Of a stretch of DNA of 64,000 nucleotides, positions 1-64,000 are shown one piece after another (within the stretch, counting starts at the first letter, position 1; each line of letters opens with the position of its first letter). A model generated the notes under the pieces. The model worked only from the letters and a program-made list of their open reading frames with translations, ran no database searches and was not told where the DNA came from. This DNA is from Planctomycetota bacterium (GTDB taxonomy: Bacteria; Planctomycetota; PLA2; JAEUHO01): NCBI GenBank assembly GCA_965223505.1, contig CBDCWP010000031.1:90400-154399 (forward strand), in the 5' to 3' direction. The position numbers were made by a program, and so were the translations under genes.

Positions 1-358
1 GCAAACCCGCCGAGAGGTCGCTGAAGTTGGCATCCGGGTCGAGACCGATGCGCGAGACGGCCGTGTGCGCGGCTCGTTCGTCGGCGCCGCCGGCGAGCAC
101 GACGTCCAGCACGCTCCCGGCCATGCCAGCGGGCACGTCCTGCTCGAGCGTGGCGACGCGCAAGCCGGACGATCGAACGACCTCGCCCTCGTCGGGCTCC
201 GTCACGCCCTGGATGACCTTCAGCAGCGTCGTCTTGCCGCTGCCGTTGCGTCCGAGCAGGCAGAGCCGTTCCTTGCGCTCGATGACGAGATCGACGCCGG
301 CGAGGACGGGCGGGCCGCCGAAGGCGACGACGACGTTGCTGAGCTGGAGAAGCGGCAC
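1..358 (-). CDS. ABC-F family ATP-binding protein (Uup-like), 5' part only; runs off window start
   Basis: Minus-strand translation from GTG at 358: [46 protein letters not shown]...LEQD, with Walker A and Q-loop typical of ABC-F N-termini. Missing from the ORF track because it is truncated. Confidence 0.8.
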
Positions 359-392
359 CCGCGTAGCTTCGCAGACGAACCGCTCGAGACCG

Positions 393-710
393 TCAGGCGT
401 CCCAGAGCGACGACGCGGCGACGCGCCGCCGGTCGTCGAACACGACACCCTCGGCTTCGAGGATGAGGCGCTGGAGACGCTCGCCGGCGGGATCGCCTCT
501 GTCGCTGATCCGGCGCTGGGCGTTCACGATGCGATGCCAAGGAACGCCGGAGTCCTCGGAGAGCCGTCGAAGCGCGGCGCCGACCATCCGTGCCGTACAG
601 CCGTGCACCTGTGCGGCGATCTGACCGTAGGTCGCGACGCGTCCTTCAGGTACGGCGCAGACGGCCTCGTGGATGCGCGCATCGAGCCACGGAAGTCGCG
701 ACGAGCCCAT
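393..710 (-). CDS. Alkyltransferase-like (ATL/YbaZ, MGMT family) DNA-binding protein
   Basis: C-terminal 105 aa of ORF 393..2444: [13 protein letters not shown]...ARMVGAAL...PWHRIVN (Trp replaces the catalytic Cys of PCHR). ATG overlaps the upstream stop (TGATG). Confidence 0.9.
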
Positions 711-1414
711 CACCGCGGCGGATCGTGCCGGTACACGAAAAGGCGCGACTTCTGCGCGTCGCGCGTCGGCACCTCTCCTGCGGGGGCGACGAAGTCCCAC
801 TCGCCGACGTAGTTCCGGTCGCCGGTGGGCAGGAGATAGTAGATCGTCAAGGCCCGGGGATGCGCGTCGAGCGAGCTCTTGATCCGGTCCCGCACCGCGT
901 CGATCACCGGCGGATAGAAGGGGTTGAACAGGAAGGCGATGGACATGTCGTCGGGCGGGTCGAACGTCATGGCGTTGCCGCCGACGACCTCGACGTCGTC
1001 GCACTTGCGGCCCTTGATGCGCGGGATGTTGTCCTGCGCCGTGGCGCTCAGCGCTTCGGAGAGCTCGATCCCCACGATGCGTCGAAACGGATGTTGCGCC
1101 GCCGCCGCGACGATGCGGCCCTTGCCCGATCCGTAGTCGACGAGAACGTCCTCCCCCGGGCGGATCGTCATGTGGGCGAGGGCACGGCGCACCAGCGGAT
1201 AGGGGGTCGGCTCGTAGTGGGCCGAGGTGTCGTCCTGGCCGAGGTCGGCGCGATCGACATATCCCTTGGTGTGTACGCCGAGGCGCCACTCGTGAAACTC
1301 CTCGTTCAGGCGGAAGCGCGTCCAGCGCAGCGTGCTGCGAAGCCCCTGCTCCCGTGTGCGACGCACGACCTTGCCGACGAATCCGAGCACGAGCCCCTCC
1401 GAGGAGCGCGGCAT
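710..1414 (-). CDS. Class I SAM-dependent methyltransferase
   Basis: YEPTPY, VDYGSGKGR (motif I), VGIELS, FLFNPF motifs. Confidence 0.85.
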   Translation of the reverse strand: MPRSSEGLVLGFVGKVVRRTREQGLRSTLRWTRFRLNEEFHEWRLGVHTKGYVDRADLGQDDTSAHYEPTPYPLVRRALAHMTIRPGEDVLVDYGSGKGRIVAAAAQHPFRRIVGIELSEALSATAQDNIPRIKGRKCDDVEVVGGNAMTFDPPDDMSIAFLFNPFYPPVIDAVRDRIKSSLDAHPRALTIYYLLPTGDRNYVGEWDFVAPAGEVPTRDAQKSRLFVYRHDPPR

Positions 1415-1429
1415 TGTAGAGGGGGTGCG

Positions 1430-2524
1430 CTACACGGTCGCTCGCGGCCGCGACGGACGACCGGACACCGGACTGTTCGAAAGCGCGGCCCGCTCGAGCT
1501 CGAGCAGCCGCTGCTTGCGCCAGACGCCGCCGCCGTATCCGGACAGCGAACCGTCCGATCGAACGACGCGGTGGCACGGAATCACGATCGCGATGCGGTT
1601 CTGACCGTTCGCCGAGCCCACGGCGCGACTCGCGCCCGGACGACCGACGTGCTCCGCCACCTCTCCGTAGCTCTGGGTCGCGCCGTACGGAATCGTTCGA
1701 AGGTGCGTCCACACGGCTTGCTGAAACGGCGTCGGCCGCGTGTCGAGCGCAACGTCGAAGGCGGTGAGTCGGCCCGCGAAATACGCCGCCAGCTCCCGCT
1801 CGACCTGTGCGAGGTGTTCGTTGCTGCCGGGCACGACCGATCGGCGGAACCGAGTGCGCACCTGCTGCAGCTCCCGCTCCAACGCGCGCCGGTCGACGAA
1901 CTCGAGCAGCACGAGACCGTGCTCGGAGGCGATGGCGATCATCGGTCCGAGCGGGCTCGAGATCCACGCTGCCGTCAGCGCCTCCTTCGAGCGCGACGCA
2001 CCGGGCGGCATGCCGAACACCTTCGCGAACGCGTCCCGGAAGCCGCTTTCGGACTCGTAGCCCGCGTCGACGCCGGCTGCCGAGATCCCTGCGCCTCGCG
2101 AGAGCGCACGCATCGCGATACCCAGCCGCCAGGCGCGCTGAAATGCCTGAAAGGTCACCCCGAAGTGCCGCACAAAGTAGCGCCGCACCGTCGCCGGGTT
2201 CAGGCCCTCTTCGATGAGCTCGCGATCGCGGATGCGGCGGTTCGGCGCACTGCCGACGCTGCGGATGAGACGAGCCGCCCACGACGGGCGGTCCGGATCC
2301 CGGTCGAGCGGACGGCACACTTTGCACGGCCGATAGCCGGCATGGAGGGCGGCCGCCGCGGTCGAAACGAACTCGACGTTCTGCGGCTTCGGCTTTCGGG
2401 CACGGCAGACAGGACGACAGAAGATGCCGGTGGTCCGAACACACGCGAAGAACAGCCCGTCGTACGACGCGTCGCGCCGCACCAGCGCGTCGAACATCTC
2501 AGGGTCGGGCGGAAGCGTCTGCAC
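1430..2524 (-). CDS. ada: Bifunctional Ada transcriptional activator / O6-methylguanine-DNA methyltransferase
   Basis: N-terminal Zn site TTGIFCRPVC...RPCKVC, AraC HTH (GYESESGFRDAF), C-terminal IPCHRVV active site. Confidence 0.95.
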   Translation of the reverse strand: MQTLPPDPEMFDALVRRDASYDGLFFACVRTTGIFCRPVCRARKPKPQNVEFVSTAAAALHAGYRPCKVCRPLDRDPDRPSWAARLIRSVGSAPNRRIRDRELIEEGLNPATVRRYFVRHFGVTFQAFQRAWRLGIAMRALSRGAGISAAGVDAGYESESGFRDAFAKVFGMPPGASRSKEALTAAWISSPLGPMIAIASEHGLVLLEFVDRRALERELQQVRTRFRRSVVPGSNEHLAQVERELAAYFAGRLTAFDVALDTRPTPFQQAVWTHLRTIPYGATQSYGEVAEHVGRPGASRAVGSANGQNRIAIVIPCHRVVRSDGSLSGYGGGVWRKQRLLELERAALSNSPVSGRPSRPRATV

Positions 2525-2595
2525 GGCCGGAGTCTAGCGACCGGTCGAACGGCCTCCACCGCGCATCGGACGACCAATTCGGATTCCCACCGGTG

Positions 2596-4041
2596 TCATG
2601 CGCTGGAATGCTCCTCGACCCGCCGCGCCGCGGCGTTCGCCACGAGAAGTTGCCAGCGCGCGTCGTGTCGAAACAGCTTGTGTCGAATCGGCTCGCGGAA
2701 GAGCGGCAGCCACGCCCACATGAGCCGGACGAGCGAATACCCCACGCTCATTCCGAAGATGCCGAAGAGCACCGGAAATGCACTCATCCACTCGGGAAGG
2801 GGCCGGCCGATGTACCTCGTGGCCCCGACCGTCAAGCCGCCCACGAGCAGACACCCGACCAGCGCCATCAACGCGAGGTTGAGGGCGCGTACCGTGCGTT
2901 CGACCCTGGGACCGTCGATCACGGAGGCACGCACCTCGCCCTTCGGGAAGATGCGCGAGAGGATCCACGCGAAGGCGCCCAGCAGGATGTAGCTGTCAAT
3001 CGCGAGCTCGGATCCCATCGCGTGCGCCATTACGACGTGCGTGCCGTGAATGAGCGCGTTGAACGGCGGGACCGAGATCAAGAGCGCCACGGGCAAGAGG
3101 AAGACGTTCCAGTGCTTGGACAGCGACAGGAAGCGCTTCGCGGCCCCGAAGGACGCGCCGAGGACCTTCGGCCGCCCGAGCTTGCCCACGATGTCTCGCA
3201 AGAGGCTCCAGAGGATGATGATCTCGAGCATGCTCACGACGAACGCGACCCACTTGACGAGATGCGACTGCGGTAGGTGGTAGGTGTGGTGCGTGTAGTT
3301 CGTGAACGAGTTCAGCAATCCCAGTCCGAACAGGGCGAATGCCGAACGTGACTGCGCCACGGAGCGGTCGCGTGAGAGGCGTTCGCCCACGTACAGCAGC
3401 GAGCCGTACACCATCTGGTTGAACGACGCGACCAGTGTCCCGCACGACTTCCACTGGATCTGGAGGTCGGCAACGGGCTGCGAGCTCACGAACGGCAGAA
3501 GGTGCGCATGGCCTTCCGCGAAGGTGTACACGAACAAGCAGGCGCCGGCGGTCCACATGTACACGTAGACGGGCCTGGACCAGAAGCCGCGCCGGACACG
3601 GCGCAGAAACGTCCAGAGGAACAAGACCCAACCGACCAAGATCGATACGGATATCAGCGGATGGAATCCGAGGTACTCCCGGCCCGAGGTGATTCCGAGC
3701 GGCAGCGTGACGATCGTCGCGATGCCTGCCAGACCCCAGCAGACCATGTGCGCCCGATACCGGCGCCGTTCGCCGCGATTCGGTTCGCCGAAGGTCTCGA
3801 AGAGGAACCAGTACATGCAAGCGACGCAGCCCAGGTAGATCCAGGCCGAGGCGAAGGTCGTGTGCAACGGTCGGATCTGGACGAGGCTGATGCCCGCGTT
3901 CGCCATCGGCCGTGAGAACGCGGGAACGTAGTACAGCGCACCGAGCGCGCCCATCAGGACGGACAGGAGCATGCAGGCGAACGCACAGGCCATCGCCACC
4001 AGCACCATGCGCTCGCCGGACTTGAAGACGGGGTCGTTCAC
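2596..4041 (-). CDS. Heme-copper oxidase superfamily subunit I, NorB (cNOR)-like but with non-canonical active site
   Basis: Multi-TM protein. RPLHT matches NorB R57/H60; GREY, THHTY, SMLE and HGTHVVMAHAM align to NorB landmarks. Start set at GTG 4041, which overlaps the upstream stop (GTGA). Confidence 0.85.
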   Translation of the reverse strand: MNDPVFKSGERMVLVAMACAFACMLLSVLMGALGALYYVPAFSRPMANAGISLVQIRPLHTTFASAWIYLGCVACMYWFLFETFGEPNRGERRRYRAHMVCWGLAGIATIVTLPLGITSGREYLGFHPLISVSILVGWVLFLWTFLRRVRRGFWSRPVYVYMWTAGACLFVYTFAEGHAHLLPFVSSQPVADLQIQWKSCGTLVASFNQMVYGSLLYVGERLSRDRSVAQSRSAFALFGLGLLNSFTNYTHHTYHLPQSHLVKWVAFVVSMLEIIILWSLLRDIVGKLGRPKVLGASFGAAKRFLSLSKHWNVFLLPVALLISVPPFNALIHGTHVVMAHAMGSELAIDSYILLGAFAWILSRIFPKGEVRASVIDGPRVERTVRALNLALMALVGCLLVGGLTVGATRYIGRPLPEWMSAFPVLFGIFGMSVGYSLVRLMWAWLPLFREPIRHKLFRHDARWQLLVANAAARRVEEHSSA

Positions 4042-4805
4042 TTGTACTCGAACCACGGAAGGCCGTCCGTGGTCTCCTGCGCCTTGGGGGCGGCATCGCG
4101 AAACGACGCATGAATGGACTCCGCGTTCGCGCCCAACCAAGTCAAGAAGTCCAGGAGGTCGTCACGCTCCTGCGGAGCGAGGGCGAACCGCGGCATGCCC
4201 TTCGACGGGATCCCGTTGGCCAGCATGGCGGCGACGCCTTCGCGTCCGAGCTTCGTGATCAGGTGCGTGAGATCGGTTCCCTTGTGCTCGGCCATGGGGT
4301 TGGGGAGATGGCAGCCGATGCACTTCTGCGCGAAGAGCACGTCGCGGCCGTGCGCCTGCGCCGGGGTCATGAACACGCCGTCTTCGACCGCTCGCGACAC
4401 CGCCTCTGCCAGTACCTCCGCGCCGTCGAAACCGCGATACGGCGGCAGCTGGCCGCGGCCGGTCTCGTGGACCTCGGCCAGAAACGCCTCAATTGCCCGG
4501 CGGTCTGCGTCACTCAGGTCGAACGCCGGCATCTGGCCGGCGCCGATGGTGAGGACGGTGTCGACCCGTGCGCGGGTCAGGCGTTCCGTCGCGTTGGTGA
4601 GGTCGGGCCCGAGGAACCCGCCGAATCCGTAGATCTGATGGCAGCTCTGACAGTTGTGGCGGTGCCAGACATCGCGGCCCGCGGACGCCTGACCCGACAA
4701 CGCCGCCGTCGCCCGGCCCGCGGGATCCGTGTACACCAGCCAACCTTGCAGAAAGAACACGGCCACCAGACTGACGAGGAGAACCTGGCGGGCGCGCGTG
4801 CTCAT
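4038..4805 (-). CDS. NorC-like membrane-anchored diheme cytochrome c
   Basis: N-terminal TM; GRDVWHRHNCQSCHQIYGFGGFLGPDLT...MPAF resembles NorC; second CxxCH (CIGCH) followed by GMPRF. Confidence 0.85.
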   Translation of the reverse strand: MSTRARQVLLVSLVAVFFLQGWLVYTDPAGRATAALSGQASAGRDVWHRHNCQSCHQIYGFGGFLGPDLTNATERLTRARVDTVLTIGAGQMPAFDLSDADRRAIEAFLAEVHETGRGQLPPYRGFDGAEVLAEAVSRAVEDGVFMTPAQAHGRDVLFAQKCIGCHLPNPMAEHKGTDLTHLITKLGREGVAAMLANGIPSKGMPRFALAPQERDDLLDFLTWLGANAESIHASFRDAAPKAQETTDGLPWFEYK

Positions 4806-5536
4806 CTACGTTCGGTGAGCTCCGAGTTCGTGGCGACGTAGATCGTATCCGTTTGGTCGTCGTCGATCATCGGGTTGAACACGACGATCTCGTGCGTCGC
4901 GACGTCGGCGAACGCGGTCGAGAGCAGCCGGGTGAAGGCGTCGTTCGTCGCACCCGCCGACCACAGCGCGAACACGCCGCCCGGCGACAGCAACGCCGCC
5001 GCCGATGCCATCGCGCCGCGCTCGTAGAAGCGACCGTGCGCCGGACCCAGCCAGGCGTCGGGCGCATGGTCGATGTCCACGAGGATCGCGCCGTACCCGC
5101 CGGCGACCGCGATCTCGCTCTCCGCACCCCGGCCGACGAGCGCGAAAAAGTCGCCTTGACGCAGCGTGCAGCGTTCGTGCCCGCACAAGGACGCCCCGAG
5201 CGGAACGAGACCCGTTTGGTGCCACTCGATGACCTCCGGCAACAGATCGACGACCGTGACGCTGCGCGCGCGCTCGTCGCCGAGCGCGGCCCATGCCGTG
5301 TACCCGAGGCCGAGCCCGCCGACCAGCACGTCGAACGGTTCATCCGGCGCGTCAGCGAGCGCAAGCAGAGAGAGCTGCTGCTCCGACTCGTTGAGCCAGC
5401 TCGACATCAACAGGTCGTCATTGAGCTTGATCTCGTAGATGGGCTCGGGGCCGAGCCCCGGCACCGTCCTGCGACGCAGCACGAGCTCGCCCAACGCGCA
5501 CTGACGGACGTCGAGCTCTTCGTAGGTGGTGCTCAT
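4802..5536 (-). CDS. Spermidine synthase-like SAM-binding methyltransferase
   Basis: LLMSS...SE, VLVGGLGLGYT, AILVDIDHAP, LSPGGVFALWS; start at MSTTYEELD. Confidence 0.8.
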   Translation of the reverse strand: MSTTYEELDVRQCALGELVLRRRTVPGLGPEPIYEIKLNDDLLMSSWLNESEQQLSLLALADAPDEPFDVLVGGLGLGYTAWAALGDERARSVTVVDLLPEVIEWHQTGLVPLGASLCGHERCTLRQGDFFALVGRGAESEIAVAGGYGAILVDIDHAPDAWLGPAHGRFYERGAMASAAALLSPGGVFALWSAGATNDAFTRLLSTAFADVATHEIVVFNPMIDDDQTDTIYVATNSELTERR

Positions 5537-5562
5537 GGAACGCGCATCGTCGATGCGTCGGG

Positions 5563-6744
5563 TCAATTCGAGCCAGGGAAATCGAAGCCGTCCGCGCGCT
5601 TGCCCGGCGACATCGGCTTTCCCACCGCCTCCGGCAACGTGTCATGGCGGACATAGCCGCCGGGCGCGCTTGCCGGCGTCGGCTGCCAGCGGCCGTCGAC
5701 GTCGTTGTTGAGACTCACGCCCGGCACGGTGCTCTGCCCGGCATACGAAACGCGGAACAGCTCCAACGCGCCGATGCGTAGGACGACGTGGTCGCCGCCG
5801 TTGTTCAGACCCAGTGTTCCGGTCGAAGCCGTCTGCGCATGTCCGGTCGCGTGGCGCGGCGCGAAGCCCGTCGGCGTTCCGGCGCCGAAGACGACGATCG
5901 AGCCACCGATGGGCAGCGTCGTCGGATTCGGAAACGCGTGTCGCAGGGTCGAGGCGTCGTGGACCGTGAGGCCGCTCAGGTCGAGGGGCCGCCGACTCAC
6001 GTTGACCAGCTCGACGAACTCGTCGGACGTGGCGCTCGCAACGCCGTCGTCGTTCGCATCGACGCCGCCGGGGTTCGCGAGCAACTCGTTGACGATCAGG
6101 TCCCCGGCATCGACGGCTTCGGAGTGGAAGAGCATCGCGGACGCAGACCGAGCGCCCTGTGAGAGCACGACGTGGACATCCTCATTCACGACGATGCCGG
6201 GGGGAACACGGGCGATGAGCGTCGTCTCGCCGACCACGTCGACGGACGATGCCTCCACGCCGCCGAACGCGACCACGGGACTCTCGAGCGAACCGAATCC
6301 GCTTGCCTCGATCGTGATGCGAGTCCCACCCGAGGTTGCGTGATGACTTCCGATCCCGGGTCGAATCGAGATCCGCGGTGGGGGCGGGTCGTACGCGAAG
6401 AGGTCCGGCGCGTGTGCGGCGCGTTGATCGAGGATCACGCTCACGTTCGCAGCGCCCTCGCTGCCGGCCGGAAGCACCACCTCGATCGCTTCGTCCGACA
6501 CCACGCGGGCGGACACCCGGCGAACGCCGATGACCGCGAATGCCGTCGCCGGCGACCCGGCCGCAAGGAAGCCCTCGCCGCGAAGGACGAGCGGCGTGCC
6601 GCCGTGGACGGGGCCGGTCGAAGGTTCCACAGCGGCGAGCACCAACGGTGCGGACCCGATCGGAGGCGGTGTCGATCCACCGCACCCGGCCAGCCAGGGG
6701 ATCACAAGCAGGAGACAGGCGTAGGAGCGCAGCGAGGCGTGCAT
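5563..6744 (-). CDS. Lipoprotein with two IPT/TIG domains and a lamin-tail domain
   Basis: Lipobox LAGC; VEPSTGPVHGGTPLVLRGEGF and GGTRITIEASGF (IPT/TIG); LIVNELLANP...DEFVELVN...LDLSG...LNNGGD (LTD). Confidence 0.8.
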   Translation of the reverse strand: MHASLRSYACLLLVIPWLAGCGGSTPPPIGSAPLVLAAVEPSTGPVHGGTPLVLRGEGFLAAGSPATAFAVIGVRRVSARVVSDEAIEVVLPAGSEGAANVSVILDQRAAHAPDLFAYDPPPPRISIRPGIGSHHATSGGTRITIEASGFGSLESPVVAFGGVEASSVDVVGETTLIARVPPGIVVNEDVHVVLSQGARSASAMLFHSEAVDAGDLIVNELLANPGGVDANDDGVASATSDEFVELVNVSRRPLDLSGLTVHDASTLRHAFPNPTTLPIGGSIVVFGAGTPTGFAPRHATGHAQTASTGTLGLNNGGDHVVLRIGALELFRVSYAGQSTVPGVSLNNDVDGRWQPTPASAPGGYVRHDTLPEAVGKPMSPGKRADGFDFPGSN

Positions 6745-6911
6745 GCCGTGACATCGCGCGGGTCGACGCGGGGGATACGCGTGCCGCGCGACCGGTGCGG
6801 CCGCGTCGAGAGGCCGATCTCCTCGGGCCTCGCGGATTTCCGCTGAAAACCTGCGGACCGCGTCCGCTGACCGCGCATTCCCCCGCAGACCTCGCCACCA
6901 AGGAGAATGAC

Positions 6912-7745
6912 ATGGGTACATCGATTCGACGCAAGAGCCGCGGCTTCCGGCTGGGTGCGCGCCTCCTGCAGAGCGCGCTCGTATGTGCCGCCCTACTCGT
7001 CGCCGGCTGCGGCGGCGGGGGCGGATCGTCCGGCGTCGGCGGCGCCACCGGCATCGGCTTCCTCCCGACCAGCCTCAACCAGGCGGCCTATCGCGGCGGG
7101 AACGTCTACGAGTACGGATACCGTTCCTTCGCGAACATCGACTTCACGGGCGCACCCGCGGACACCGACTACTCGCGCTGGGCAATGCTGCACGACGGAT
7201 CCACGTACCGCCTGTTCTTCGGCCGCCTCAACCGCTCGTCGATCTACCAGTTCGGTTACAACCCCGCTTCGGGGGACTACGAGTACGGCTTCAACTCGAT
7301 CGACGAGATCGCGGTCACCGGCTTCCCGGCCGACGCCGACCGTTCGTCCTTCAAGATGCTCCACGACGGGGCGCGCTACCGGATCTTCATGCGCAGCCTC
7401 TCGGACCCGCGAAACCTCTATCAAGGCGCCTTCAACTCGTCCACCGGATCGTACGTGTACGGCTTCGCTTCCATCGACCGGATCAGCACGACCGGACTGC
7501 CGGCCGACGCCGACCTCTCGCGCTGGGCGATGCTGTACGACGGGAGCGTGTACCGACAGTACGTGGGAAGGGTGGGCCGGCCGGATGCGATGTATCAGTG
7601 CGGGTTCGACGGCCGCACCTACGACTTCGGCCATCGCTCGATCTCGTCGTTGTCGATCTCCGGCATGCCGGCCAGCAGTGACACGCGCAGCGTCTCGATG
7701 CTCCACGACGGAACCGACTACCGCCTCTTCCACCTGTCCGACTAG
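6912..7745 (+). CDS. Lipoprotein with four ~57-aa tandem repeats, function unknown
   Basis: AGGAGA RBS at 6901; lipobox VAGC; four repeats of YQ..(Y/F)...Y.(Y/F)G..S...I...G.PA..D......ML(H/Y)DG..YR. Confidence 0.75.
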   Translation: MGTSIRRKSRGFRLGARLLQSALVCAALLVAGCGGGGGSSGVGGATGIGFLPTSLNQAAYRGGNVYEYGYRSFANIDFTGAPADTDYSRWAMLHDGSTYRLFFGRLNRSSIYQFGYNPASGDYEYGFNSIDEIAVTGFPADADRSSFKMLHDGARYRIFMRSLSDPRNLYQGAFNSSTGSYVYGFASIDRISTTGLPADADLSRWAMLYDGSVYRQYVGRVGRPDAMYQCGFDGRTYDFGHRSISSLSISGMPASSDTRSVSMLHDGTDYRLFHLSD

Positions 7746-7810
7746 CTCGTCATGCGAGCAGGATGGCCACCGAGGGCGGCGTCGGGATGGCGCCGCCCGT
7801 GCTGCGTTCC

Positions 7811-11149
<3,339 letters not shown>

Positions 11150-11208
11150 GAAGTCAGCCTCGCAAGGAACGACGGGCGCGGCAAGCCGGTACACTCCCGG
11201 CGGGAGGC

Positions 11209-11794
11209 GTGTCTGAGCATCCAACCCGATCCCGGCGAGGTCACACGGTTGCTGCGCGCGATGCAGGCGGGCGACACGGGCGCCGCGGACGAGCTGCTTC
11301 CCGCCGTCTACGACGAGCTGCGCGGGCTGGCGCGCCGCTATTTCGCCGCCGAGCGCGCCGAGCACACGCTGCAACCCACCGCGCTCGTGCACGAGGTCTA
11401 CATCCGCATCGCCGACCAGACCGCGAGCACCTGGAAGGACAAGGCGCACTTCCTCGGGATCGCCGCGCGCGTCATGCGGCAGATCCTCGTCGATCACGCG
11501 CGCCGCAAGAGCGCGAAGAAACGCAGCGGCAAGCGCGAGCTCGTGACGCTCGACGCGCAGCCCGACGACGAGGCGGCCTCGGCGGTGGACGTCGAAGCCG
11601 TCGACCTCGCCATCGAGAAACTGTCGTCGCTGGATGCGCGCAAGGCGCGCGTCGTCGAGCTGCGCATCTTTGCGGGCATGACGATGGAAGAGGTTGCCGA
11701 AGCCCTTGCGGTCTCCAAGCGCACCGTCGAGGGAGACTGGGCATTCGCCAGCGCGTGGTTGCGCGGCGAGCTCGAGCGCTCGAGCCAGTCCTAG
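11209..11794 (+). CDS. ECF sigma-70 factor, planctomycete TIGR02999 type; start uncertain (probable +1 homopolymer error near 11225)
   Basis: EVTRLL...LLPAVYDELRGLARRY...HTLQPTALVHEVY...ARVMRQILVDHAR...RVVELRIFAGMTMEEVAEAL...DWAFASAWL; GGAGG precedes GTG 11209. Confidence 0.9.
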
Positions 11795-14700
11795 GGCGTG
11801 TACGTGAACACCACGTCCTTCGCGCCGGACTCCGCTTCGATCTCTCCCACGGGTTCGCCCATGTAGCCCACGATCTTCCAGCGACCGGGCGGTAGGCCCT
11901 GAATCGTGAAGCGGCCGTCCTGCGTCGTGCGCGCACCGATGCGGAGCGACCCGCGCTCGGCGATCAGGAACGGTCCCTTCGTCGGCCCCTGGAAGTTCTC
12001 GATGAGCCCCGTGATCGTCGCGCCTTGCTTCGGATGCAGCTCGAACGGGCCGTCCGAGGGACGCACGTCGTCGGCCATCGCGTAGCGGCCGTCCGCGTGC
12101 CCCGCGTAGACGACGCCCACCACGTCCGAGACGTCGTCGATCCAGAAGCGATTCCCGTCTCCCTTGTTCGCCTGCCACGTGTGTCCGGGCTTGCTGAAGC
12201 GGATGTGCCATCCGTCCAGCCCCTTCTTGTCGTGCAGGGTGCCCTCGAGCTTCGCGACGTTCGGCAGGACGAACCGCAGCCCGCGCGCGGGTGCGTCGGA
12301 CTCCTGCGGCTCGGCGCCGCCGAACCCGCCGCCTTCGGCGCGCACGGCGTAGCGCCCCGCAGCGACGGGACCGACCCGAAAGGCGCCCGCCGCGTCGGTG
12401 CGTCCGCGCGCGGACACCCCGCGGTTCGCTTTCGCCGCGCCGTAGGCGGCGACGCTCGCACCCGCGACCGGTTCGTTCGCCTCGTTCAAGACGACGCCTT
12501 CGATCCAGACCCCGGCGCCGAGTCGAATCACGAGGTCGCCGCCGAGCTCGAGCTCGCGAATCGCGTTCGGGTAGGGGGGCGTCGCCTTCACTGCGGTGAC
12601 GCGTACCTTCGCGACGCCGCGCTCGGGAATTCCCTCCGCGACGAAGACACCGTCGTTGTTCGTCGCGCCGTAGCGGCTCCAGCGCGCGCCGCCGTGAACG
12701 CCCGACATCGAGACCTGCGCCTCGCGGACCGGCTCGTCGTCCGCGCCGACGACCCGAAGCTCGTGCCGGTGTCCGCGCGTGAGCGTGATGCGCACCTCGC
12801 TCTGGTCCGCGGGCACCTCGATCGCGGGGACCGGCAGGAACGCCGGCGGCGGCCGAATCGTGAGCTTCACGGTTTCGAGCGCCAACGCAGCCAGCACGAA
12901 CACGCCCTCGTCGTTCGTCAGCGCGTACTTCTGTGCGATGAAGTCGCCCGCCTGCACGTTGACGTTGGCGACCGGCTGCCCCTCGGTGTCTCGTACGTGA
13001 CCTTCGATGCGACGTCCCTCGCGCAACCGAATCTCGCGCTCCGACGTGCCACGGGCGATGTCGAGGGTCTGCGGCAGGTAGTCGAGCGACCGTCCGTCCG
13101 CGTCCCGCACGTCGGTGACCGTGAGCTTCAGCGACTCGCCTTCTTCCGGTTGCTGCATGACCAGCGTGCCGTCGGAAACCGTCTTGTCGCCGCGAAACGT
13201 GTGGTTGCCGCGCGCGCGCTCGAACGTGACCTTCGCGGTCGGCACCGGCGCACCGTCCGGCCCCAGGATGCGAAGCGTGACGTCGGTCGTGGACCCGCCG
13301 CTGCGGACGACCGCGTGGATGTCGTCGTCCGGCGTCCACGCGCCGTCCGCCCAGTCGCTGCGGACGCGCAGGCGGTAGCGCTTCGCGGCGCCGACCTCGA
13401 CGTCGAACCGACCCTGCGCGTCCGTGATCGTGTTGCCCTCGCGGAAGTTGCGGTTGTCCGCGTTGAAGACCCAGACCGCAGACAGCGCGACGGGGGAGCC
13501 GTCCTCGCGCCGCAACACGCCGCGCAGACGCTTCTTCGACTCGACGCGCACCACGATGTCGTCGCGCTTCTCGCCCCACGCCACCTCGACATCGACCATG
13601 TGCGGGCGGATGCGGACCTTGTAGACCCCCGGCGCCAGTCCGTCGAACACGAACGAGCCGTCGGAGCCCGTCGTCATCGCGTAGTGGTAGGTCGTCATCA
13701 GCGCAGCGCCGACGCCTTCGACCGGTCGATCGTTCTCGTCGAGCACGCGCCCGGCGATGCGGGCGCCCTCGCGCAACGTCAGCGCGACTGCTTGCGGGGT
13801 TTCAATCGACGTGAGCTCGATGGGTTTCTCCGCGAGAGCGAGCTGCGTGCCCTTCCGCGCCTCGAGCGTCCATCGGAACCCGGGTGGGAGTCCGGAGAGA
13901 CGACAAGTTCCGTCCGCGGCCGTACGCAGGCCGGCCGGCCGGCGTTCGAAGAAGGCACCGCGGCTGCGTGTGTCCTTGCGCACGACGGATGCGCTCACGA
14001 CCGCATCGCCGACCGGCGTGCCGTCGGTGTCCGTCACGCGAACGTCGATGGCGGCGCCGCGCGCCGCGATCAGCTCGATCCGCGTCGTGCCACCCTCCGC
14101 GGGCGCATACACGGCAACCAGCCCGGGCGATGTGCTCTTGACGGCGCCGTCCTCCTGCTCGGGGACGTACCACCCCGCGCCGCGGCCGGTGAGCGCGTAA
14201 CGCGCGCCCGGTGTCACCACGAATCGAAACGAGCCGTCCTCGGCGCTCAGCGCGCGCTGCGCGACGTAGCGCGGGCCGTGCGCGCCGATCTGGACGCCGG
14301 CGATGGGTTCACCGTCGGCGCTTCGAACGCTGCCTTCGATCGCCGCGCCGCGCTGAAGCGTGAGGTTCGCCTCGACGACGTCGCCCGCAGCGAGCGGCCG
14401 GTCGCCGCCGCCGTACGTGCCGGTCGAGAAGCCCTCGGCGTCGACGACGATCTCCCCGAGCTTCCCGGGCGGCAATCCGTCGGCGACGTAGGCGCCGTCG
14501 TCGTCGGTCAGCGCGAGACCGGCGGCGTACAAGCCGAGCTCGCCTTCCGCGATCGGGATGGTCACACGGGCGTTCGCAATCGGCCGGCGCTTCGCGTCGA
14601 CGACCGCACCGCGTACGGTCACGCCCCGCGCTTCGAACGCCTGTAGCCGAACGTTGGCGCTCGGAACCGGGACGCGGAACTGCCGCCGAACGCGACCCCC

Positions 14701-16008
14701 GACGTGCACATCGAGCTCCGCGACGCCGACGGGAATCGCCGCGATACGGAAGCGTCCGTCGGCGTCGGTGCGGATGCCGCGCAGATGCGGGGCGCTGCCG
14801 ATGTGCCGCTTCTGGAACGGCCCCGTCAGCATGTACGCCTCGAGCTCCGCGGCGATGCCGTTCCCCTGCGCGTCGACGACCTGCCCTTCGAGCGGCACGC
14901 CTTCGCCGACGGTCAGCACGAATTCCTGGCCGGAGAGGGTCAGCGCCTGTACGCGTCGCAGCGCGCCGACACGAGGTGCGGGCGGGCGCGCCTCGACCTC
15001 GAACACGCCGTCGACCGGCAGGTCGCGGAAGACGAAGCGACCCCGTGCGTCGGTGGTCGTGGTCCGGGCGGGGGGCGTGGACGGCGTGCTGCGCCAACGC
15101 CAGCGGGCAATCCTCAGCTTGTCGACGTTCGAGCGCTCGGGAACGCGCAACCAGACTTCGACGTCGCGCTGCGGCGCACCGCCTGCGTCGATGACCCGAC
15201 CGGCCAACCGCTTGTCGCCGTGCGGCGCGGCGGCCGGCGCCGGCGTCTCCGGTTGCGGTTGCGGCCGCCCCTGAAGGACGGTCGGCGCCTCGTCGGACGC
15301 GTCGCCACCGTCCGCGACCAGTTCCTGCGCCGGCGCCGGCGACGGCGGCATCGCGTCGCTGTTCGATGCCACCTGCCACCAGACGACCGAGAGCGCCGAC
15401 ACCAACACCGCCGCGGCGATGCCCCACTTCGTCTTCGACACCATGACGCCTCCTCCGGCGAGCATCGGCAGCAGCGCGAGCTGCCACGTTCGTTCGTTGC
15501 CGCCATGTCGCGTCGTGAGCTCCGTGCGCAGCTGCTGCAGCGCGCGCTTGATGCGGGAGCGCACCGTCTCGACGGGTACGCCGAGCTCACCGGCGATCTT
15601 GCGGGGAGGCTGGTTGTCGAAGAAGCGCCGCAGGATCACCATGCGGTTCGGTTCCGAGAGCGTCAGCATCGCGTCGAGCAGCTGCTTCTGCGTCTCGACG
15701 CGTTGAATCGACTCGACGGTCGACGGCGCGTCGTCGCGCCGAAGTACGCCGTGCTCGTAGCGATCACGGCGCCGCGACGCGCGTGCGGACTCACGCGCCT
15801 TGTTGCGCACGATGCCCGACAGCCAAGGACCCCAGCCCTTGCGGCGCGTCGCGGCACGCTGCCAGCCCGTGATCAGCGCTTCCTGTGCGACGTCGTCCCC
15901 GCGGTGGGCGTCGCCCACCAGCGTGCGCGCGAGCCGGCGGCACCCGTCTACCTGCGCGAGCAGGCCTTCGAGATCGAGTCCATCGAGCTTCGGCACGTTC
16001 GACGCCAT
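11791..16008 (-). CDS. ECF sigma factor fused to a TM helix and multiple carboxypeptidase-regulatory-like beta-sandwich repeats
   Basis: Sigma2 (DDVAQEAL...WLSGIVRN) and sigma4 (IAGELGVPVETVRSRIKRALQQLR); TM; repeated GRVxDxxGxPxxxA...TDxxGRF; GGTGGAGG RBS before ATG 16008. Confidence 0.9.
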   Translation of the reverse strand: MASNVPKLDGLDLEGLLAQVDGCRRLARTLVGDAHRGDDVAQEALITGWQRAATRRKGWGPWLSGIVRNKARESARASRRRDRYEHGVLRRDDAPSTVESIQRVETQKQLLDAMLTLSEPNRMVILRRFFDNQPPRKIAGELGVPVETVRSRIKRALQQLRTELTTRHGGNERTWQLALLPMLAGGGVMVSKTKWGIAAAVLVSALSVVWWQVASNSDAMPPSPAPAQELVADGGDASDEAPTVLQGRPQPQPETPAPAAAPHGDKRLAGRVIDAGGAPQRDVEVWLRVPERSNVDKLRIARWRWRSTPSTPPARTTTTDARGRFVFRDLPVDGVFEVEARPPAPRVGALRRVQALTLSGQEFVLTVGEGVPLEGQVVDAQGNGIAAELEAYMLTGPFQKRHIGSAPHLRGIRTDADGRFRIAAIPVGVAELDVHVGGRVRRQFRVPVPSANVRLQAFEARGVTVRGAVVDAKRRPIANARVTIPIAEGELGLYAAGLALTDDDGAYVADGLPPGKLGEIVVDAEGFSTGTYGGGDRPLAAGDVVEANLTLQRGAAIEGSVRSADGEPIAGVQIGAHGPRYVAQRALSAEDGSFRFVVTPGARYALTGRGAGWYVPEQEDGAVKSTSPGLVAVYAPAEGGTTRIELIAARGAAIDVRVTDTDGTPVGDAVVSASVVRKDTRSRGAFFERRPAGLRTAADGTCRLSGLPPGFRWTLEARKGTQLALAEKPIELTSIETPQAVALTLREGARIAGRVLDENDRPVEGVGAALMTTYHYAMTTGSDGSFVFDGLAPGVYKVRIRPHMVDVEVAWGEKRDDIVVRVESKKRLRGVLRREDGSPVALSAVWVFNADNRNFREGNTITDAQGRFDVEVGAAKRYRLRVRSDWADGAWTPDDDIHAVVRSGGSTTDVTLRILGPDGAPVPTAKVTFERARGNHTFRGDKTVSDGTLVMQQPEEGESLKLTVTDVRDADGRSLDYLPQTLDIARGTSEREIRLREGRRIEGHVRDTEGQPVANVNVQAGDFIAQKYALTNDEGVFVLAALALETVKLTIRPPPAFLPVPAIEVPADQSEVRITLTRGHRHELRVVGADDEPVREAQVSMSGVHGGARWSRYGATNNDGVFVAEGIPERGVAKVRVTAVKATPPYPNAIRELELGGDLVIRLGAGVWIEGVVLNEANEPVAGASVAAYGAAKANRGVSARGRTDAAGAFRVGPVAAGRYAVRAEGGGFGGAEPQESDAPARGLRFVLPNVAKLEGTLHDKKGLDGWHIRFSKPGHTWQANKGDGNRFWIDDVSDVVGVVYAGHADGRYAMADDVRPSDGPFELHPKQGATITGLIENFQGPTKGPFLIAERGSLRIGARTTQDGRFTIQGLPPGRWKIVGYMGEPVGEIEAESGAKDVVFTYTP

Positions 16009-16026
16009 TTGCCTCCACCTTGATCG

Positions 16027-16052
16027 TGGCCGCTCGAGGCAAAAGCGGTTCG
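16027..16052 (-). promoter_or_regulatory. Putative autoregulatory ECF promoter (copy 1)
   Basis: CGAACCG-N5-GCCTCG-N-GCGGCCA upstream of the RBS; near-identical motif upstream of the paralogous ECF gene. Confidence 0.55.
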
Positions 16053-16093
16053 TCCAGACTATGCTCAACCCGATGCCGTAAGGGAGCCCGAAG

Positions 16094-16453
16094 CTGGACC
16101 TGTGTCGAATCGTCCTTCTGGTGCGGGACTTCGAGCGGTCACTCGCGTTCTATCGGGACGTGCTGGGCCTGGACGCTGACCCGGTTCATCCCGGGTGGGC
16201 GGTGTTTCGAACGAACGACATCTTGTTGTGCCTCCGCGGCCCATGGCCGGAGATGACGTTTCACGTAGACGACTTCGGTCGTTCGCCGGATGAGCTGCTC
16301 TTCCGGGTCGCCGATCTCGACGCCGCACGCGCGGCACTCGAGGCGCGGGGCGTCGTCGTGGCGCCGACACACGAGCCCGGACCCGGATTGCGCGTCGCCG
16401 AGCTGGCTGACCCCGACGGCCGACGCATCGCCCTGGAGGAGCGTACGGGCTAG
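16094..16453 (+). CDS. VOC/glyoxalase family protein (start uncertain: CTG 16094 or GTG 16121)
   Basis: RIVLLVRDFERSLAFYRDVLG...LFRVADLDAA...DPDGRRIAL; AGGGAG lies 7 nt before CTG 16094. Confidence 0.85.
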   Translation: MDLCRIVLLVRDFERSLAFYRDVLGLDADPVHPGWAVFRTNDILLCLRGPWPEMTFHVDDFGRSPDELLFRVADLDAARAALEARGVVVAPTHEPGPGLRVAELADPDGRRIALEERTG

Positions 16454-16611
16454 GGTTCGTCTGCCAATCGTCCTGCTGCGGTCAGCGACCCTCTCGCTGC
16501 GACAGGCCCGAATTCGGAACCTCGCAAAGGGCCAGAGCCCGCCTGCGGCGAGAACCGGCTCGTCCGGCCGCGTCGGTCGCCCCACCCCGACGGAGAGTCG
16601 TCAGACAGCCC

Positions 16612-19600
16612 CTAGGGCTTCTCGAGCCTCAGCACGACGTCGCGCGCGCCATGGGCGACGTCCGCGAGGTCCGCCCGGTAGAGCACCGTCTCGACCATGG
16701 CCTGGGCGACCAGCGTCACCGTGTCCGAACGCTGCGGGTCGGTGATGAGGGTGAACGTGCCGTCCTCGCGCGTCGTGAACGAGTACAGGGGGCGGCCTGC
16801 GTCCACGCTCCGCACATACCCCTTGGCGAAGGGCGCGCCGTCGGGTCCGAACAGCGTGCCGGTCAAGACCGAACCCATGCGCAGCTTCACGACGATCTCC
16901 TGTCCGGCGGGTGTGACCTCCTGTCCCGGCGGCGCGACCCACGGCCGCTCGGCGTTGCCGGCGTACGAGATCGTGAGCGTGCGCTCGAGCGCCGGGATCT
17001 TCTCGATGGTGACGCGTCCGTCCGCGCCGGTCTGCAGGACGCCCGCACCCGGCAGAGCGGGGTTCAGGATGATGTACGCGGTCTTGACCGGGTTGCCGTC
17101 CGGGTCGAGGACGAGCACCGACAGGCTCTTGTCCTCGGCAAGGCGCTTCGTGACGACGCGTACGTCCTTGGTGCCGACGCGTACGCCTTCGAGGCGTCCG
17201 GCGAATGGGACGTTGACCGGCTGGGAGCCCATGTTCGTCTTCTGCCACGCCATGCCCTCGAAGACGAGGTCCACGACAGAGTCCGGCGGCAGCGCGAAGC
17301 TGAACTTGCCGAGCTCGTTCGAGGTCGCGTTCGCCAGCACGTCGTCCCCGCGACGGGCTTCCAGCATGGCGCCGGCGATCGGCGACCCACCGGGCTGCAC
17401 GATGACGCCGGTGATGTACGCCGCTTTGCGCATCGTGATCGTCACCTCGTCCGTGTTCGGATCGACATCGACGCCCGACGCACGCTGATAGGGGTTGTCG
17501 CCCAGCATCAACACCCGCACCGTGACCGTCTCGGCCGGGAGCACGAGCTCCAGGCCCCCGTGTCCGTCCACCTGGCCGCTCACGTTCAATCGGCCGGTCG
17601 CGTCCGTCGCGATCACGAACGCGCCGGCGACCGGCTTTCCGTCCTCGTCCTTCACCCGGACGCTGACGCTGCGCCCGCCCTCGTACGTGAGGTCTTTCTC
17701 CGTCGTCTTGCCTTCGACGAGCTCGACGCGCGCCGAGGCGCCGGGGCGCGTGCCGGTGCGCGACGCGAGCTGGTACGCGCCCGGCGGCACGTCGACGAAG
17801 CGGAAGCGGCCGAGGTCGTCCGTCCGGCGTTCGACCGTCTGACCGTACGAGGTCTGCGCCGGCTCGCCCGAGCGGCGCATGGACGCGCGGTCCTCGTTGG
17901 CGCCCATGAGGCTGACGCCGACACGCGCCGCGGGCGTGCCGTCCGATTCGAGAACACGGCCGATGAGCTCGCACGGACGCGGCAGCTTCAGGTCGCCCAG
18001 GTCGATGACGTCCTCGGTCGAGGCGTCGAAGTCGAAGAGCATGCGGGCGTGTCCCCGCGCGCGCACGATGAGCGTGTGCGGCATGTCTCGCCGCAGGCCG
18101 TCGAGCTCGAAGCGGCCGTCCGCACCCGTTCGTGTCGAGTCGAGCGACGTCTGCTGGTCGTCGTTGTGGAACTGCGAGCCGATTGCCGCGACGCGCACGC
18201 GGTCCACGGGTGCGCCGTCGTGTCCGAGGATGCGGCCGACGACCCGGTTGCCGCGTTTCAGCTCGAAGTCGATCTCGGAGCGGCGTCCGACGTTCGCAAA
18301 CGCGCGGCCGTAGCCCTCGGCGAGCACGTGGATGTCCATGACGTGCTTGCCGCTCCAACCCGGCAGGACGTACCGGCCGTTGGCATCCGTGCGCACCTCC
18401 GGCTCGAGCACCCAGTTGACGCCGACCCTGGCGTTCTCGATCGGCTTGCCGGTGTACGCGTCCGTCACTCGTCCCGTCAGCGTTCGGCCCTCGGGCAGCG
18501 TCAGCTCGAAGCTTCCCTTCGCGCTGCCGGGCGTGATGACCTCCACCCAGCCCGGGTTGCCCCAGCCTTCGCGGGTGACGTGCACGTCGAGCGTCGCGCT
18601 GATGCCGGGCGGCAGTCCGGTGAAGACGACGTCGCCGTCCGCGTCCGTCGTCCCGAGCCGGCGCAGCGCCGAGTCGCCCTTGTGGCCGCCCCGGAACAGC
18701 TCGACCGGAACGTCGTCCGCCGGCGAGCCGTCCGGTGCCCTGACCGTGACCGTCAGCTCGACGCCCGCGTGCAAGCGCACGCGCAAGCGCTCGCCTGCCT
18801 GGACTTGCGCCATCTCCGTTTGCGCAAACCCTTCGGCGGTCACGCGCAGGTGGACGAAGTCGCCGCGCGCGAGCCGGATGGAGAACGTCCCGTCGGAGGC
18901 GCTCCATCCGAGCTCGCCGGTCTCCTCCTCGTTGTGCCCGCCATCGGTGATCAGGTCCGCGTAGCGCCAGGGGAAGCGAACGACCTGAAGTCGCGCGCCG
19001 GCAACGGGCGTCCCGTCGGGGCCCACCACGATGCCGTGCAGGTCACGGTCACGGTCGACCGTCGCGAGGTCGACCGGTGCGGGGATGCGCACCGCCGACG
19101 CCGGCTCGTGCTCGAGCGCGGAACCGTCGCCGCGACCGGTCAGACCGGTTTCGCCGGCGGCGTCGTCGCCTTCGAGCATCGCCCGCTCGTCGACGGCGTC
19201 GTGCGCATCGGACGCACTGCCGTCGAACACGCCGAACCACCAGCACGTCGTCAACGCCACGAGCACGATTGCCGCGCCCGCGATCCACTGTGTCTTTGCG
19301 CTCATCACCGCACCTCCGATCGTGGCGGGAAGCCACGGCGCCGGACGCAGCGCCGGCACCGGAAGCAAGGCGACCTGCCATGCTCTCCGGTTGCCGTCGT
19401 GCTTCTCGTCCAGCGCCAGCCGCAGCTGATGGAGGGCGCGCTTGAGCCGCGTTCGCACCGTCTCGACGGGAACCTCCAGCTCGCGCGCGATGACGCGCGG
19501 CGGTTGGTTCTCGAAGAAACGTCGCCAGACGACGGTCCGGTACGCATCGGGCAGCGTCATCACGGCGTCGAGCAACCGTTTCTGCGCTTCGACGCGGACG

Positions 19601-19887
19601 GCGAGCTCGGCGGTCGACGGGGCCGCGTCCGGGCGCAGCGCCGCCTGCTCGTGCCGCACGCGCCGCACGGCGGCACGCTTCGACTCGCGCGCCTTGTTAC
19701 GCACGATGCCCGCGAGCCAGCCCCGCCATCCGCGGCTATCGGGCGGCGGACGCTGCATACCGGTCAGGAGCGCATCCTGCGTGACGTCGTCGGCGCCCTG
19801 CGGATCGCGTACGAGCTTCTCGGCCAGCCGGCGCGAACCGTCCACGTGCGACAGCAGCGCATCGAGGTCGGGTTCGTTCGGCGTCAT
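16612..19887 (-). CDS. Second ECF sigma factor fused to a TM helix and carboxypeptidase-regulatory-like repeats
   Basis: ADDVTQDALL...WLAGIVRNKARES...IARELEVPVETVRTRLKRAL; TM; repeated GRVxxxDGxPV...TDxxGRF; clear paralogue of 11791..16008. Confidence 0.9.
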   Translation of the reverse strand: MTPNEPDLDALLSHVDGSRRLAEKLVRDPQGADDVTQDALLTGMQRPPPDSRGWRGWLAGIVRNKARESKRAAVRRVRHEQAALRPDAAPSTAELAVRVEAQKRLLDAVMTLPDAYRTVVWRRFFENQPPRVIARELEVPVETVRTRLKRALHQLRLALDEKHDGNRRAWQVALLPVPALRPAPWLPATIGGAVMSAKTQWIAGAAIVLVALTTCWWFGVFDGSASDAHDAVDERAMLEGDDAAGETGLTGRGDGSALEHEPASAVRIPAPVDLATVDRDRDLHGIVVGPDGTPVAGARLQVVRFPWRYADLITDGGHNEEETGELGWSASDGTFSIRLARGDFVHLRVTAEGFAQTEMAQVQAGERLRVRLHAGVELTVTVRAPDGSPADDVPVELFRGGHKGDSALRRLGTTDADGDVVFTGLPPGISATLDVHVTREGWGNPGWVEVITPGSAKGSFELTLPEGRTLTGRVTDAYTGKPIENARVGVNWVLEPEVRTDANGRYVLPGWSGKHVMDIHVLAEGYGRAFANVGRRSEIDFELKRGNRVVGRILGHDGAPVDRVRVAAIGSQFHNDDQQTSLDSTRTGADGRFELDGLRRDMPHTLIVRARGHARMLFDFDASTEDVIDLGDLKLPRPCELIGRVLESDGTPAARVGVSLMGANEDRASMRRSGEPAQTSYGQTVERRTDDLGRFRFVDVPPGAYQLASRTGTRPGASARVELVEGKTTEKDLTYEGGRSVSVRVKDEDGKPVAGAFVIATDATGRLNVSGQVDGHGGLELVLPAETVTVRVLMLGDNPYQRASGVDVDPNTDEVTITMRKAAYITGVIVQPGGSPIAGAMLEARRGDDVLANATSNELGKFSFALPPDSVVDLVFEGMAWQKTNMGSQPVNVPFAGRLEGVRVGTKDVRVVTKRLAEDKSLSVLVLDPDGNPVKTAYIILNPALPGAGVLQTGADGRVTIEKIPALERTLTISYAGNAERPWVAPPGQEVTPAGQEIVVKLRMGSVLTGTLFGPDGAPFAKGYVRSVDAGRPLYSFTTREDGTFTLITDPQRSDTVTLVAQAMVETVLYRADLADVAHGARDVVLRLEKP

Positions 19888-19904
19888 CGACCCTCCACTC
19901 TAGT

Positions 19905-19930
19905 TGGCCGGCCGAGGCCGATTCGGTTCG
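19905..19930 (-). promoter_or_regulatory. Putative autoregulatory ECF promoter (copy 2)
   Basis: CGAACCG-N5-GCCTCG-N-CCGGCCA followed by GTGGAGG RBS. Confidence 0.55.
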
Positions 19931-19995
19931 GGAAAAGCCAGATGTGCGCCGCACACGGCGATCTGCTACGACTTGGGGCGGATAGAAGGGAGTTC

Positions 19996-20763
19996 ATGAT
20001 GATGATGACATGGTTTGGTGCGGCGTCCCCGTTGTCGGTCGTCGCTATTGTCCTTGCTACCGTGCTCGTGATGCTGTTCCTGCGCAGCTACAAGGAGGGC
20101 CGCTTCAAGATCGGCCTCATCGAGATCGGCGCCGCACTCGCCGTCGCCGCGTTCTACATGTTCTTCAGCGGCGAGATCAAGGAGCTCTCCGTCGGTGACG
20201 TCAAGCTCACCCGCAACCTCGAGCGAGCGGCTCGTCGACCTGCCCTCGCTGCGTCGAGCGCTGTCGAGTTCAAGGAGCTGCCCGCAGACCCCAAGCTGGG
20301 AACGTCACAGATTCCGAGGTACCGGCGAAGCGGACTTGAAGCGCTGAGTTTCACCATCGGAGGGCAACAATACGATTCGTCGGTGATCCGCGAGTATCTG
20401 ACGCAGCTCACGACCAAAGGCAAGCTCAAGTACCTGGTGTTCAACGACACCGACGGAGCGACAGTGTGCATCGCAGACGCGGTACGGCTGGCGCAAGCTG
20501 TGAGGACCGACTCGTTTGCGAACGAGTTGACCGAGTGGATCAGGGGTGGGGAGCTCGACGCGCTGACGTCGCTGCCCGGCTACGTCTACAAGGACGACTT
20601 CATCCGCATGGACATGACCAAGGCCGAAGCGCTCGATACGCTCGTCACGGCGGCGCTCGTAGAGGCGCCGGTGGTAGACGACAAGGGCCGCTTCATCGGC
20701 GTGGCCCGACGCGACGACATCGTCGCCGCGCTCACGCTCGCGCTTGCCGAGGGCGCGAAGTAG
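19996..20763 (+). CDS. Two-TM membrane protein with degenerate C-terminal CBS domain(s)
   Basis: GAAGGGAG RBS; two hydrophobic helices; APVVDDKGRFIGVARRDDIV CBS signature. Confidence 0.75.
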   Translation: MMMMTWFGAASPLSVVAIVLATVLVMLFLRSYKEGRFKIGLIEIGAALAVAAFYMFFSGEIKELSVGDVKLTRNLERAARRPALAASSAVEFKELPADPKLGTSQIPRYRRSGLEALSFTIGGQQYDSSVIREYLTQLTTKGKLKYLVFNDTDGATVCIADAVRLAQAVRTDSFANELTEWIRGGELDALTSLPGYVYKDDFIRMDMTKAEALDTLVTAALVEAPVVDDKGRFIGVARRDDIVAALTLALAEGAK

Positions 20764-20766
20764 CGC

Positions 20767-22095
20767 CTACGTACCCTGCGTGTACTGGATCCAGACCGCT
20801 GCGGTCTGCACCTCGTCGCCCTGATGGCCCGTAACGATGGCCTTGCCGATCGGCAACAGCCAGCGGCCCTCGCGCAGCTCCGTGTTCTTGTCGATCAACC
20901 GCAGCTCCGGCAGCTCGATCGTCACTGTCGGACCGGCGCCGAGGTCCGTCTCGAAGTCCGGCATCGTGTACGGCCAGGCCCAGCGTACGTGCAGCGTCGT
21001 GCCGTCTTCGCCCCGTTCGAGCCGGGCGTCGCGTCCCGACAGGATCGTCCCGATGACCGGGTCGGCCACGGTTGGCCAGCCCTTCGGAAGCGGCGCGTCG
21101 CGCTCGTGACCGTCGGGAACGATCACGTCGTAGTCCTGGACGTACGACGTCTGGAGCAGCGACGCGATACGCGCGCCGCTCACCGCGGCCGAGGTGAGCT
21201 CCAGGCGACCGAAGTGGCGCGCGCGTCGACGGATGAGCTCGCGGGCCGCCTGCTCGGTCATCAGCGTGCTCGGCAACGCGGCGTCCACCATCACGAAGTC
21301 CAGGACGACCGCCGCGTTGCCGCTCGTCGCGTTCGCGGCCTCGGCGACCATCGCGCGCAGGTCGACGTCGGTGGTATCCAGACCCCAAGCCCTTTCGGCG
21401 TCGACGGAGAGAGGTTCGGGCGCGGCGGGGGCCCGCTCGGCCGTGACCCCGGGCAGCGCCACCTGCGTCACGTCGCCGACGGCCGTCACCGACGCCGTGA
21501 GCTCGATGCGTCCGGAGCCGTCGGGCGCGGGGAGCCTTGCAAGTGTCAGCGTCGAGCCGATCTCGACCTTGCGAACACCACTGGATCGTCCCAGGTCCAG
21601 CTTGGGTAGCTGGACCTTCCCGGGTGCGCCGCCGCGCGTGAAGCGCACGGTCTTCTTGCGAATGGGCGTTCGCAGGTCGGCCGCGGTCGCGTCGAACCCG
21701 ACCCACGCGGAGGACGCATCGCCTTCGACGGGGACGACCAGCAGGTCGAGCGTCACGCCGTCCTGGAGGATGCCGATGATCGGGTCCACGACCCACGAAC
21801 CTTCGCTGACCTCCGCGTCGTAGTCCTGCACGAAGGAGAGTTGATTCAGCACCGTGACCTGCGAGAGCTGCCCCGGCTGTACGCCGATCTTCGGCGCGGT
21901 GAGCACGCGGGGCCGGCCGCTGCGCACGACGCGAAAGCGCGTCTCGACGACGTAGTGGGGCCCGTCCATCCCGTCGAGCTGCACAGCGGGAACGCGGACC
22001 TCGTTGTCGAGGAGATTCGGCGCACGGCGGCGCGGGCTGCGCGCGCACGCGATCAAGGCGACGGAGAGAACGGCTAGACAAGTGGTCAATCGCAT
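20767..22095 (-). CDS. Putative lipoprotein with two secretin (GspD/PilQ)-like beta segments
   Basis: LIAC lipobox-like; APKIGVQPGQ...NQLSFVQDYDAEV...DPIIGILQDGVTLD and a second copy QTSYVQDYDV...DPVIGTILSG. Confidence 0.6.
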   Translation of the reverse strand: MRLTTCLAVLSVALIACARSPRRRAPNLLDNEVRVPAVQLDGMDGPHYVVETRFRVVRSGRPRVLTAPKIGVQPGQLSQVTVLNQLSFVQDYDAEVSEGSWVVDPIIGILQDGVTLDLLVVPVEGDASSAWVGFDATAADLRTPIRKKTVRFTRGGAPGKVQLPKLDLGRSSGVRKVEIGSTLTLARLPAPDGSGRIELTASVTAVGDVTQVALPGVTAERAPAAPEPLSVDAERAWGLDTTDVDLRAMVAEAANATSGNAAVVLDFVMVDAALPSTLMTEQAARELIRRRARHFGRLELTSAAVSGARIASLLQTSYVQDYDVIVPDGHERDAPLPKGWPTVADPVIGTILSGRDARLERGEDGTTLHVRWAWPYTMPDFETDLGAGPTVTIELPELRLIDKNTELREGRWLLPIGKAIVTGHQGDEVQTAAVWIQYTQGT

Positions 22096-22290
22096 GGCCC
22101 CAGCTTGGCCGGCGGCCGCCATGCAGCGGTCACTCCACCGTCATTCGGTCGTAACCTCCCTCAGGACCTTGGGCTGCGCGGCGCGAGCGAGTTCGATCAC
22201 GGCGCCGCGTTGCGGCGTGGACGAACTTGCACTCGGGTCGGCCCCGGAAGTCTGGTACGACGGGGGCCCCCGGCCGGATCGGAGAGGTCC

Positions 22291-22779
22291 TTGTCCGCCG
22301 TCCTCATCGCCCTCGCCATCGCCGCGCTGCTCGTCGGGTTCCTCGGTTGCATCGTTCCCGTGCTGCCGGGGCCGCCCATCAGCTTCGTGGCCGTGCTGCT
22401 CGTCTGGGGGGCGCAAGGCTGGGACGCCGAGACGTTCGGTGCCGCGACCGTGGTCGTGCTCGCGGCCGCGACGATCATCGTGACCATCCTGGATTTCGTC
22501 GTGCCCATCTGGGGCGCGAAGAAATACGGGGCGTCGAGCGCGGGCATCTGGATGTCGGTGCTCGGCATGCTCCTCGGCATCTTCTTCTTCCCGCCGTTCG
22601 GCATGGTGCTCGGCGCGTTCTTCGGCGCGCTCGCCGGCGAGTACATGGCGGGCAAGGGCGACGGCGACGCGTGGAGAGCCGCGTGGGGCGTCTTCGTCGG
22701 AACGATGCTGGGCGTCTTCCTGAAGCTCGTCGTCTCCGGCGTCATCACCTTCTACACGGTCCGGGAGCTCTTTGCATAG
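22291..22779 (+). CDS. DUF456 (YqgC-like) membrane protein
   Basis: GCIVPVLPGPP...GAKKYGAS...PFGMVLGAFFGALAGE; GGAGAGG RBS before TTG. Confidence 0.85.
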   Translation: MSAVLIALAIAALLVGFLGCIVPVLPGPPISFVAVLLVWGAQGWDAETFGAATVVVLAAATIIVTILDFVVPIWGAKKYGASSAGIWMSVLGMLLGIFFFPPFGMVLGAFFGALAGEYMAGKGDGDAWRAAWGVFVGTMLGVFLKLVVSGVITFYTVRELFA

Positions 22780-22828
22780 CGGGTACGCGAGCGGGGCTAC
22801 ACTTCGCTCGTTGCCGCGGAGGTGTTTC

Positions 22829-24340
22829 GTGCCGCGATTCGTCGCCTATCCGATCATCGCGACGCTGCTTGCGTTCGCGTGCCCGATGCTCGCGCTGGAC
22901 ACGAGCGCGGAAGAGTCGCAGCGCATCACGTCGAAGGAACGCAAGCAGCGTCTCTCGAAGCTGCGCACGGTCTCCAACAAGTGGTACTTCGAGCGCAAGC
23001 GCTTTCCGATCGAGTGCCCGCGCTGCAAAGGCACCGGCACCGAGACGATCGTCGGTCGCGGCGTGCGGCGGATCAAATGCCGTCAGTGCGACGGCCGGAA
23101 GCTGTGGATCGGGAACAAGTCGTATCGCAAGGTCTACTACGAGATGAAGTCTCCCGCGTTTCAGGCCTTGCCCGGCATCAAAGACACGCTCACGAAGCAG
23201 TTCATCGCCGCGCGCCGGGGCCGGCCGTGGCCGAGCCGATTCAAGCGCTACCGCTTCAAGGGCACGGAGCTGGTGGACGACACGCACGGCATCGCGCGTT
23301 GGGTGCTCGGACACAACAAGCGTCCCACCGAGAGCAAGTGGATCTGGGTGCCGAACGAGCCGGGCGGCAAGAAGGGCCAGTGGTACCTCTACGACCCGCG
23401 CGCCGACGGCCCCTGGCCCGAGCGGTCCCTCGCGCCCGAGCCGCTGCCCGTGTGGCAAGACGTGTCGCAGGACGAGCACAAGGTGCTGCGCGCGGCGATC
23501 GGCAACGCGCGGCTCACCTTCACGTCGTTCGAGTACGCGAGACAGGGCGGCCGCATCCTCGTGCGCTTGAGCGCGACCGAGGACGCCGACGGACGCCCTC
23601 CGGTCGAGCGCGTCGGACCCGACGCCATTCGCCTCGCGCGCTGGGTGCTGACGGCCGACACGCAGTGGCAGGCGCTGCGCTGCGAGTGGCACATTCCGTG
23701 GAAGAACATGAGCGGTCTGATCGAGCTGAAGCCAGCCTGGATCTCGGAGATCACCCGCGAGCGGTTCGAAGAGACGAACTGGCACGCGCTCGACCGCCGC
23801 GCACAGATCGAGCGGTTCCAGTGGCAGAACATTCGTCACGAAGGCTGGGCGCCGTGTCTCGCGGATCCCGAACCGAAGCCCGAGCCCGAGCCCGAGCCGC
23901 AACCGGAAGCCCGACCCGAGCCCGAGCAACGACCCGAGCCGGAGCCGCGACCCGAGCCCGAGTCGCAGCCCTTCGTCGCGCCCCCGCCGATCGAACCGGA
24001 GAGCGGCGGCGCGGTGCCCGAGCTCTCGAGGTCGCAGCGCAAGAACGCGGAGCAAGCGATCGCGCGGATGCGGGCGCTGTTTCAGGAGGCCACGGACCTC
24101 TACAACGAGAGCGTGCAGGCCAAGCAGGCCGGTGTCCTCGACCTGTGGCAGGAGAAGATGGCCGAGGCACGCTCGCGGATGGGGGAGCTCACCGACGTCT
24201 GGAACGACGAGATCGTCCTGAAGATGCCCCACAACTGGGACTGGGACGAGGACCAGGTCGCCGACCACTACTTCGGCGAGATCTGGAACGACGTCAACAA
24301 GCTCAAGGCGATTCTGCGCAAGACCGGGCACGCCCGGTAG
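22829..24340 (+). CDS. Exported hypothetical protein with CxxCxGxG zinc-finger-like motifs and a PE-rich linker
   Basis: Signal peptide; CPRCKGTG...CRQCDG; (PE)n linker; GGAGG RBS. Confidence 0.7.
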   Translation: MPRFVAYPIIATLLAFACPMLALDTSAEESQRITSKERKQRLSKLRTVSNKWYFERKRFPIECPRCKGTGTETIVGRGVRRIKCRQCDGRKLWIGNKSYRKVYYEMKSPAFQALPGIKDTLTKQFIAARRGRPWPSRFKRYRFKGTELVDDTHGIARWVLGHNKRPTESKWIWVPNEPGGKKGQWYLYDPRADGPWPERSLAPEPLPVWQDVSQDEHKVLRAAIGNARLTFTSFEYARQGGRILVRLSATEDADGRPPVERVGPDAIRLARWVLTADTQWQALRCEWHIPWKNMSGLIELKPAWISEITRERFEETNWHALDRRAQIERFQWQNIRHEGWAPCLADPEPKPEPEPEPQPEARPEPEQRPEPEPRPEPESQPFVAPPPIEPESGGAVPELSRSQRKNAEQAIARMRALFQEATDLYNESVQAKQAGVLDLWQEKMAEARSRMGELTDVWNDEIVLKMPHNWDWDEDQVADHYFGEIWNDVNKLKAILRKTGHAR

Positions 24341-24397
24341 ACGAGGGCGCCGAGGGCCACGGGCCAATCTGGCGGGGCGGCCGAATGCCCGTATTCT

Positions 24398-24416
24398 GAT
24401 CTTGAGAATCGTTCTC
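24398..24416 (+). promoter_or_regulatory. Fur-box-like operator upstream of feoAB
   Basis: GATCTTGAGAATCGTTCTC matches 14/19 of GATAATGATAATCATTATC; AT-rich island 14 nt before the feoA ATG. Confidence 0.7.
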
Positions 24417-24430
24417 GATTTGGACGCGGC

Positions 24431-24691
24431 ATGAGCGAGCCCAACGGCACCCCCCTCGACGGCGAACGGACCATCGACGACCTCGGCGCGGGCGATGCCT
24501 GCCACGTCGTCTCCATCCAGCGCGGCACGGGCATGCGCCGGCGGCTGATGGAGCTGGGGTTCATTCCCGGCACGCCGTTGCGCCTCGTGCGCCGGGCGCC
24601 GCTCGGCGACCCGATCGAAGTGGAACTGCACGGCGCCCACGTCTCCATGCGTCGCGCAGAAGCGCGCACGGTGATCGTCCGTGGCGCCTGA
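24431..24691 (+). CDS. feoA: Ferrous iron transport protein A
   Basis: RRLMELGFIPG...APLGDPIEV...SMRRAEA. Confidence 0.95.
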   Translation: MSEPNGTPLDGERTIDDLGAGDACHVVSIQRGTGMRRRLMELGFIPGTPLRLVRRAPLGDPIEVELHGAHVSMRRAEARTVIVRGA

Positions 24692-26810
24692 GATCGCGGC
24701 ACACACCCTCAACGTCGCGCTGGCGGGCAATCCCAACAGCGGGAAGACGTCCGTCTTCAACGCGTTGACCGGTCTGCGGCACAAGGTCGGCAACTATCCA
24801 GGCGTCACGGTCGAGCACGTCGTCGGGTCGTTCCAGCTCGACGGGCGGGACGCGCTCGTCACGGACCTGCCCGGCGCGTACAGCCTCTCGGCGCGCTCGG
24901 AGGACGAGCGCATCGCGCGGGACGTCTTGCTCGGTCACGAGCCCGGCGTCGCGCGGCCGGACATCCTCGTGATCGTCGTCGACGCGTCCACGCTCGTCCG
25001 CAACCTCTACTTCACGACGCAGCTCTTGGAGACCGGTGTTCCGACGGTCGTCGCGTTGAACATGATCGACGTCGCGGAGAAGGCCGGCCGGCCGGTCGAC
25101 GCGCCCGCGCTGGAAGCCGCGCTCGGCGTTCCCGTCGTGCCGGTCATCGCGCGGACCGGGGAGGGCATCGACGACCTGCGCGCCGCGCTGCCGAACGCGC
25201 GCGTCGCGTCGCAGCACATGCAGCTTCCCGACGCGGCGGACGCGGCGATGGACGCCGTCGTCACCGTGCTCGCGTCGGCGGCCATCGTTCCCGGCGGATC
25301 GGAGCGCAGCGAAGCGCTGCGACTCCTGACCGACGCCGACCTCGACGACCCGATCATCGAGCAGGGCGGCGCGCCGCTTCGCGACGCGGTCGTCGCGGGC
25401 CGCGACGCAATGGAAGCGGCCGGCCTCGATCGGGAGGCGCTGGAGGCCGAGCACCGCTATGCGTTCTGCATGGCGGCGGCCAAGGACGTGCTCACCAAGC
25501 CGGTGCAGGAAGGGCCCGGCGCGTCGGAGCGCGCCGACCGCGTTCTCACGCATCCCGTGCTCGGTCCGGTCATCTTCCTCGTGCTCATGGCGCTGATCTT
25601 CCAGGCGGTCTACGAGTGGGCAGGTCCGTTCATGGACCTCATCGAAGAGGGTGTGGGATTGGTCAGCGGCTGGGTCGCCGGCGCGCTCGGCCCCGGCATG
25701 CTCACCGACCTGCTGGTGGGCGGCGTCATCACGGGCATCGGCAACGTCATCATCTTCCTGCCGCAGATCTGCATCCTCTTCCTGCTGTTGACGATTCTCG
25801 AAGACCTCGGGTACCTGGCGCGCGCCGCGTTCCTCATCGATCGTCTGATGAAGGGGTTCGGCTTGCAGGGCAAGGCCTTCGTGCCGCTGATGTCGTCGTT
25901 CGCCTGTGCGATCCCCGGCATCATGGCGGCGCGAACGATCGAGAGTCGGCGCGACCGCATGGTCACGATCCTCGTCGCGCCGTTGATGTCGTGTAGCGCG
26001 CGGTTGCCGGTCTACGCCTTGATGATCGGCGCGTTCATTCCGCCCGCGTATCAGGGTCTGACGCTGCTGGGCATGTACTTGCTCTCGATCGGCGTGGCGC
26101 TCGTCGCCGCGTGGGTCCTACGGAAGACGATGTTCCGCGGCGAGTCGTCGTCGTTCCTGCTCGAGCTGCCGAGCTACAAGCTGCCGACGATCGGTAGCGT
26201 CCTGCGCACCGTCTGGATGCGCGGCAAGGTCTTCGTCAAGGAAGCGGGGACGATCATCCTCGCCATCTCGATCATCCTGTGGGTGCTCGCCTACTTCCCG
26301 CGCAACGAGGCGATCGCCGTCCAGGCCGACATGCGGATCGCGGCCGGAGAGCCGGAGGAAGAAGTCGAGCTCTGGCGGCAGGCCGCACAGAGCGAACAGA
26401 GCTACGCCGGGCGGATGGGCAAGGCGATCGAGCCCGTGATCGAGCCGCTCGGCTTCGACTGGAAGATCGGTGTCGGCCTCGTCGCGTCCTTCGCCGCGCG
26501 GGAGGTGCTCGTCTCGAGCCTCGGCATCGTCTACGGCGTAGGCGAAGCCGACGAGGAGTCGATCCCGCTGCGCGAGCGATTACAGGCCGACACGAAGCCG
26601 GACGGGAGTCCGTCGTTCACGTGGCTCACGGCTTTGTCGTTGATGGTCTTCTTCGTGCTCGCGAGCCAGTGCATGTCGACGCTGGCGATCGTCAAGCGCG
26701 AGACCAACTCGTGGAGGTGGCCGATCTTCATGTTCACGTACATGACGATCCTGGCCTACGTCGGGAGTCTCATCGTATATCAGGGCGGCCGTGCCCTAGG
26801 ATGGGGCTAG
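24681..26810 (+). CDS. feoB: Ferrous iron transport protein B
   Basis: GNPNSGKT, VGNYPGVTVE, DLPGAYSL, LNMID, multi-TM with MSCSARLPVY. Confidence 0.97.
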   Translation: MAPEIAAHTLNVALAGNPNSGKTSVFNALTGLRHKVGNYPGVTVEHVVGSFQLDGRDALVTDLPGAYSLSARSEDERIARDVLLGHEPGVARPDILVIVVDASTLVRNLYFTTQLLETGVPTVVALNMIDVAEKAGRPVDAPALEAALGVPVVPVIARTGEGIDDLRAALPNARVASQHMQLPDAADAAMDAVVTVLASAAIVPGGSERSEALRLLTDADLDDPIIEQGGAPLRDAVVAGRDAMEAAGLDREALEAEHRYAFCMAAAKDVLTKPVQEGPGASERADRVLTHPVLGPVIFLVLMALIFQAVYEWAGPFMDLIEEGVGLVSGWVAGALGPGMLTDLLVGGVITGIGNVIIFLPQICILFLLLTILEDLGYLARAAFLIDRLMKGFGLQGKAFVPLMSSFACAIPGIMAARTIESRRDRMVTILVAPLMSCSARLPVYALMIGAFIPPAYQGLTLLGMYLLSIGVALVAAWVLRKTMFRGESSSFLLELPSYKLPTIGSVLRTVWMRGKVFVKEAGTIILAISIILWVLAYFPRNEAIAVQADMRIAAGEPEEEVELWRQAAQSEQSYAGRMGKAIEPVIEPLGFDWKIGVGLVASFAAREVLVSSLGIVYGVGEADEESIPLRERLQADTKPDGSPSFTWLTALSLMVFFVLASQCMSTLAIVKRETNSWRWPIFMFTYMTILAYVGSLIVYQGGRALGWG

Positions 26811-26845
26811 GGCGTGATCTCGATGATCCCACGAGGGGAACGAGC

Positions 26846-26995
26846 GTGACCATCCAGGAAGTCCTCGTGTTCGGACTCGTCGCCGCGGCGGTGCTGTACG
26901 TCGGCTACCGTTTCTGGCGTCGGCGCACGAACTGCTGCGGCGAGAAGGAGTGCCCGGCAGCCAAGCGCATGGTGGACAACATCTCACGCTCCTGA
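26846..26995 (+). CDS. Small FeoB-associated Cys-rich membrane protein (49 aa)
   Basis: GAGGGG RBS, TM helix, then CCGEKEC; directly downstream of feoB. Confidence 0.7.
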   Translation: MTIQEVLVFGLVAAAVLYVGYRFWRRRTNCCGEKECPAAKRMVDNISRS

Positions 26996-27054
26996 TTTCC
27001 CGCGGACGCCCGCGTAGAATCCCGCCCTCTCTCTCTCCCGGGGGGTGTATTCGG

Positions 27055-29188
27055 ATGCGACGTTCGATGCGAAGTGCCGTTGGTCTCCTCTGCCTGGCCG
27101 TCCTGTGCGCGATGGGCGCCGCGCCCGTCCATGCGGAAGAGGTGGATCCCGCCTTCGGTTGGCCGCTCGCGGCATGGAAGCAGCAGCGCAAGCTGGAGGA
27201 ATCGCTGCTGTCCGGCCCGCCGGCCGCCGCGCTGCGAACGTGGCACGACCGGTTCTGCGCGCGCCCGCATCCCGCCGGCACCAAGCAGGACCAGTGGATG
27301 ATCAACGAGCTCGAAGGGGCGTTCGAAGACATCGGCGTGAAGGTCGAGCGGCACGACTTCTGGCCGTACCTGCCGCAGTTCGTCAGCGCCGAGGCGCTGG
27401 CCGTCGACGACGGCACGCCGATCGCGCTGCGCATCAAGGAAGCGCCGCTACCGGAGGACGAGTACACGACCCACCCGGAGCTGTTGCCCGGCTGGAACGG
27501 CTACAGCGGCTCCGGAGACGTGATGGGTGAGGTCGTCTACGCCAACTACGGAACGAAGGCGGACTTCGAGCAGCTCGCGAAGCTCGGTGTCTCTTGCGCC
27601 GGCAAGGTCGTCATCGCGCGCTACGGCAAGAACTACCGCGGCTACAAGGCCAAGTTCGCGGAAGCCGCAGGCGCGATCGGCCTCGTCATGTACACGGACC
27701 CGGCCGACAGCGGGTGGGGGCGCGGGATCATGTATCCCGAGGGCGGCTGGGCGCACGAGTCGTCGATTCAGCGCGGCTCGATCAAGACGCTCGCGTATCC
27801 CGGCGACCCGCTCACCCCGTTCGAGCCGGCCACCAAGGACGCGAAGCGGCTCGATCCGGACGGCGTGCCGCTGCCCCGGATTCCCGTGCAGCCGATGGGG
27901 TGGCGCGCCGCGCAGGAAATCATCGGGCGCATGCGCGGCGAGGCGGTGCCGAAGGGCTGGCAAGGTGGACTGCCCTACGCCTATCGACTGACCGGCGGTT
28001 CGAAGCTGCAGGTGCGGTTGCGAATCGAGCAGAAGCGCGCCGTGACGCAGACATCGAACGTGCTCGGTGTCATTCGTGGCGCGAAGCACCCCGCGCAGAA
28101 GATCATCGTGGGCTGCCACTTCGACGCGTGGACGTTCGGCGCCGGTGATCCGCACGCCGGGACCATCGTGCTCTACGCGGTTGCCCAGGCGTTCGCGCAG
28201 GCGGCTCGCAGCGGGTCACCGCCCGACCGGACGTTGGTGTTCGCCAACTGGGGCGCGGAGGAGATGGGGATCATCGGCTCGACCGAGTGGTGCGAGGCGA
28301 ACCGTGACGACCTGCTGGCGAACGGCGTCGCCTACATCAACCTCGACATGGCGGCGATGGGGACGAAGTTTCGTTGCAGCGCCGATCCGTTGCTTCAGGA
28401 GGTCGTGACCGCGGCGACGATGCTCGTGACGCAGGCCGGCGCCGACAAGAGCGTTCACGCGGCGTGGACCGCGGACACGGGCGGCAAACCGAAGTTCGGG
28501 GTGCTCGGCGGCGGCTCCGACCACGTCGGCTTCGTTTGCCATCTCGGCATTCCGTCGATGGCCTTGGGCGCCGGCGGTTCGCAGGGGGTGTCGTACCACT
28601 CCGGACACGACAACCTCACGTGGTACCGCAAGGTCGTCGGCGACGACTACGCCGGCGCGCAGATGCTCGCGCAGGTGTGCAAGATCGTCGTCGCGCGCCT
28701 GGCCAACGCGCCGTTGATTCCCTACGGCCTCGGCGCCTACGGCGGCGCAGCCAACGAACACCTCGACGCGCTCGAGGCGCGCGCGAAGGAGCTCGAGTTC
28801 GCTGCGACGTTCCAGGACCTGCGTGAGGCGTTCGCGACCCACGCGTCATCGGGCGAGCGGGTGAAGACACTCTTGCGCGGCGCGGCGGGCCGGGGGGGAT
28901 CTGACCGACGAACAGCTGCAGGCCGTGAACAAGGAGCTCGTCTCGGTTCCGCGAGCGTGGCTCGACCGCAGCGGCCTGCCCGGCCGACCCTGGTATCGCA
29001 GTCTGTTTGCGGCGACCGACCCGAACTCCGGCTACGCGGCGTGGATGCTGCCACTGCTGCGGGAATGCGTCGAGCTGAAGCGCAACGCCATGTTGACGCA
29101 CAGCCGTGACCGCTACGGGACGGCGCTCTACCGACTCCAGAAGTCGATCGACGCGTTGTCCGCGCTGGTTCCCGCCGAGAACCGCTAG
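27055..29188 (+). CDS. M28 peptidase, glutamate carboxypeptidase II-like (PA + M28 + TfR-like dimerisation domains); frameshift in G7 run at 28892-28898
   Basis: Signal peptide; VVYANYG, HFDAWTFGAGDP, WGAEEMG, NLD, YHS; C-terminal GLPGRPWYRSL...SGYAA continues in the frame of ORF 28925..29188. Confidence 0.9.
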
Positions 29189-29206
29189 CGCGCGGTCGCC
29201 GTCTCC

Positions 29207-29506
29207 TCACCGCCGAATCGTCCTGCCAGCTCGCGCGTTCGCAGGATCGGTGACGTACAGATTCGCCATCGGCGGGCTCGCGTTCGCTCGCTCGATGGCG
29301 CCGAGCACGAAGGCGAGGTCCAGCTGCACGCCGTCGGAGCGAACCGACTCGTCGAAGACGTGTTCGAGCGCCTGGCGCGTCAGCACGCGCGCGGCGTCGA
29401 GCTCCGCCGGCTGGGGTTCGGCGTACGGGTCATGGCGGGTCCAGTCGGCGACCTGCGCGAGCCGGTTCGTCAGCGCTCCAACCCGTTCGTCCAGTCGCGC
29501 GCTCAT
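29207..29506 (-). CDS. Hypothetical protein (99 aa)
   Basis: Protein-like composition; fills the gap downstream of the co-oriented receiver gene. Confidence 0.5.
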   Translation of the reverse strand: MSARLDERVGALTNRLAQVADWTRHDPYAEPQPAELDAARVLTRQALEHVFDESVRSDGVQLDLAFVLGAIERANASPPMANLYVTDPANARAGRTIRR

Positions 29507-29585
29507 GACGCTTCCATCTCCCCGCCAAAAGAGCGGTCTTACGAAGTGGGACGGATCGCCAGGGGGCGCGGCGTTTCCCGGATCC

Positions 29586-29981
29586 TCACGCCGACGGGCC
29601 GACGACGCTGCGAATCGCGTCGACGAGGTTGTCAGGCCGAAACGGCTTCATGAGGAACGCGGTCGGATGCGCGTCCGGTAGGCGAGCGCGCGTCTCCTGT
29701 TCGTTCCACCCCGTCGTCAGGATCACTCGCACGCCCCGGTCCATGTCCCGCAGCTTGCGCAGAACGACGTCGCCCGACATCTCCGGCATCGTGACGTCGA
29801 GCAGCACCGCGCCGATGCGATCGCCGCTCTCGCGGAAGATGTCCAACGCGCTGGGACCGTCGGGCGCCGCCAGCACCTGATACCCCGCGTTTTCCAGCAT
29901 CATCGTCACGACGGTGCGCACCGACGCGTTGTCATCGACAACGAGCACCGTGTCTTCAACGTGTCCTTTCGACGCAGCCAC
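29586..29981 (-). CDS. Single-domain response regulator (receiver)
   Basis: VLVVDD, LLDVTMPEMSG, ILTTG, FLMKPF. Confidence 0.93.
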   Translation of the reverse strand: MAASKGHVEDTVLVVDDNASVRTVVTMMLENAGYQVLAAPDGPSALDIFRESGDRIGAVLLDVTMPEMSGDVVLRKLRDMDRGVRVILTTGWNEQETRARLPDAHPTAFLMKPFRPDNLVDAIRSVVGPSA

Positions 29982-30065
29982 CGCATACCCCCCCCCGATG
30001 CACGACGACCTTGCGTAGTCTAGTTCAACCGAAGACAGGGCGACGTCATTGCGGAATCTCGAAAT

Positions 30066-30482
30066 TCAATCGTCGAGGGGCAGCGGTGCGGGCGTGAATC
30101 CGTCGTCGTAATGAATGAGCGGCGGCGCACCCGGGGCGTCCGCGGTCAGGTCGGCGCCGTTCGCGACGCGTCGTCCGTGCTCGATCCAGGGCTGAAGCTC
30201 CGACCAGAGCCGGTCCCAACGGACGTGGTCGGTATCGCCGTCGTAGTCGCGCACCTTCTCCGTGGCCTGGGCCATGAGCTTGGCGAACCCGCTCGCGTGA
30301 AACCCGCGCGAGAGATGCACGAACGCGGCCGCGTACTGGATGAGCCCCTGGATCCAGAGCCGGTTCGCGCCCTCGCTTTCGTGCCAGATCTCCTCCCAGT
30401 CCTCGTGGGCTTCGTAGAACCGCCGGGCGTTGAAGTACGCCACGGCACGATCGAACCGCCCCCGCCGTTCCTCCGCGCTCAT
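30066..30482 (-). CDS. DUF309 domain protein (alternative start GTG 30503)
   Basis: FNARRFYEAHEDWEEIW...QGLIQYAAAFVH. Confidence 0.85.
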   Translation of the reverse strand: MSAEERRGRFDRAVAYFNARRFYEAHEDWEEIWHESEGANRLWIQGLIQYAAAFVHLSRGFHASGFAKLMAQATEKVRDYDGDTDHVRWDRLWSELQPWIEHGRRVANGADLTADAPGAPPLIHYDDGFTPAPLPLDD

Positions 30483-30600
30483 GAAGTCGTCGTCGGTGAC
30501 CACGACGGGAGTGTGCCACACCCGGGCGTCCGTCACCCGAACCGAACCCTCGTTGCTATCCTGCGTTGCATTCCCCGGACCCCACCTCAGGAGTCGATCC

Positions 30601-31857
30601 ATGCGGCACGCACTGCTGTTCCTTGCGCTGACGGCCTGTTTGCTTCCGGCCTGCGGCGACGACACGACCAACGAACCTGCGAACAAGGGCAACGCCGGCG
30701 CGAGCGCGAACAAGGCGCCCGCCGAAGGCGACGGTGCGACGACGGACGCGGTCACCGCAGCGATGAAGAAGGGCCGCGCGTTCCTGCTCTCCCAAATGAA
30801 CGACAAGGGGGCGGTCGGCGACAGCGCGGCGAAGGTTCCGCCGAATCCCGGCTTCACGGCGCTGGCCGCGGGCGCGATCATCGGCGCCACGCCCCGTGAC
30901 GCCGTACGCAACGACGAGGACATCGAGCGGGCGCTGTCGTTCCTGATCGGCTTCCAGCAGGAGAACGGTGCGATCGTCGATGGGTCGGGCAAGGACAACT
31001 ACGTCACGAGCGTCGTCATCGCGGCTCTCGCCGCGTCGCGGATTCCGGACTACGCCAAGCCCATGGCGGCCGCGCGCGACTACATCGTCGGCTCGCAGAT
31101 CACCGGCGACGAAAACGATCTCTCTTTCGGCGGCGTTCCGTACAAGCAGGACGACGGGCAGCCCTCCGACCTGTCGAACCTTCAGTACGCGGCCGAAGCG
31201 GCCAAGGCGGCCGGCCTACCGAAGGATCACGTGTTCTGGAAGAACACGTTGAAGCTGCTCGAGCGCTCGCAGAACAACTCGGAGTACAACACGGTCACGC
31301 ACGAGGTGGAGCACGACGGAGAGACGATCGTCGTCGTGTCGGGCAACGACGGCGGCGCCGGCTACGGCCCGGGCATGACCAAGGCCGATCCGCCCTACGT
31401 GAAGCGTGCCGACGGCAAGTGGGAGGTCAAGAGCTACGGCTCGATGACCTACGCGCTGTTGAAGTGCTACCTGTTCGCGGGTCTCGGCGCCGACGATCCG
31501 CGCGTGAAGGCGGCCGTCAGCTGGATCTCGAACAACTTCACCGTGGATCGCAATCCCGGCTTCGAAGGCGCCGAGGATCCGGCCAAGGCCGGTTGGTCGG
31601 GCTTCTACTACTACCTGCACGCCGCGGCGCGCGCGCTCGGCGAGTACGAGGCGGTCACCGGAAAGCCACTGGTCGTGACGGACGCCAACGGCGTCAAGCA
31701 CGACTGGCGCAAGGAGATCGGCGAGAAGCTCGTCTCGCTGCAGAACGACGACGGCAGCTGGCAAAACGAGAACCCACGCTGGTACGAGGGCATGAAGGTC
31801 ATCTCGACGAGCTACGCCCTGCAGACGCTGGCGTTCGTGCAGAACCGCCTCCCCTGA
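30601..31857 (+). CDS. Prenyltransferase/squalene-oxidase-repeat lipoprotein (alpha-alpha toroid)
   Basis: AGGAG RBS, lipobox LPAC; QQENGA, DLSNLQ, DGGAGY, SYGSMTYA, YYY, LQNDDGSWQN..RWYE. Confidence 0.8.
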   Translation: MRHALLFLALTACLLPACGDDTTNEPANKGNAGASANKAPAEGDGATTDAVTAAMKKGRAFLLSQMNDKGAVGDSAAKVPPNPGFTALAAGAIIGATPRDAVRNDEDIERALSFLIGFQQENGAIVDGSGKDNYVTSVVIAALAASRIPDYAKPMAAARDYIVGSQITGDENDLSFGGVPYKQDDGQPSDLSNLQYAAEAAKAAGLPKDHVFWKNTLKLLERSQNNSEYNTVTHEVEHDGETIVVVSGNDGGAGYGPGMTKADPPYVKRADGKWEVKSYGSMTYALLKCYLFAGLGADDPRVKAAVSWISNNFTVDRNPGFEGAEDPAKAGWSGFYYYLHAAARALGEYEAVTGKPLVVTDANGVKHDWRKEIGEKLVSLQNDDGSWQNENPRWYEGMKVISTSYALQTLAFVQNRLP

Positions 31858-31877
31858 CCGTCGAGCTCCACCTGAGG

Positions 31878-32543
31878 ATGCGGTGGCTCTGCACCGCGCT
31901 CGTCCCGCCCTGTGTCGCGCTTGCGATCGCCGGCGGTGCGCCGGACGACGCGCGCGGGCTCTTCCAGGCGCATCTCGGCGCGCTCGTGGCCGTCGCCGCG
32001 ACGTGCGCCTTCGCGGTGCGCGCACGCATCGGGGACGCGGTCGCGCTCGTCGTCGGCGCCGGGCTGTGCGCGGTCGTGCATCTCGCGTGGCGCGGAACCG
32101 ACGGTGCGTTCGCCCTCGCCGTGCTGGTCGCCGGGTCCGGAGCGGCGTCGTCGGGCCTGGCCGCGGTCGGGCGCGCGATCGGTGCGTCCGCGTTGCCGTG
32201 CGGCGCGCTCGGCGCGGCCGTCGTGTGGGCCGCGATGTCGGGCGTCTTCTGGGCGGACGACGTCGCCGCGTCCCTGCCCTACGGCAAGCAGCACGCGTTT
32301 CGGCAGGCCGTGTTGCACGCCGACGCCGCGACCGCCTGTGCGTACGGCGTGGCGCACTTCGACCGCCTGCACGACCCGGTCGTGTACGCCCGTGCCCGCC
32401 TCGCGGAGACGCTCTTGACGCGGCCGGATCCGCTGCCGACGGGTGCGCTTTGGCTCTGTCTTGGCCTGCTCGCGTGGACCGTGGCAGTCTGGCGCGGCGC
32501 GGACCGCGAGGCCGCCGCCACCGACGATGACGAACCAAGCTGA
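31878..32543 (+). CDS. Multi-pass membrane hypothetical protein
   Basis: Several hydrophobic segments; coupled between co-oriented genes. Confidence 0.6.
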   Translation: MRWLCTALVPPCVALAIAGGAPDDARGLFQAHLGALVAVAATCAFAVRARIGDAVALVVGAGLCAVVHLAWRGTDGAFALAVLVAGSGAASSGLAAVGRAIGASALPCGALGAAVVWAAMSGVFWADDVAASLPYGKQHAFRQAVLHADAATACAYGVAHFDRLHDPVVYARARLAETLLTRPDPLPTGALWLCLGLLAWTVAVWRGADREAAATDDDEPS

Positions 32544-33903
32544 TCCCACGCCGCAACACGTGCTCGTCGTCGGAGCGGGCGGGATCGGATGTCCGGCGGC
32601 CTGGGGGCTGCGGGAGCGCGGCACGCCGCGCGTGACGCTGATCGACCCGGACGTCGTCGAGGCGTCGAACCTGCCGCGCCAGGTGCTCTACACACCGGAC
32701 GACGTGGCGCGTCCGAAGGCCGAGGTGGCTGCCGAGCGGTTGGGGGGCGCGGCGCGCGGCGTCTTCGGCGTGCACGCCCGCCTGGACGATGCGAACGCCG
32801 ACCGCTTCCTCGACGGCGTCGACGTCGTCATCGACGCGACGGACGGCGCGCGCGTCAAGGACTGGGTCAACCAGCTGGCGGTCCGCACGCGCCTGCCTCT
32901 GGTTCACGCGGCGGGCTTGCGCGCGGAGGCGCGGCTGCTGCCGGTGCCGGCGGGCGGCCGGCCCTGCCTGGCCTGCCTGTTCGGGCGGCTCGAGGACGAG
33001 ACCGGTTCCTGCGCCGACCTCGGCGTCTGGAACGCGGCGGTGGGGACGGTCGGCTTCCTTGCTGCGCAGTGCGCGCACGAGCTCGCGGCGCGCCGGGCAC
33101 GGGCGGCGTATCACGTGCTCGATTTCGAGACGCTTCGTCGCACCGATCTGGACGTGCGGCCTGACGACGCGTGTCCGGTTTGCGTGACGGAGGGCGCGCC
33201 GGTCGAGGCGTACCCCGATGACGCCGCGTGCGCGCCGACCGAGCCGGCGCAGGCCGCGATGCCGTCCGGCGACGTGCTGGATCTGGTCGAGGAACGCTGT
33301 CCGATGAACCTCCTGCGCGCTCGCCGCGCGCTCGAAGCGTGCCCGGTGGGCGACGTGCTCGAGATCCATCTCGGCGCGGAAGGCGCGGAGACCGTGCCGA
33401 GCGGGGTGCAGGCGCTCGGCCACGACGTGATCCTGCGCGAACCGCTCGGCGCGGGACTGCGGCTCGAGGTGCGGGCGGGCGACACGGCCGACCGGGCCGT
33501 TCTCGATCCGGGCGCCCTGAAGCGCTTCGCGCGGCAGGTCGTGTTGCCCGAGATCGGCGAGGCGGGGCAGGCACGACTACGGGACGCGACGGTGTCGGTG
33601 CGCGGCACGGGCGCCGCGCTTGCGTCCTGCGCGCTCTATCTCGCTGCGAGCGGCGTCGGCATGCTCTACGTGCAGGGCGACGTCGCGCCGTTCGGCGCCG
33701 CCTCAATCGTCGACGTCTGTGCGCGCCGGTCGATCGGCACCGTGACCGCCTGCGACCACGAGCCGCGCGTCGACGTCGTCTGCGACACGGACACCGTCGA
33801 CGGCGTCGTCGCGTCCATCGCGGGGGACGACGCCCTCGCGCGCGGGGCCGTCTTCGCGCATCGCGTCCAGCGGGAGATCGTGAGCGCCTACGACGGCAAG
33901 TGA
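32527..33903 (+). CDS. ThiF/MoeB adenylyltransferase fused to a TusA-like domain and a degenerate second ThiF domain
   Basis: VVGAGGIG, DPDVVEASNLPRQ, CLAC/CPVC; LDLVEERCPMNLLRARRAL (TusA); RFARQVVLPEIGEAGQARL (ThiF N-terminus). Confidence 0.85.
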   Translation: MTNQADPTPQHVLVVGAGGIGCPAAWGLRERGTPRVTLIDPDVVEASNLPRQVLYTPDDVARPKAEVAAERLGGAARGVFGVHARLDDANADRFLDGVDVVIDATDGARVKDWVNQLAVRTRLPLVHAAGLRAEARLLPVPAGGRPCLACLFGRLEDETGSCADLGVWNAAVGTVGFLAAQCAHELAARRARAAYHVLDFETLRRTDLDVRPDDACPVCVTEGAPVEAYPDDAACAPTEPAQAAMPSGDVLDLVEERCPMNLLRARRALEACPVGDVLEIHLGAEGAETVPSGVQALGHDVILREPLGAGLRLEVRAGDTADRAVLDPGALKRFARQVVLPEIGEAGQARLRDATVSVRGTGAALASCALYLAASGVGMLYVQGDVAPFGAASIVDVCARRSIGTVTACDHEPRVDVVCDTDTVDGVVASIAGDDALARGAVFAHRVQREIVSAYDGK

Positions 33904-34805
33904 CGGTAGAGATTCAAGTAGAAGCTCAGGACGCGCGCGGCGATCACGCCGCCGATGACCAACATCATCACGACCGGCAGGATGGCCGTGGTCTTCTTGC
34001 GGCGCAGCTCCACGTCGAGCTCGAGCTCGGAGGCGATTCCGCGCGCGGCCTGCGCCGTCTCGCCGGCGCGCTCGGCGGCGATGAGTCGGTCGGCGAACGA
34101 ATGCGGGATCGTCTTCCAGGCGCCCCCCAGATCGAGGCCCTCGCGCACACGGCTGCGCGCGTTGTAGAGATCCACGGCGGCGCGCCCGCCCGCGCCCGCG
34201 ACGACGGCCAGCTCCAGCGTTTCGTTCAGCGGCACCCCCGCCTGCTCGCACGCGGCCAGCACGGTGAACGCGCGCGCGTCGGCCTCTTCGACGCGGTTGC
34301 GTGTGAGCAGGTTGTTCGACGGCGGCCGCGGGGCGACGATCTCGTTGGGCACCGCTTCGGGCACGCTCGCGCGCCTCGAGAGGATGACGTAGAGGAGGAC
34401 CGGGACGAGTGTCGCGGCGCTCCACTTGAGTCCGGCAAAGAACTCGCCCTTGACCCAGTCGGGGCCCGCGAGCAGGACGGCGCCGAGGCAGGCGAGGAAC
34501 ATGGGGTAGGCGAGCGCGGCCTTGCGCTGCTTCGTGCGGCGCGCCTCCTCTTCGTGGGCGTCGGCGATCTGCGCCAGGGTCTGCTCGAGGGTGCCGCTCT
34601 TCTCGCCGGCGTGCAGCAGGGCCCGGTCCACGGGCGTCACGAATCGTTGAAGCGCGGACGCCAGGCTCTCCCCGCCCGCGAGGGCGTCCCGCGCTTCGTG
34701 CAACCGGCCGTCGCGGCCGCCGGCGGACTCGACGATCTCGGGCCAGGACAGGCCCGCCCGGTAGAGCGTCGCCATGCTGCGAAATTGTGCCGCTTTCAAT
34801 GCCAT
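33888..34805 (-). CDS. Type II secretion / type IV pilus platform protein (GspF/PilC family)
   Basis: Two T2SSF repeats: GESLASAL...AGEKSGTLEQTL...ALAYP, and AAERAGET. Confidence 0.85.
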   Translation of the reverse strand: MALKAAQFRSMATLYRAGLSWPEIVESAGGRDGRLHEARDALAGGESLASALQRFVTPVDRALLHAGEKSGTLEQTLAQIADAHEEEARRTKQRKAALAYPMFLACLGAVLLAGPDWVKGEFFAGLKWSAATLVPVLLYVILSRRASVPEAVPNEIVAPRPPSNNLLTRNRVEEADARAFTVLAACEQAGVPLNETLELAVVAGAGGRAAVDLYNARSRVREGLDLGGAWKTIPHSFADRLIAAERAGETAQAARGIASELELDVELRRKKTTAILPVVMMLVIGGVIAARVLSFYLNLYRHLPS

Positions 34806-34967
34806 GCGGCCCCCAAGCTACCTCGCCCGTCACCACAGGTCCGAGCGGGTCGCGAACTGCGGCCGATCCGGCTCGTTCCATCGAACGGCGCCGCCCTCCA
34901 ACCGCTATGATGGCGGACTGCCCGGTTGCGTTCCCCCAACCGGGTCCCCTGCGGAAAAGAGCTCCTC

Positions 34968-36077
34968 ATGTCACAAGTCATCGAATGCCCTAGCTGTTCC
35001 AAGAAGTTCAAGTTGCCGCCGCAGCCGCCGGCCATCTTCACCTGCACCGGATGTCAGACGCCGATGGACCTCTCCGACTTCGGCGGCGCCGAGGCGCCTC
35101 CGCCTCCGCCCGCCGGCCGTCGCGCCGTGCGCCGCGGCGGCGGTCGCAGCGCGCCGCGACGGGGCGGGCGTCCCTCCGCCCGCCGGGGGCGCGGCCGCGG
35201 CGCGCGCGGCGGGCACGACGACTACGACGACGAAGACGGCGGGTACCGCGGGCGCGGTCGCCGCGAGCAGAACAACACCGGTCTGGTCATCGGCGCCGGC
35301 GTCGCGGTGATCATCGCGGTGATCGCGGTCATTGCGATCACGAAGGACGATGACCCGGCCCCGGACGAGGGCACCAACGTCGCGGACAACGAAGCGGGCG
35401 GCACCGGCGCGACCGACACCACCGGCATGATGACGACGCCCAACCCGATGAACCCCGGCGGGGTGCCGGGAACGCCGACACCGGTTCCGTCGGGCACCAA
35501 CCCGTCGGGCGCGAACCCGGACGCGAACCCGGGTGCGAATCCCGCGGGGGCGGACCCGGCGGCAGGCAGCGAGGATCCGCAGGCCGGTCGCCTGCCCCGG
35601 CGTCGAAGCGGTTCACTCAGGCTCAAGAACATCAATCTCAAGGTGTTCGACTGGCCGGACGAGGTCCCGGCGGAGACCCGCGGCAAGGTCGAGGAGGCGA
35701 TCGAGAACCTGTACCTCGGTGGCCGCGACGGCATCGACGCCGAGGCGTACCTGGTGAAGGAGGGCCACAAGATCTGTGGTCGCATCATCAGTGAGTTCAA
35801 GACCGTCACCGACGAGTTCGGTCTGGATAGTCGCGAGGGGATGTCGCGTTTGATGGTGCTCGACCGAACCTTGCGCAAGATCGACGGTTATCAGGAACGC
35901 CGCTGGCGCCGCTACGAGCCGATCAAGCACGCGTCGGCCGAGAGCTATGCGATGAGCGGCATGAAGATCTGGGTGCACTGGTGGGACTCGGGTGAGTGGA
36001 AGGAAGAGCCTCGCAAGCCCTGGGATCCGCGGATCGACAGCAAGGACGACGAAGAAGAAGAGAAGAAGGACTCGTAA
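34968..36077 (+). CDS. Hypothetical single-pass membrane protein with N-terminal zinc ribbon
   Basis: CPSC...CTGC, Arg/Gly-rich region, TM, Pro/Asn-rich linker. Confidence 0.7.
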
Positions 36078-36087
36078 CGGCGCGCCC

Positions 36088-38142
36088 GTGTCCGACGCTT
36101 CGGGACCGACCCTGACCCGCGACGGCATCGCGCGCTCGGACGCACCGTTTCGTCTGACGAGCCGGTTTCGACCCGCCGGTGACCAGGCGGACGCGATTCG
36201 CGCGTTGGTCGAGGGCGACCGCAGCGGCGCCAAACAGCAGGTTCTGCTCGGCGTGACCGGCTCGGGCAAGACGTTCACGATCGCGAACGTGATCGCCGCG
36301 CTGAACCGGCCGACGCTGATCCTCGCGCCCAACAAGACGCTCGCCTCGCAGCTATTCGAGGAATTCCGCGTCTTGTTCCCTGAGAACGCGGTCGAGTACT
36401 TCGTCTCGTTCTACGACTACTACCAGCCCGAGGCGTACGTGCCCGCACGGGATCTCTACATCGAGAAGGACGCGTCGATCAACGACCGCATCGATCGCAT
36501 GCGTCACGCCGCGACGAAGGCCGCGCTGACGCGCCGCGACGTGATCGTCGTGGCCAGCGTCTCGTGCATCTACGGCCTCGGCTCGCCGGAGGAGTACCGC
36601 AACTTCCACGTCTGGATCCAGGAGGGCGACGAGGTCGACCGCGACGTGGTCCTGCGGCGTCTGGCGCGCATCCGCTATCAGCGCAACGACGTCTCGCCCG
36701 GCCGCGGCTGCTTTCGCGTGCGCGGCGACGTCGTGGAGATCGGACCGGCGGACTCGTCCGACCGTCTCCTGCGCGTCGAGTGGTTCGGCGACACGGTCGA
36801 ACGCATCGAAGAGATCGATCTGCTGACGGGCGAGGTCCTGGGCAAGCGCGACTCGGCGTCGTTCTTCCCGTCGAGCCACTACATGCAGAGCGACCAGGCC
36901 CTGAAACGGGCGATCCGCGAGATCGCGCAGGAGTTGGAAGAGCGCGTCGAGTTCTTCAAGGCGAACGGGAAGCTGGTCGAAGCGGACCGGTTGCTGCGCC
37001 GCACGAAGTACGACCTCGCCTTGATGCGCGAAACGGGCTTCTGCCCCGGCATCGAGAACTACTCGCGGCATCTGGACGGACGGCAGGTGGGGGAGCCGCC
37101 GGCGACGTTGCTCGACTATCTCGACGAGGACTTCCTGTTGGTCGTGGACGAGAGCCACGTCGCCGTGCCGCAGGTCGGCGGCATGTTCCACGCCGACCGT
37201 CGGCGCAAGGAGAACCTGGTCGAGTACGGCTTCCGGCTGCCGTGCGCGCTGGACAACCGGCCGCTCACGTTCGAGGAGTTCGAGGCGCGCATCGACCGGA
37301 CGCTCTACTCGTCGGCGACGCCGGGACCGTACGAGCGCAAGCGCGCCGAGGGGCACGTCGTCGAGCAGGTCATCCGTCCTACCGGGCTGATCGACCCCGC
37401 GGTCGAGGTGCGGCCGGCCCGCGGGCAGGTGGACGACCTGCTGTCGGAGGTGCGCGCGCGGGCGGAGCGCGACGAGCGCGTCCTGGTCACCACGCTGACG
37501 AAGCGCATGGCGGAGGATCTGACGGAGCACTTCACGGACATCGGCGTGAAGGCGCGCTACATGCACTCGGACATCAACACGTTGGAGCGCGCGGAGATCC
37601 TGAAGGAGCTGCGTCTGGGCACCTTCGACGTGCTGGTGGGCATCAATCTGCTGCGTGAGGGGCTGGATCTGCCCGAGGTGACGTTGGTCGCGGTGCTGGA
37701 CGCGGACAAGGAGGGCTTCCTGCGTTCGGAGACGTCGCTGATCCAGGTGAGCGGCCGCGCCGCGCGCAACGTCGACGGGCGCGTGATTCTGTACGCCGAC
37801 GACAGCACGGGCTCCATGGAGCGCGCGCTGGGGGAGATGGAGCGGCGGCGCGCGAAGCAGACGGCGTACAACGAGGAACACGGCGTGGTGCCGCAGACCG
37901 TGAGGCGGGGCATTCGCGACACGGTGAGCGAGGTGTATGCGGAGCGGGACTACGTCGACTTGACGGGGATGGACGAGATGGGCGAGGTGACGGACGCGAC
38001 GCGTTCGTTGCTGGAGCAGCGCGACGAGCTGGAGACGCAGATGCGCGCCGCGGCGGAGGCGCTGCGGTTCGAGGACGCGGCGAAGCTGCGCGATCGGATG
38101 AGGCGGATCGAGAAGCTCATTCTGATGGGCGGGGACTCGTAA
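36088..38142 (+). CDS. uvrB: Excinuclease ABC subunit B
   Basis: [38 protein letters not shown]-terminal UVR motif. Confidence 0.98.
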
Positions 38143-38241
38143 GGGCGGCGCACGTTGCCACCAGCGGCCGGACGAGCATCTCCGGCGTTCGCACCGGGCG
38201 ATTCGCGGGCGCGGGCAAGCCCCGCCCCTACATTCTCTGTC

Positions 38242-40074
38242 GTGACGGACGAGGACCCGCGCCGAGCCAAGCTGTTGGAACGCGTGAAGCGCGTGCCGAC
38301 AGGACCCGGTGTCTATCGCTGGCGGGACGCCAACTGCCGTGTCCTCTACGTCGGCAAGGCAGCCAACCTGCGCTCGCGCGTGCGGCAGTACCTCGGCGCC
38401 CGCGGCGACGGTCGGCCGCTCGTGCACCTGCTCATGCGCCGCGCCGTCGACGTCGACGTCATCACGACCGAGACGCCCGAGGCGGCGCTGCTGCTCGAGA
38501 ACACGCTCATCAAGCAGGAACGCCCTCCCTACAACCTGCGCCTCAAAGACGACAAGTCGTATCTGCTGGTGCGCGTCGACCGCGAGCATCCGTTCCCGCG
38601 CTTGCGGCTCGTTCGCAAGATCAAGAAGGACGGGGCGCAGTACATCGGCCCCTTCGCCAGCGCCAAGGGCCTGCGGCGTACGCTGCGTTTCCTGCGAACC
38701 CTCTATCCCCTGCGTAGCTGCAGCGACCGCGAGTTGAACGAACGTGAGCGGCCGTGTCTGTATCACCAGATCGGTCGCTGCTCGGCGCCGTGCGTCGACG
38801 CCATCACACCCGAGCGCTACGCGACGCACGTCGAAGGATCGTTGGCCATCCTGCGCGGACGGGATGAAGGCCTGCTCGCCCGCCTGAAGGCCGACATGGC
38901 GAGCGCCTCCGCGGATCTCGAGTACGAACGCGCGGCGATGTTGCGCGACCGCGCCCAGGCCATCGAGGCCGCGCTCGCCCGGCAAGAGGCCGTGAGCCCC
39001 GACGGCAAGGACCGCGACGTCGTCGCGGTCGCGTCCGCGGGCGGCATGGCCATGGTCGGCATCGTGTACGTGCGCGAGGGGTCGGTCGTCGCCACGCGCT
39101 CGCTGCCCCAGCAGACGTCGCTCAGCAAGCGCGACGTGCTGACGGCGTTCGTGTCGCAGTTCTACCTGCGCGGCAAGGTCGTCCCGCCCGAGGTGCTCGT
39201 CGAGACGCTGCCCGAAGACGTCGAAGGCCTGGAGGAGGTGCTGCGGGGCGTTCGCGGCGGCAACGTCTCCATTCGCCAACCCAAGCGCGGCGCCGGACGC
39301 GACCTGGTCGGGATGGCCGTCCGCAACGCCGAGCTCGCGCTGGAGGAACACTCGGCGCGCGCGCGCTCGTCCCGAGAGGCGTTGGAGTCGCTGGCGAAGG
39401 TGGTCGAGCTCGACGCGGCGCCGTACCGCATCGAGGGCTACGACCTGTCGCATCTGCGCGGCGCCGACCCGGTCGCGGGCATGTCCGTCCTGCTCGGTGG
39501 CGTCGCGGACAGCTCGTCCTACCGGCATTTCGCCATTCGCGAAGCGGAGGGCGGTGACGACTACGGCGGCATGCAGGAGGTGATTCGCCGCCGCTTCAAG
39601 GCCGGCGTGAAGCTGGGCGAGCTCCCGGATCTCGTGCTCGTCGACGGCGGCCGTGGTCAGCTGAACGCCGCTCGGGAGGCGTTGAAGGGCCTGGGCATGG
39701 ACACGGTACCCGTCGTGTCGCTGGCGAAGGCGCGCAGGGGCGAAGGGGAACAGGCGCACGAGCGCATCATCGTGCCGCATCGACGGGGCGCGATCATCCT
39801 GCCGCCCACGGACCCGGCATTGCGGCTGTTGGTGCGCGCGCGCGACGAAGCGCATCGGTTTGCCGGGCGGTATCAGCGCAAGCGGCGCGCGGAGGCGTTC
39901 GGGTCCGGAGAGCTCGACGGCATTCCGGGCGTCGGTCCGGCGCGGCGCCGGCGCCTGTTGCAGCACTTCGGCTCCGTGAAGGACCTGAAGGTCGCGCCCT
40001 TCGAGGACCTCGCCGCGGTACCCGGCATCGGCGAGCGGCTCGCGCGGTTGATCCGCGATCGGTTGGGCGTGTAG
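38242..40074 (+). CDS. uvrC: Excinuclease ABC subunit C
   Basis: GIY-YIG (PGVY...YVGKAANLRSRV), Cys cluster, RIEGYDLSH, DGGRGQ, RDEAHRFA, HhH. Confidence 0.97.
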   Translation: MTDEDPRRAKLLERVKRVPTGPGVYRWRDANCRVLYVGKAANLRSRVRQYLGARGDGRPLVHLLMRRAVDVDVITTETPEAALLLENTLIKQERPPYNLRLKDDKSYLLVRVDREHPFPRLRLVRKIKKDGAQYIGPFASAKGLRRTLRFLRTLYPLRSCSDRELNERERPCLYHQIGRCSAPCVDAITPERYATHVEGSLAILRGRDEGLLARLKADMASASADLEYERAAMLRDRAQAIEAALARQEAVSPDGKDRDVVAVASAGGMAMVGIVYVREGSVVATRSLPQQTSLSKRDVLTAFVSQFYLRGKVVPPEVLVETLPEDVEGLEEVLRGVRGGNVSIRQPKRGAGRDLVGMAVRNAELALEEHSARARSSREALESLAKVVELDAAPYRIEGYDLSHLRGADPVAGMSVLLGGVADSSSYRHFAIREAEGGDDYGGMQEVIRRRFKAGVKLGELPDLVLVDGGRGQLNAAREALKGLGMDTVPVVSLAKARRGEGEQAHERIIVPHRRGAIILPPTDPALRLLVRARDEAHRFAGRYQRKRRAEAFGSGELDGIPGVGPARRRRLLQHFGSVKDLKVAPFEDLAAVPGIGERLARLIRDRLGV

Positions 40075-40185
40075 GGGCGACCCCCGTGGTCGCCCGATGG
40101 GACTAAGGGCGACCCTCGTGGTCGCCCAATTCGTCGATCAGGTCCCACCGAATCAACGATTGGGCGCCGCGAGGGCTGCCCCTAC
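40071..40185. repeat. GTAG-type REP-like palindromic cluster (three copies)
   Basis: GTAGGGGCGACCCCCGTGGTCGCCC (40071-40095), TAAGGGCGACCCTCGTGGTCGCCC (40104-40127) and inverted GTAGGGGCAGCCCTCGCGGCGCCC (40185-40162). Confidence 0.75.
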
Positions 40186-40880
40186 AGCAACGCGTGCAAC
40201 GACGACACGATGTAGCGCGGTTGCGGACCGCCGGGTTCGAGCGGGCGCTCCTCGTTCTCGATCCACACGCTCGCCATGCCCGCCGCGTTGGCGCCGCCGA
40301 CGTCCGCGCGCGGGTTGTCGCCGACGTACACCATTCGCTCCGGTGACATGCCGAAGTGATCGATCGCGCGGCGAAACAGGGCCTGCGCCGGTTTGATGCA
40401 CCCGTGGTCCGACGACCAGACGCGGACGTCGAACACGTCCAGCACGCCCGCGCGCCGAAGCTCCGCTTCGAACAGGTCCTTCGGCGACCAGATGTTCGAG
40501 ATCAGCCCGAGCGGGTGCGAGTGGTGCAGGGAACGCACGGCCTCGGCGTGTCCGATGGGGACGCGTCCGCACTCGTGCCGCGCGACGACCGCCTCGACGC
40601 GGTGCCGCTCGCTCGCTGCGAGGTCGCCGTGGCGTTCGTCGAGATGCGCCCTGACGAGCTGGAAGCGTTCGTAGGACGCCGGATCACGGTTCTGCGCGTA
40701 CATGACGTCGAGCACGTCGCCGATGCGCGTTGCCAGCTCGACCGCGTCGAGACGCGTGCCGCCGAGGTCGCAGTACGTCCGGTAGAGCTCGGCCGGATCG
40801 AAGAACCGGTCGCAATCGAACATGAACGTGTTGCCCATGTCGAGCAAGACGACGTCGAAGTCGTCGATGAGGCGCGGCAT
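40182..40880 (-). CDS. HAD-superfamily hydrolase
   Basis: LLDMGNT, LISN, KP, YVGDNPRADVGGA. Confidence 0.9.
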   Translation of the reverse strand: MPRLIDDFDVVLLDMGNTFMFDCDRFFDPAELYRTYCDLGGTRLDAVELATRIGDVLDVMYAQNRDPASYERFQLVRAHLDERHGDLAASERHRVEAVVARHECGRVPIGHAEAVRSLHHSHPLGLISNIWSPKDLFEAELRRAGVLDVFDVRVWSSDHGCIKPAQALFRRAIDHFGMSPERMVYVGDNPRADVGGANAAGMASVWIENEERPLEPGGPQPRYIVSSLHALL

Positions 40881-40882
40881 GT

Positions 40883-41548
40883 CTAGCCGGCGGGCGCTTC
40901 GCTCTGCGTGCGCGACGCCCAGTCGGCGAGGAAGGCGGCGAGCCCCTTGTCGGTCAGGTCGTGCGAGATCATCTTGTCCATGATCTTCGGCGGGATCGTC
41001 GAGATGTCGGCGCCGAGCAGCGCGGCCTGCCGGACGTGGTCCGCGTTGCGAATGCTGGCGACGAGCACCTCGGTCTTGAACTGCGGGTAGTTGCGGAACG
41101 TGCGCACGATGTCTTCGATGAGCGCCATGCCGCGCTCGCCGCGGTCGTCCAGACGGCCGATGAACGGGCTCACCATGGTGGCGCCGGCCTTCGCGGCGAG
41201 CAGTGCCTGATTGGCCGAGAAGCAGAGCGTGACGTTGACCTTGATACCCTTGTCCGCGAACACGCGCGTGGCCTTGAGGCCCTCGGGGATGAGCGGCACC
41301 TTGATGGTGACGTTGTCGTGAATGGCGGCCAGCGGCAGGCCCTGTTCGACCATGCCTTCGGCGTCCATCGCCGTGACCTCGGCGGAGATGGGACCGTCGA
41401 CGATGCCGCAGATCTCCTCGATGACCTCTTCGAAGACTCGGCCGGACTTGGCCACGAGACTCGGGTTCGTCGTGACGCCGTCGATCACGCCCCAGGCGGC
41501 GTACTTGCGGATGTCGTCGACCTCGGCGGTATCCAGGAAGATCTTCAT
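40883..41548 (-). CDS. tal: Transaldolase (small Tal/FSA family)
   Basis: IFLDTA, GVTTNPS, ISAEV, IKVP, NVTLCFS, SPFIGR; the Glu/Phe pair favours transaldolase over FSA. Confidence 0.9.
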
Positions 41549-41631
41549 GGAGGGAGCGTACTGGATGGGGAAGACGACGGAAAGACGTCGGAAGCGCGAG
41601 GCGAGCTCGCGCATCGCGCTCTCCGGGACGC

Positions 41632-42555
41632 CTACCCCCTCGGGTGGAACTTCCTGTGCACTTCCTTCAGCTTCTCTCGATCCACATGCGTGTACACCTG
41701 CGTCGTCTGCACGTTCGCATGCCCCAACAGCTCCTGGACGGCCCGCAGATCGGCGCCGCCCGACAACAGGTGCGTCGCGAACGAATGCCGCAGCGTGTGC
41801 GGCGAGAGCCGCATCTTCGTCCCCGCCTGTTTCGCTCGCTCCTGCACGATGCGATACACCCGGTGCCGGTCCAGCGGCCGCCCCGAGCGCGAGACGAACA
41901 GCACGTCGGCGTCCGCGCCGTGCAGCCGGGTTCGTCCGTCCTCGACGTACCGCACGACCGCCTCCGCGGCGTGCTCGCCGAGCGGCACCCAGCGCTCCTT
42001 GCGGCCCTTGCCCAGGCACCGCACGACCCGGTCGTCCAGCCGAACGTCGTCCACCGCCCAGTCGCACGCTTCCTGCACGCGCGCCCCGGTCGCGTACAGC
42101 ATCTCCAACAAGGCGCGGTCGCGTTGGTCGAGCGGCCGCTCGACGGGGATCGAGGACAGGAACGACACGACCGCCTCGCGGCCCAGCACCTTCGGCAGAC
42201 GGTCCCACGCGCGGCCCATCGGCAGGCCGGCCGTGGGATCCTCGTCGATGCGCCCCAGGGACAGCGCGAATCGCACGAACCCGCGGAACGCGGCGAGTCG
42301 CCGCGCGGTGGAAGACGCCGCGCGGTCGCTTCCGCGCTCGCCGCGCAACCAGCGCAGGAGCGCGTGCGGCGTGAGACGGGCCAATGCGCCGGCCGTCCGC
42401 ATCCGCTTGCCCGTCACGCCCGCCGACGCAAGCACGGCGCGCACGTCGCCCTCGTAGGCCGACATGGTGTGCGGTGACAGTCCCCGCTCCACGTGCAGAT
42501 GGTCGAGCCACGCCTGCAAGAGGCCTTCGGGGTCCCGGGGGGCGGACGCTTGCAC
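41632..42555 (-). CDS. xerD: Tyrosine recombinase XerD
   Basis: [49 protein letters not shown]...TTQVYTHV...HPRG; start approximate. Confidence 0.88.
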
Positions 42556-42668
42556 CGTTCCGTTCAACGGTACGAAAACGGCGCGGCTTGAGTCTCCGGT
42601 CGCATTGACCGCCCTTGGGGGCACGGGTATCCTCCCGCGCCCCGAAGATCCGGGACGTCGGAGTTCCC

Positions 42669-43106
42669 ATGGCCGTAGGCAAGTCCAAGCGCCGCTGGCC
42701 CCGCGGCGGCCCCACGAGAGCCGAACAAAAGAAGCTCCAGGGGGCGCTCGCCTCGATGCGGACCTCGATCCTCCGCAGCAACCAGGACCTTGCCGACGAG
42801 GCGCTCAAGAAGTCGGGCCAGGACCACTCGGTCGACCACATGGCCGACCACGGCTCCGACAACTTCGAGCAGGACTTCACCCTGGCCCTGCTCGAGGGCG
42901 AGGCCGAGATCCTCAAGGACATCGACGATGCGCTCGCGAAGCTGAACGGCGCGGGCGAGCTTCCGTTCGGGCTCTGCGAGGCGTGCGCGGAGGAGGACGA
43001 GTGGGATCCGGAGCGGGGGGCGCCCTGGATTCCCAACGGTCGGCTCGAGGTCGTGCCGTACGCTCGGCTCTGCGTCGCACACCAAGAAGCGGAAGAAGAG
43101 GATTGA
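42669..43106 (+). CDS. TraR/DksA family regulator
   Basis: [27 protein letters not shown]...[14 protein letters not shown]. Confidence 0.88.
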
Positions 43107-43738
43107 GCGAAGAACCGCAACCGAAGGATCTCTCGAGCTCCCGGCTGATGCCGCTCAAGATCACCTGCCTCGTCGTGCTGGTGCTGCTGCTGGCCGCTGA
43201 CCTGTGGTCGAAGGCCTACATGCAGGAAGCGCTCGGGATGACGACCGACAAGCCCGGGGGCGAAGTCGAGATCGACGTCATCGACGGCTTCGTGAAATGG
43301 CAGGGGGCGTGGAACCCGGGGGTCACGTTCGGCCTCGCCGGCAATCGCACGACCGAAATCCTGGCGCTCACGATCATTGCGACCATCGCGCTGTTCGCCT
43401 GGTTCCTCGGAACCCGGTCTCGCAGCACGCTGCTGCACGTCGGGTTGGCGATGATCCTCTCCGGCGCCCTGGGAAATCTCTGGGACCGGGTCAACTGGCA
43501 CAAGGTGCGCGATTTCATCCTCGTGTACTACGAGCCCTGGGACTTCACCTGGCCCAACTTCAACATCGCCGACTCGGCGATCGTCGTCGGCGTGATCTTC
43601 GTGATCTGGGATTCTCTCTTCGGTGTCGGCGCCAAGGAAGCGCACGCGAAGGCGGAGCTGCGCACCGCCGAGAAGAAGCGGCGCCAGGCCGAGAAACAGC
43701 GCGTGCGGGACAAAGAACGCGCCGAAGAGGGCGTATGA
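43103..43738 (+). CDS. lspA: Lipoprotein signal peptidase II
   Basis: [34 protein letters not shown]. Confidence 0.95.
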
Positions 43739-44685
43739 GCGGCCCGGCGACCTCCGACCCGAAGACGGGCGCGGTCGACCTGTCGATCGAGATCGGCACC
43801 TTGAAGCTCGCCAACCCCGTCGGCACCGGATCCGGCACCTACGGCAAGGGGCTCGAGTTCCAGTCCTTCTACGACGTCTCGCGGTTGGGCTGCATCGTCG
43901 TGAAGACGATCACGAGCGAGATGCGGCCCGGGAACCCGCCGCCGCGGCTCGTCGAGTCGCCCGGGGGGCTGCTCAACTCGATCGGCTTGCCGAATCCGGG
44001 CGCCGACCGCTACATCGCGGAGGTGCTGCCGAAGCTGCGCACGCTCGGCGCGCCGTTGGTGATCAACATCGCCGGCCACAGCGTGGAGGACTTCGGAGCG
44101 CTTGCCGCCAAGTTCGCGGCCGAGGAAGGCATCGCGGCCTTCGAGCTGAACATGTCCTGCCCGAACGTCGCGAACGGACTCGACTTCTCGACGAAGCCGA
44201 CGGTCGCACGCCGGGTGCTCGAGACCGTACGCGACACGACGGACCTGCCGCTGATCGCGAAGCTGTCGCCGAACGTGACGGACATCCGGCCCATCGGCGA
44301 AGCGGTCGCGGAGGCGGGCGCCGACGCGATCAGCGCGATCAACACGTACGTCGGCATGGTGATCGACTGGCGCACGCGCAAGCCGGTGTTGGGGCGCGGC
44401 ATCGGAGGCTTGAGCGGACCGTGCATCAAGCCGCTGGCGCTGAAGATCGTGCGGGATCTCTACAAGACGGTCGACATTCCGATCATCGGCATCGGCGGCA
44501 TCGAGTCGGCGGACGACGCGATGGAGTACTTCCTCGCCGGCGCGACGGGCATCCAGGTGGGGACGGCCAACTTCTACCGTCCCGGCGCGGTGATCGACGT
44601 GATCGACGGGTTGCCGGAGCGCATCCGCGAGCTCGGGGCGACGTCGGTGAGGGAGATCGTGGGGACGCTGCAGGAGCCGGCGTAG
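43735..44685 (+). CDS. pyrD: Dihydroorotate dehydrogenase, family 1 catalytic subunit
   Basis: [45 protein letters not shown]. Confidence 0.95.
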
Positions 44686-44695
44686 TGGGGGATCC

Positions 44696-44723
44696 CGGGA
44701 CACGGGAAGCGGGAGACGGGACT
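44696..44723. repeat. Heptamer tandem array (CGGGANN)x4, left arm of an inverted pair
   Basis: cgggaca cgggaag cgggaga cgggact. Confidence 0.8.
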
Positions 44724-44731
44724 TCGATCCA

Positions 44732-45115
44732 TCAGCCGGTGGCTGAGGACCCGAAGCGTTCGATCAATCGATGGAGCATCATCGAGACGCGCGCAGCACG
44801 CTCCATCGCCACTGCGACGTCCTGGGCTCCATCCAGCGCGGCGGCGAGCCTCAGACAGGCAGCGGCCTCCTGGCACTCCGACAGCGCGATCGTGTATTTG
44901 TGCGCCTTGTCCTTCGCGGTTCGCCGGCTCGCGCCGTCAACGATGTTGAGCGTCGTGGAGACCGCCGCCCGGCAGCGTTGGTCGCCCAGATACGCTCTTC
45001 GCTTCCCCGATCCCTTCAAGACGCGGTCGACCTCGACGACGAGCTCTTCGGCGACGCGATGCACGTCCAGGCGTAGAAACGGAATTGCGGCTTCCAGAGC
45101 GGGGTCCGTCAACAC
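44732..45115 (-). CDS. Four-helix-bundle protein (23S rRNA IVS-protein-like family)
   Basis: F.RLDVH..A...DQ..RAAVS..LNI.DG..R......YTIALSE..E family pattern, somewhat degenerate. Confidence 0.75.
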   Translation of the reverse strand: MLTDPALEAAIPFLRLDVHRVAEELVVEVDRVLKGSGKRRAYLGDQRCRAAVSTTLNIVDGASRRTAKDKAHKYTIALSECQEAAACLRLAAALDGAQDVAVAMERAARVSMMLHRLIERFGSSATG

Positions 45116-45146
45116 TCATCGCGCGAGCCCATGGGGGCGTTTCGGA

Positions 45147-45188
45147 AGTCCCGTTTCCCGTCTCCCGTTTCCCGCATCCCGCCTCCCG
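45147..45188. repeat. Heptamer tandem array (NNTCCCG)x6, right arm of an inverted pair
   Basis: agtcccg tttcccg tctcccg tttcccg catcccg cctcccg. Confidence 0.8.
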
Positions 45189-45355
45189 GGAGGGTCGGCC
45201 GTCTTTCGGAGCCTTTCGGGAAACGGCCGGGGCCGTGCATCCTGATCCGGCCTCTTCGCACGCCTCCCACCCCAATCTGGCGCCACCCCTCCCCGGTGCT
45301 ACCCTCACCGAATTCCCGGCCCAACGCAGGCTCCGGCCAACGGAAGCGCCCCTCC

Positions 45356-47966
<2,611 letters not shown>

Positions 47967-47967
<1 letters not shown>

Positions 47968-49373
47968 TGACGCCGGCGTCATCCAACGGTTCGGATGTCG
48001 CCCGAAGCTCGCGCGCGACCGCCGTCCTCCGCTCGCTGCCGACCCGTCTGATGCAGTGGGGCATGGACGCGGTCTATGGCGGCCTGATCGTCGCGCTGCC
48101 GCTCTATGCGCTCACCCGCGTCGTCGTGGACGCGAAGACGCGCTCGCGCTGGGGCGCGTACGTGAAAGACATGCCGGCGCGCTTCGGCAAGCGCGCGGCG
48201 CGCGCGGGCCGGCGGCCCTGTATCTGGGTGCACGGCGTGTCGGTCGGCGAAGTGAAGGCGGCCGCGCGGCTCATCGAGGTGATCGAGGAGTCGGTCCCGG
48301 GCGTCGAGGTGATCATCTCGGTCACGACCGATACGGGCAACCGCGTCGCGCGCAAGCGCTATCCCCATCATCGTGTCGAGTTCTACCCGCCCGATCTCTC
48401 GTGGATCGTGGCCGACGCGCTCGACGCGCTGCGTCCCGATCTGATGATCCTCGTCGAGAGCGAGTTCTGGCCGAATTTCCTGATCGCCGCGCACGACCGC
48501 GACCTGCCCGTCGCGTTGGTCAACGGCCGCATGAGCCCGCGCTCGGCCAATCGGTTCCGCATGTTCAGTCCCATTGCGCGCCCGCTGCTGCAGTCGTTGG
48601 AGAGCGTCTGCGTGCAGCTGCCCGTCTACGCGGCGCGCTTCGCGGCGCTCGGGGTCGACGCCGACCGCATTCACGTGACCGGCAACATGAAGTTCGACAA
48701 CATCCCCATCAAGCAGGAGGGCGCGCGGCGGGAGCGCTTCGCGAAGCTCATGGGCGCCGGGGACGGCGTGCCGGTGATCGTCGCGGGAAGCACCCATCCG
48801 GGCGAAGAACGGGCCATCGCCGGCATCGCGCAGCGCTTCGCGCAGAGCGGCGTCGAAGCACGCTTCATCATCGCGCCGCGCCACCCGCCGCGCGCCGACG
48901 GCGTCGAGGCGGAGATCCGCCGCATGGGGCTCGACGTCGTGCGTCGCAAGAAGCTCGACGGACGCGAGCCGCCGCCGAAGGGCGCCATCGTGCTGCTCGA
49001 CACGGTAGGGGAGCTCGAGCTCGCGTACGGACTGGCCGACGCGGTGTTCGTGGGCGGCACGCTCGTTCGGCACGGCGGGCAGAACATGATGGAACCCGCC
49101 AGCCTGGGCCGCGCGGTCGTCGTCGGCCCGCACATCGAGAACTTTCGCGGCGAGGTCGACATGCTGCTCGACGCCGACGGGCTCGTCCTCGCGCAGGACG
49201 CCGAGGGGGTCGAGGCGATCCTGCGGGAGTGGATCGTCGATCCCGCGACCGCCGCAGCGTGCGGCGCCCGGGCGCAGAAGGTGATCGACGACAGCAAGGG
49301 CGCCACCGATCTGACGCTCGACGTCCTGCGTCCGCTGCTGGAGAAGGTCCGCGCCCGCTCAGCCGCCCGTTGA
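47967..49373 (+). CDS. waaA: 3-deoxy-D-manno-octulosonic acid (Kdo) transferase (alternative start ATG 48051)
   Basis: IWVHGVSVGE, ESEFWPN, GNMKFD, AGSTHPGEE, IAPRHP, DTVGEL, GGQNMMEPA. Confidence 0.93.
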
Positions 49374-52001
49374 GCGCACGACGATCTCGACCTCCTGCGT
49401 GCGCCCCTTGATCACGTGCGCCCGCCCGTACCCGCGCAGGTCGCCTGCGCGCGCACTGATCTCGACCTCGCCTTCGGGCAGGTTGCTTCGCAGCGCGACG
49501 CCGTCCCGCCCCGTGCGGTCCGGCGGCGACACGGGCAGCGCGCCGAGCTCGTTGCGAAACAGCAGCACGGCGCCGCGCTGACGGCGCCCGTCCTCGTCGA
49601 CGATCGTCACGCGCACCGAGCCGCCCTCGGGCAACGTCACGTCGATGGTCGTGTTCTTGCCCGCGTTCAGCGTCACGCGCTCCTCGATCGGCGCGCCCTT
49701 GCGTGCGGTGGCACGCAGGCGGTAGTCGCCCGGCTCCAACCCGGTGAAGCGGAACGTGCCGTCCGTGCGGCCGGTCGCGACGTGGCGCGATCCCCTGTCT
49801 TGCACGAGCACCAGTCGTGCGCCTTCGACGGGGGCGCCGTCGCCGGTCAGCACGCGTCCCGACACGGTCGCGCTCTTCACGAGCGCGATGCCGGTCGTGG
49901 CGCGGTCGCCCGGGCCGATGGAAAGCTCGCTGCTGCTGCCTTGCAGGTCGCCCGCCTGGACCCGGACCCGCCACACCCCCTCGGCGACGTCGTCGATCTC
50001 GACCCCGCCCTGGATCACGCGCAGCGAGCGCGGTGTCGCCGCCGACGACGATCCGACCCGCTCCAGCATCACGCGCGCCGACCCACCGCGGTACGGTTCA
50101 CCGTCCATCGTGAGCGACACGTCGATGCGTCCGGCGAACGCGAGCGCGACGTCTTCGAAGCGGTGCTTCGTCAGCTCGAACGACACCGTCCCGTTCGTGT
50201 AGCCGGGCAGGCTCGCAACGAGGCGGTACGACCCGGGCGCGAGGTCTTCGACGAGATACGCGCCGCGCGCGTCGGTCGTGACCGAGATCGAGCGCACGCG
50301 CGCGCCGCTCTGCAGGACTCTCACCGTCGCCCCGGCGACGGGTTCACCGTGCGGGTCCGTTACGACGCCTTCGACGCGCAGACCCGTGCCGAGCTCGACG
50401 ACGCCCAGGTCCACGTTCGAACCGTTCACATCGAAGCGAAGGTCCGGCCGCCGGTCCTGTCCGCGCACGCGAACGACGATCTCGAACGGTCCGTCGGGCA
50501 CGTTGCGAAGCGCGAACGCGCCTTGTTCGTTCGTGCCCGTCGAGAGTCCGACGAAGCCGCGCTCGTTGGCGGCGTAGAGCTTCGAGGCGGCGGGCGTCGG
50601 CGCGTGGCGCGACGAGACGCGGTCCCATGCCGGTACGGCGCGCACCACGGCACCCGCGACCGCGTCGCCCTCGGCGTCCACGACACGGCCCGTGACGACG
50701 AACCCACGCGAGAGCTGCAGCACGAGCGGCTGCGGCTGCGGCTGGTGCGGGCGAAGCGCGAGCGCGGCGCTGCCTTGTTCGCTCTCGGCCATGAGGATCA
50801 CGCGTCGGCCCGGCGCGGGCGGCGGCGGCGGTGCGATGCGGAACTGGCCCGCCGCGTCGGTCTCGGTGCGCTCGGCCGCGCGGCCCGCGATCCCGTCGGC
50901 GCCGTAGAACACCCGCGCGCCTTCGACGGGACGGCCGTTCGACGCGACGACCTGGCCGGTCCAATCGACGGAGGGCCGCAACGCGACTTGCACGGTCTGG
51001 TGTTCGTCGTCGGCGTCGTCGAGCACGACCGGCGCGAGGGCGGGCGCGTACCCCGCGGCGCGCACCGCCACGAAGACGCGCTGTCCGACGCCGCCGGCGT
51101 GAATGGGATCGAACCAGCCCTTCGCGTTCGTCACGCCGGCGTCGCTGCTCTCGCCCGGACGCGCGACGTGCACCTCGGCGTTCGCGATCGGCGCATCGGT
51201 CTCCGCGTCGACGACGATGCCCGCCAGTGCGCGGCCCCGCGGGATCTCGACGGCGACGATGGTCTCGGCCTTCGTCGTCAGCGCGACCGGACCCGCGCGC
51301 ACGATGCCGCGGGAGGTCGCCCCCGCGCGAATCGACGCGGCGCGGGCGGGAGGGGTGAACACGGCGGCGCCGTCCCGGCGCAGGGTATCGACGCGGACGC
51401 GTGTCTGACCGACCTGCGCTTCGACCCATGCGGCGTTCACAGGACGCATCCCTTCGCCCGCCACGTAGACGACGAGCGTCGCGGCGCGCGGCAGCACGAT
51501 GCGCACGAACGCGCCCGTGGATGCGACGCGCTCGGAGACCGTGGCGCGGCCGTCGGCCGACGCCGTCACGCGCAGCCACCCCTCGAACGGCGCTTCCATC
51601 TCGAAGTCCCCGTTGCGGTCGGTCGTCGTACCGTTCAGCGCGGGACCGTCCGGGAACGGCGCGCCGCGCAGGCTCTGCGCGTCGATCCGGCGCACCGTCA
51701 CGCGCGCGCCGCCGACAGGGCGGCCGTCTTCGTCGAGGACCTCGCCGCGCAGCTTCGGCTCGACCACGGGGAGCGTGCCCGGGTCGAGGGGCGACCTACC
51801 GGAGACGGCGCCCGCGTCGTTCGCGGGCTCGCCGTCGTCCGTGAGAAGTCGCGGGTCCGGGTCCGGCGTCACCGCGCCAACCATTGACGCGGTGTCCGGC
51901 ACGCCGGGCTCCTCCCGGGACCCGCGGAGCAGGAAGAACAGCAACAGACCGCCCACCACCAGTCCCGCGATCAACGCCAGCAGGGAACGGGGGCTCAACA
52001 T
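49359..52001 (-). CDS. Membrane-anchored protein with multiple carboxypeptidase-regulatory-like repeats (no sigma domain)
   Basis: N-terminal TM; repeated G.V.D..G.PV.GA.V...TD..G.F. Confidence 0.85.
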   Translation of the reverse strand: MLSPRSLLALIAGLVVGGLLLFFLLRGSREEPGVPDTASMVGAVTPDPDPRLLTDDGEPANDAGAVSGRSPLDPGTLPVVEPKLRGEVLDEDGRPVGGARVTVRRIDAQSLRGAPFPDGPALNGTTTDRNGDFEMEAPFEGWLRVTASADGRATVSERVASTGAFVRIVLPRAATLVVYVAGEGMRPVNAAWVEAQVGQTRVRVDTLRRDGAAVFTPPARAASIRAGATSRGIVRAGPVALTTKAETIVAVEIPRGRALAGIVVDAETDAPIANAEVHVARPGESSDAGVTNAKGWFDPIHAGGVGQRVFVAVRAAGYAPALAPVVLDDADDEHQTVQVALRPSVDWTGQVVASNGRPVEGARVFYGADGIAGRAAERTETDAAGQFRIAPPPPPAPGRRVILMAESEQGSAALALRPHQPQPQPLVLQLSRGFVVTGRVVDAEGDAVAGAVVRAVPAWDRVSSRHAPTPAASKLYAANERGFVGLSTGTNEQGAFALRNVPDGPFEIVVRVRGQDRRPDLRFDVNGSNVDLGVVELGTGLRVEGVVTDPHGEPVAGATVRVLQSGARVRSISVTTDARGAYLVEDLAPGSYRLVASLPGYTNGTVSFELTKHRFEDVALAFAGRIDVSLTMDGEPYRGGSARVMLERVGSSSAATPRSLRVIQGGVEIDDVAEGVWRVRVQAGDLQGSSSELSIGPGDRATTGIALVKSATVSGRVLTGDGAPVEGARLVLVQDRGSRHVATGRTDGTFRFTGLEPGDYRLRATARKGAPIEERVTLNAGKNTTIDVTLPEGGSVRVTIVDEDGRRQRGAVLLFRNELGALPVSPPDRTGRDGVALRSNLPEGEVEISARAGDLRGYGRAHVIKGRTQEVEIVVRSTGG

Positions 52002-52130
52002 CGAGGATCGATCCTCCGGGGCGACGGTACGTGCTGTCCATGGGTGCCCCCGTCAGGGGGCGGAAACGGGGTGAGGCAACCGTGACAAACCGTGTCCGAG
52101 ACCTGGATTGCAGCGCGGCAGCCATCGAAA

Positions 52131-52490
52131 TCAGAACACCTCGAACGTGGTGATGGTGTCACCCTCGATGAAGGTGTCGGGGAACCAGACCGAGGTCTCC
52201 GGGAACGTGTCGAGGAAGGCCTCGCCGTCGTAGTAGTCCTCGAGGAACGTGCCGACGTACTGGACCTCGCCCGGGAACACGTCCTCGTAGAGCAGGTCGC
52301 CGCCCGGAGGCGCGCCGGCGGGGACGAGATCGAAGTAGTAGATGACGTCGAAGGCGGTCAGGTTCGCGACCTCGACGTCGCCCTCGTAGTAGTAGTCGCC
52401 GCCATAGCCGCCGCCGCAGCCGGCCGCGACGATCAGCGCGGCGCCCAGGCACAGCGTGGTGGCGAACGCTCTTGCGCGGTTCCGAAACAT
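52131..52490 (-). CDS. Small acidic lipoprotein, paralogue 3 of a tandem trio
   Basis: GGAGAG RBS; lipobox AAGC; G.V.V.N.T...GDLL...PG...G.F..DYYD. Confidence 0.75.
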   Translation of the reverse strand: MFRNRARAFATTLCLGAALIVAAGCGGGYGGDYYYEGDVEVANLTAFDVIYYFDLVPAGAPPGGDLLYEDVFPGEVQYVGTFLEDYYDGEAFLDTFPETSVWFPDTFIEGDTITTFEVF

Positions 52491-52672
52491 GGCAACTCTC
52501 CGTTGCGTGACTGACTTCCGCGGGCTGGTTTCGCAAAGCCAGGGCCAAAATGGAGAAATCCCGTAAGCGCCCGAGCAACAGCCGTTTGCAACCGGCGTGC
52601 GGGTCCGCACGGCGCCGACTGTCCTGTCTTGGGGACGCCGGATGTGCCCAGACGGGGGTGGGCGGCGGCGCG

Positions 52673-53035
52673 CTAGGGCGGGACGACGAAGGTCGTGGGC
52701 AGGCCGTTGAACACGTCCTGCTTGAAATTGAGGTTCACCGCGTCGTCCAGCACGGCCGTCGCGTCGTAGGTCCCCGTGGCGAACGGTCCCAGGATCACGA
52801 CCGCGCCGGGGAGCAACGGCTCGTTGAGCAGCTCACCCGTCGGCGCCCCGCCTTCGGGCTGCATGATGAAGCTGGTGACCGTCTTCGGCGCCATGCCCTG
52901 ATCGGTCTGGTTGAACAGACTGACGATGCCCGTCTCGGGTTGGTCGTTGCCGGGGCCGCCGCCGCAGCCGGACAGTGTGCAGACGGCGACCGCGACGACG
53001 CAGGCCATCCAGCTGGAGCGGTCGCGCAGGCGCAT
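52673..53035 (-). CDS. Small lipoprotein, paralogue 2
   Basis: Lipobox LSGC; GIVSLFNQT...GELL...PG...GPF...YD. Confidence 0.75.
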   Translation of the reverse strand: MRLRDRSSWMACVVAVAVCTLSGCGGGPGNDQPETGIVSLFNQTDQGMAPKTVTSFIMQPEGGAPTGELLNEPLLPGAVVILGPFATGTYDATAVLDDAVNLNFKQDVFNGLPTTFVVPP

Positions 53036-53134
53036 TGCGTACCGTCTTCCCGGAGCGGACGCTCCATCCCCGACCTTCCGTCAACCCGGCCCAGAGCCTA
53101 CACGCAACTGCACGGGTTCGCCGCGCTCGAGCGC

Positions 53135-53506
53135 CTACAGAACGACGAAGAAGGTCGTATCGCCGTGTCCGACGAACTCGTCGAACCACTCGATGATCTG
53201 GCCGAGCTCGAGGTCGCCTTCGGCGTCGTAGTAGTCCGGTCCGAACTCGCCGATGAAGCGCGCACCGCCCGGGTCGATCGGCATGCCGTTCAGCAGGTCG
53301 CCCGTGAACGGCAGCTGGAACGGCGCCACCCGGAACGTCAGCAGCATCTCGTTGGTCGTCGTCTGCGTCTGGTTGTCCACGACGACGAGACCGTTGTCAT
53401 GGTGATGGTCGTGGCCGCAGGCCGTCAGCGTCGCGGCGGCGAGCGCCAGGCCAAGGACGGCGGCGAAGGCGCTGCGCGTTGCGTGTCGAGCGGGTCCGAC
53501 GTTCAT
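53135..53506 (-). CDS. Small lipoprotein, paralogue 1 (His-rich after the lipidated Cys)
   Basis: Lipobox LTAC followed by GHDHHHD; GLVVVDNQT...GDLL...PG...GEF..DYYD. Confidence 0.75.
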   Translation of the reverse strand: MNVGPARHATRSAFAAVLGLALAAATLTACGHDHHHDNGLVVVDNQTQTTTNEMLLTFRVAPFQLPFTGDLLNGMPIDPGGARFIGEFGPDYYDAEGDLELGQIIEWFDEFVGHGDTTFFVVL

Positions 53507-53741
53507 GATCTCTCCCTGAGGTGGCGCCCGCCGGAAGGCGCGCGCCGATTATCCCCGGAATGGCGGCGGCTGCAGCCCGGATTTCACAGTCGACAGGAAA
53601 CGACGCCGGGAACGGTGCATGTCAGACTTGATCGTCCGCGACTGCGCGGTGTCGGGCGGCCTCCGTACGATCCGGCTCCGCGACACCGGCCTACGGGGTC
53701 GGTCGTGCGACGCCGCCCAACTGACGTAGCAGGAGAGTTCC

Positions 53742-54908
53742 ATGTCGTTCTTGTTCACCTCGGAGTGCGTGAGCTGCGGGCATCCCGACAAGTTGGCGGA
53801 TGCGATCAGCGACGGTGTCCTCGACGCCTACCTGGCGAAGGACGCCGGTGCGCGCGTGGCGGTCGAGACGTTCGTCACGGACCAGCTGTGCATCGTGGGC
53901 GGCGAGGTCGGCTCCGCCGAGCACGTCGACGTCGAGTCCATCGCCCGCCAGACGATTCGCGACATCGGATACGGCGATCCGCGGGCCAGCTATCCGGTCG
54001 ACGACGTGAAGGTCATGGTCACGATCGGCAAGCAGTCCGCCGAGATCGCGGCGGGTGTCGTCAAGGACAAGCCCGAGGAACAGGGCGCCGGCGACCAGGG
54101 ACTCATGTTCGGCTACGCGTGCAACGACACCGACGAGCTCATGCCGCTTCCCATCCATCTCGCGCGCGTGCTGATCGAGGGTCTCACCAAGCTGCGCGAG
54201 GAGAAGACGCTGGACTACCTCCTGCCGGACGCGAAGAGCCAGGTGACCGTCGAGTACGGTGACGACGACCGGCCGAAGCGCATTCACACCATCGTCGTCT
54301 CCACGCAGCACGCGGCGGACGTCGATCAGGCGACGATCCAGGCCGACGTCCGGGAGCATCTCTATCCGCTCATGCCGTCGGCGCTGCTGGACGACGACAC
54401 GATCCTGCACGTCAACCCGTCCGGGTCGTTCGTGCTGGGTGGCCCGAAGGGCGATACGGGCCTGACCGGCCGCAAGATCATCGTCGACACCTACGGCGGC
54501 TGGGCGCCGCACGGCGGCGGCGCGTTCAGCGGCAAGGACCCGAGCAAGGTCGACCGCTCGGCGACCTACATGGCGCGCTACGTCGCCAAGAACATCGTGG
54601 CCGCGGGTCTCGCGGACGCGTGCGAGGTGCAGCTGGCCTACGCGATCGGCGTCGCCGAGCCGGTGTCGTTGCGTGTGCGCGCCAGCGGGTGGGGCCGGGA
54701 CGCGGCGCCCGACGCCGTCCTCGAACAGGCGGTCCGGAAGGTCTTCCGGCTGACGCCGCACGGCATCATCGAGGACCTCGGGCTGCGCCGTCCGATCTAC
54801 CGGGACACGGCCATGCACGGTCACTTCGGCCGGCCCAGCCTGCCGTGGGAGGCCACCGATCGCGCGCAGGCGCTGAAGGCCGAGGTCGAGGCCTCCGCAC
54901 GCTCGTAG
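53742..54908 (+). CDS. metK: S-adenosylmethionine synthetase
   Basis: FTSECVSCGHPDK, GAGDQGLMFGYA, DAKSQV, GGGAFSGKDPSKVDRS. Confidence 0.98.
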   Translation: MSFLFTSECVSCGHPDKLADAISDGVLDAYLAKDAGARVAVETFVTDQLCIVGGEVGSAEHVDVESIARQTIRDIGYGDPRASYPVDDVKVMVTIGKQSAEIAAGVVKDKPEEQGAGDQGLMFGYACNDTDELMPLPIHLARVLIEGLTKLREEKTLDYLLPDAKSQVTVEYGDDDRPKRIHTIVVSTQHAADVDQATIQADVREHLYPLMPSALLDDDTILHVNPSGSFVLGGPKGDTGLTGRKIIVDTYGGWAPHGGGAFSGKDPSKVDRSATYMARYVAKNIVAAGLADACEVQLAYAIGVAEPVSLRVRASGWGRDAAPDAVLEQAVRKVFRLTPHGIIEDLGLRRPIYRDTAMHGHFGRPSLPWEATDRAQALKAEVEASARS

Positions 54909-55092
54909 CGGCGGGCCGAGCCGATAACGGACTTTCCGGTGCGGTGGGCGCTCGGTTCACGGCAGGTGTTAACGCCGTTGCCGCGCTGTGCGTTGCGCCG
55001 GTTACGAGGGTATCACCTCGAACGGCCCGTCGAGTTGCGTAAGTCCGTTGGCAACGCGCAATTGCGACGCGGTCTCCCCCTGGGGCGTCAAC

Positions 55093-55108
55093 GGGCACGC
55101 GGATTGAT
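55093..55108 (+). promoter_or_regulatory. Possible sigma-54-like -24/-12 element upstream of the pilin-like gene
   Basis: GGGCACGCGGATTGAT versus TGGCACNNNNNTTGC: spacing is correct but the -12 reads GA instead of GC. Confidence 0.25.
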
Positions 55109-55185
55109 ATAGTGCAGGTTCGGTGCTCCCGACGCGGGTCGCACCACTGGACCCGCAGAAGCCCGAGAGAGAAGGAGCCGCAGCA

Positions 55186-55842
55186 ATGAACCGAGCGCAG
55201 CGAGGATTCTCGTTCATCGAGATTCTGGTCGTCATGGCCATCATTTCCGTGTTGGCGACGATGGTCGTGGTGGTCATCCCGCGCATCACCGAGACGTCGA
55301 AGCAGACGAAGTCGCAGGACAACGTCAAGAACATCTGCACGTTCCTCATGCTCCGTGCGCAGAAGAAGGGCTGGAAGGCGCTGCCGTACAACGGCAAGAA
55401 CTTCACGCTCGCGGTCGTCGCCCACGGCGACATCGACCTGCGCCAGAAGGCGAACCTGGAGACGCTCTTCAGCCCCGGCGACGTCGAGTACGGCCTCGAG
55501 TTCGCCGAGTTCAAGCGGTTCGAGGAGATCACGAAGGAGGCCTTGAAGGCCGACACCGACTTCCACGAGCTGACGTCCTACGCCGGACGCCGCAACGCCG
55601 AGAAGGACTTCCGCATCACGCCGAGCCAAGAGCAGGCGGGGACGATGATCATCTGCGACGACGACGACGGTCCGCTCCACCACAAGGACGGGATCATCGC
55701 CGGCTACAGCAACGCCGCGGCCCGGTTCATCGAGTGGGAGGACCTGGGGATGAGCCGCCCGGACAACCCGGACGCCCCGGACGAGTTCCTGGGGGACGCG
55801 GCGACGGGCGACAACGAGCTCCAGAAGCTCTACGGGCGGTAG
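55186..55842 (+). CDS. Prepilin-type N-terminal cleavage/methylation protein (type II secretion/pilin-like)
   Basis: AAGGAG RBS; RG/FSFIEILVVMAIISVLATM class III signal. Confidence 0.9.
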   Translation: MNRAQRGFSFIEILVVMAIISVLATMVVVVIPRITETSKQTKSQDNVKNICTFLMLRAQKKGWKALPYNGKNFTLAVVAHGDIDLRQKANLETLFSPGDVEYGLEFAEFKRFEEITKEALKADTDFHELTSYAGRRNAEKDFRITPSQEQAGTMIICDDDDGPLHHKDGIIAGYSNAAARFIEWEDLGMSRPDNPDAPDEFLGDAATGDNELQKLYGR

Positions 55843-55920
55843 CACGCGACTCTTCCCGCCCGGCGGAGTTTCAGTGACGTGCGGTCCTGCCTTCCTGCAG
55901 AGGCAAGACGGCACGCAGGC

Positions 55921-55957
55921 AAGGGGCGGCTCTCGGGCCGCCCCTTCCTCTTTTTCC
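55921..55957 (+). terminator. Rho-independent terminator
   Basis: AAGGGGCGGC...GCCGCCCCTT stem followed by CCTCTTTTT. Confidence 0.7.
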
Positions 55958-56226
55958 TCTTTGGCGCGTGGCGCAAGGCCCAACACGACCCCAACAGCGG
56001 CGCCCTCGCCCGACGAGCCGACCACGACCGGGCAGCCCCTGCGACGGCACTCGCCGCCGCCGATCGGCCCTTCGTCGAAGTGACCCATCACGTCGCGCCC
56101 CGTAACCTTGCCGGATCACACACCTTGCGGGTATCTTCCGCCCGGCATGCCTGCGCCCGGCGGGAGCGTCGGTTTGCCGAGCCGGTCCGCGTCTCGAAAT
56201 CTGGCCCGTCACGAAGTGGAAGCGAT

Positions 56227-57030
56227 ATGCGTCGGAATCTGATCTTCGTTTCGGTTTCTCTCCTGGCACTCGTCGTGCTCGCCGCGCCCGCAGGCGCCGA
56301 GAGCAAGGCGGGCCGCTGGATGCTCGACATGGAGCACGGCCCGCTGCGCACGGTCGTGCTCGAGCGCGCAGGCAGCCGACCGGCCGCATACCACTACATG
56401 ACGATCAAGGTGACGAACGACACCGGCTTCGCGCGGCCGTGGCATCCGATGGTGAAGGCCATCACGGACACCAAGGACCCGAAGACGAACGCCGACCGGG
56501 TCTACATCGCCGGTGGATTCCCCGAGGCCATGAAGGCCATCCGCAGCGCCGAGGGCAACAGCAAGCTCGTCGCTCTCGGAACGACGGCGGGCAAGATCGC
56601 CAACGGCACCACGATCGAGGGCGTGGCGGTCTTCGGTCCGCTCGACGCGCTGTACGACCACATTCGCGTCGAGATCCACGGCCTCGTCGAGGGCACGACC
56701 ACCTACAAGGTGTCGAACTACGGCGAGGACAAGGAGCCGGGCGCGGACGACTACTGGAGCGAGCGCGTCATCGTCGACTCGGCGTACTGGGATCACAACC
56801 AGGCCGTGCTCAAGCGTCTGCGCAAGGCGGCGCAGGACGCGGGCAGCGACGACCTTCCGCAGCCGAAGACGGCGTACCACGTCGTGTCGGAGCGCCGTTT
56901 CTTCGAAATGCGCTACGAGCGGCTGGGCGACGAGTTCCGCGCGGAAGACGACCTGATCACCTTCAAGGAAGAGGGTTGGAAGGTCGACGGCACGCCGCGG
57001 CAGCTGCGCATCGTCAACGCCAAGAAGTAG
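56227..57030 (+). CDS. Exported hypothetical protein
   Basis: Signal peptide MRRNLIFVSVSLLALVVLAAPAGA; strong coding-like codon usage. Confidence 0.75.
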   Translation: MRRNLIFVSVSLLALVVLAAPAGAESKAGRWMLDMEHGPLRTVVLERAGSRPAAYHYMTIKVTNDTGFARPWHPMVKAITDTKDPKTNADRVYIAGGFPEAMKAIRSAEGNSKLVALGTTAGKIANGTTIEGVAVFGPLDALYDHIRVEIHGLVEGTTTYKVSNYGEDKEPGADDYWSERVIVDSAYWDHNQAVLKRLRKAAQDAGSDDLPQPKTAYHVVSERRFFEMRYERLGDEFRAEDDLITFKEEGWKVDGTPRQLRIVNAKK

Positions 57031-57117
57031 CGCGCAGGCGCTACTTCCGTGCGGGGCGGGCCCGAGGAACCGCCTGATCCGTGGATGGCGAAGCCCGCGG
57101 CCGAGCCCTGCTCCCAC

Positions 57118-60100
57118 CTACGGCGCGCGCGCCAGGAACTCCGCGCCTGCCACCTCGGGAACGCCGGCGAGACGCTCGAGCAGATCCTCCGTGGGTTGCA
57201 CCGACCACGCCGGCCCCGCCTTCACGCGCGCGACGGTCTCCGGCTCCGGCTGGAACTCGAGCACGACCGGCAGCGGCCCGTTCGCGTCGCTCAACGTTCG
57301 GCGCAGCGTCGACAGCACGTCGTCGCGCACCGTCTGGAGCCGCACGAGCAGGCCTTGCGCCAACAGCCGCGGCGCCTCGTCGACCGAGATGATGCGATCG
57401 AGGTGGATGCTGGGTTCGTCGCGCGTGCGGTCCACCTTGCCTTCGATCAGCACGATCCGGTCCGACACGATCTGCTCACCCTGCTCGGCGAAGGTGCGCG
57501 CGAAGCACACGCACTCCACCGTGCCGTGGAAGTCCTCGAGCGTGAAGAAGCCCATGCGCCGGCCCTCGTTGCGGCCGCTGCGCACGATGGAGGTGCGCGG
57601 TGCGCGGATCATCCCGCCGAGGCGGACGGCGGCGCGGTCGTTGAGATCGGCCAGGTCGCGGGTGCGCGTGCTCGCGAGCAGACGCAGGACCCGCTCGTGC
57701 TCGGCCAGCGGGTGGTTCGTCGCGTAGTAGCCGATCGCTTCACGCTCCCACGCGAGCAGCTCGGCATCCGGCCATTCGGGCACGTCGGGGTAGTCGGGCG
57801 CCGCGTCGGGCGCCGGCGCGGCGTCACCGAACAAGCCGAGCTGACCGGCCGCCCGGTCGGCCGACGCCGACGACGCGAGCGCCAGGGCGCGGTCGAGCAC
57901 GGCGCTCACCTGCGACCGCCGCGCGCCGGTCGCGTCGAACGCGCCTGCCTTGATCAGCGCTTCCAGCGTCGATCGGTTGACGCGCGTCAGGTCGACCTGC
58001 TCGCACAGGTCGAAGATGCTCGGGAAGCCGCCCGGTTTGCCGTCATTCGAAGCCGGCCGGCCCGCGACGATGCCTTCCGCCGCCGCGCGGCCGACTCCCT
58101 TGATGGCCGCCAACCCGTAGCGCACGTTCTCGCCCTCGACCGTGAACTCCCAGTCGGAGCGGGAGACGTCGGGCGGCAAGACGTCGATGCCCATCCGGCG
58201 CGACTCTTCGATGTACTCGGAGAGCTTGTCCATGTCCGCCATCTCGCACGTGAGCAGCGCGGCCATGAACTCGCGCGGGTAGTGCCGCTTCAAGTACGCG
58301 GTCTGATACGTGATCATCCCGTAGGCGATCGTGTGGCTCTTGTTGAAGCCGTACCCGGCGAAGTGCTCGAGCTGGTTCCAGATCTCCTCGGCCTGGGCCG
58401 GCGCGAGCCCGGACGTTTCCACGCAGCCGGTGACGAACTTCTCCCGGAACTTGGCCAGGATCTCGGGCTTCTTCTTGCCCATCGCCTTGCGCAGGTTGTC
58501 GGCTTCGGGGAGGTCGAACCCGGCGAGCACGTTCGTGATGCGCATCACCTGTTCCTGGTAGACCACGACGCCCCAGGTCTCCTCGAGCAGCGGCTCCAGC
58601 GACGGATGCGGGTACGTGACCTCCTCGCGCCCGTTCTTGCGCTCGATGTACATGTCCATCATGCCCGATCCCATCGGCCCCGGACGGTACAACGCGACGA
58701 TGATGGCGAGGTCGTCGAAGCAGTCCGGGCCGATCTTGCGCAGCACCTCGCGCATGCCGGAGCCTTCGACCTGGAACACGCCCAACGCGTCACCCGCGGC
58801 GAGCATCTCGAACGTCGCCTCGTCGTCCATCGGCATCGCCGCCAGCTCCGGCGGCTCGCGGCCGTCACGCCGGATGTTCTCGAGCGTCTTCTCGATGATG
58901 GTCAGGGTGCGCAGGCCGAGGAAGTCCATCTTGAGCAGCCCGATGTCCTCGAGCATGTCCATCGTGAACTGGGTGGCGAACTCCTCGCCGACCTTGTAGA
59001 GCGGGACGTACTGCTCGAGCGGGCCGTCGCCGACGACGACGCCGGCCGCGTGCTTGCTCGCGTTGCGGTTCATGCCCTCGAGGCGGAGCGCGATCTCCAT
59101 CAAGCGGCTGTAGTCGGGACTGTCCTTGATCTCCTTGCGCAGATCGGGGTCGGCGTCGAGCGCCTGTCCGAGTGTCGCGCCCGGCCCCGTAGGGATCTTC
59201 TTCGCCAGGATGTCCACGTCCCGCAGCGGCACGTCCAGCACGCGTCCGACGTCGCGGATGACCGCGCGCGCGTTCATCCGGCCGAACGTGATGATCTGGC
59301 TGACGCACTCCTTGCCGCCGTACTTCTCCTGGACGTAGCGGATGACCTGCTCCCGGCCGTCCTTGCAGAAGTCGATGTCGATGTCGGGCATCGAGATGCG
59401 GGCCGGGTTGAGGAATCGCTCGAACAGCAGGTCGTACTCGAGCGGGTCCACCGCGGTGATCCCGAGCGCGTACGCGACGATCGATCCCGCTGCGCTTCCG
59501 CGCCCCGGACCGACGGGGATGCCCTGCTGCTTCGCGTAGCGCACGAAGTCCCAGGTGATGAGGAAGTAGGCGACGAAGCCCATCTCTTCGATGACCTGCT
59601 GCTCGTACGCGAGCCGTTCCTCGACGTTTTGCGGCACGGGGGTGCCGTACAGCTCCTCGACGCCCTTGCGACACAAGTGCTTGAAGTACGTCGTCTCGTC
59701 GTAGCCGGGCGGCGGTGCGAAGCGCGGGAGATGGAGCTTGTCGAGCTCGAGCCGCAGGTCGCAGCGATCGGCGATCTCCATCGTGTTACGCGCGGCGAAC
59801 TCGACGTCGGCGAACTTCTCGTACATCGCGGCCGAGTCGCGGAAACACAGCACGGCGTTCTGACGGAGCCGGTTGTCGCGCAGCGTGCGGCCCATGCCGA
59901 TGCACATGTGCACCTCGTGTGCGGGCGCGTCTTCCTCGTGGACGTAGTGCACGTCCTGCGTCGCGACGATGGGAATGCCGTTGTCTCGGCCGATCGACAG
60001 CAGATGCTGGTTGACCTCCTCTTGCCCGTCCGCCCCGTTGCGTTGGATCTCGAGGTAGTAGCGGTCGCCGAAGATGTCGCGCATCTCCATCGCCGCCTTG

Positions 60101-60567
60101 GTGGCGCGGGCGATGTCGCCGTGCTTCGCGTAGTACGACGGCTCCCCGGACAGGCACGCGCTCTGCGCGATGATGCCTTCGTTGAACTCGGCGAGCAGGG
60201 CCTTGTCCATGCGCGGCACGTAGTAGAAGCCCTCCGTGAACGAGCGCGTGGAGAGCCGGATGAGGTTGCGGTAGCCCGTCTCGTTCTGCGCGAGGAGGAT
60301 GACGTGATGGGCGGCGACCGGGTTGCGTTCCCGGTCCTTGTGCGAGCGCGGCGCGAAATAGGCCTCGATCCCGACGATGGGCTTGATGCCGGCCTTGCGC
60401 GCGGTCTTGTAGAACTCGATGGCGCCGCACAGGTTGCCGTGATCGGTCAGGGCGAGGGCAGGCTGCTCCGCGCGCACGGCCGCGTCGACGAGGGCGGGGA
60501 TCTTGGCCGCGCCGTCGAGCAGGCTGTAGTCGCTGTGGACGTGGGTATGGATGAAGGGCGTGGGCAT
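57118..60567 (-). CDS. dnaE: DNA polymerase III alpha subunit
   Basis: PHP domain HTHVHSDYSLLDG, GRGSAAGS, PDIDIDF, KMDFLGL, YGFNKSH, OB fold. Confidence 0.98.
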   Translation of the reverse strand: MPTPFIHTHVHSDYSLLDGAAKIPALVDAAVRAEQPALALTDHGNLCGAIEFYKTARKAGIKPIVGIEAYFAPRSHKDRERNPVAAHHVILLAQNETGYRNLIRLSTRSFTEGFYYVPRMDKALLAEFNEGIIAQSACLSGEPSYYAKHGDIARATKAAMEMRDIFGDRYYLEIQRNGADGQEEVNQHLLSIGRDNGIPIVATQDVHYVHEEDAPAHEVHMCIGMGRTLRDNRLRQNAVLCFRDSAAMYEKFADVEFAARNTMEIADRCDLRLELDKLHLPRFAPPPGYDETTYFKHLCRKGVEELYGTPVPQNVEERLAYEQQVIEEMGFVAYFLITWDFVRYAKQQGIPVGPGRGSAAGSIVAYALGITAVDPLEYDLLFERFLNPARISMPDIDIDFCKDGREQVIRYVQEKYGGKECVSQIITFGRMNARAVIRDVGRVLDVPLRDVDILAKKIPTGPGATLGQALDADPDLRKEIKDSPDYSRLMEIALRLEGMNRNASKHAAGVVVGDGPLEQYVPLYKVGEEFATQFTMDMLEDIGLLKMDFLGLRTLTIIEKTLENIRRDGREPPELAAMPMDDEATFEMLAAGDALGVFQVEGSGMREVLRKIGPDCFDDLAIIVALYRPGPMGSGMMDMYIERKNGREEVTYPHPSLEPLLEETWGVVVYQEQVMRITNVLAGFDLPEADNLRKAMGKKKPEILAKFREKFVTGCVETSGLAPAQAEEIWNQLEHFAGYGFNKSHTIAYGMITYQTAYLKRHYPREFMAALLTCEMADMDKLSEYIEESRRMGIDVLPPDVSRSDWEFTVEGENVRYGLAAIKGVGRAAAEGIVAGRPASNDGKPGGFPSIFDLCEQVDLTRVNRSTLEALIKAGAFDATGARRSQVSAVLDRALALASSASADRAAGQLGLFGDAAPAPDAAPDYPDVPEWPDAELLAWEREAIGYYATNHPLAEHERVLRLLASTRTRDLADLNDRAAVRLGGMIRAPRTSIVRSGRNEGRRMGFFTLEDFHGTVECVCFARTFAEQGEQIVSDRIVLIEGKVDRTRDEPSIHLDRIISVDEAPRLLAQGLLVRLQTVRDDVLSTLRRTLSDANGPLPVVLEFQPEPETVARVKAGPAWSVQPTEDLLERLAGVPEVAGAEFLARAP

Positions 60568-60728
60568 GCGGACTGCAGTGTGTGTGCGCCAGGGGACAAC
60601 GAACGGGAGCAGGAGCGGGAGCGGGGAGGGGTAGCGGGAGCGGGAGCGCGACCGGCGGCCGCGCGGACGACGCCGGACGTCCGAATTGACCGTTCAATGA
60701 CCGACCCGCCGCTATCCTGCTCCGCGAC

Positions 60729-61616
60729 ATGCGCACCACCGTTCTCACCCTCCTGATCGCCACCGTCGCGGCCGGCTGCAGCAGCCCGTCCGGCAACCCC
60801 TCCCCGTCCGACACCGGGACCGCGAAGACCCCCGACGCCGGCCGGTCAACCGGACTCGACCGCGGGCCCGACGTCGTCGACGAGCGCGAGATCAAGGTGG
60901 GAGAGCTGACCCCCGCCGAGATCGCCCAGTTCCGGATGGCGTGGAACCAGTTCGTGACCCGTCAGCCGATCTGGCGGTTCAGCCGCGACGAGTGGCTGTC
61001 GAAGGGCGGCGCCGCGCCGTACGTCCTGTCGGAGAATCTGTTCCGGTACTTCTGGAGCGCGTCGCTCGTGCGCAAGGAGAACGAGATCGACCGCGTGGCC
61101 GAGAACGCCGCCGTGATCGGCGAGCCGGCCGTCGCGTACTTCGCGAAGTGTCTCGTCCTGGACAAGTGGCCGCTCAAGTCGGGGTCGTTCACGACGGAGA
61201 TCACCGATCCGGACGACCTGAACAACAAGATCAAGAAGACCTTCACGCACTTCGAGATGGACGACGAGACCCGCCGGTTCGCGGCGCGCGTGCTCGCGGC
61301 GATCGGCGAGCCCGCGGTGCCGACGCTGTCGTCCGACAAGGTGTTGAAGGAGGCGCGGCCCACGTCGAAGCGCTATGCGGCGTACGCACTGGGGCGCATC
61401 GGCACGCCGACGGCAGTGGCGCGGCTCCAGGTGATGATGCGCAGTGACCCGGGCTGGCAGGAGCGCGCGGCGGCGGCGACGGCGCTGGGGGAGGCCCTTC
61501 GCAACGGCGCGGACACGCGCGTCGCGCTCGAGGAGGCGGCGACGTCGGATCCGGACGAGTTCGTGCGCAAGAAGGCCCGCGAGGCCCTGCTCGGCACGCA
61601 GCGGATGAAGTTCTAG
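60729..61616 (+). CDS. HEAT-repeat lipoprotein
   Basis: Lipobox AAGC; repeats AARVLAAIG, AAYALGRIG, AATALGE, DPDEFVRKKA. Confidence 0.8.
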   Translation: MRTTVLTLLIATVAAGCSSPSGNPSPSDTGTAKTPDAGRSTGLDRGPDVVDEREIKVGELTPAEIAQFRMAWNQFVTRQPIWRFSRDEWLSKGGAAPYVLSENLFRYFWSASLVRKENEIDRVAENAAVIGEPAVAYFAKCLVLDKWPLKSGSFTTEITDPDDLNNKIKKTFTHFEMDDETRRFAARVLAAIGEPAVPTLSSDKVLKEARPTSKRYAAYALGRIGTPTAVARLQVMMRSDPGWQERAAAATALGEALRNGADTRVALEEAATSDPDEFVRKKAREALLGTQRMKF

Positions 61617-61623
61617 CTTCCCA

Positions 61624-61686
61624 CCGCCTCCCGCCTCCCGCCTCCCGCCTCCCGCCTCGCGTTTCCCGTCTCCCGTCTCCCGAATC
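61624..61686. repeat. Intergenic heptamer tandem array (CCGYYTC)x9
   Basis: ccgcctc x5, gcgtttc, ccgtctc x2, ccgaatc; same unit as the arrays at 44696 and 45147. Confidence 0.85.
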
Positions 61687-61741
61687 CCTCCCCCCGGGGT
61701 CCCTCCCTGGGATACTGGGGCCTCGTCGAGGAGAACGCCCC

Positions 61742-62248
61742 GTGGCCGTCTGGAAAGTCCAAGCTCTCACGCGCGTCTCGGCCGTCACCGGGGAACCGCT
61801 GCCGCCGGACACGGACGTCGTCACCGCGCTCTTCGGCGAGGACGAAGAGGTCGGCGAGGACCGCGTCCGCGGCACGCACTTCGTGCGCAAGGACTTCCTG
61901 AAGGACGAGGCCACCGAGGACGCGCTCGCAGGCGCCTTCTGCATCTGGCAGACGCGCACGCCCCCGGAGAAGCCCCAGAACGAGCGCAGGCTCGATCTCG
62001 GTATGGCCCGCGAGTTCCTGGAGCGCCTGCTGGACGAGGGCAACCGCGACCGCGACGCGGTGTGCATGACCCTCGCGCTCCTGCTGATCCGCAAGCGCAA
62101 GCTGAACCTCGTCGAGCAGCGCGAGGGCGCGTTCCGGGTGCGTTGGCCGCGCGACGACAAGGCCTTCGAGGTGCCGGCGCCCGAGGTGACCGAGGCGGAC
62201 GCGGAGGTCCTCCAGCAGGAGCTGACCCGCCTGTTCGACGTCGCGTAG
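61742..62248 (+). CDS. Hypothetical protein
   Basis: GAGGAG RBS; LALLLIRKRKL segment; coding-like composition. Confidence 0.7.
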   Translation: MAVWKVQALTRVSAVTGEPLPPDTDVVTALFGEDEEVGEDRVRGTHFVRKDFLKDEATEDALAGAFCIWQTRTPPEKPQNERRLDLGMAREFLERLLDEGNRDRDAVCMTLALLLIRKRKLNLVEQREGAFRVRWPRDDKAFEVPAPEVTEADAEVLQQELTRLFDVA

Positions 62249-62364
62249 CGCGCGAGCGCGTCGCGGTTCCAGATCCCGCCGCCCGTTTGCCGGGGCATCG
62301 AGCCGGCAGGCGGAACCCGGGACACGCGAACCGGCCGGGGTCCCCGGCTCGTATCATTGCACGC

Positions 62365-64000
62365 GTGTCACACCAGGTACTGTCCCGCAAGTACCGGCCA
62401 CTTCGCTTCGACGACATGGTCGGCCAAGAGCACGTTGCGCGCATTCTGAGGAACGCGCTGCGCACGGGCCGCGTCGGGCACGCCTACCTGCTCGTCGGTC
62501 CGCGCGGGGTCGGCAAGACCACCACGGCGCGCATCTTCGCGAAGGCCCTGAACTGCTCCGGACACGCGAACGGTGCCGCCGGGGACGCCGCCGCCGCGGA
62601 CGATGACAGTCGGGACATCGAGCCGTGCGGCGCGTGTGCCTCGTGTCGTGACATCACCGCGGGGGTCGACCTCGACGTCGTCGAGCTCGACGCCGCGTCG
62701 AACAACCACGTCGAAGACGTGCGCAACCTGCGCGAGCAGGTCGGGTACGCGACGGTGCGCGCGCCGCATCGCATCTGGATCGTCGACGAGGTCCACATGC
62801 TCTCCCTCCCGGCGTTCAACGCGTTCCTGAAGACGCTGGAAGAGCCGCCGGAGAGCGTGAAGTTCATCTTCTGCACCACCGAAGAGCACAAGCTCCCCGA
62901 CACGTTCAAGAGCCGCTGCCAGCGCGTCGAATTCCGCCCGATCACCGTCGCGTTGATGGCGGAGCGGTTGCGCGAGCTCGCGGGCAAGGAAGGCATCGAG
63001 CTCGACGATGACGTCGCGAACGCCATCGCGAGCGGCGCGGCGGGGGGGCTGCGCGATGCGGAGTCGCTGCTCGAACAGCTGATCGCCGCGTGCCCGGACG
63101 GCGTCGTCCGGCTGCAGGATCTGGACGCGCTCGCAGGCCGCGCACCCGCCGAGCTGTTGGAGACCCTCCTGCGGGCGGTCGCAGACGGCGACGCCTCCGC
63201 GTCCCTCGACGCGGTCGACGGTTGCCTCGCCGCCGGCTGCAAGCCGGGCGTGCTCCTGGACCAGTGGCTCGAACGACTGCGCGCGCAGATGGTGGACGCT
63301 GCGCGGACCCCGTCGGGCGAGGGCGCCGGCGTTGCGCGCATCGCACGCTCCATCGACGTGCTGTTGGCGAAGCGCGCCCACCTGCGCGCCGGCGCCGACG
63401 GCAATCTGATCGCGCAGGTCACCGCCATCGAGCTCGCGCGTCTGCCCGATGCGCGTGATCTCGACGCGCTGATCCAAGCGATGTCCGGTGCACCGCGACA
63501 GCGACACCGGGCCCCGCGGCGGCGCCGTCCGCGGGCCGGCCGGCCGCGCGTCCGACGTCCGGCCCGCCTGCGTCGTCGCGTCCCCCGTCCGCAACCCGAC
63601 GGTCCAAGGGCCTGGGGTCCAAGGGCCTGGGGTCGACGGGCCGGGGGTCGAAGGACAAGCCCTCGAGGACGAGCAGCCGCCGCAGGCGCGCGCGGCGGAT
63701 CGACGTGCCGGCGGCGCCGCGGTCGCGACCCTCGACGAGAGCGCGGTGCGCACCGACTGGAAGCGCTTCCTCGCCGCGGTCCGTGTTCGCGACGCCCGGC
63801 TGGCGGCGCTGTTGGAGCGGCTCGACATCCGCAGCGTGAAGCGCGGCGTTCTGACGTTCGAGATGCCCGTCGAGATCGACGGCGCACGGGCGACGTTCGC
63901 CCGACGCGAGATCCAGATCGCGTTCTCGCAGATCGCGCGCGAGGTGTTCGGCGAGCCCCTGCGTCCGCGCGTGCGCGCATCGGCCGCGGTGAAGGATCCG
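62365..64000 (+). CDS. dnaX: DNA polymerase III gamma/tau, partial (runs off window); frame disruption after about 63490
   Basis: GTG 62365: SHQVLSRKYRPLRFDDMVGQ, GPRGVGKTT, PCGACASC, ELDAASN, IVDEVHML, FLKTLEEPP, SRC; tau-like C-terminal segment (DWKRFL...AREVFG) is in a different frame. Confidence 0.95.
   Translation, partial: MSHQVLSRKYRPLRFDDMVGQEHVARILRNALRTGRVGHAYLLVGPRGVGKTTTARIFAKALNCSGHANGAAGDAAAADDDSRDIEPCGACASCRDITAGVDLDVVELDAASNNHVEDVRNLREQVGYATVRAPHRIWIVDEVHMLSLPAFNAFLKTLEEPPESVKFIFCTTEEHKLPDTFKSRCQRVEFRPITVALMAERLRELAGKEGIELDDDVANAIASGAAGGLRDAESLLEQLIAACPDGVVRLQDLDALAGRAPAELLETLLRAVADGDASASLDAVDGCLAAGCKPGVLLDQWLERLRAQMVDAARTPSGEGAGVARIARSIDVLLAKRAHLRAGADGNLIAQVTAIELARLPDARDLDALIQAMSGAPRQRHRAPRRRRPRAGRPRVRRPARLRRRVPRPQPDGPRAWGPRAWGRRAGGRRTSPRGRAAAAGARGGSTCRRRRGRDPRRERGAHRLEALPRRGPCSRRPAGGAVGAARHPQREARRSDVRDARRDRRRTGDVRPTRDPDRVLADRARGVRRAPASARARIGRGEGS

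What the first reader, a model, noticed from the sequence alone, without database searches (positions are those of the whole stretch)
2596..4805. cNOR-derived heme-copper enzyme with a rebuilt active site (possible new nitrogen-oxide chemistry)
Seen: translationally coupled NorC-like and NorB-like genes. Compared with P. aeruginosa NorB landmarks (recalled), R57/H60 (RPLH), GRE, the helix VII HH, the helix VIII Glu (SMLE) and the high-spin heme His are kept. Helix VI aligns without gaps as DLQIQWKSCGTLVASFNQMVYG versus [22 protein letters not shown], so the FeB ligand His207 becomes Gly, Glu211 becomes Ala and Glu215 becomes Gln. Helix X HxH becomes HAM, implying His/Met ligation of the low-spin heme. 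New potential ligands appear: EGHAH, a third His in HHTYH, and Glu in MGSE. No norQ/norD is in the window. Established: canonical HCO/NOR enzymes need six His ligands. Inference: this is neither a normal NO reductase nor an O2 reductase. It may belong to one of the little-characterised cNOR-derived clades (an N2O-reducing role has been speculated for such proteins) or to a new one.
Basis: partly seen in the sequence, partly recalled or inferred. Interest (0 to 1): 0.85.

Follow-up and report, generated by a model that had tools for sequence, protein, structure and literature searches.

The report
Divergent NorCB-like haem enzyme pair
Two overlapping genes encode a membrane haem enzyme related to bacterial nitric oxide reductase whose catalytic pocket has been rebuilt; it belongs to a widespread family that is already named in the literature but has never been tested, so its substrate is still unknown.

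Summary
Window 4805..4038 (-) encodes a membrane-anchored dihaem cytochrome c. Its first domain is NorC-like and its second is CcoP-like. It overlaps by GTGA a 481-aa heme-copper-oxidoreductase subunit I (4041..2596, -). Profile alignment to solved NorB shows His207->Gly201, Glu211 deleted, Glu215->Asn208 and His349->Met342. Four of the six canonical His remain. These changes are not decay: they hold in 373-389 of 389 distinct relatives. Lys198/Gly201/Glu273 (368 of 389) swaps as a block with His198/Asp201/Ala273 (13 of 389) in a sister clade.

The family is not new. It includes the only odd oxidase of Cloacibacterium normanense, a species that Murali et al. 2024 list under 'N2Ored', an untested cNOR-sister family.

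In Bacteroidota the pair sits behind nosDFY and an iron-centre repair gene, and 43 of 50 carriers have NosZ. In the window's clade only 8 of 50 do. The window's genome has a qNOR but no Nir or NosZ was found.

Best reading: a periplasm-facing nitrogen-oxide reductase with a rebuilt metal site, NO most likely (about 0.45), N2O about 0.2.

The parts
4038..4805 (-). Subunit II: membrane-anchored dihaem cytochrome c (255 aa). It has an N-terminal TM helix, a NorC-like haem c domain and a second CcoP/c6-like haem c domain.
   Evidence: ORF. Pfam Cytochrome_CBB3 with 2 stretches. Profile A3 vs PDB: NorC 3o0r_C 1.5e-12 and 4xyd_B 2.6e-11 for residues 17-111; CcoP 8smr_G and 3mk7_C for about 136-225. 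A homologue lies directly upstream on the same strand in 76 of 80 loci.
4638..4652 (-). Haem c site 1, CQSCH (C52, C55, H56). The likely sixth ligand is M92 (4530-4532).
   Evidence: C52, C55, H56 and M92 are invariant in 24 of 24 sequences of A3.
4308..4322 (-). Haem c site 2, CIGCH (C162, C165, H166). The likely sixth ligand is M204 (4194-4196).
   Evidence: These residues are invariant in A3.
4038..4041 (-). GTGA overlap: GTG start of subunit I and TGA stop of the cytochrome gene (translational coupling).
2596..4041 (-). Subunit I: 12-helix heme-copper-oxidoreductase fold, 481 aa, a member of the cNOR-sister ('N2Ored') family, K198/G201/E273 type.
   Evidence: Pfam COX1 58 bits. Family profile vs PDB: NorB 4xyd_A 3.5e-31, 3o0r_B 3.6e-24, cbb3 1e-22. 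AF2 pLDDT 94.9, pTM 0.93. Foldseek TM 0.78-0.84 to NorB and 0.79-0.81 to CcoN.
3862..3873 (-). R57-P-L-H60: first axial ligand of the low-spin haem b (helix II).
   Evidence: Aligned to NorB R57/H60. H60 in 387 of 389, the other 2 being gaps.
3508..3516 (-). E176-G-H178 at the periplasmic end of helix V. E176 is invariant in the family; H178 is conserved only at clade level.
   Evidence: E176 389 of 389, H178 258 of 389. Helix 158-176 in the model. Role unknown.
3418..3468 (-). Helix VI core, D192...Q196-W-K198-S-C-G201-T-L-V-A205-S-F-N208. D192 = NorB D198, K198 = NorB W204, G201 = NorB His207, the Glu211 position is deleted, and N208 = NorB Glu215.
   Evidence: HMMER alignments. K198 371, G201 373, N208 384, D192 357 of 389. 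K/G/E against H/D/A covariation.
3277..3291 (-). H251-H252-T-Y-H255 (helix VII). H251/H252 are the two retained non-haem metal ligands; H255 is conserved only at clade level.
   Evidence: Aligned to the NorB HH pair. H251 386, H252 386, H255 218 of 389.
3223..3225 (-). E273 (SMLE, helix VIII), equivalent to the NorB helix VIII Glu. It covaries with K198/G201.
   Evidence: E273 371 of 389, Ala in 14. Triad counts.
3016..3060 (-). N328...H332-G-T-H-V-V-M-A-H340-A-M342 (helix IX-X). H340 is the proximal ligand of the high-spin haem. M342 replaces the second His of the low-spin haem. N328/H332 are conserved as in NorB and CcoN.
   Evidence: Same 8-residue spacing as NorB THGTQLTAAHGH. H340 386, M342 385, H332 386, N328 385 of 389.

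Best explanation
The two overlapping genes encode a NorCB-type two-subunit haem reductase that faces the periplasm. It belongs to the cNOR-sister family that Murali et al. 2024 list as 'N2Ored'.

Shown. The subunits are a NorC-like cytochrome with an extra haem c domain and a 12-helix subunit I. Subunit I keeps the ligand of the high-spin haem (H340), one His of the low-spin haem (H60) and two of the three non-haem-metal His (H251/H252). It also keeps the residues that in cNOR hold the haem-bridging Ca2+ (E122) and start the periplasmic proton path (D192). These cNOR roles are recalled from the literature.

Inferred electron path. Electrons run from a soluble donor to haem c (distal domain), then haem c (NorC-like domain), then a His60/Met342 haem b of raised potential, then haem b3.

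Inferred active site. Beside haem b3 the usual FeB cage (3 His + Glu) is not lost but rebuilt with the same donor set, three N and one carboxylate. In the window's type it is His251, His252, Lys198 (one turn up on helix VI, reaching into the space freed by Gly201) and Glu273. In the sister clade it is His251, His252, His198 and Asp201.

Inferred function. The site reduces a small nitrogen oxide with periplasmic protons and is therefore not electrogenic. The most likely reaction is 2 NO -> N2O, as a stand-alone NO-scavenging enzyme (about 0.45). N2O -> N2 is the main alternative.

About 0.9 of my confidence rests on family membership and the complex architecture. The 0.45 given below is for the whole statement, including NO as the substrate.
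For: Architecture: GTGA coupling. The cytochrome gene lies directly upstream in 76 of 80 loci and in 71 of 80 Bacteroidota loci. Natural fusions of subunit I with FixO-like and cytochrome c domains exist (P0146, P0164, P0177, P0187). NorC is the best PDB match of the cytochrome.

Fold and kinship: profile vs PDB gives NorB 3.5e-31 and 3.6e-24, cbb3 1e-22, qNOR 8e-21. The Cloacibacterium member alone hits NorB at 1.2e-15. The AF2 model has pLDDT 94.9 and TM 0.78-0.84 to NorB.

Selection on the altered site: K198 371, G201 373, N208 384, E273 371, M342 385 of 389. K/G/E occurs in 368 sequences and H/D/A in 13. On a tree the two types form sister clades (SH-aLRT 97 and 99), and the family as a whole has support 98 against qNOR and C-type outgroups.

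Nitrogen-oxide context in Bacteroidota: 26 of 80 loci have nosD/F/Y directly upstream on the same strand. 22 of 80 have an iron-sulfur repair di-iron protein next to the pair (TIGR03652, 240 bits against a cut-off of 204.7). This mirrors the norA-norB arrangement known for qNOR, which I recall from the literature. 14 of 80 have a Crp/Fnr regulator. NosZ lies 4-6 kb away in G053, G083 and G148. NosZ is present in 43 of 50 carriers, against 60 of 142 non-carriers in an even sample of the same order (Fisher p 6e-8, not corrected for relatedness). Only 3 of those 50 carriers have a qNOR domain, so most lack another recognisable NOR.

Precedents (section read in PMC11214002): nNOR has a His/Met low-spin haem, some eNORs have His/Lys, and gNOR replaces a metal His by Asp yet is still read as a NOR.
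Against: No activity has been measured for any member. My literature searches found none.

In the window's own clade there is no link to nitrogen-oxide genes. The window's genome (92% complete) gave no NirS, NirK or NosZ and already has a qNOR. Of 50 carrier genomes of that clade, 8 have NosZ, 14 NirK, 3 NirS and 7 a qNOR domain, and 26 have none of the four. No neighbour other than the cytochrome is conserved there.

In Bacteroidota the partner is NosZ rather than a nitrite reductase (NirK in 7 of 50, NirS in 0 of 50 with a silent control). That fits an N2O role as well as an NO role.

I could not read the model's coordinates, so the K198/E273/H251/H252 geometry was not measured. The K/G/E against H/D/A covariation is a single split on the tree, that is, one event. 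Lys as a ligand of a non-haem metal is unusual. With only two canonical His the site may hold no metal at all, or it may hold Cu: a CcoI-like P-type ATPase follows the pair in 21 of 80 Bacteroidota loci. No cNOR sequence was in my tree, so the sister relation to cNOR rests on HMMER scores and on the paper's text.
Confidence: 0.45

Rival explanations
1. It is a membrane-bound, copper-cluster-independent nitrous oxide reductase (N2O -> N2), as Murali et al. 2024 speculate for this family. Their basis is the acetylene- and sulfide-insensitive, membrane-bound activity of Flexibacter canadensis.
For: The paper's own proposal (sections read). The family sits in or next to nos clusters in 26 of 80 Bacteroidota loci and co-occurs with NosZ in 43 of 50 carriers. 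Few carriers have a nitrite reductase that would make NO (7 of 50 and 15 of 50). A stand-alone N2O scavenger would need no Nir or Nor, which fits the window's clade. The window's genome has a qNOR (an N2O source) and no NosZ was found. A raised-potential His/Met haem b suits a very oxidising couple.
Against: Carriers in Bacteroidota nearly always already have NosZ, so the enzyme would be redundant there. The neighbour is an NO-damage repair protein, which is typical of NO regulons. No chemical precedent for N2O reduction at a haem/non-haem site is known to me. The Flexibacter link is phenotypic only, and I could not test whether that organism carries the gene. No assay exists.
Confidence: 0.2
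2. It reduces or senses something other than NO or N2O at a haem pocket that has lost the second metal. Candidates are O2 or H2O2 scavenging to protect oxygen-sensitive enzymes, nitrite or another oxyanion bound by the buried Lys, or a purely electron-sink or regulatory role.
For: Only two of three metal His and no canonical Glu ligand remain. An invariant buried Lys paired with a Glu could replace the metal's charge. 26 of 50 carriers of the window's clade show none of Nir, NosZ or qNOR, and the window's genome is that of an aerobe with two aa3 and two cbb3-like oxidases.
Against: There is no cross-link Tyr/His pair for O2 chemistry. In the alignment to cbb3 (9g6b_A), the Tyr that I take, by counting, to be the cross-link Tyr falls opposite F246 of the window's protein. 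The Bacteroidota context is specifically nos/RIC/Crp. The sister clade has a complete 3 His + Asp set, which argues that a metal site is the ancestral and selected state.
Confidence: 0.25
3. It is a decaying, mis-sequenced or mis-aligned ordinary cNOR.
For: None beyond the missing ligands in a single sequence.
Against: The reading frame is intact and translationally coupled. The same substitutions occur in 373-385 of 389 distinct relatives from several phyla. There is no His anywhere in residues 181-250. The model is of high confidence. phmmer against 1.84 billion representatives finds only 287 proteins at E<=0.001, which marks a discrete family apart from the bulk of cNOR and cbb3 sequences.
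Confidence: 0.02

Closest known systems
'N2Ored' family of Murali et al. 2024 (PNAS 121:e2316422121; PMC11214002), a putative, uncharacterised HCO family next to cNOR
   Same: The only atypical oxidase of Cloacibacterium normanense, a species listed under N2Ored in Dataset S4, has the same QWK..G, HH, SM.E and H.M motifs. It joins the window's protein in one clade (SH-aLRT 98). Flavobacterium members are also present.
   Different: The window's protein is only about 30% identical to the Bacteroidota members. It pairs with a dihaem rather than a monohaem cytochrome and has an extra His178/His255 pair. The listed accession WP_069799494.1 was not matched directly; I found WP_104794355.1 from another strain. 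The paper's alignment is an image and its SI appendix could not be read, so I cannot say which features the authors already described.
Cytochrome c-dependent NO reductase, cNOR (NorCB; P. aeruginosa 3O0R, Roseobacter denitrificans 4XYD)
   Same: Best sequence and fold match. A NorC-like partner encoded upstream. Kept: R57/H60, GRE, D192 (NorB D198), HH, the helix VIII Glu, N..H.GT and the proximal His.
   Different: His207->Gly, Glu211 deleted, Glu215->Asn, His349->Met, and NorC Tyr73->Phe64. No norQ/norD. A single-sequence search against PDB finds nothing.
cbb3-type (C-family) cytochrome c oxidase, CcoNOP
   Same: Almost as close as NorB by profile (1e-22) and fold (TM 0.79-0.81). The second haem c domain resembles CcoP. 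Some relatives are fused to a FixO-like domain, as in CcoNO fusions.
   Different: The CuB His of helix VI is Gly and there is no cross-link Tyr. It scores 18.8 bits on the ccoN model, whose cut-off is 583.
nNOR, eNOR and gNOR (B-family-derived NORs; Murali et al. 2024)
   Same: Precedents for the individual changes: a His/Met low-spin haem (nNOR), a His/Lys low-spin haem (some eNORs), and a metal His replaced by a carboxylate (gNOR), which resembles the H/D/A sister clade (section read).
   Different: Those families derive from B-type oxidases and have CuA-type subunits. This one lies on the C/NOR branch and has a cytochrome c subunit.
NO dismutase (NOD) candidates of Methylomirabilis
   Same: A NOR-branch enzyme whose altered active-site ligands led to a proposal of new N-oxide chemistry.
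   Different: NOD is a qNOR derivative with the fused N-terminal domain. Here the cytochrome is a separate gene, and the own-genome qNOR is a distinct, distant protein.

Membership tests
Heme-copper oxidoreductase superfamily, subunit I | Pfam COX1 above the gathering score and a 12-helix fold | tested here: met
   58 bits against a cut-off of 34.8. AF2 pLDDT 94.9. Foldseek TM 0.78-0.84 to NorB and CcoN.
Heme-copper oxidoreductase superfamily, subunit I | Six conserved His (2 for the low-spin haem, 1 for the high-spin haem, 3 for CuB/FeB) | tested here: not met
   Four of six: H60, H251, H252, H340. Helix VI His -> G201 and helix X second His -> M342.
cNOR (NorB) | FeB site of three His plus Glu211, with Glu215 and Glu280 nearby | tested here: not met
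   His207->Gly, Glu211 deleted, Glu215->Asn208. Only the Glu280 equivalent (E273) is kept.
cNOR (NorCB) | Membrane-anchored NorC cytochrome c subunit encoded next to NorB | tested here: met
   NorC is the best PDB hit, 1.5e-12. GTGA coupling. Conserved in 76 of 80 loci. It carries a second haem c domain that NorC lacks.
cNOR | NorQ/NorD metal-insertion genes (usual, but not universal: PMC12067857 abstract) | tested here: not met
   No conserved neighbour besides the cytochrome. CbbQ_C gave 0 hits in the window's genome, 92% complete.
cNOR | NO reductase activity | not testable with these tools
   Needs a biochemical assay.
C-family (cbb3) O2 reductase | CuB with three His and a His-Tyr cross-link; ccoN equivalog score | tested here: not met
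   TIGR00780 18.8 bits against a cut-off of 583. The CuB His of helix VI is Gly, so no His-Tyr cross-link can form. In the alignment the Tyr that I take, by counting, to be the cbb3 cross-link Tyr falls opposite F246.
'N2Ored' family (Murali et al. 2024) | Groups with the proteins of the listed organisms (Cloacibacterium normanense, Flavobacterium spp.) apart from C-family and qNOR/NOD | tested here: met
   C. normanense has three COX1 genes: a cbb3 CcoNO, a second C-type with all six His plus Tyr, and this family's member. The family has SH-aLRT 98 against 2 qNOR and 2 C-type outgroups. Caveats: no cNOR was in the tree, and the listed accession was not matched.
'N2Ored' family (Murali et al. 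2024) | Lacks the active-site Tyr; closest relative is cNOR | tested here: met
   NorB is the best PDB hit, and the Cloacibacterium member hits NorB at 1.2e-15 against cbb3 at 4e-5.
'N2Ored' family (Murali et al. 2024) | N2O reductase activity (only proposed) | not testable with these tools
   No assay is reported in the papers I searched.
qNOR / NOD | Fused N-terminal NorC-like domain (PF22085) on one polypeptide | tested here: not met
   No PF22085 on subunit I. The genome's true qNOR is elsewhere (L085).
nNOR | B-family descent with a CuA-type subunit II, plus a His/Met low-spin haem | tested here: not met
   His/Met is shared, but the kinship is with NorB and CcoN and the partner is a cytochrome c.

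The most novel reading that the evidence does not exclude
The Lys198/Gly201/Glu273 pocket beside haem b3 is a catalytic site of a kind not yet described in the heme-copper superfamily, and it carries out chemistry other than NO reduction. The boldest version is a NosZ-independent (no CuZ cluster), membrane-bound N2O reductase. If so, the many Planctomycetota, Gemmatimonadota and Bacteroidota that carry the pair, at least 539 species representatives, would be unrecognised N2O sinks. A variant of this reading is that the buried Lys binds the linear triatomic substrate directly or after modification.
Probability: 0.2. Interest if true: 0.9.

Novelty: new member of a known kind. Interest (0 to 1): 0.45.

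Why it matters
It is present in hundreds of species and is routinely annotated as 'nitric oxide reductase subunit B' or 'cbb3 oxidase subunit I'.

This window adds a clean, intact example from a non-denitrifier. The follow-up adds testable leads:
- a covarying Lys/Gly/Glu against His/Asp/Ala active-site switch;
- a tight link to nos clusters and an NO-damage repair gene in Bacteroidota;
- cultured carriers in which the question can be settled (Cloacibacterium normanense, Flavisolibacter ginsengisoli DSM 18119, Flavobacterium cheonhonense).

If the enzyme proves to be an ordinary NO scavenger, the value is better annotation. If it reduces N2O, it would be a second biological N2O sink.

Tried and rejected
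- A single-sequence phmmer of the window's protein against PDB gave nothing at E<=1. Only the family profile reached NorB. A member of the H/D/A clade (P0245) also gave no meaningful PDB hit.
- Direct matching of the accessions in Dataset S4 failed. The C. normanense protein I fetched is WP_104794355.1, not WP_069799494.1. Ten Planctomycetota representatives gave other accessions. Only 15 of 418 cluster members were listed.
- The paper's alignment (Dataset S2) is a picture and the SI appendix is too large to read. Dataset S8 has no N2Ored column. What those files say about the family's active site is unknown to me.
- I looked for a cNOR outgroup in five carrier genomes. The candidates of about 209 bits proved to be ba3-like B-family proteins, so the tree has no cNOR.
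- Sequencing runs: 4 holders from one study and no RNA holder listed.
- The sigma-70 promoter and terminator scan of 2300..7300 gave 0 and 0 sites.
- The upstream ORFs coupled to the pair in the window (methyltransferase-like; TIG/LTD) and the downstream Ada gene have no counterpart in 80 related loci. I rejected them as parts of the system.
- nos_propeller (PF18764) and, in the Bacteroidota set, Cytochrom_D1 gave nothing, but their controls were silent. I do not count these as evidence of absence.
- Complex prediction was not run. The pairing is already supported by synteny and fusions, and a pass would mostly reflect likeness to solved NorCB.
- Literature searches for a later characterisation found none: 'N2Ored'/heme-copper/nitrous oxide; Flexibacter canadensis; Palauibacter; 'putative N2O reductase'. 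The one extra hit (PMC9270275) concerns NosZ genes (passage read).


Full report
**What is there.** On the minus strand, a 255-aa ORF (4805..4038) and a 481-aa ORF (4041..2596) overlap by GTGA, so the second starts on the stop of the first.

The first protein has an N-terminal hydrophobic helix and two CxxCH motifs (C52-H56, C162-H166). Pfam reads two cytochrome c domains. A profile of 24 orthologues matches NorC best (3o0r_C 1.5e-12, 4xyd_B 2.6e-11) over residues 17-111. It matches CcoP over residues about 136-225. It is therefore a NorC-like subunit with an added haem c domain, not a plain NorC. The NorC residue aligned with F64 is Tyr73, which I recall as a Ca2+ ligand.

The second protein passes Pfam COX1 weakly (58 bits, cut-off 34.8). 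It fails the ccoN equivalog by far (18.8 against 583).

**Is the odd ligand set real?** A single-sequence search of PDB finds nothing. A profile of 66 relatives finds NorB first (4xyd_A 3.5e-31, 3o0r_B 3.6e-24), then cbb3 CcoN (1e-22) and qNOR (8e-21). The AlphaFold model built on that alignment is confident (pLDDT 94.9, pTM 0.93). It superposes on NorB and CcoN with TM 0.78-0.84.

In the HMMER alignment to P. aeruginosa NorB, R57/H60, the GRE motif, D192 (NorB D198), H251/H252, E273, N328/H332 and H340 are kept. His207 is Gly201 and His349 is Met342. A one-residue gap falls on Glu211, so that Glu215 meets Asn208. The Cloacibacterium member aligned alone to Roseobacter NorB gives the same register.

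Residues 181-250 hold no His, so no alignment restores a helix VI ligand.

**Conservation.** The word-index search returned 455 relatives among 8000 scored candidates. The exhaustive phmmer search of 1.84 billion cluster representatives returned only 287 at E<=0.001. This marks a discrete family rather than the fringe of cNOR or cbb3.

I pooled three sources:
- the window's protein;
- the family gene of 157 of 160 fetched loci (three partial ones, L029, L056 and L163, were dropped);
- 233 database proteins of 400-560 aa that match the profile.

After removing identical sequences, 389 rows remained, aligned to the profile. Counts are: H60 387 (2 gaps), E176 389, K198 371, G201 373, N208 384, H251 386, H252 386, E273 371, N328 385, H332 386, H340 386, M342 385.

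H178 and H255 go together, mostly in the clade with dihaem cytochromes.

**A switch in the active site.** Positions 198, 201 and 273 covary. They read K/G/E in 368 sequences and H/D/A in 13, with 8 sequences showing other combinations or gaps.

I built a quick IQ-TREE from 73 representatives (under 50% mutual identity, rows with more than 60 gaps left out) plus four outgroups. The outgroups were two qNOR domains and two C-type oxidases. The family has SH-aLRT 98. The H/D/A sequences form one clade (12 rows, 99), sister to the K/G/E clade (61 rows, 97). The window lies in a 28-row subclade (99) with Planctomycetota and Gemmatimonadota. The tree warns of long branches and uneven composition, it contains no cNOR, and the switch is a single event on it.

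My reading is inferred, not shown. H251+H252+H198+D201 is a full three-N, one-carboxylate set like FeB's 3 His + Glu. H251+H252+K198+E273 would be the same donor set rebuilt, with Gly201 making room for the Lys. I could not read the model's coordinates, so the geometry is untested.

**Which family?** Murali et al. [quoted passage not shown] They count it in 293 GTDB genomes. Dataset S4 lists members from Flavobacterium croceum, F. antarcticum, Cloacibacterium normanense and eight MAGs.

The best 80 are Planctomycetota, Gemmatimonadota, Acidobacteriota, Pseudomonadota and, at about 30% identity, Flavobacterium and Cloacibacterium.

C. normanense has three COX1 genes. One is a 760-aa CcoNO-type. 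The second is a C-type oxidase with all six His and the Tyr. The third is the family member (110 bits). That third gene is the only candidate for the paper's N2Ored entry. The exact accession was not matched, because it comes from a different strain.

I therefore file the window's gene as a member of that named but untested family, in a subclade that differs by its dihaem partner.

**The two genes are the whole module.** A cytochrome homologue lies directly upstream on the same strand in 76 of 80 loci. The other four are cut by contig ends. The same holds in 71 of 80 Bacteroidota loci, where it is a protein of about 125-155 aa, presumably monohaem. Four relatives carry FixO-like and cytochrome c domains fused to subunit I.

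In the window two further ORFs are chained upstream by 4-bp overlaps (ATGA at 4802-4805). Neither they nor the downstream Ada gene recur in any of 80 loci. All-against-all clustering finds nothing else widely shared. No NorQ-type gene is in the genome.

**Context.** The window's genome (92% complete, 44 contigs) has two aa3-type oxidases, two divergent cbb3-like oxidases and one qNOR (PF22085 + COX1). No NirS, NirK or NosZ was found.

NosZ was found in 8, NirK in 14, NirS in 3 and a qNOR domain in 7. 26 have none of the four. These are mostly MAGs, so absence is soft.

The Bacteroidota picture is different. 26 of 80 loci have nosD/nosF/nosY directly upstream on the same strand. 22 have an iron-sulfur repair di-iron protein (RIC/ScdA, above the curated cut-off) next to the pair. 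14 have a Crp/Fnr regulator with an unknown 415-aa protein. 21 have a CcoI-like P-type ATPase downstream. NosZ lies 4-6 kb away in three genomes.

Of 50 Bacteroidota carriers (L087-L136), 43 have NosZ, 3 a qNOR domain and 7 NirK. NirS was found in none, but its control was silent.

In an even sample of 151 genomes of the same order, 9 carry the family and 7 of those 9 have NosZ, against 60 of 142 non-carriers. The pooled comparison (43 of 50 against 60 of 142) gives Fisher p 6e-8. The in-sample comparison gives only p 0.08. Neither is corrected for relatedness, and the 80 loci are the nearest relatives of one query.

**Function.** The context ties the family to nitrogen-oxide metabolism but does not name the substrate.

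For NO:
- the RIC gene is a hallmark of NO regulons and mirrors the norA-norB arrangement (recalled);
- a Crp/Fnr regulator is present;
- most carriers lack any other recognisable NOR;
- descent is from NOR;
- other NOR families tolerate comparable ligand changes.

For N2O:
- the pair sits in nos clusters;
- it goes with NosZ rather than with nitrite reductases;
- it stands alone in non-denitrifiers.

Against N2O:
- it would be redundant with NosZ in 86% of Bacteroidota carriers;
- there is no chemical precedent.

A third possibility, a haem-only pocket acting on another oxidant, fits the loss of ligands and the aerobic, non-denitrifying hosts of the window's clade. I put NO reduction at about 0.45, N2O reduction at about 0.2, another substrate or role at about 0.25, and the remainder on none of these. 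Decay or artefact is excluded.

**Verdict.** This is a new member (dihaem-partner subclade) of a known, uncharacterised kind. The open question of what the family does is real and testable in cultured carriers.

Noticed in passing
window 4802-6921 (-): Two ORFs are chained to the cytochrome gene by 4-bp overlaps. One is a 254-aa protein with only a faint spermidine-synthase-like match (NF002956, E 0.0016). The other is a 452-aa protein with TIG and lamin-tail domains. Neither recurs beside the pair in 80 related loci.
   Followed up: partly
window 1430-2524 (-): A full-length Ada-type regulator/O6-methylguanine methyltransferase (Ada_Zn_binding, HTH_18, Methyltransf_1N, DNA_binding_1) lies directly downstream on the same strand. 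It is not conserved with the pair.
   Followed up: partly
own genome: L081, L082, L083, L084, L085: The genome carries six oxidase-family genes. Two are aa3-type. Two are cbb3-like but score far below the ccoN cut-off (200 and 243 bits against 583). One is a qNOR with a long N-terminal extension in its open frame (935 aa). The sixth is the finding. The two divergent cbb3-like genes were not examined further.
   Followed up: partly
L105-L134, L149, L152, L158 (Bacteroidota loci): The gene order nosD-nosF-nosY-(RIC/ScdA)-cytochrome c-oxidase-like gene-(CcoI-like P-type ATPase), all on one strand, recurs in Chitinophagaceae and Sphingobacteriales. The ATPase hints at copper delivery to NosZ or to the oxidase-like protein.
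   Followed up: partly
L129, L136, L138, L143, L145, L155, L156, L163, L165, L166 and others (positions about 1300-2640): A conserved protein of about 415 aa with no Pfam or NCBIfam match sits between a Crp/Fnr regulator and the cytochrome gene in 14 of 80 Bacteroidota loci.
   Followed up: partly
P0223, P0225, P0241, P0245, P0251, P0252, P0255, P0261, P0263, P0268 and relatives: A sister clade of the family has His198/Asp201/Ala273 in place of Lys/Gly/Glu, which gives a complete 3 His + Asp set. Its hosts and gene context were not examined.
   Followed up: no
P0146, P0164, P0177, P0187: Family members of about 790-825 aa have FixO-like and cytochrome c domains fused to the C-terminus of subunit I.
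   Followed up: partly
L168 (Cloacibacterium normanense): A second C-type oxidase with all six His and the active-site Tyr is followed by a 330-aa ORF. It scores higher on this family's profile (83.8 bits) than the qNOR domains (58.7 and 55.0 bits) or the Cloacibacterium cbb3 (54.1 bits).
   Followed up: partly
L183 (G043 contig C173), L185: In NirS-bearing Gemmatimonadota that also carry the family, a ba3-like B-family oxidase homologue lies about 11 kb from nirS. It may be one of the B-derived NOR families and hence the real NOR of those genomes.
   Followed up: partly
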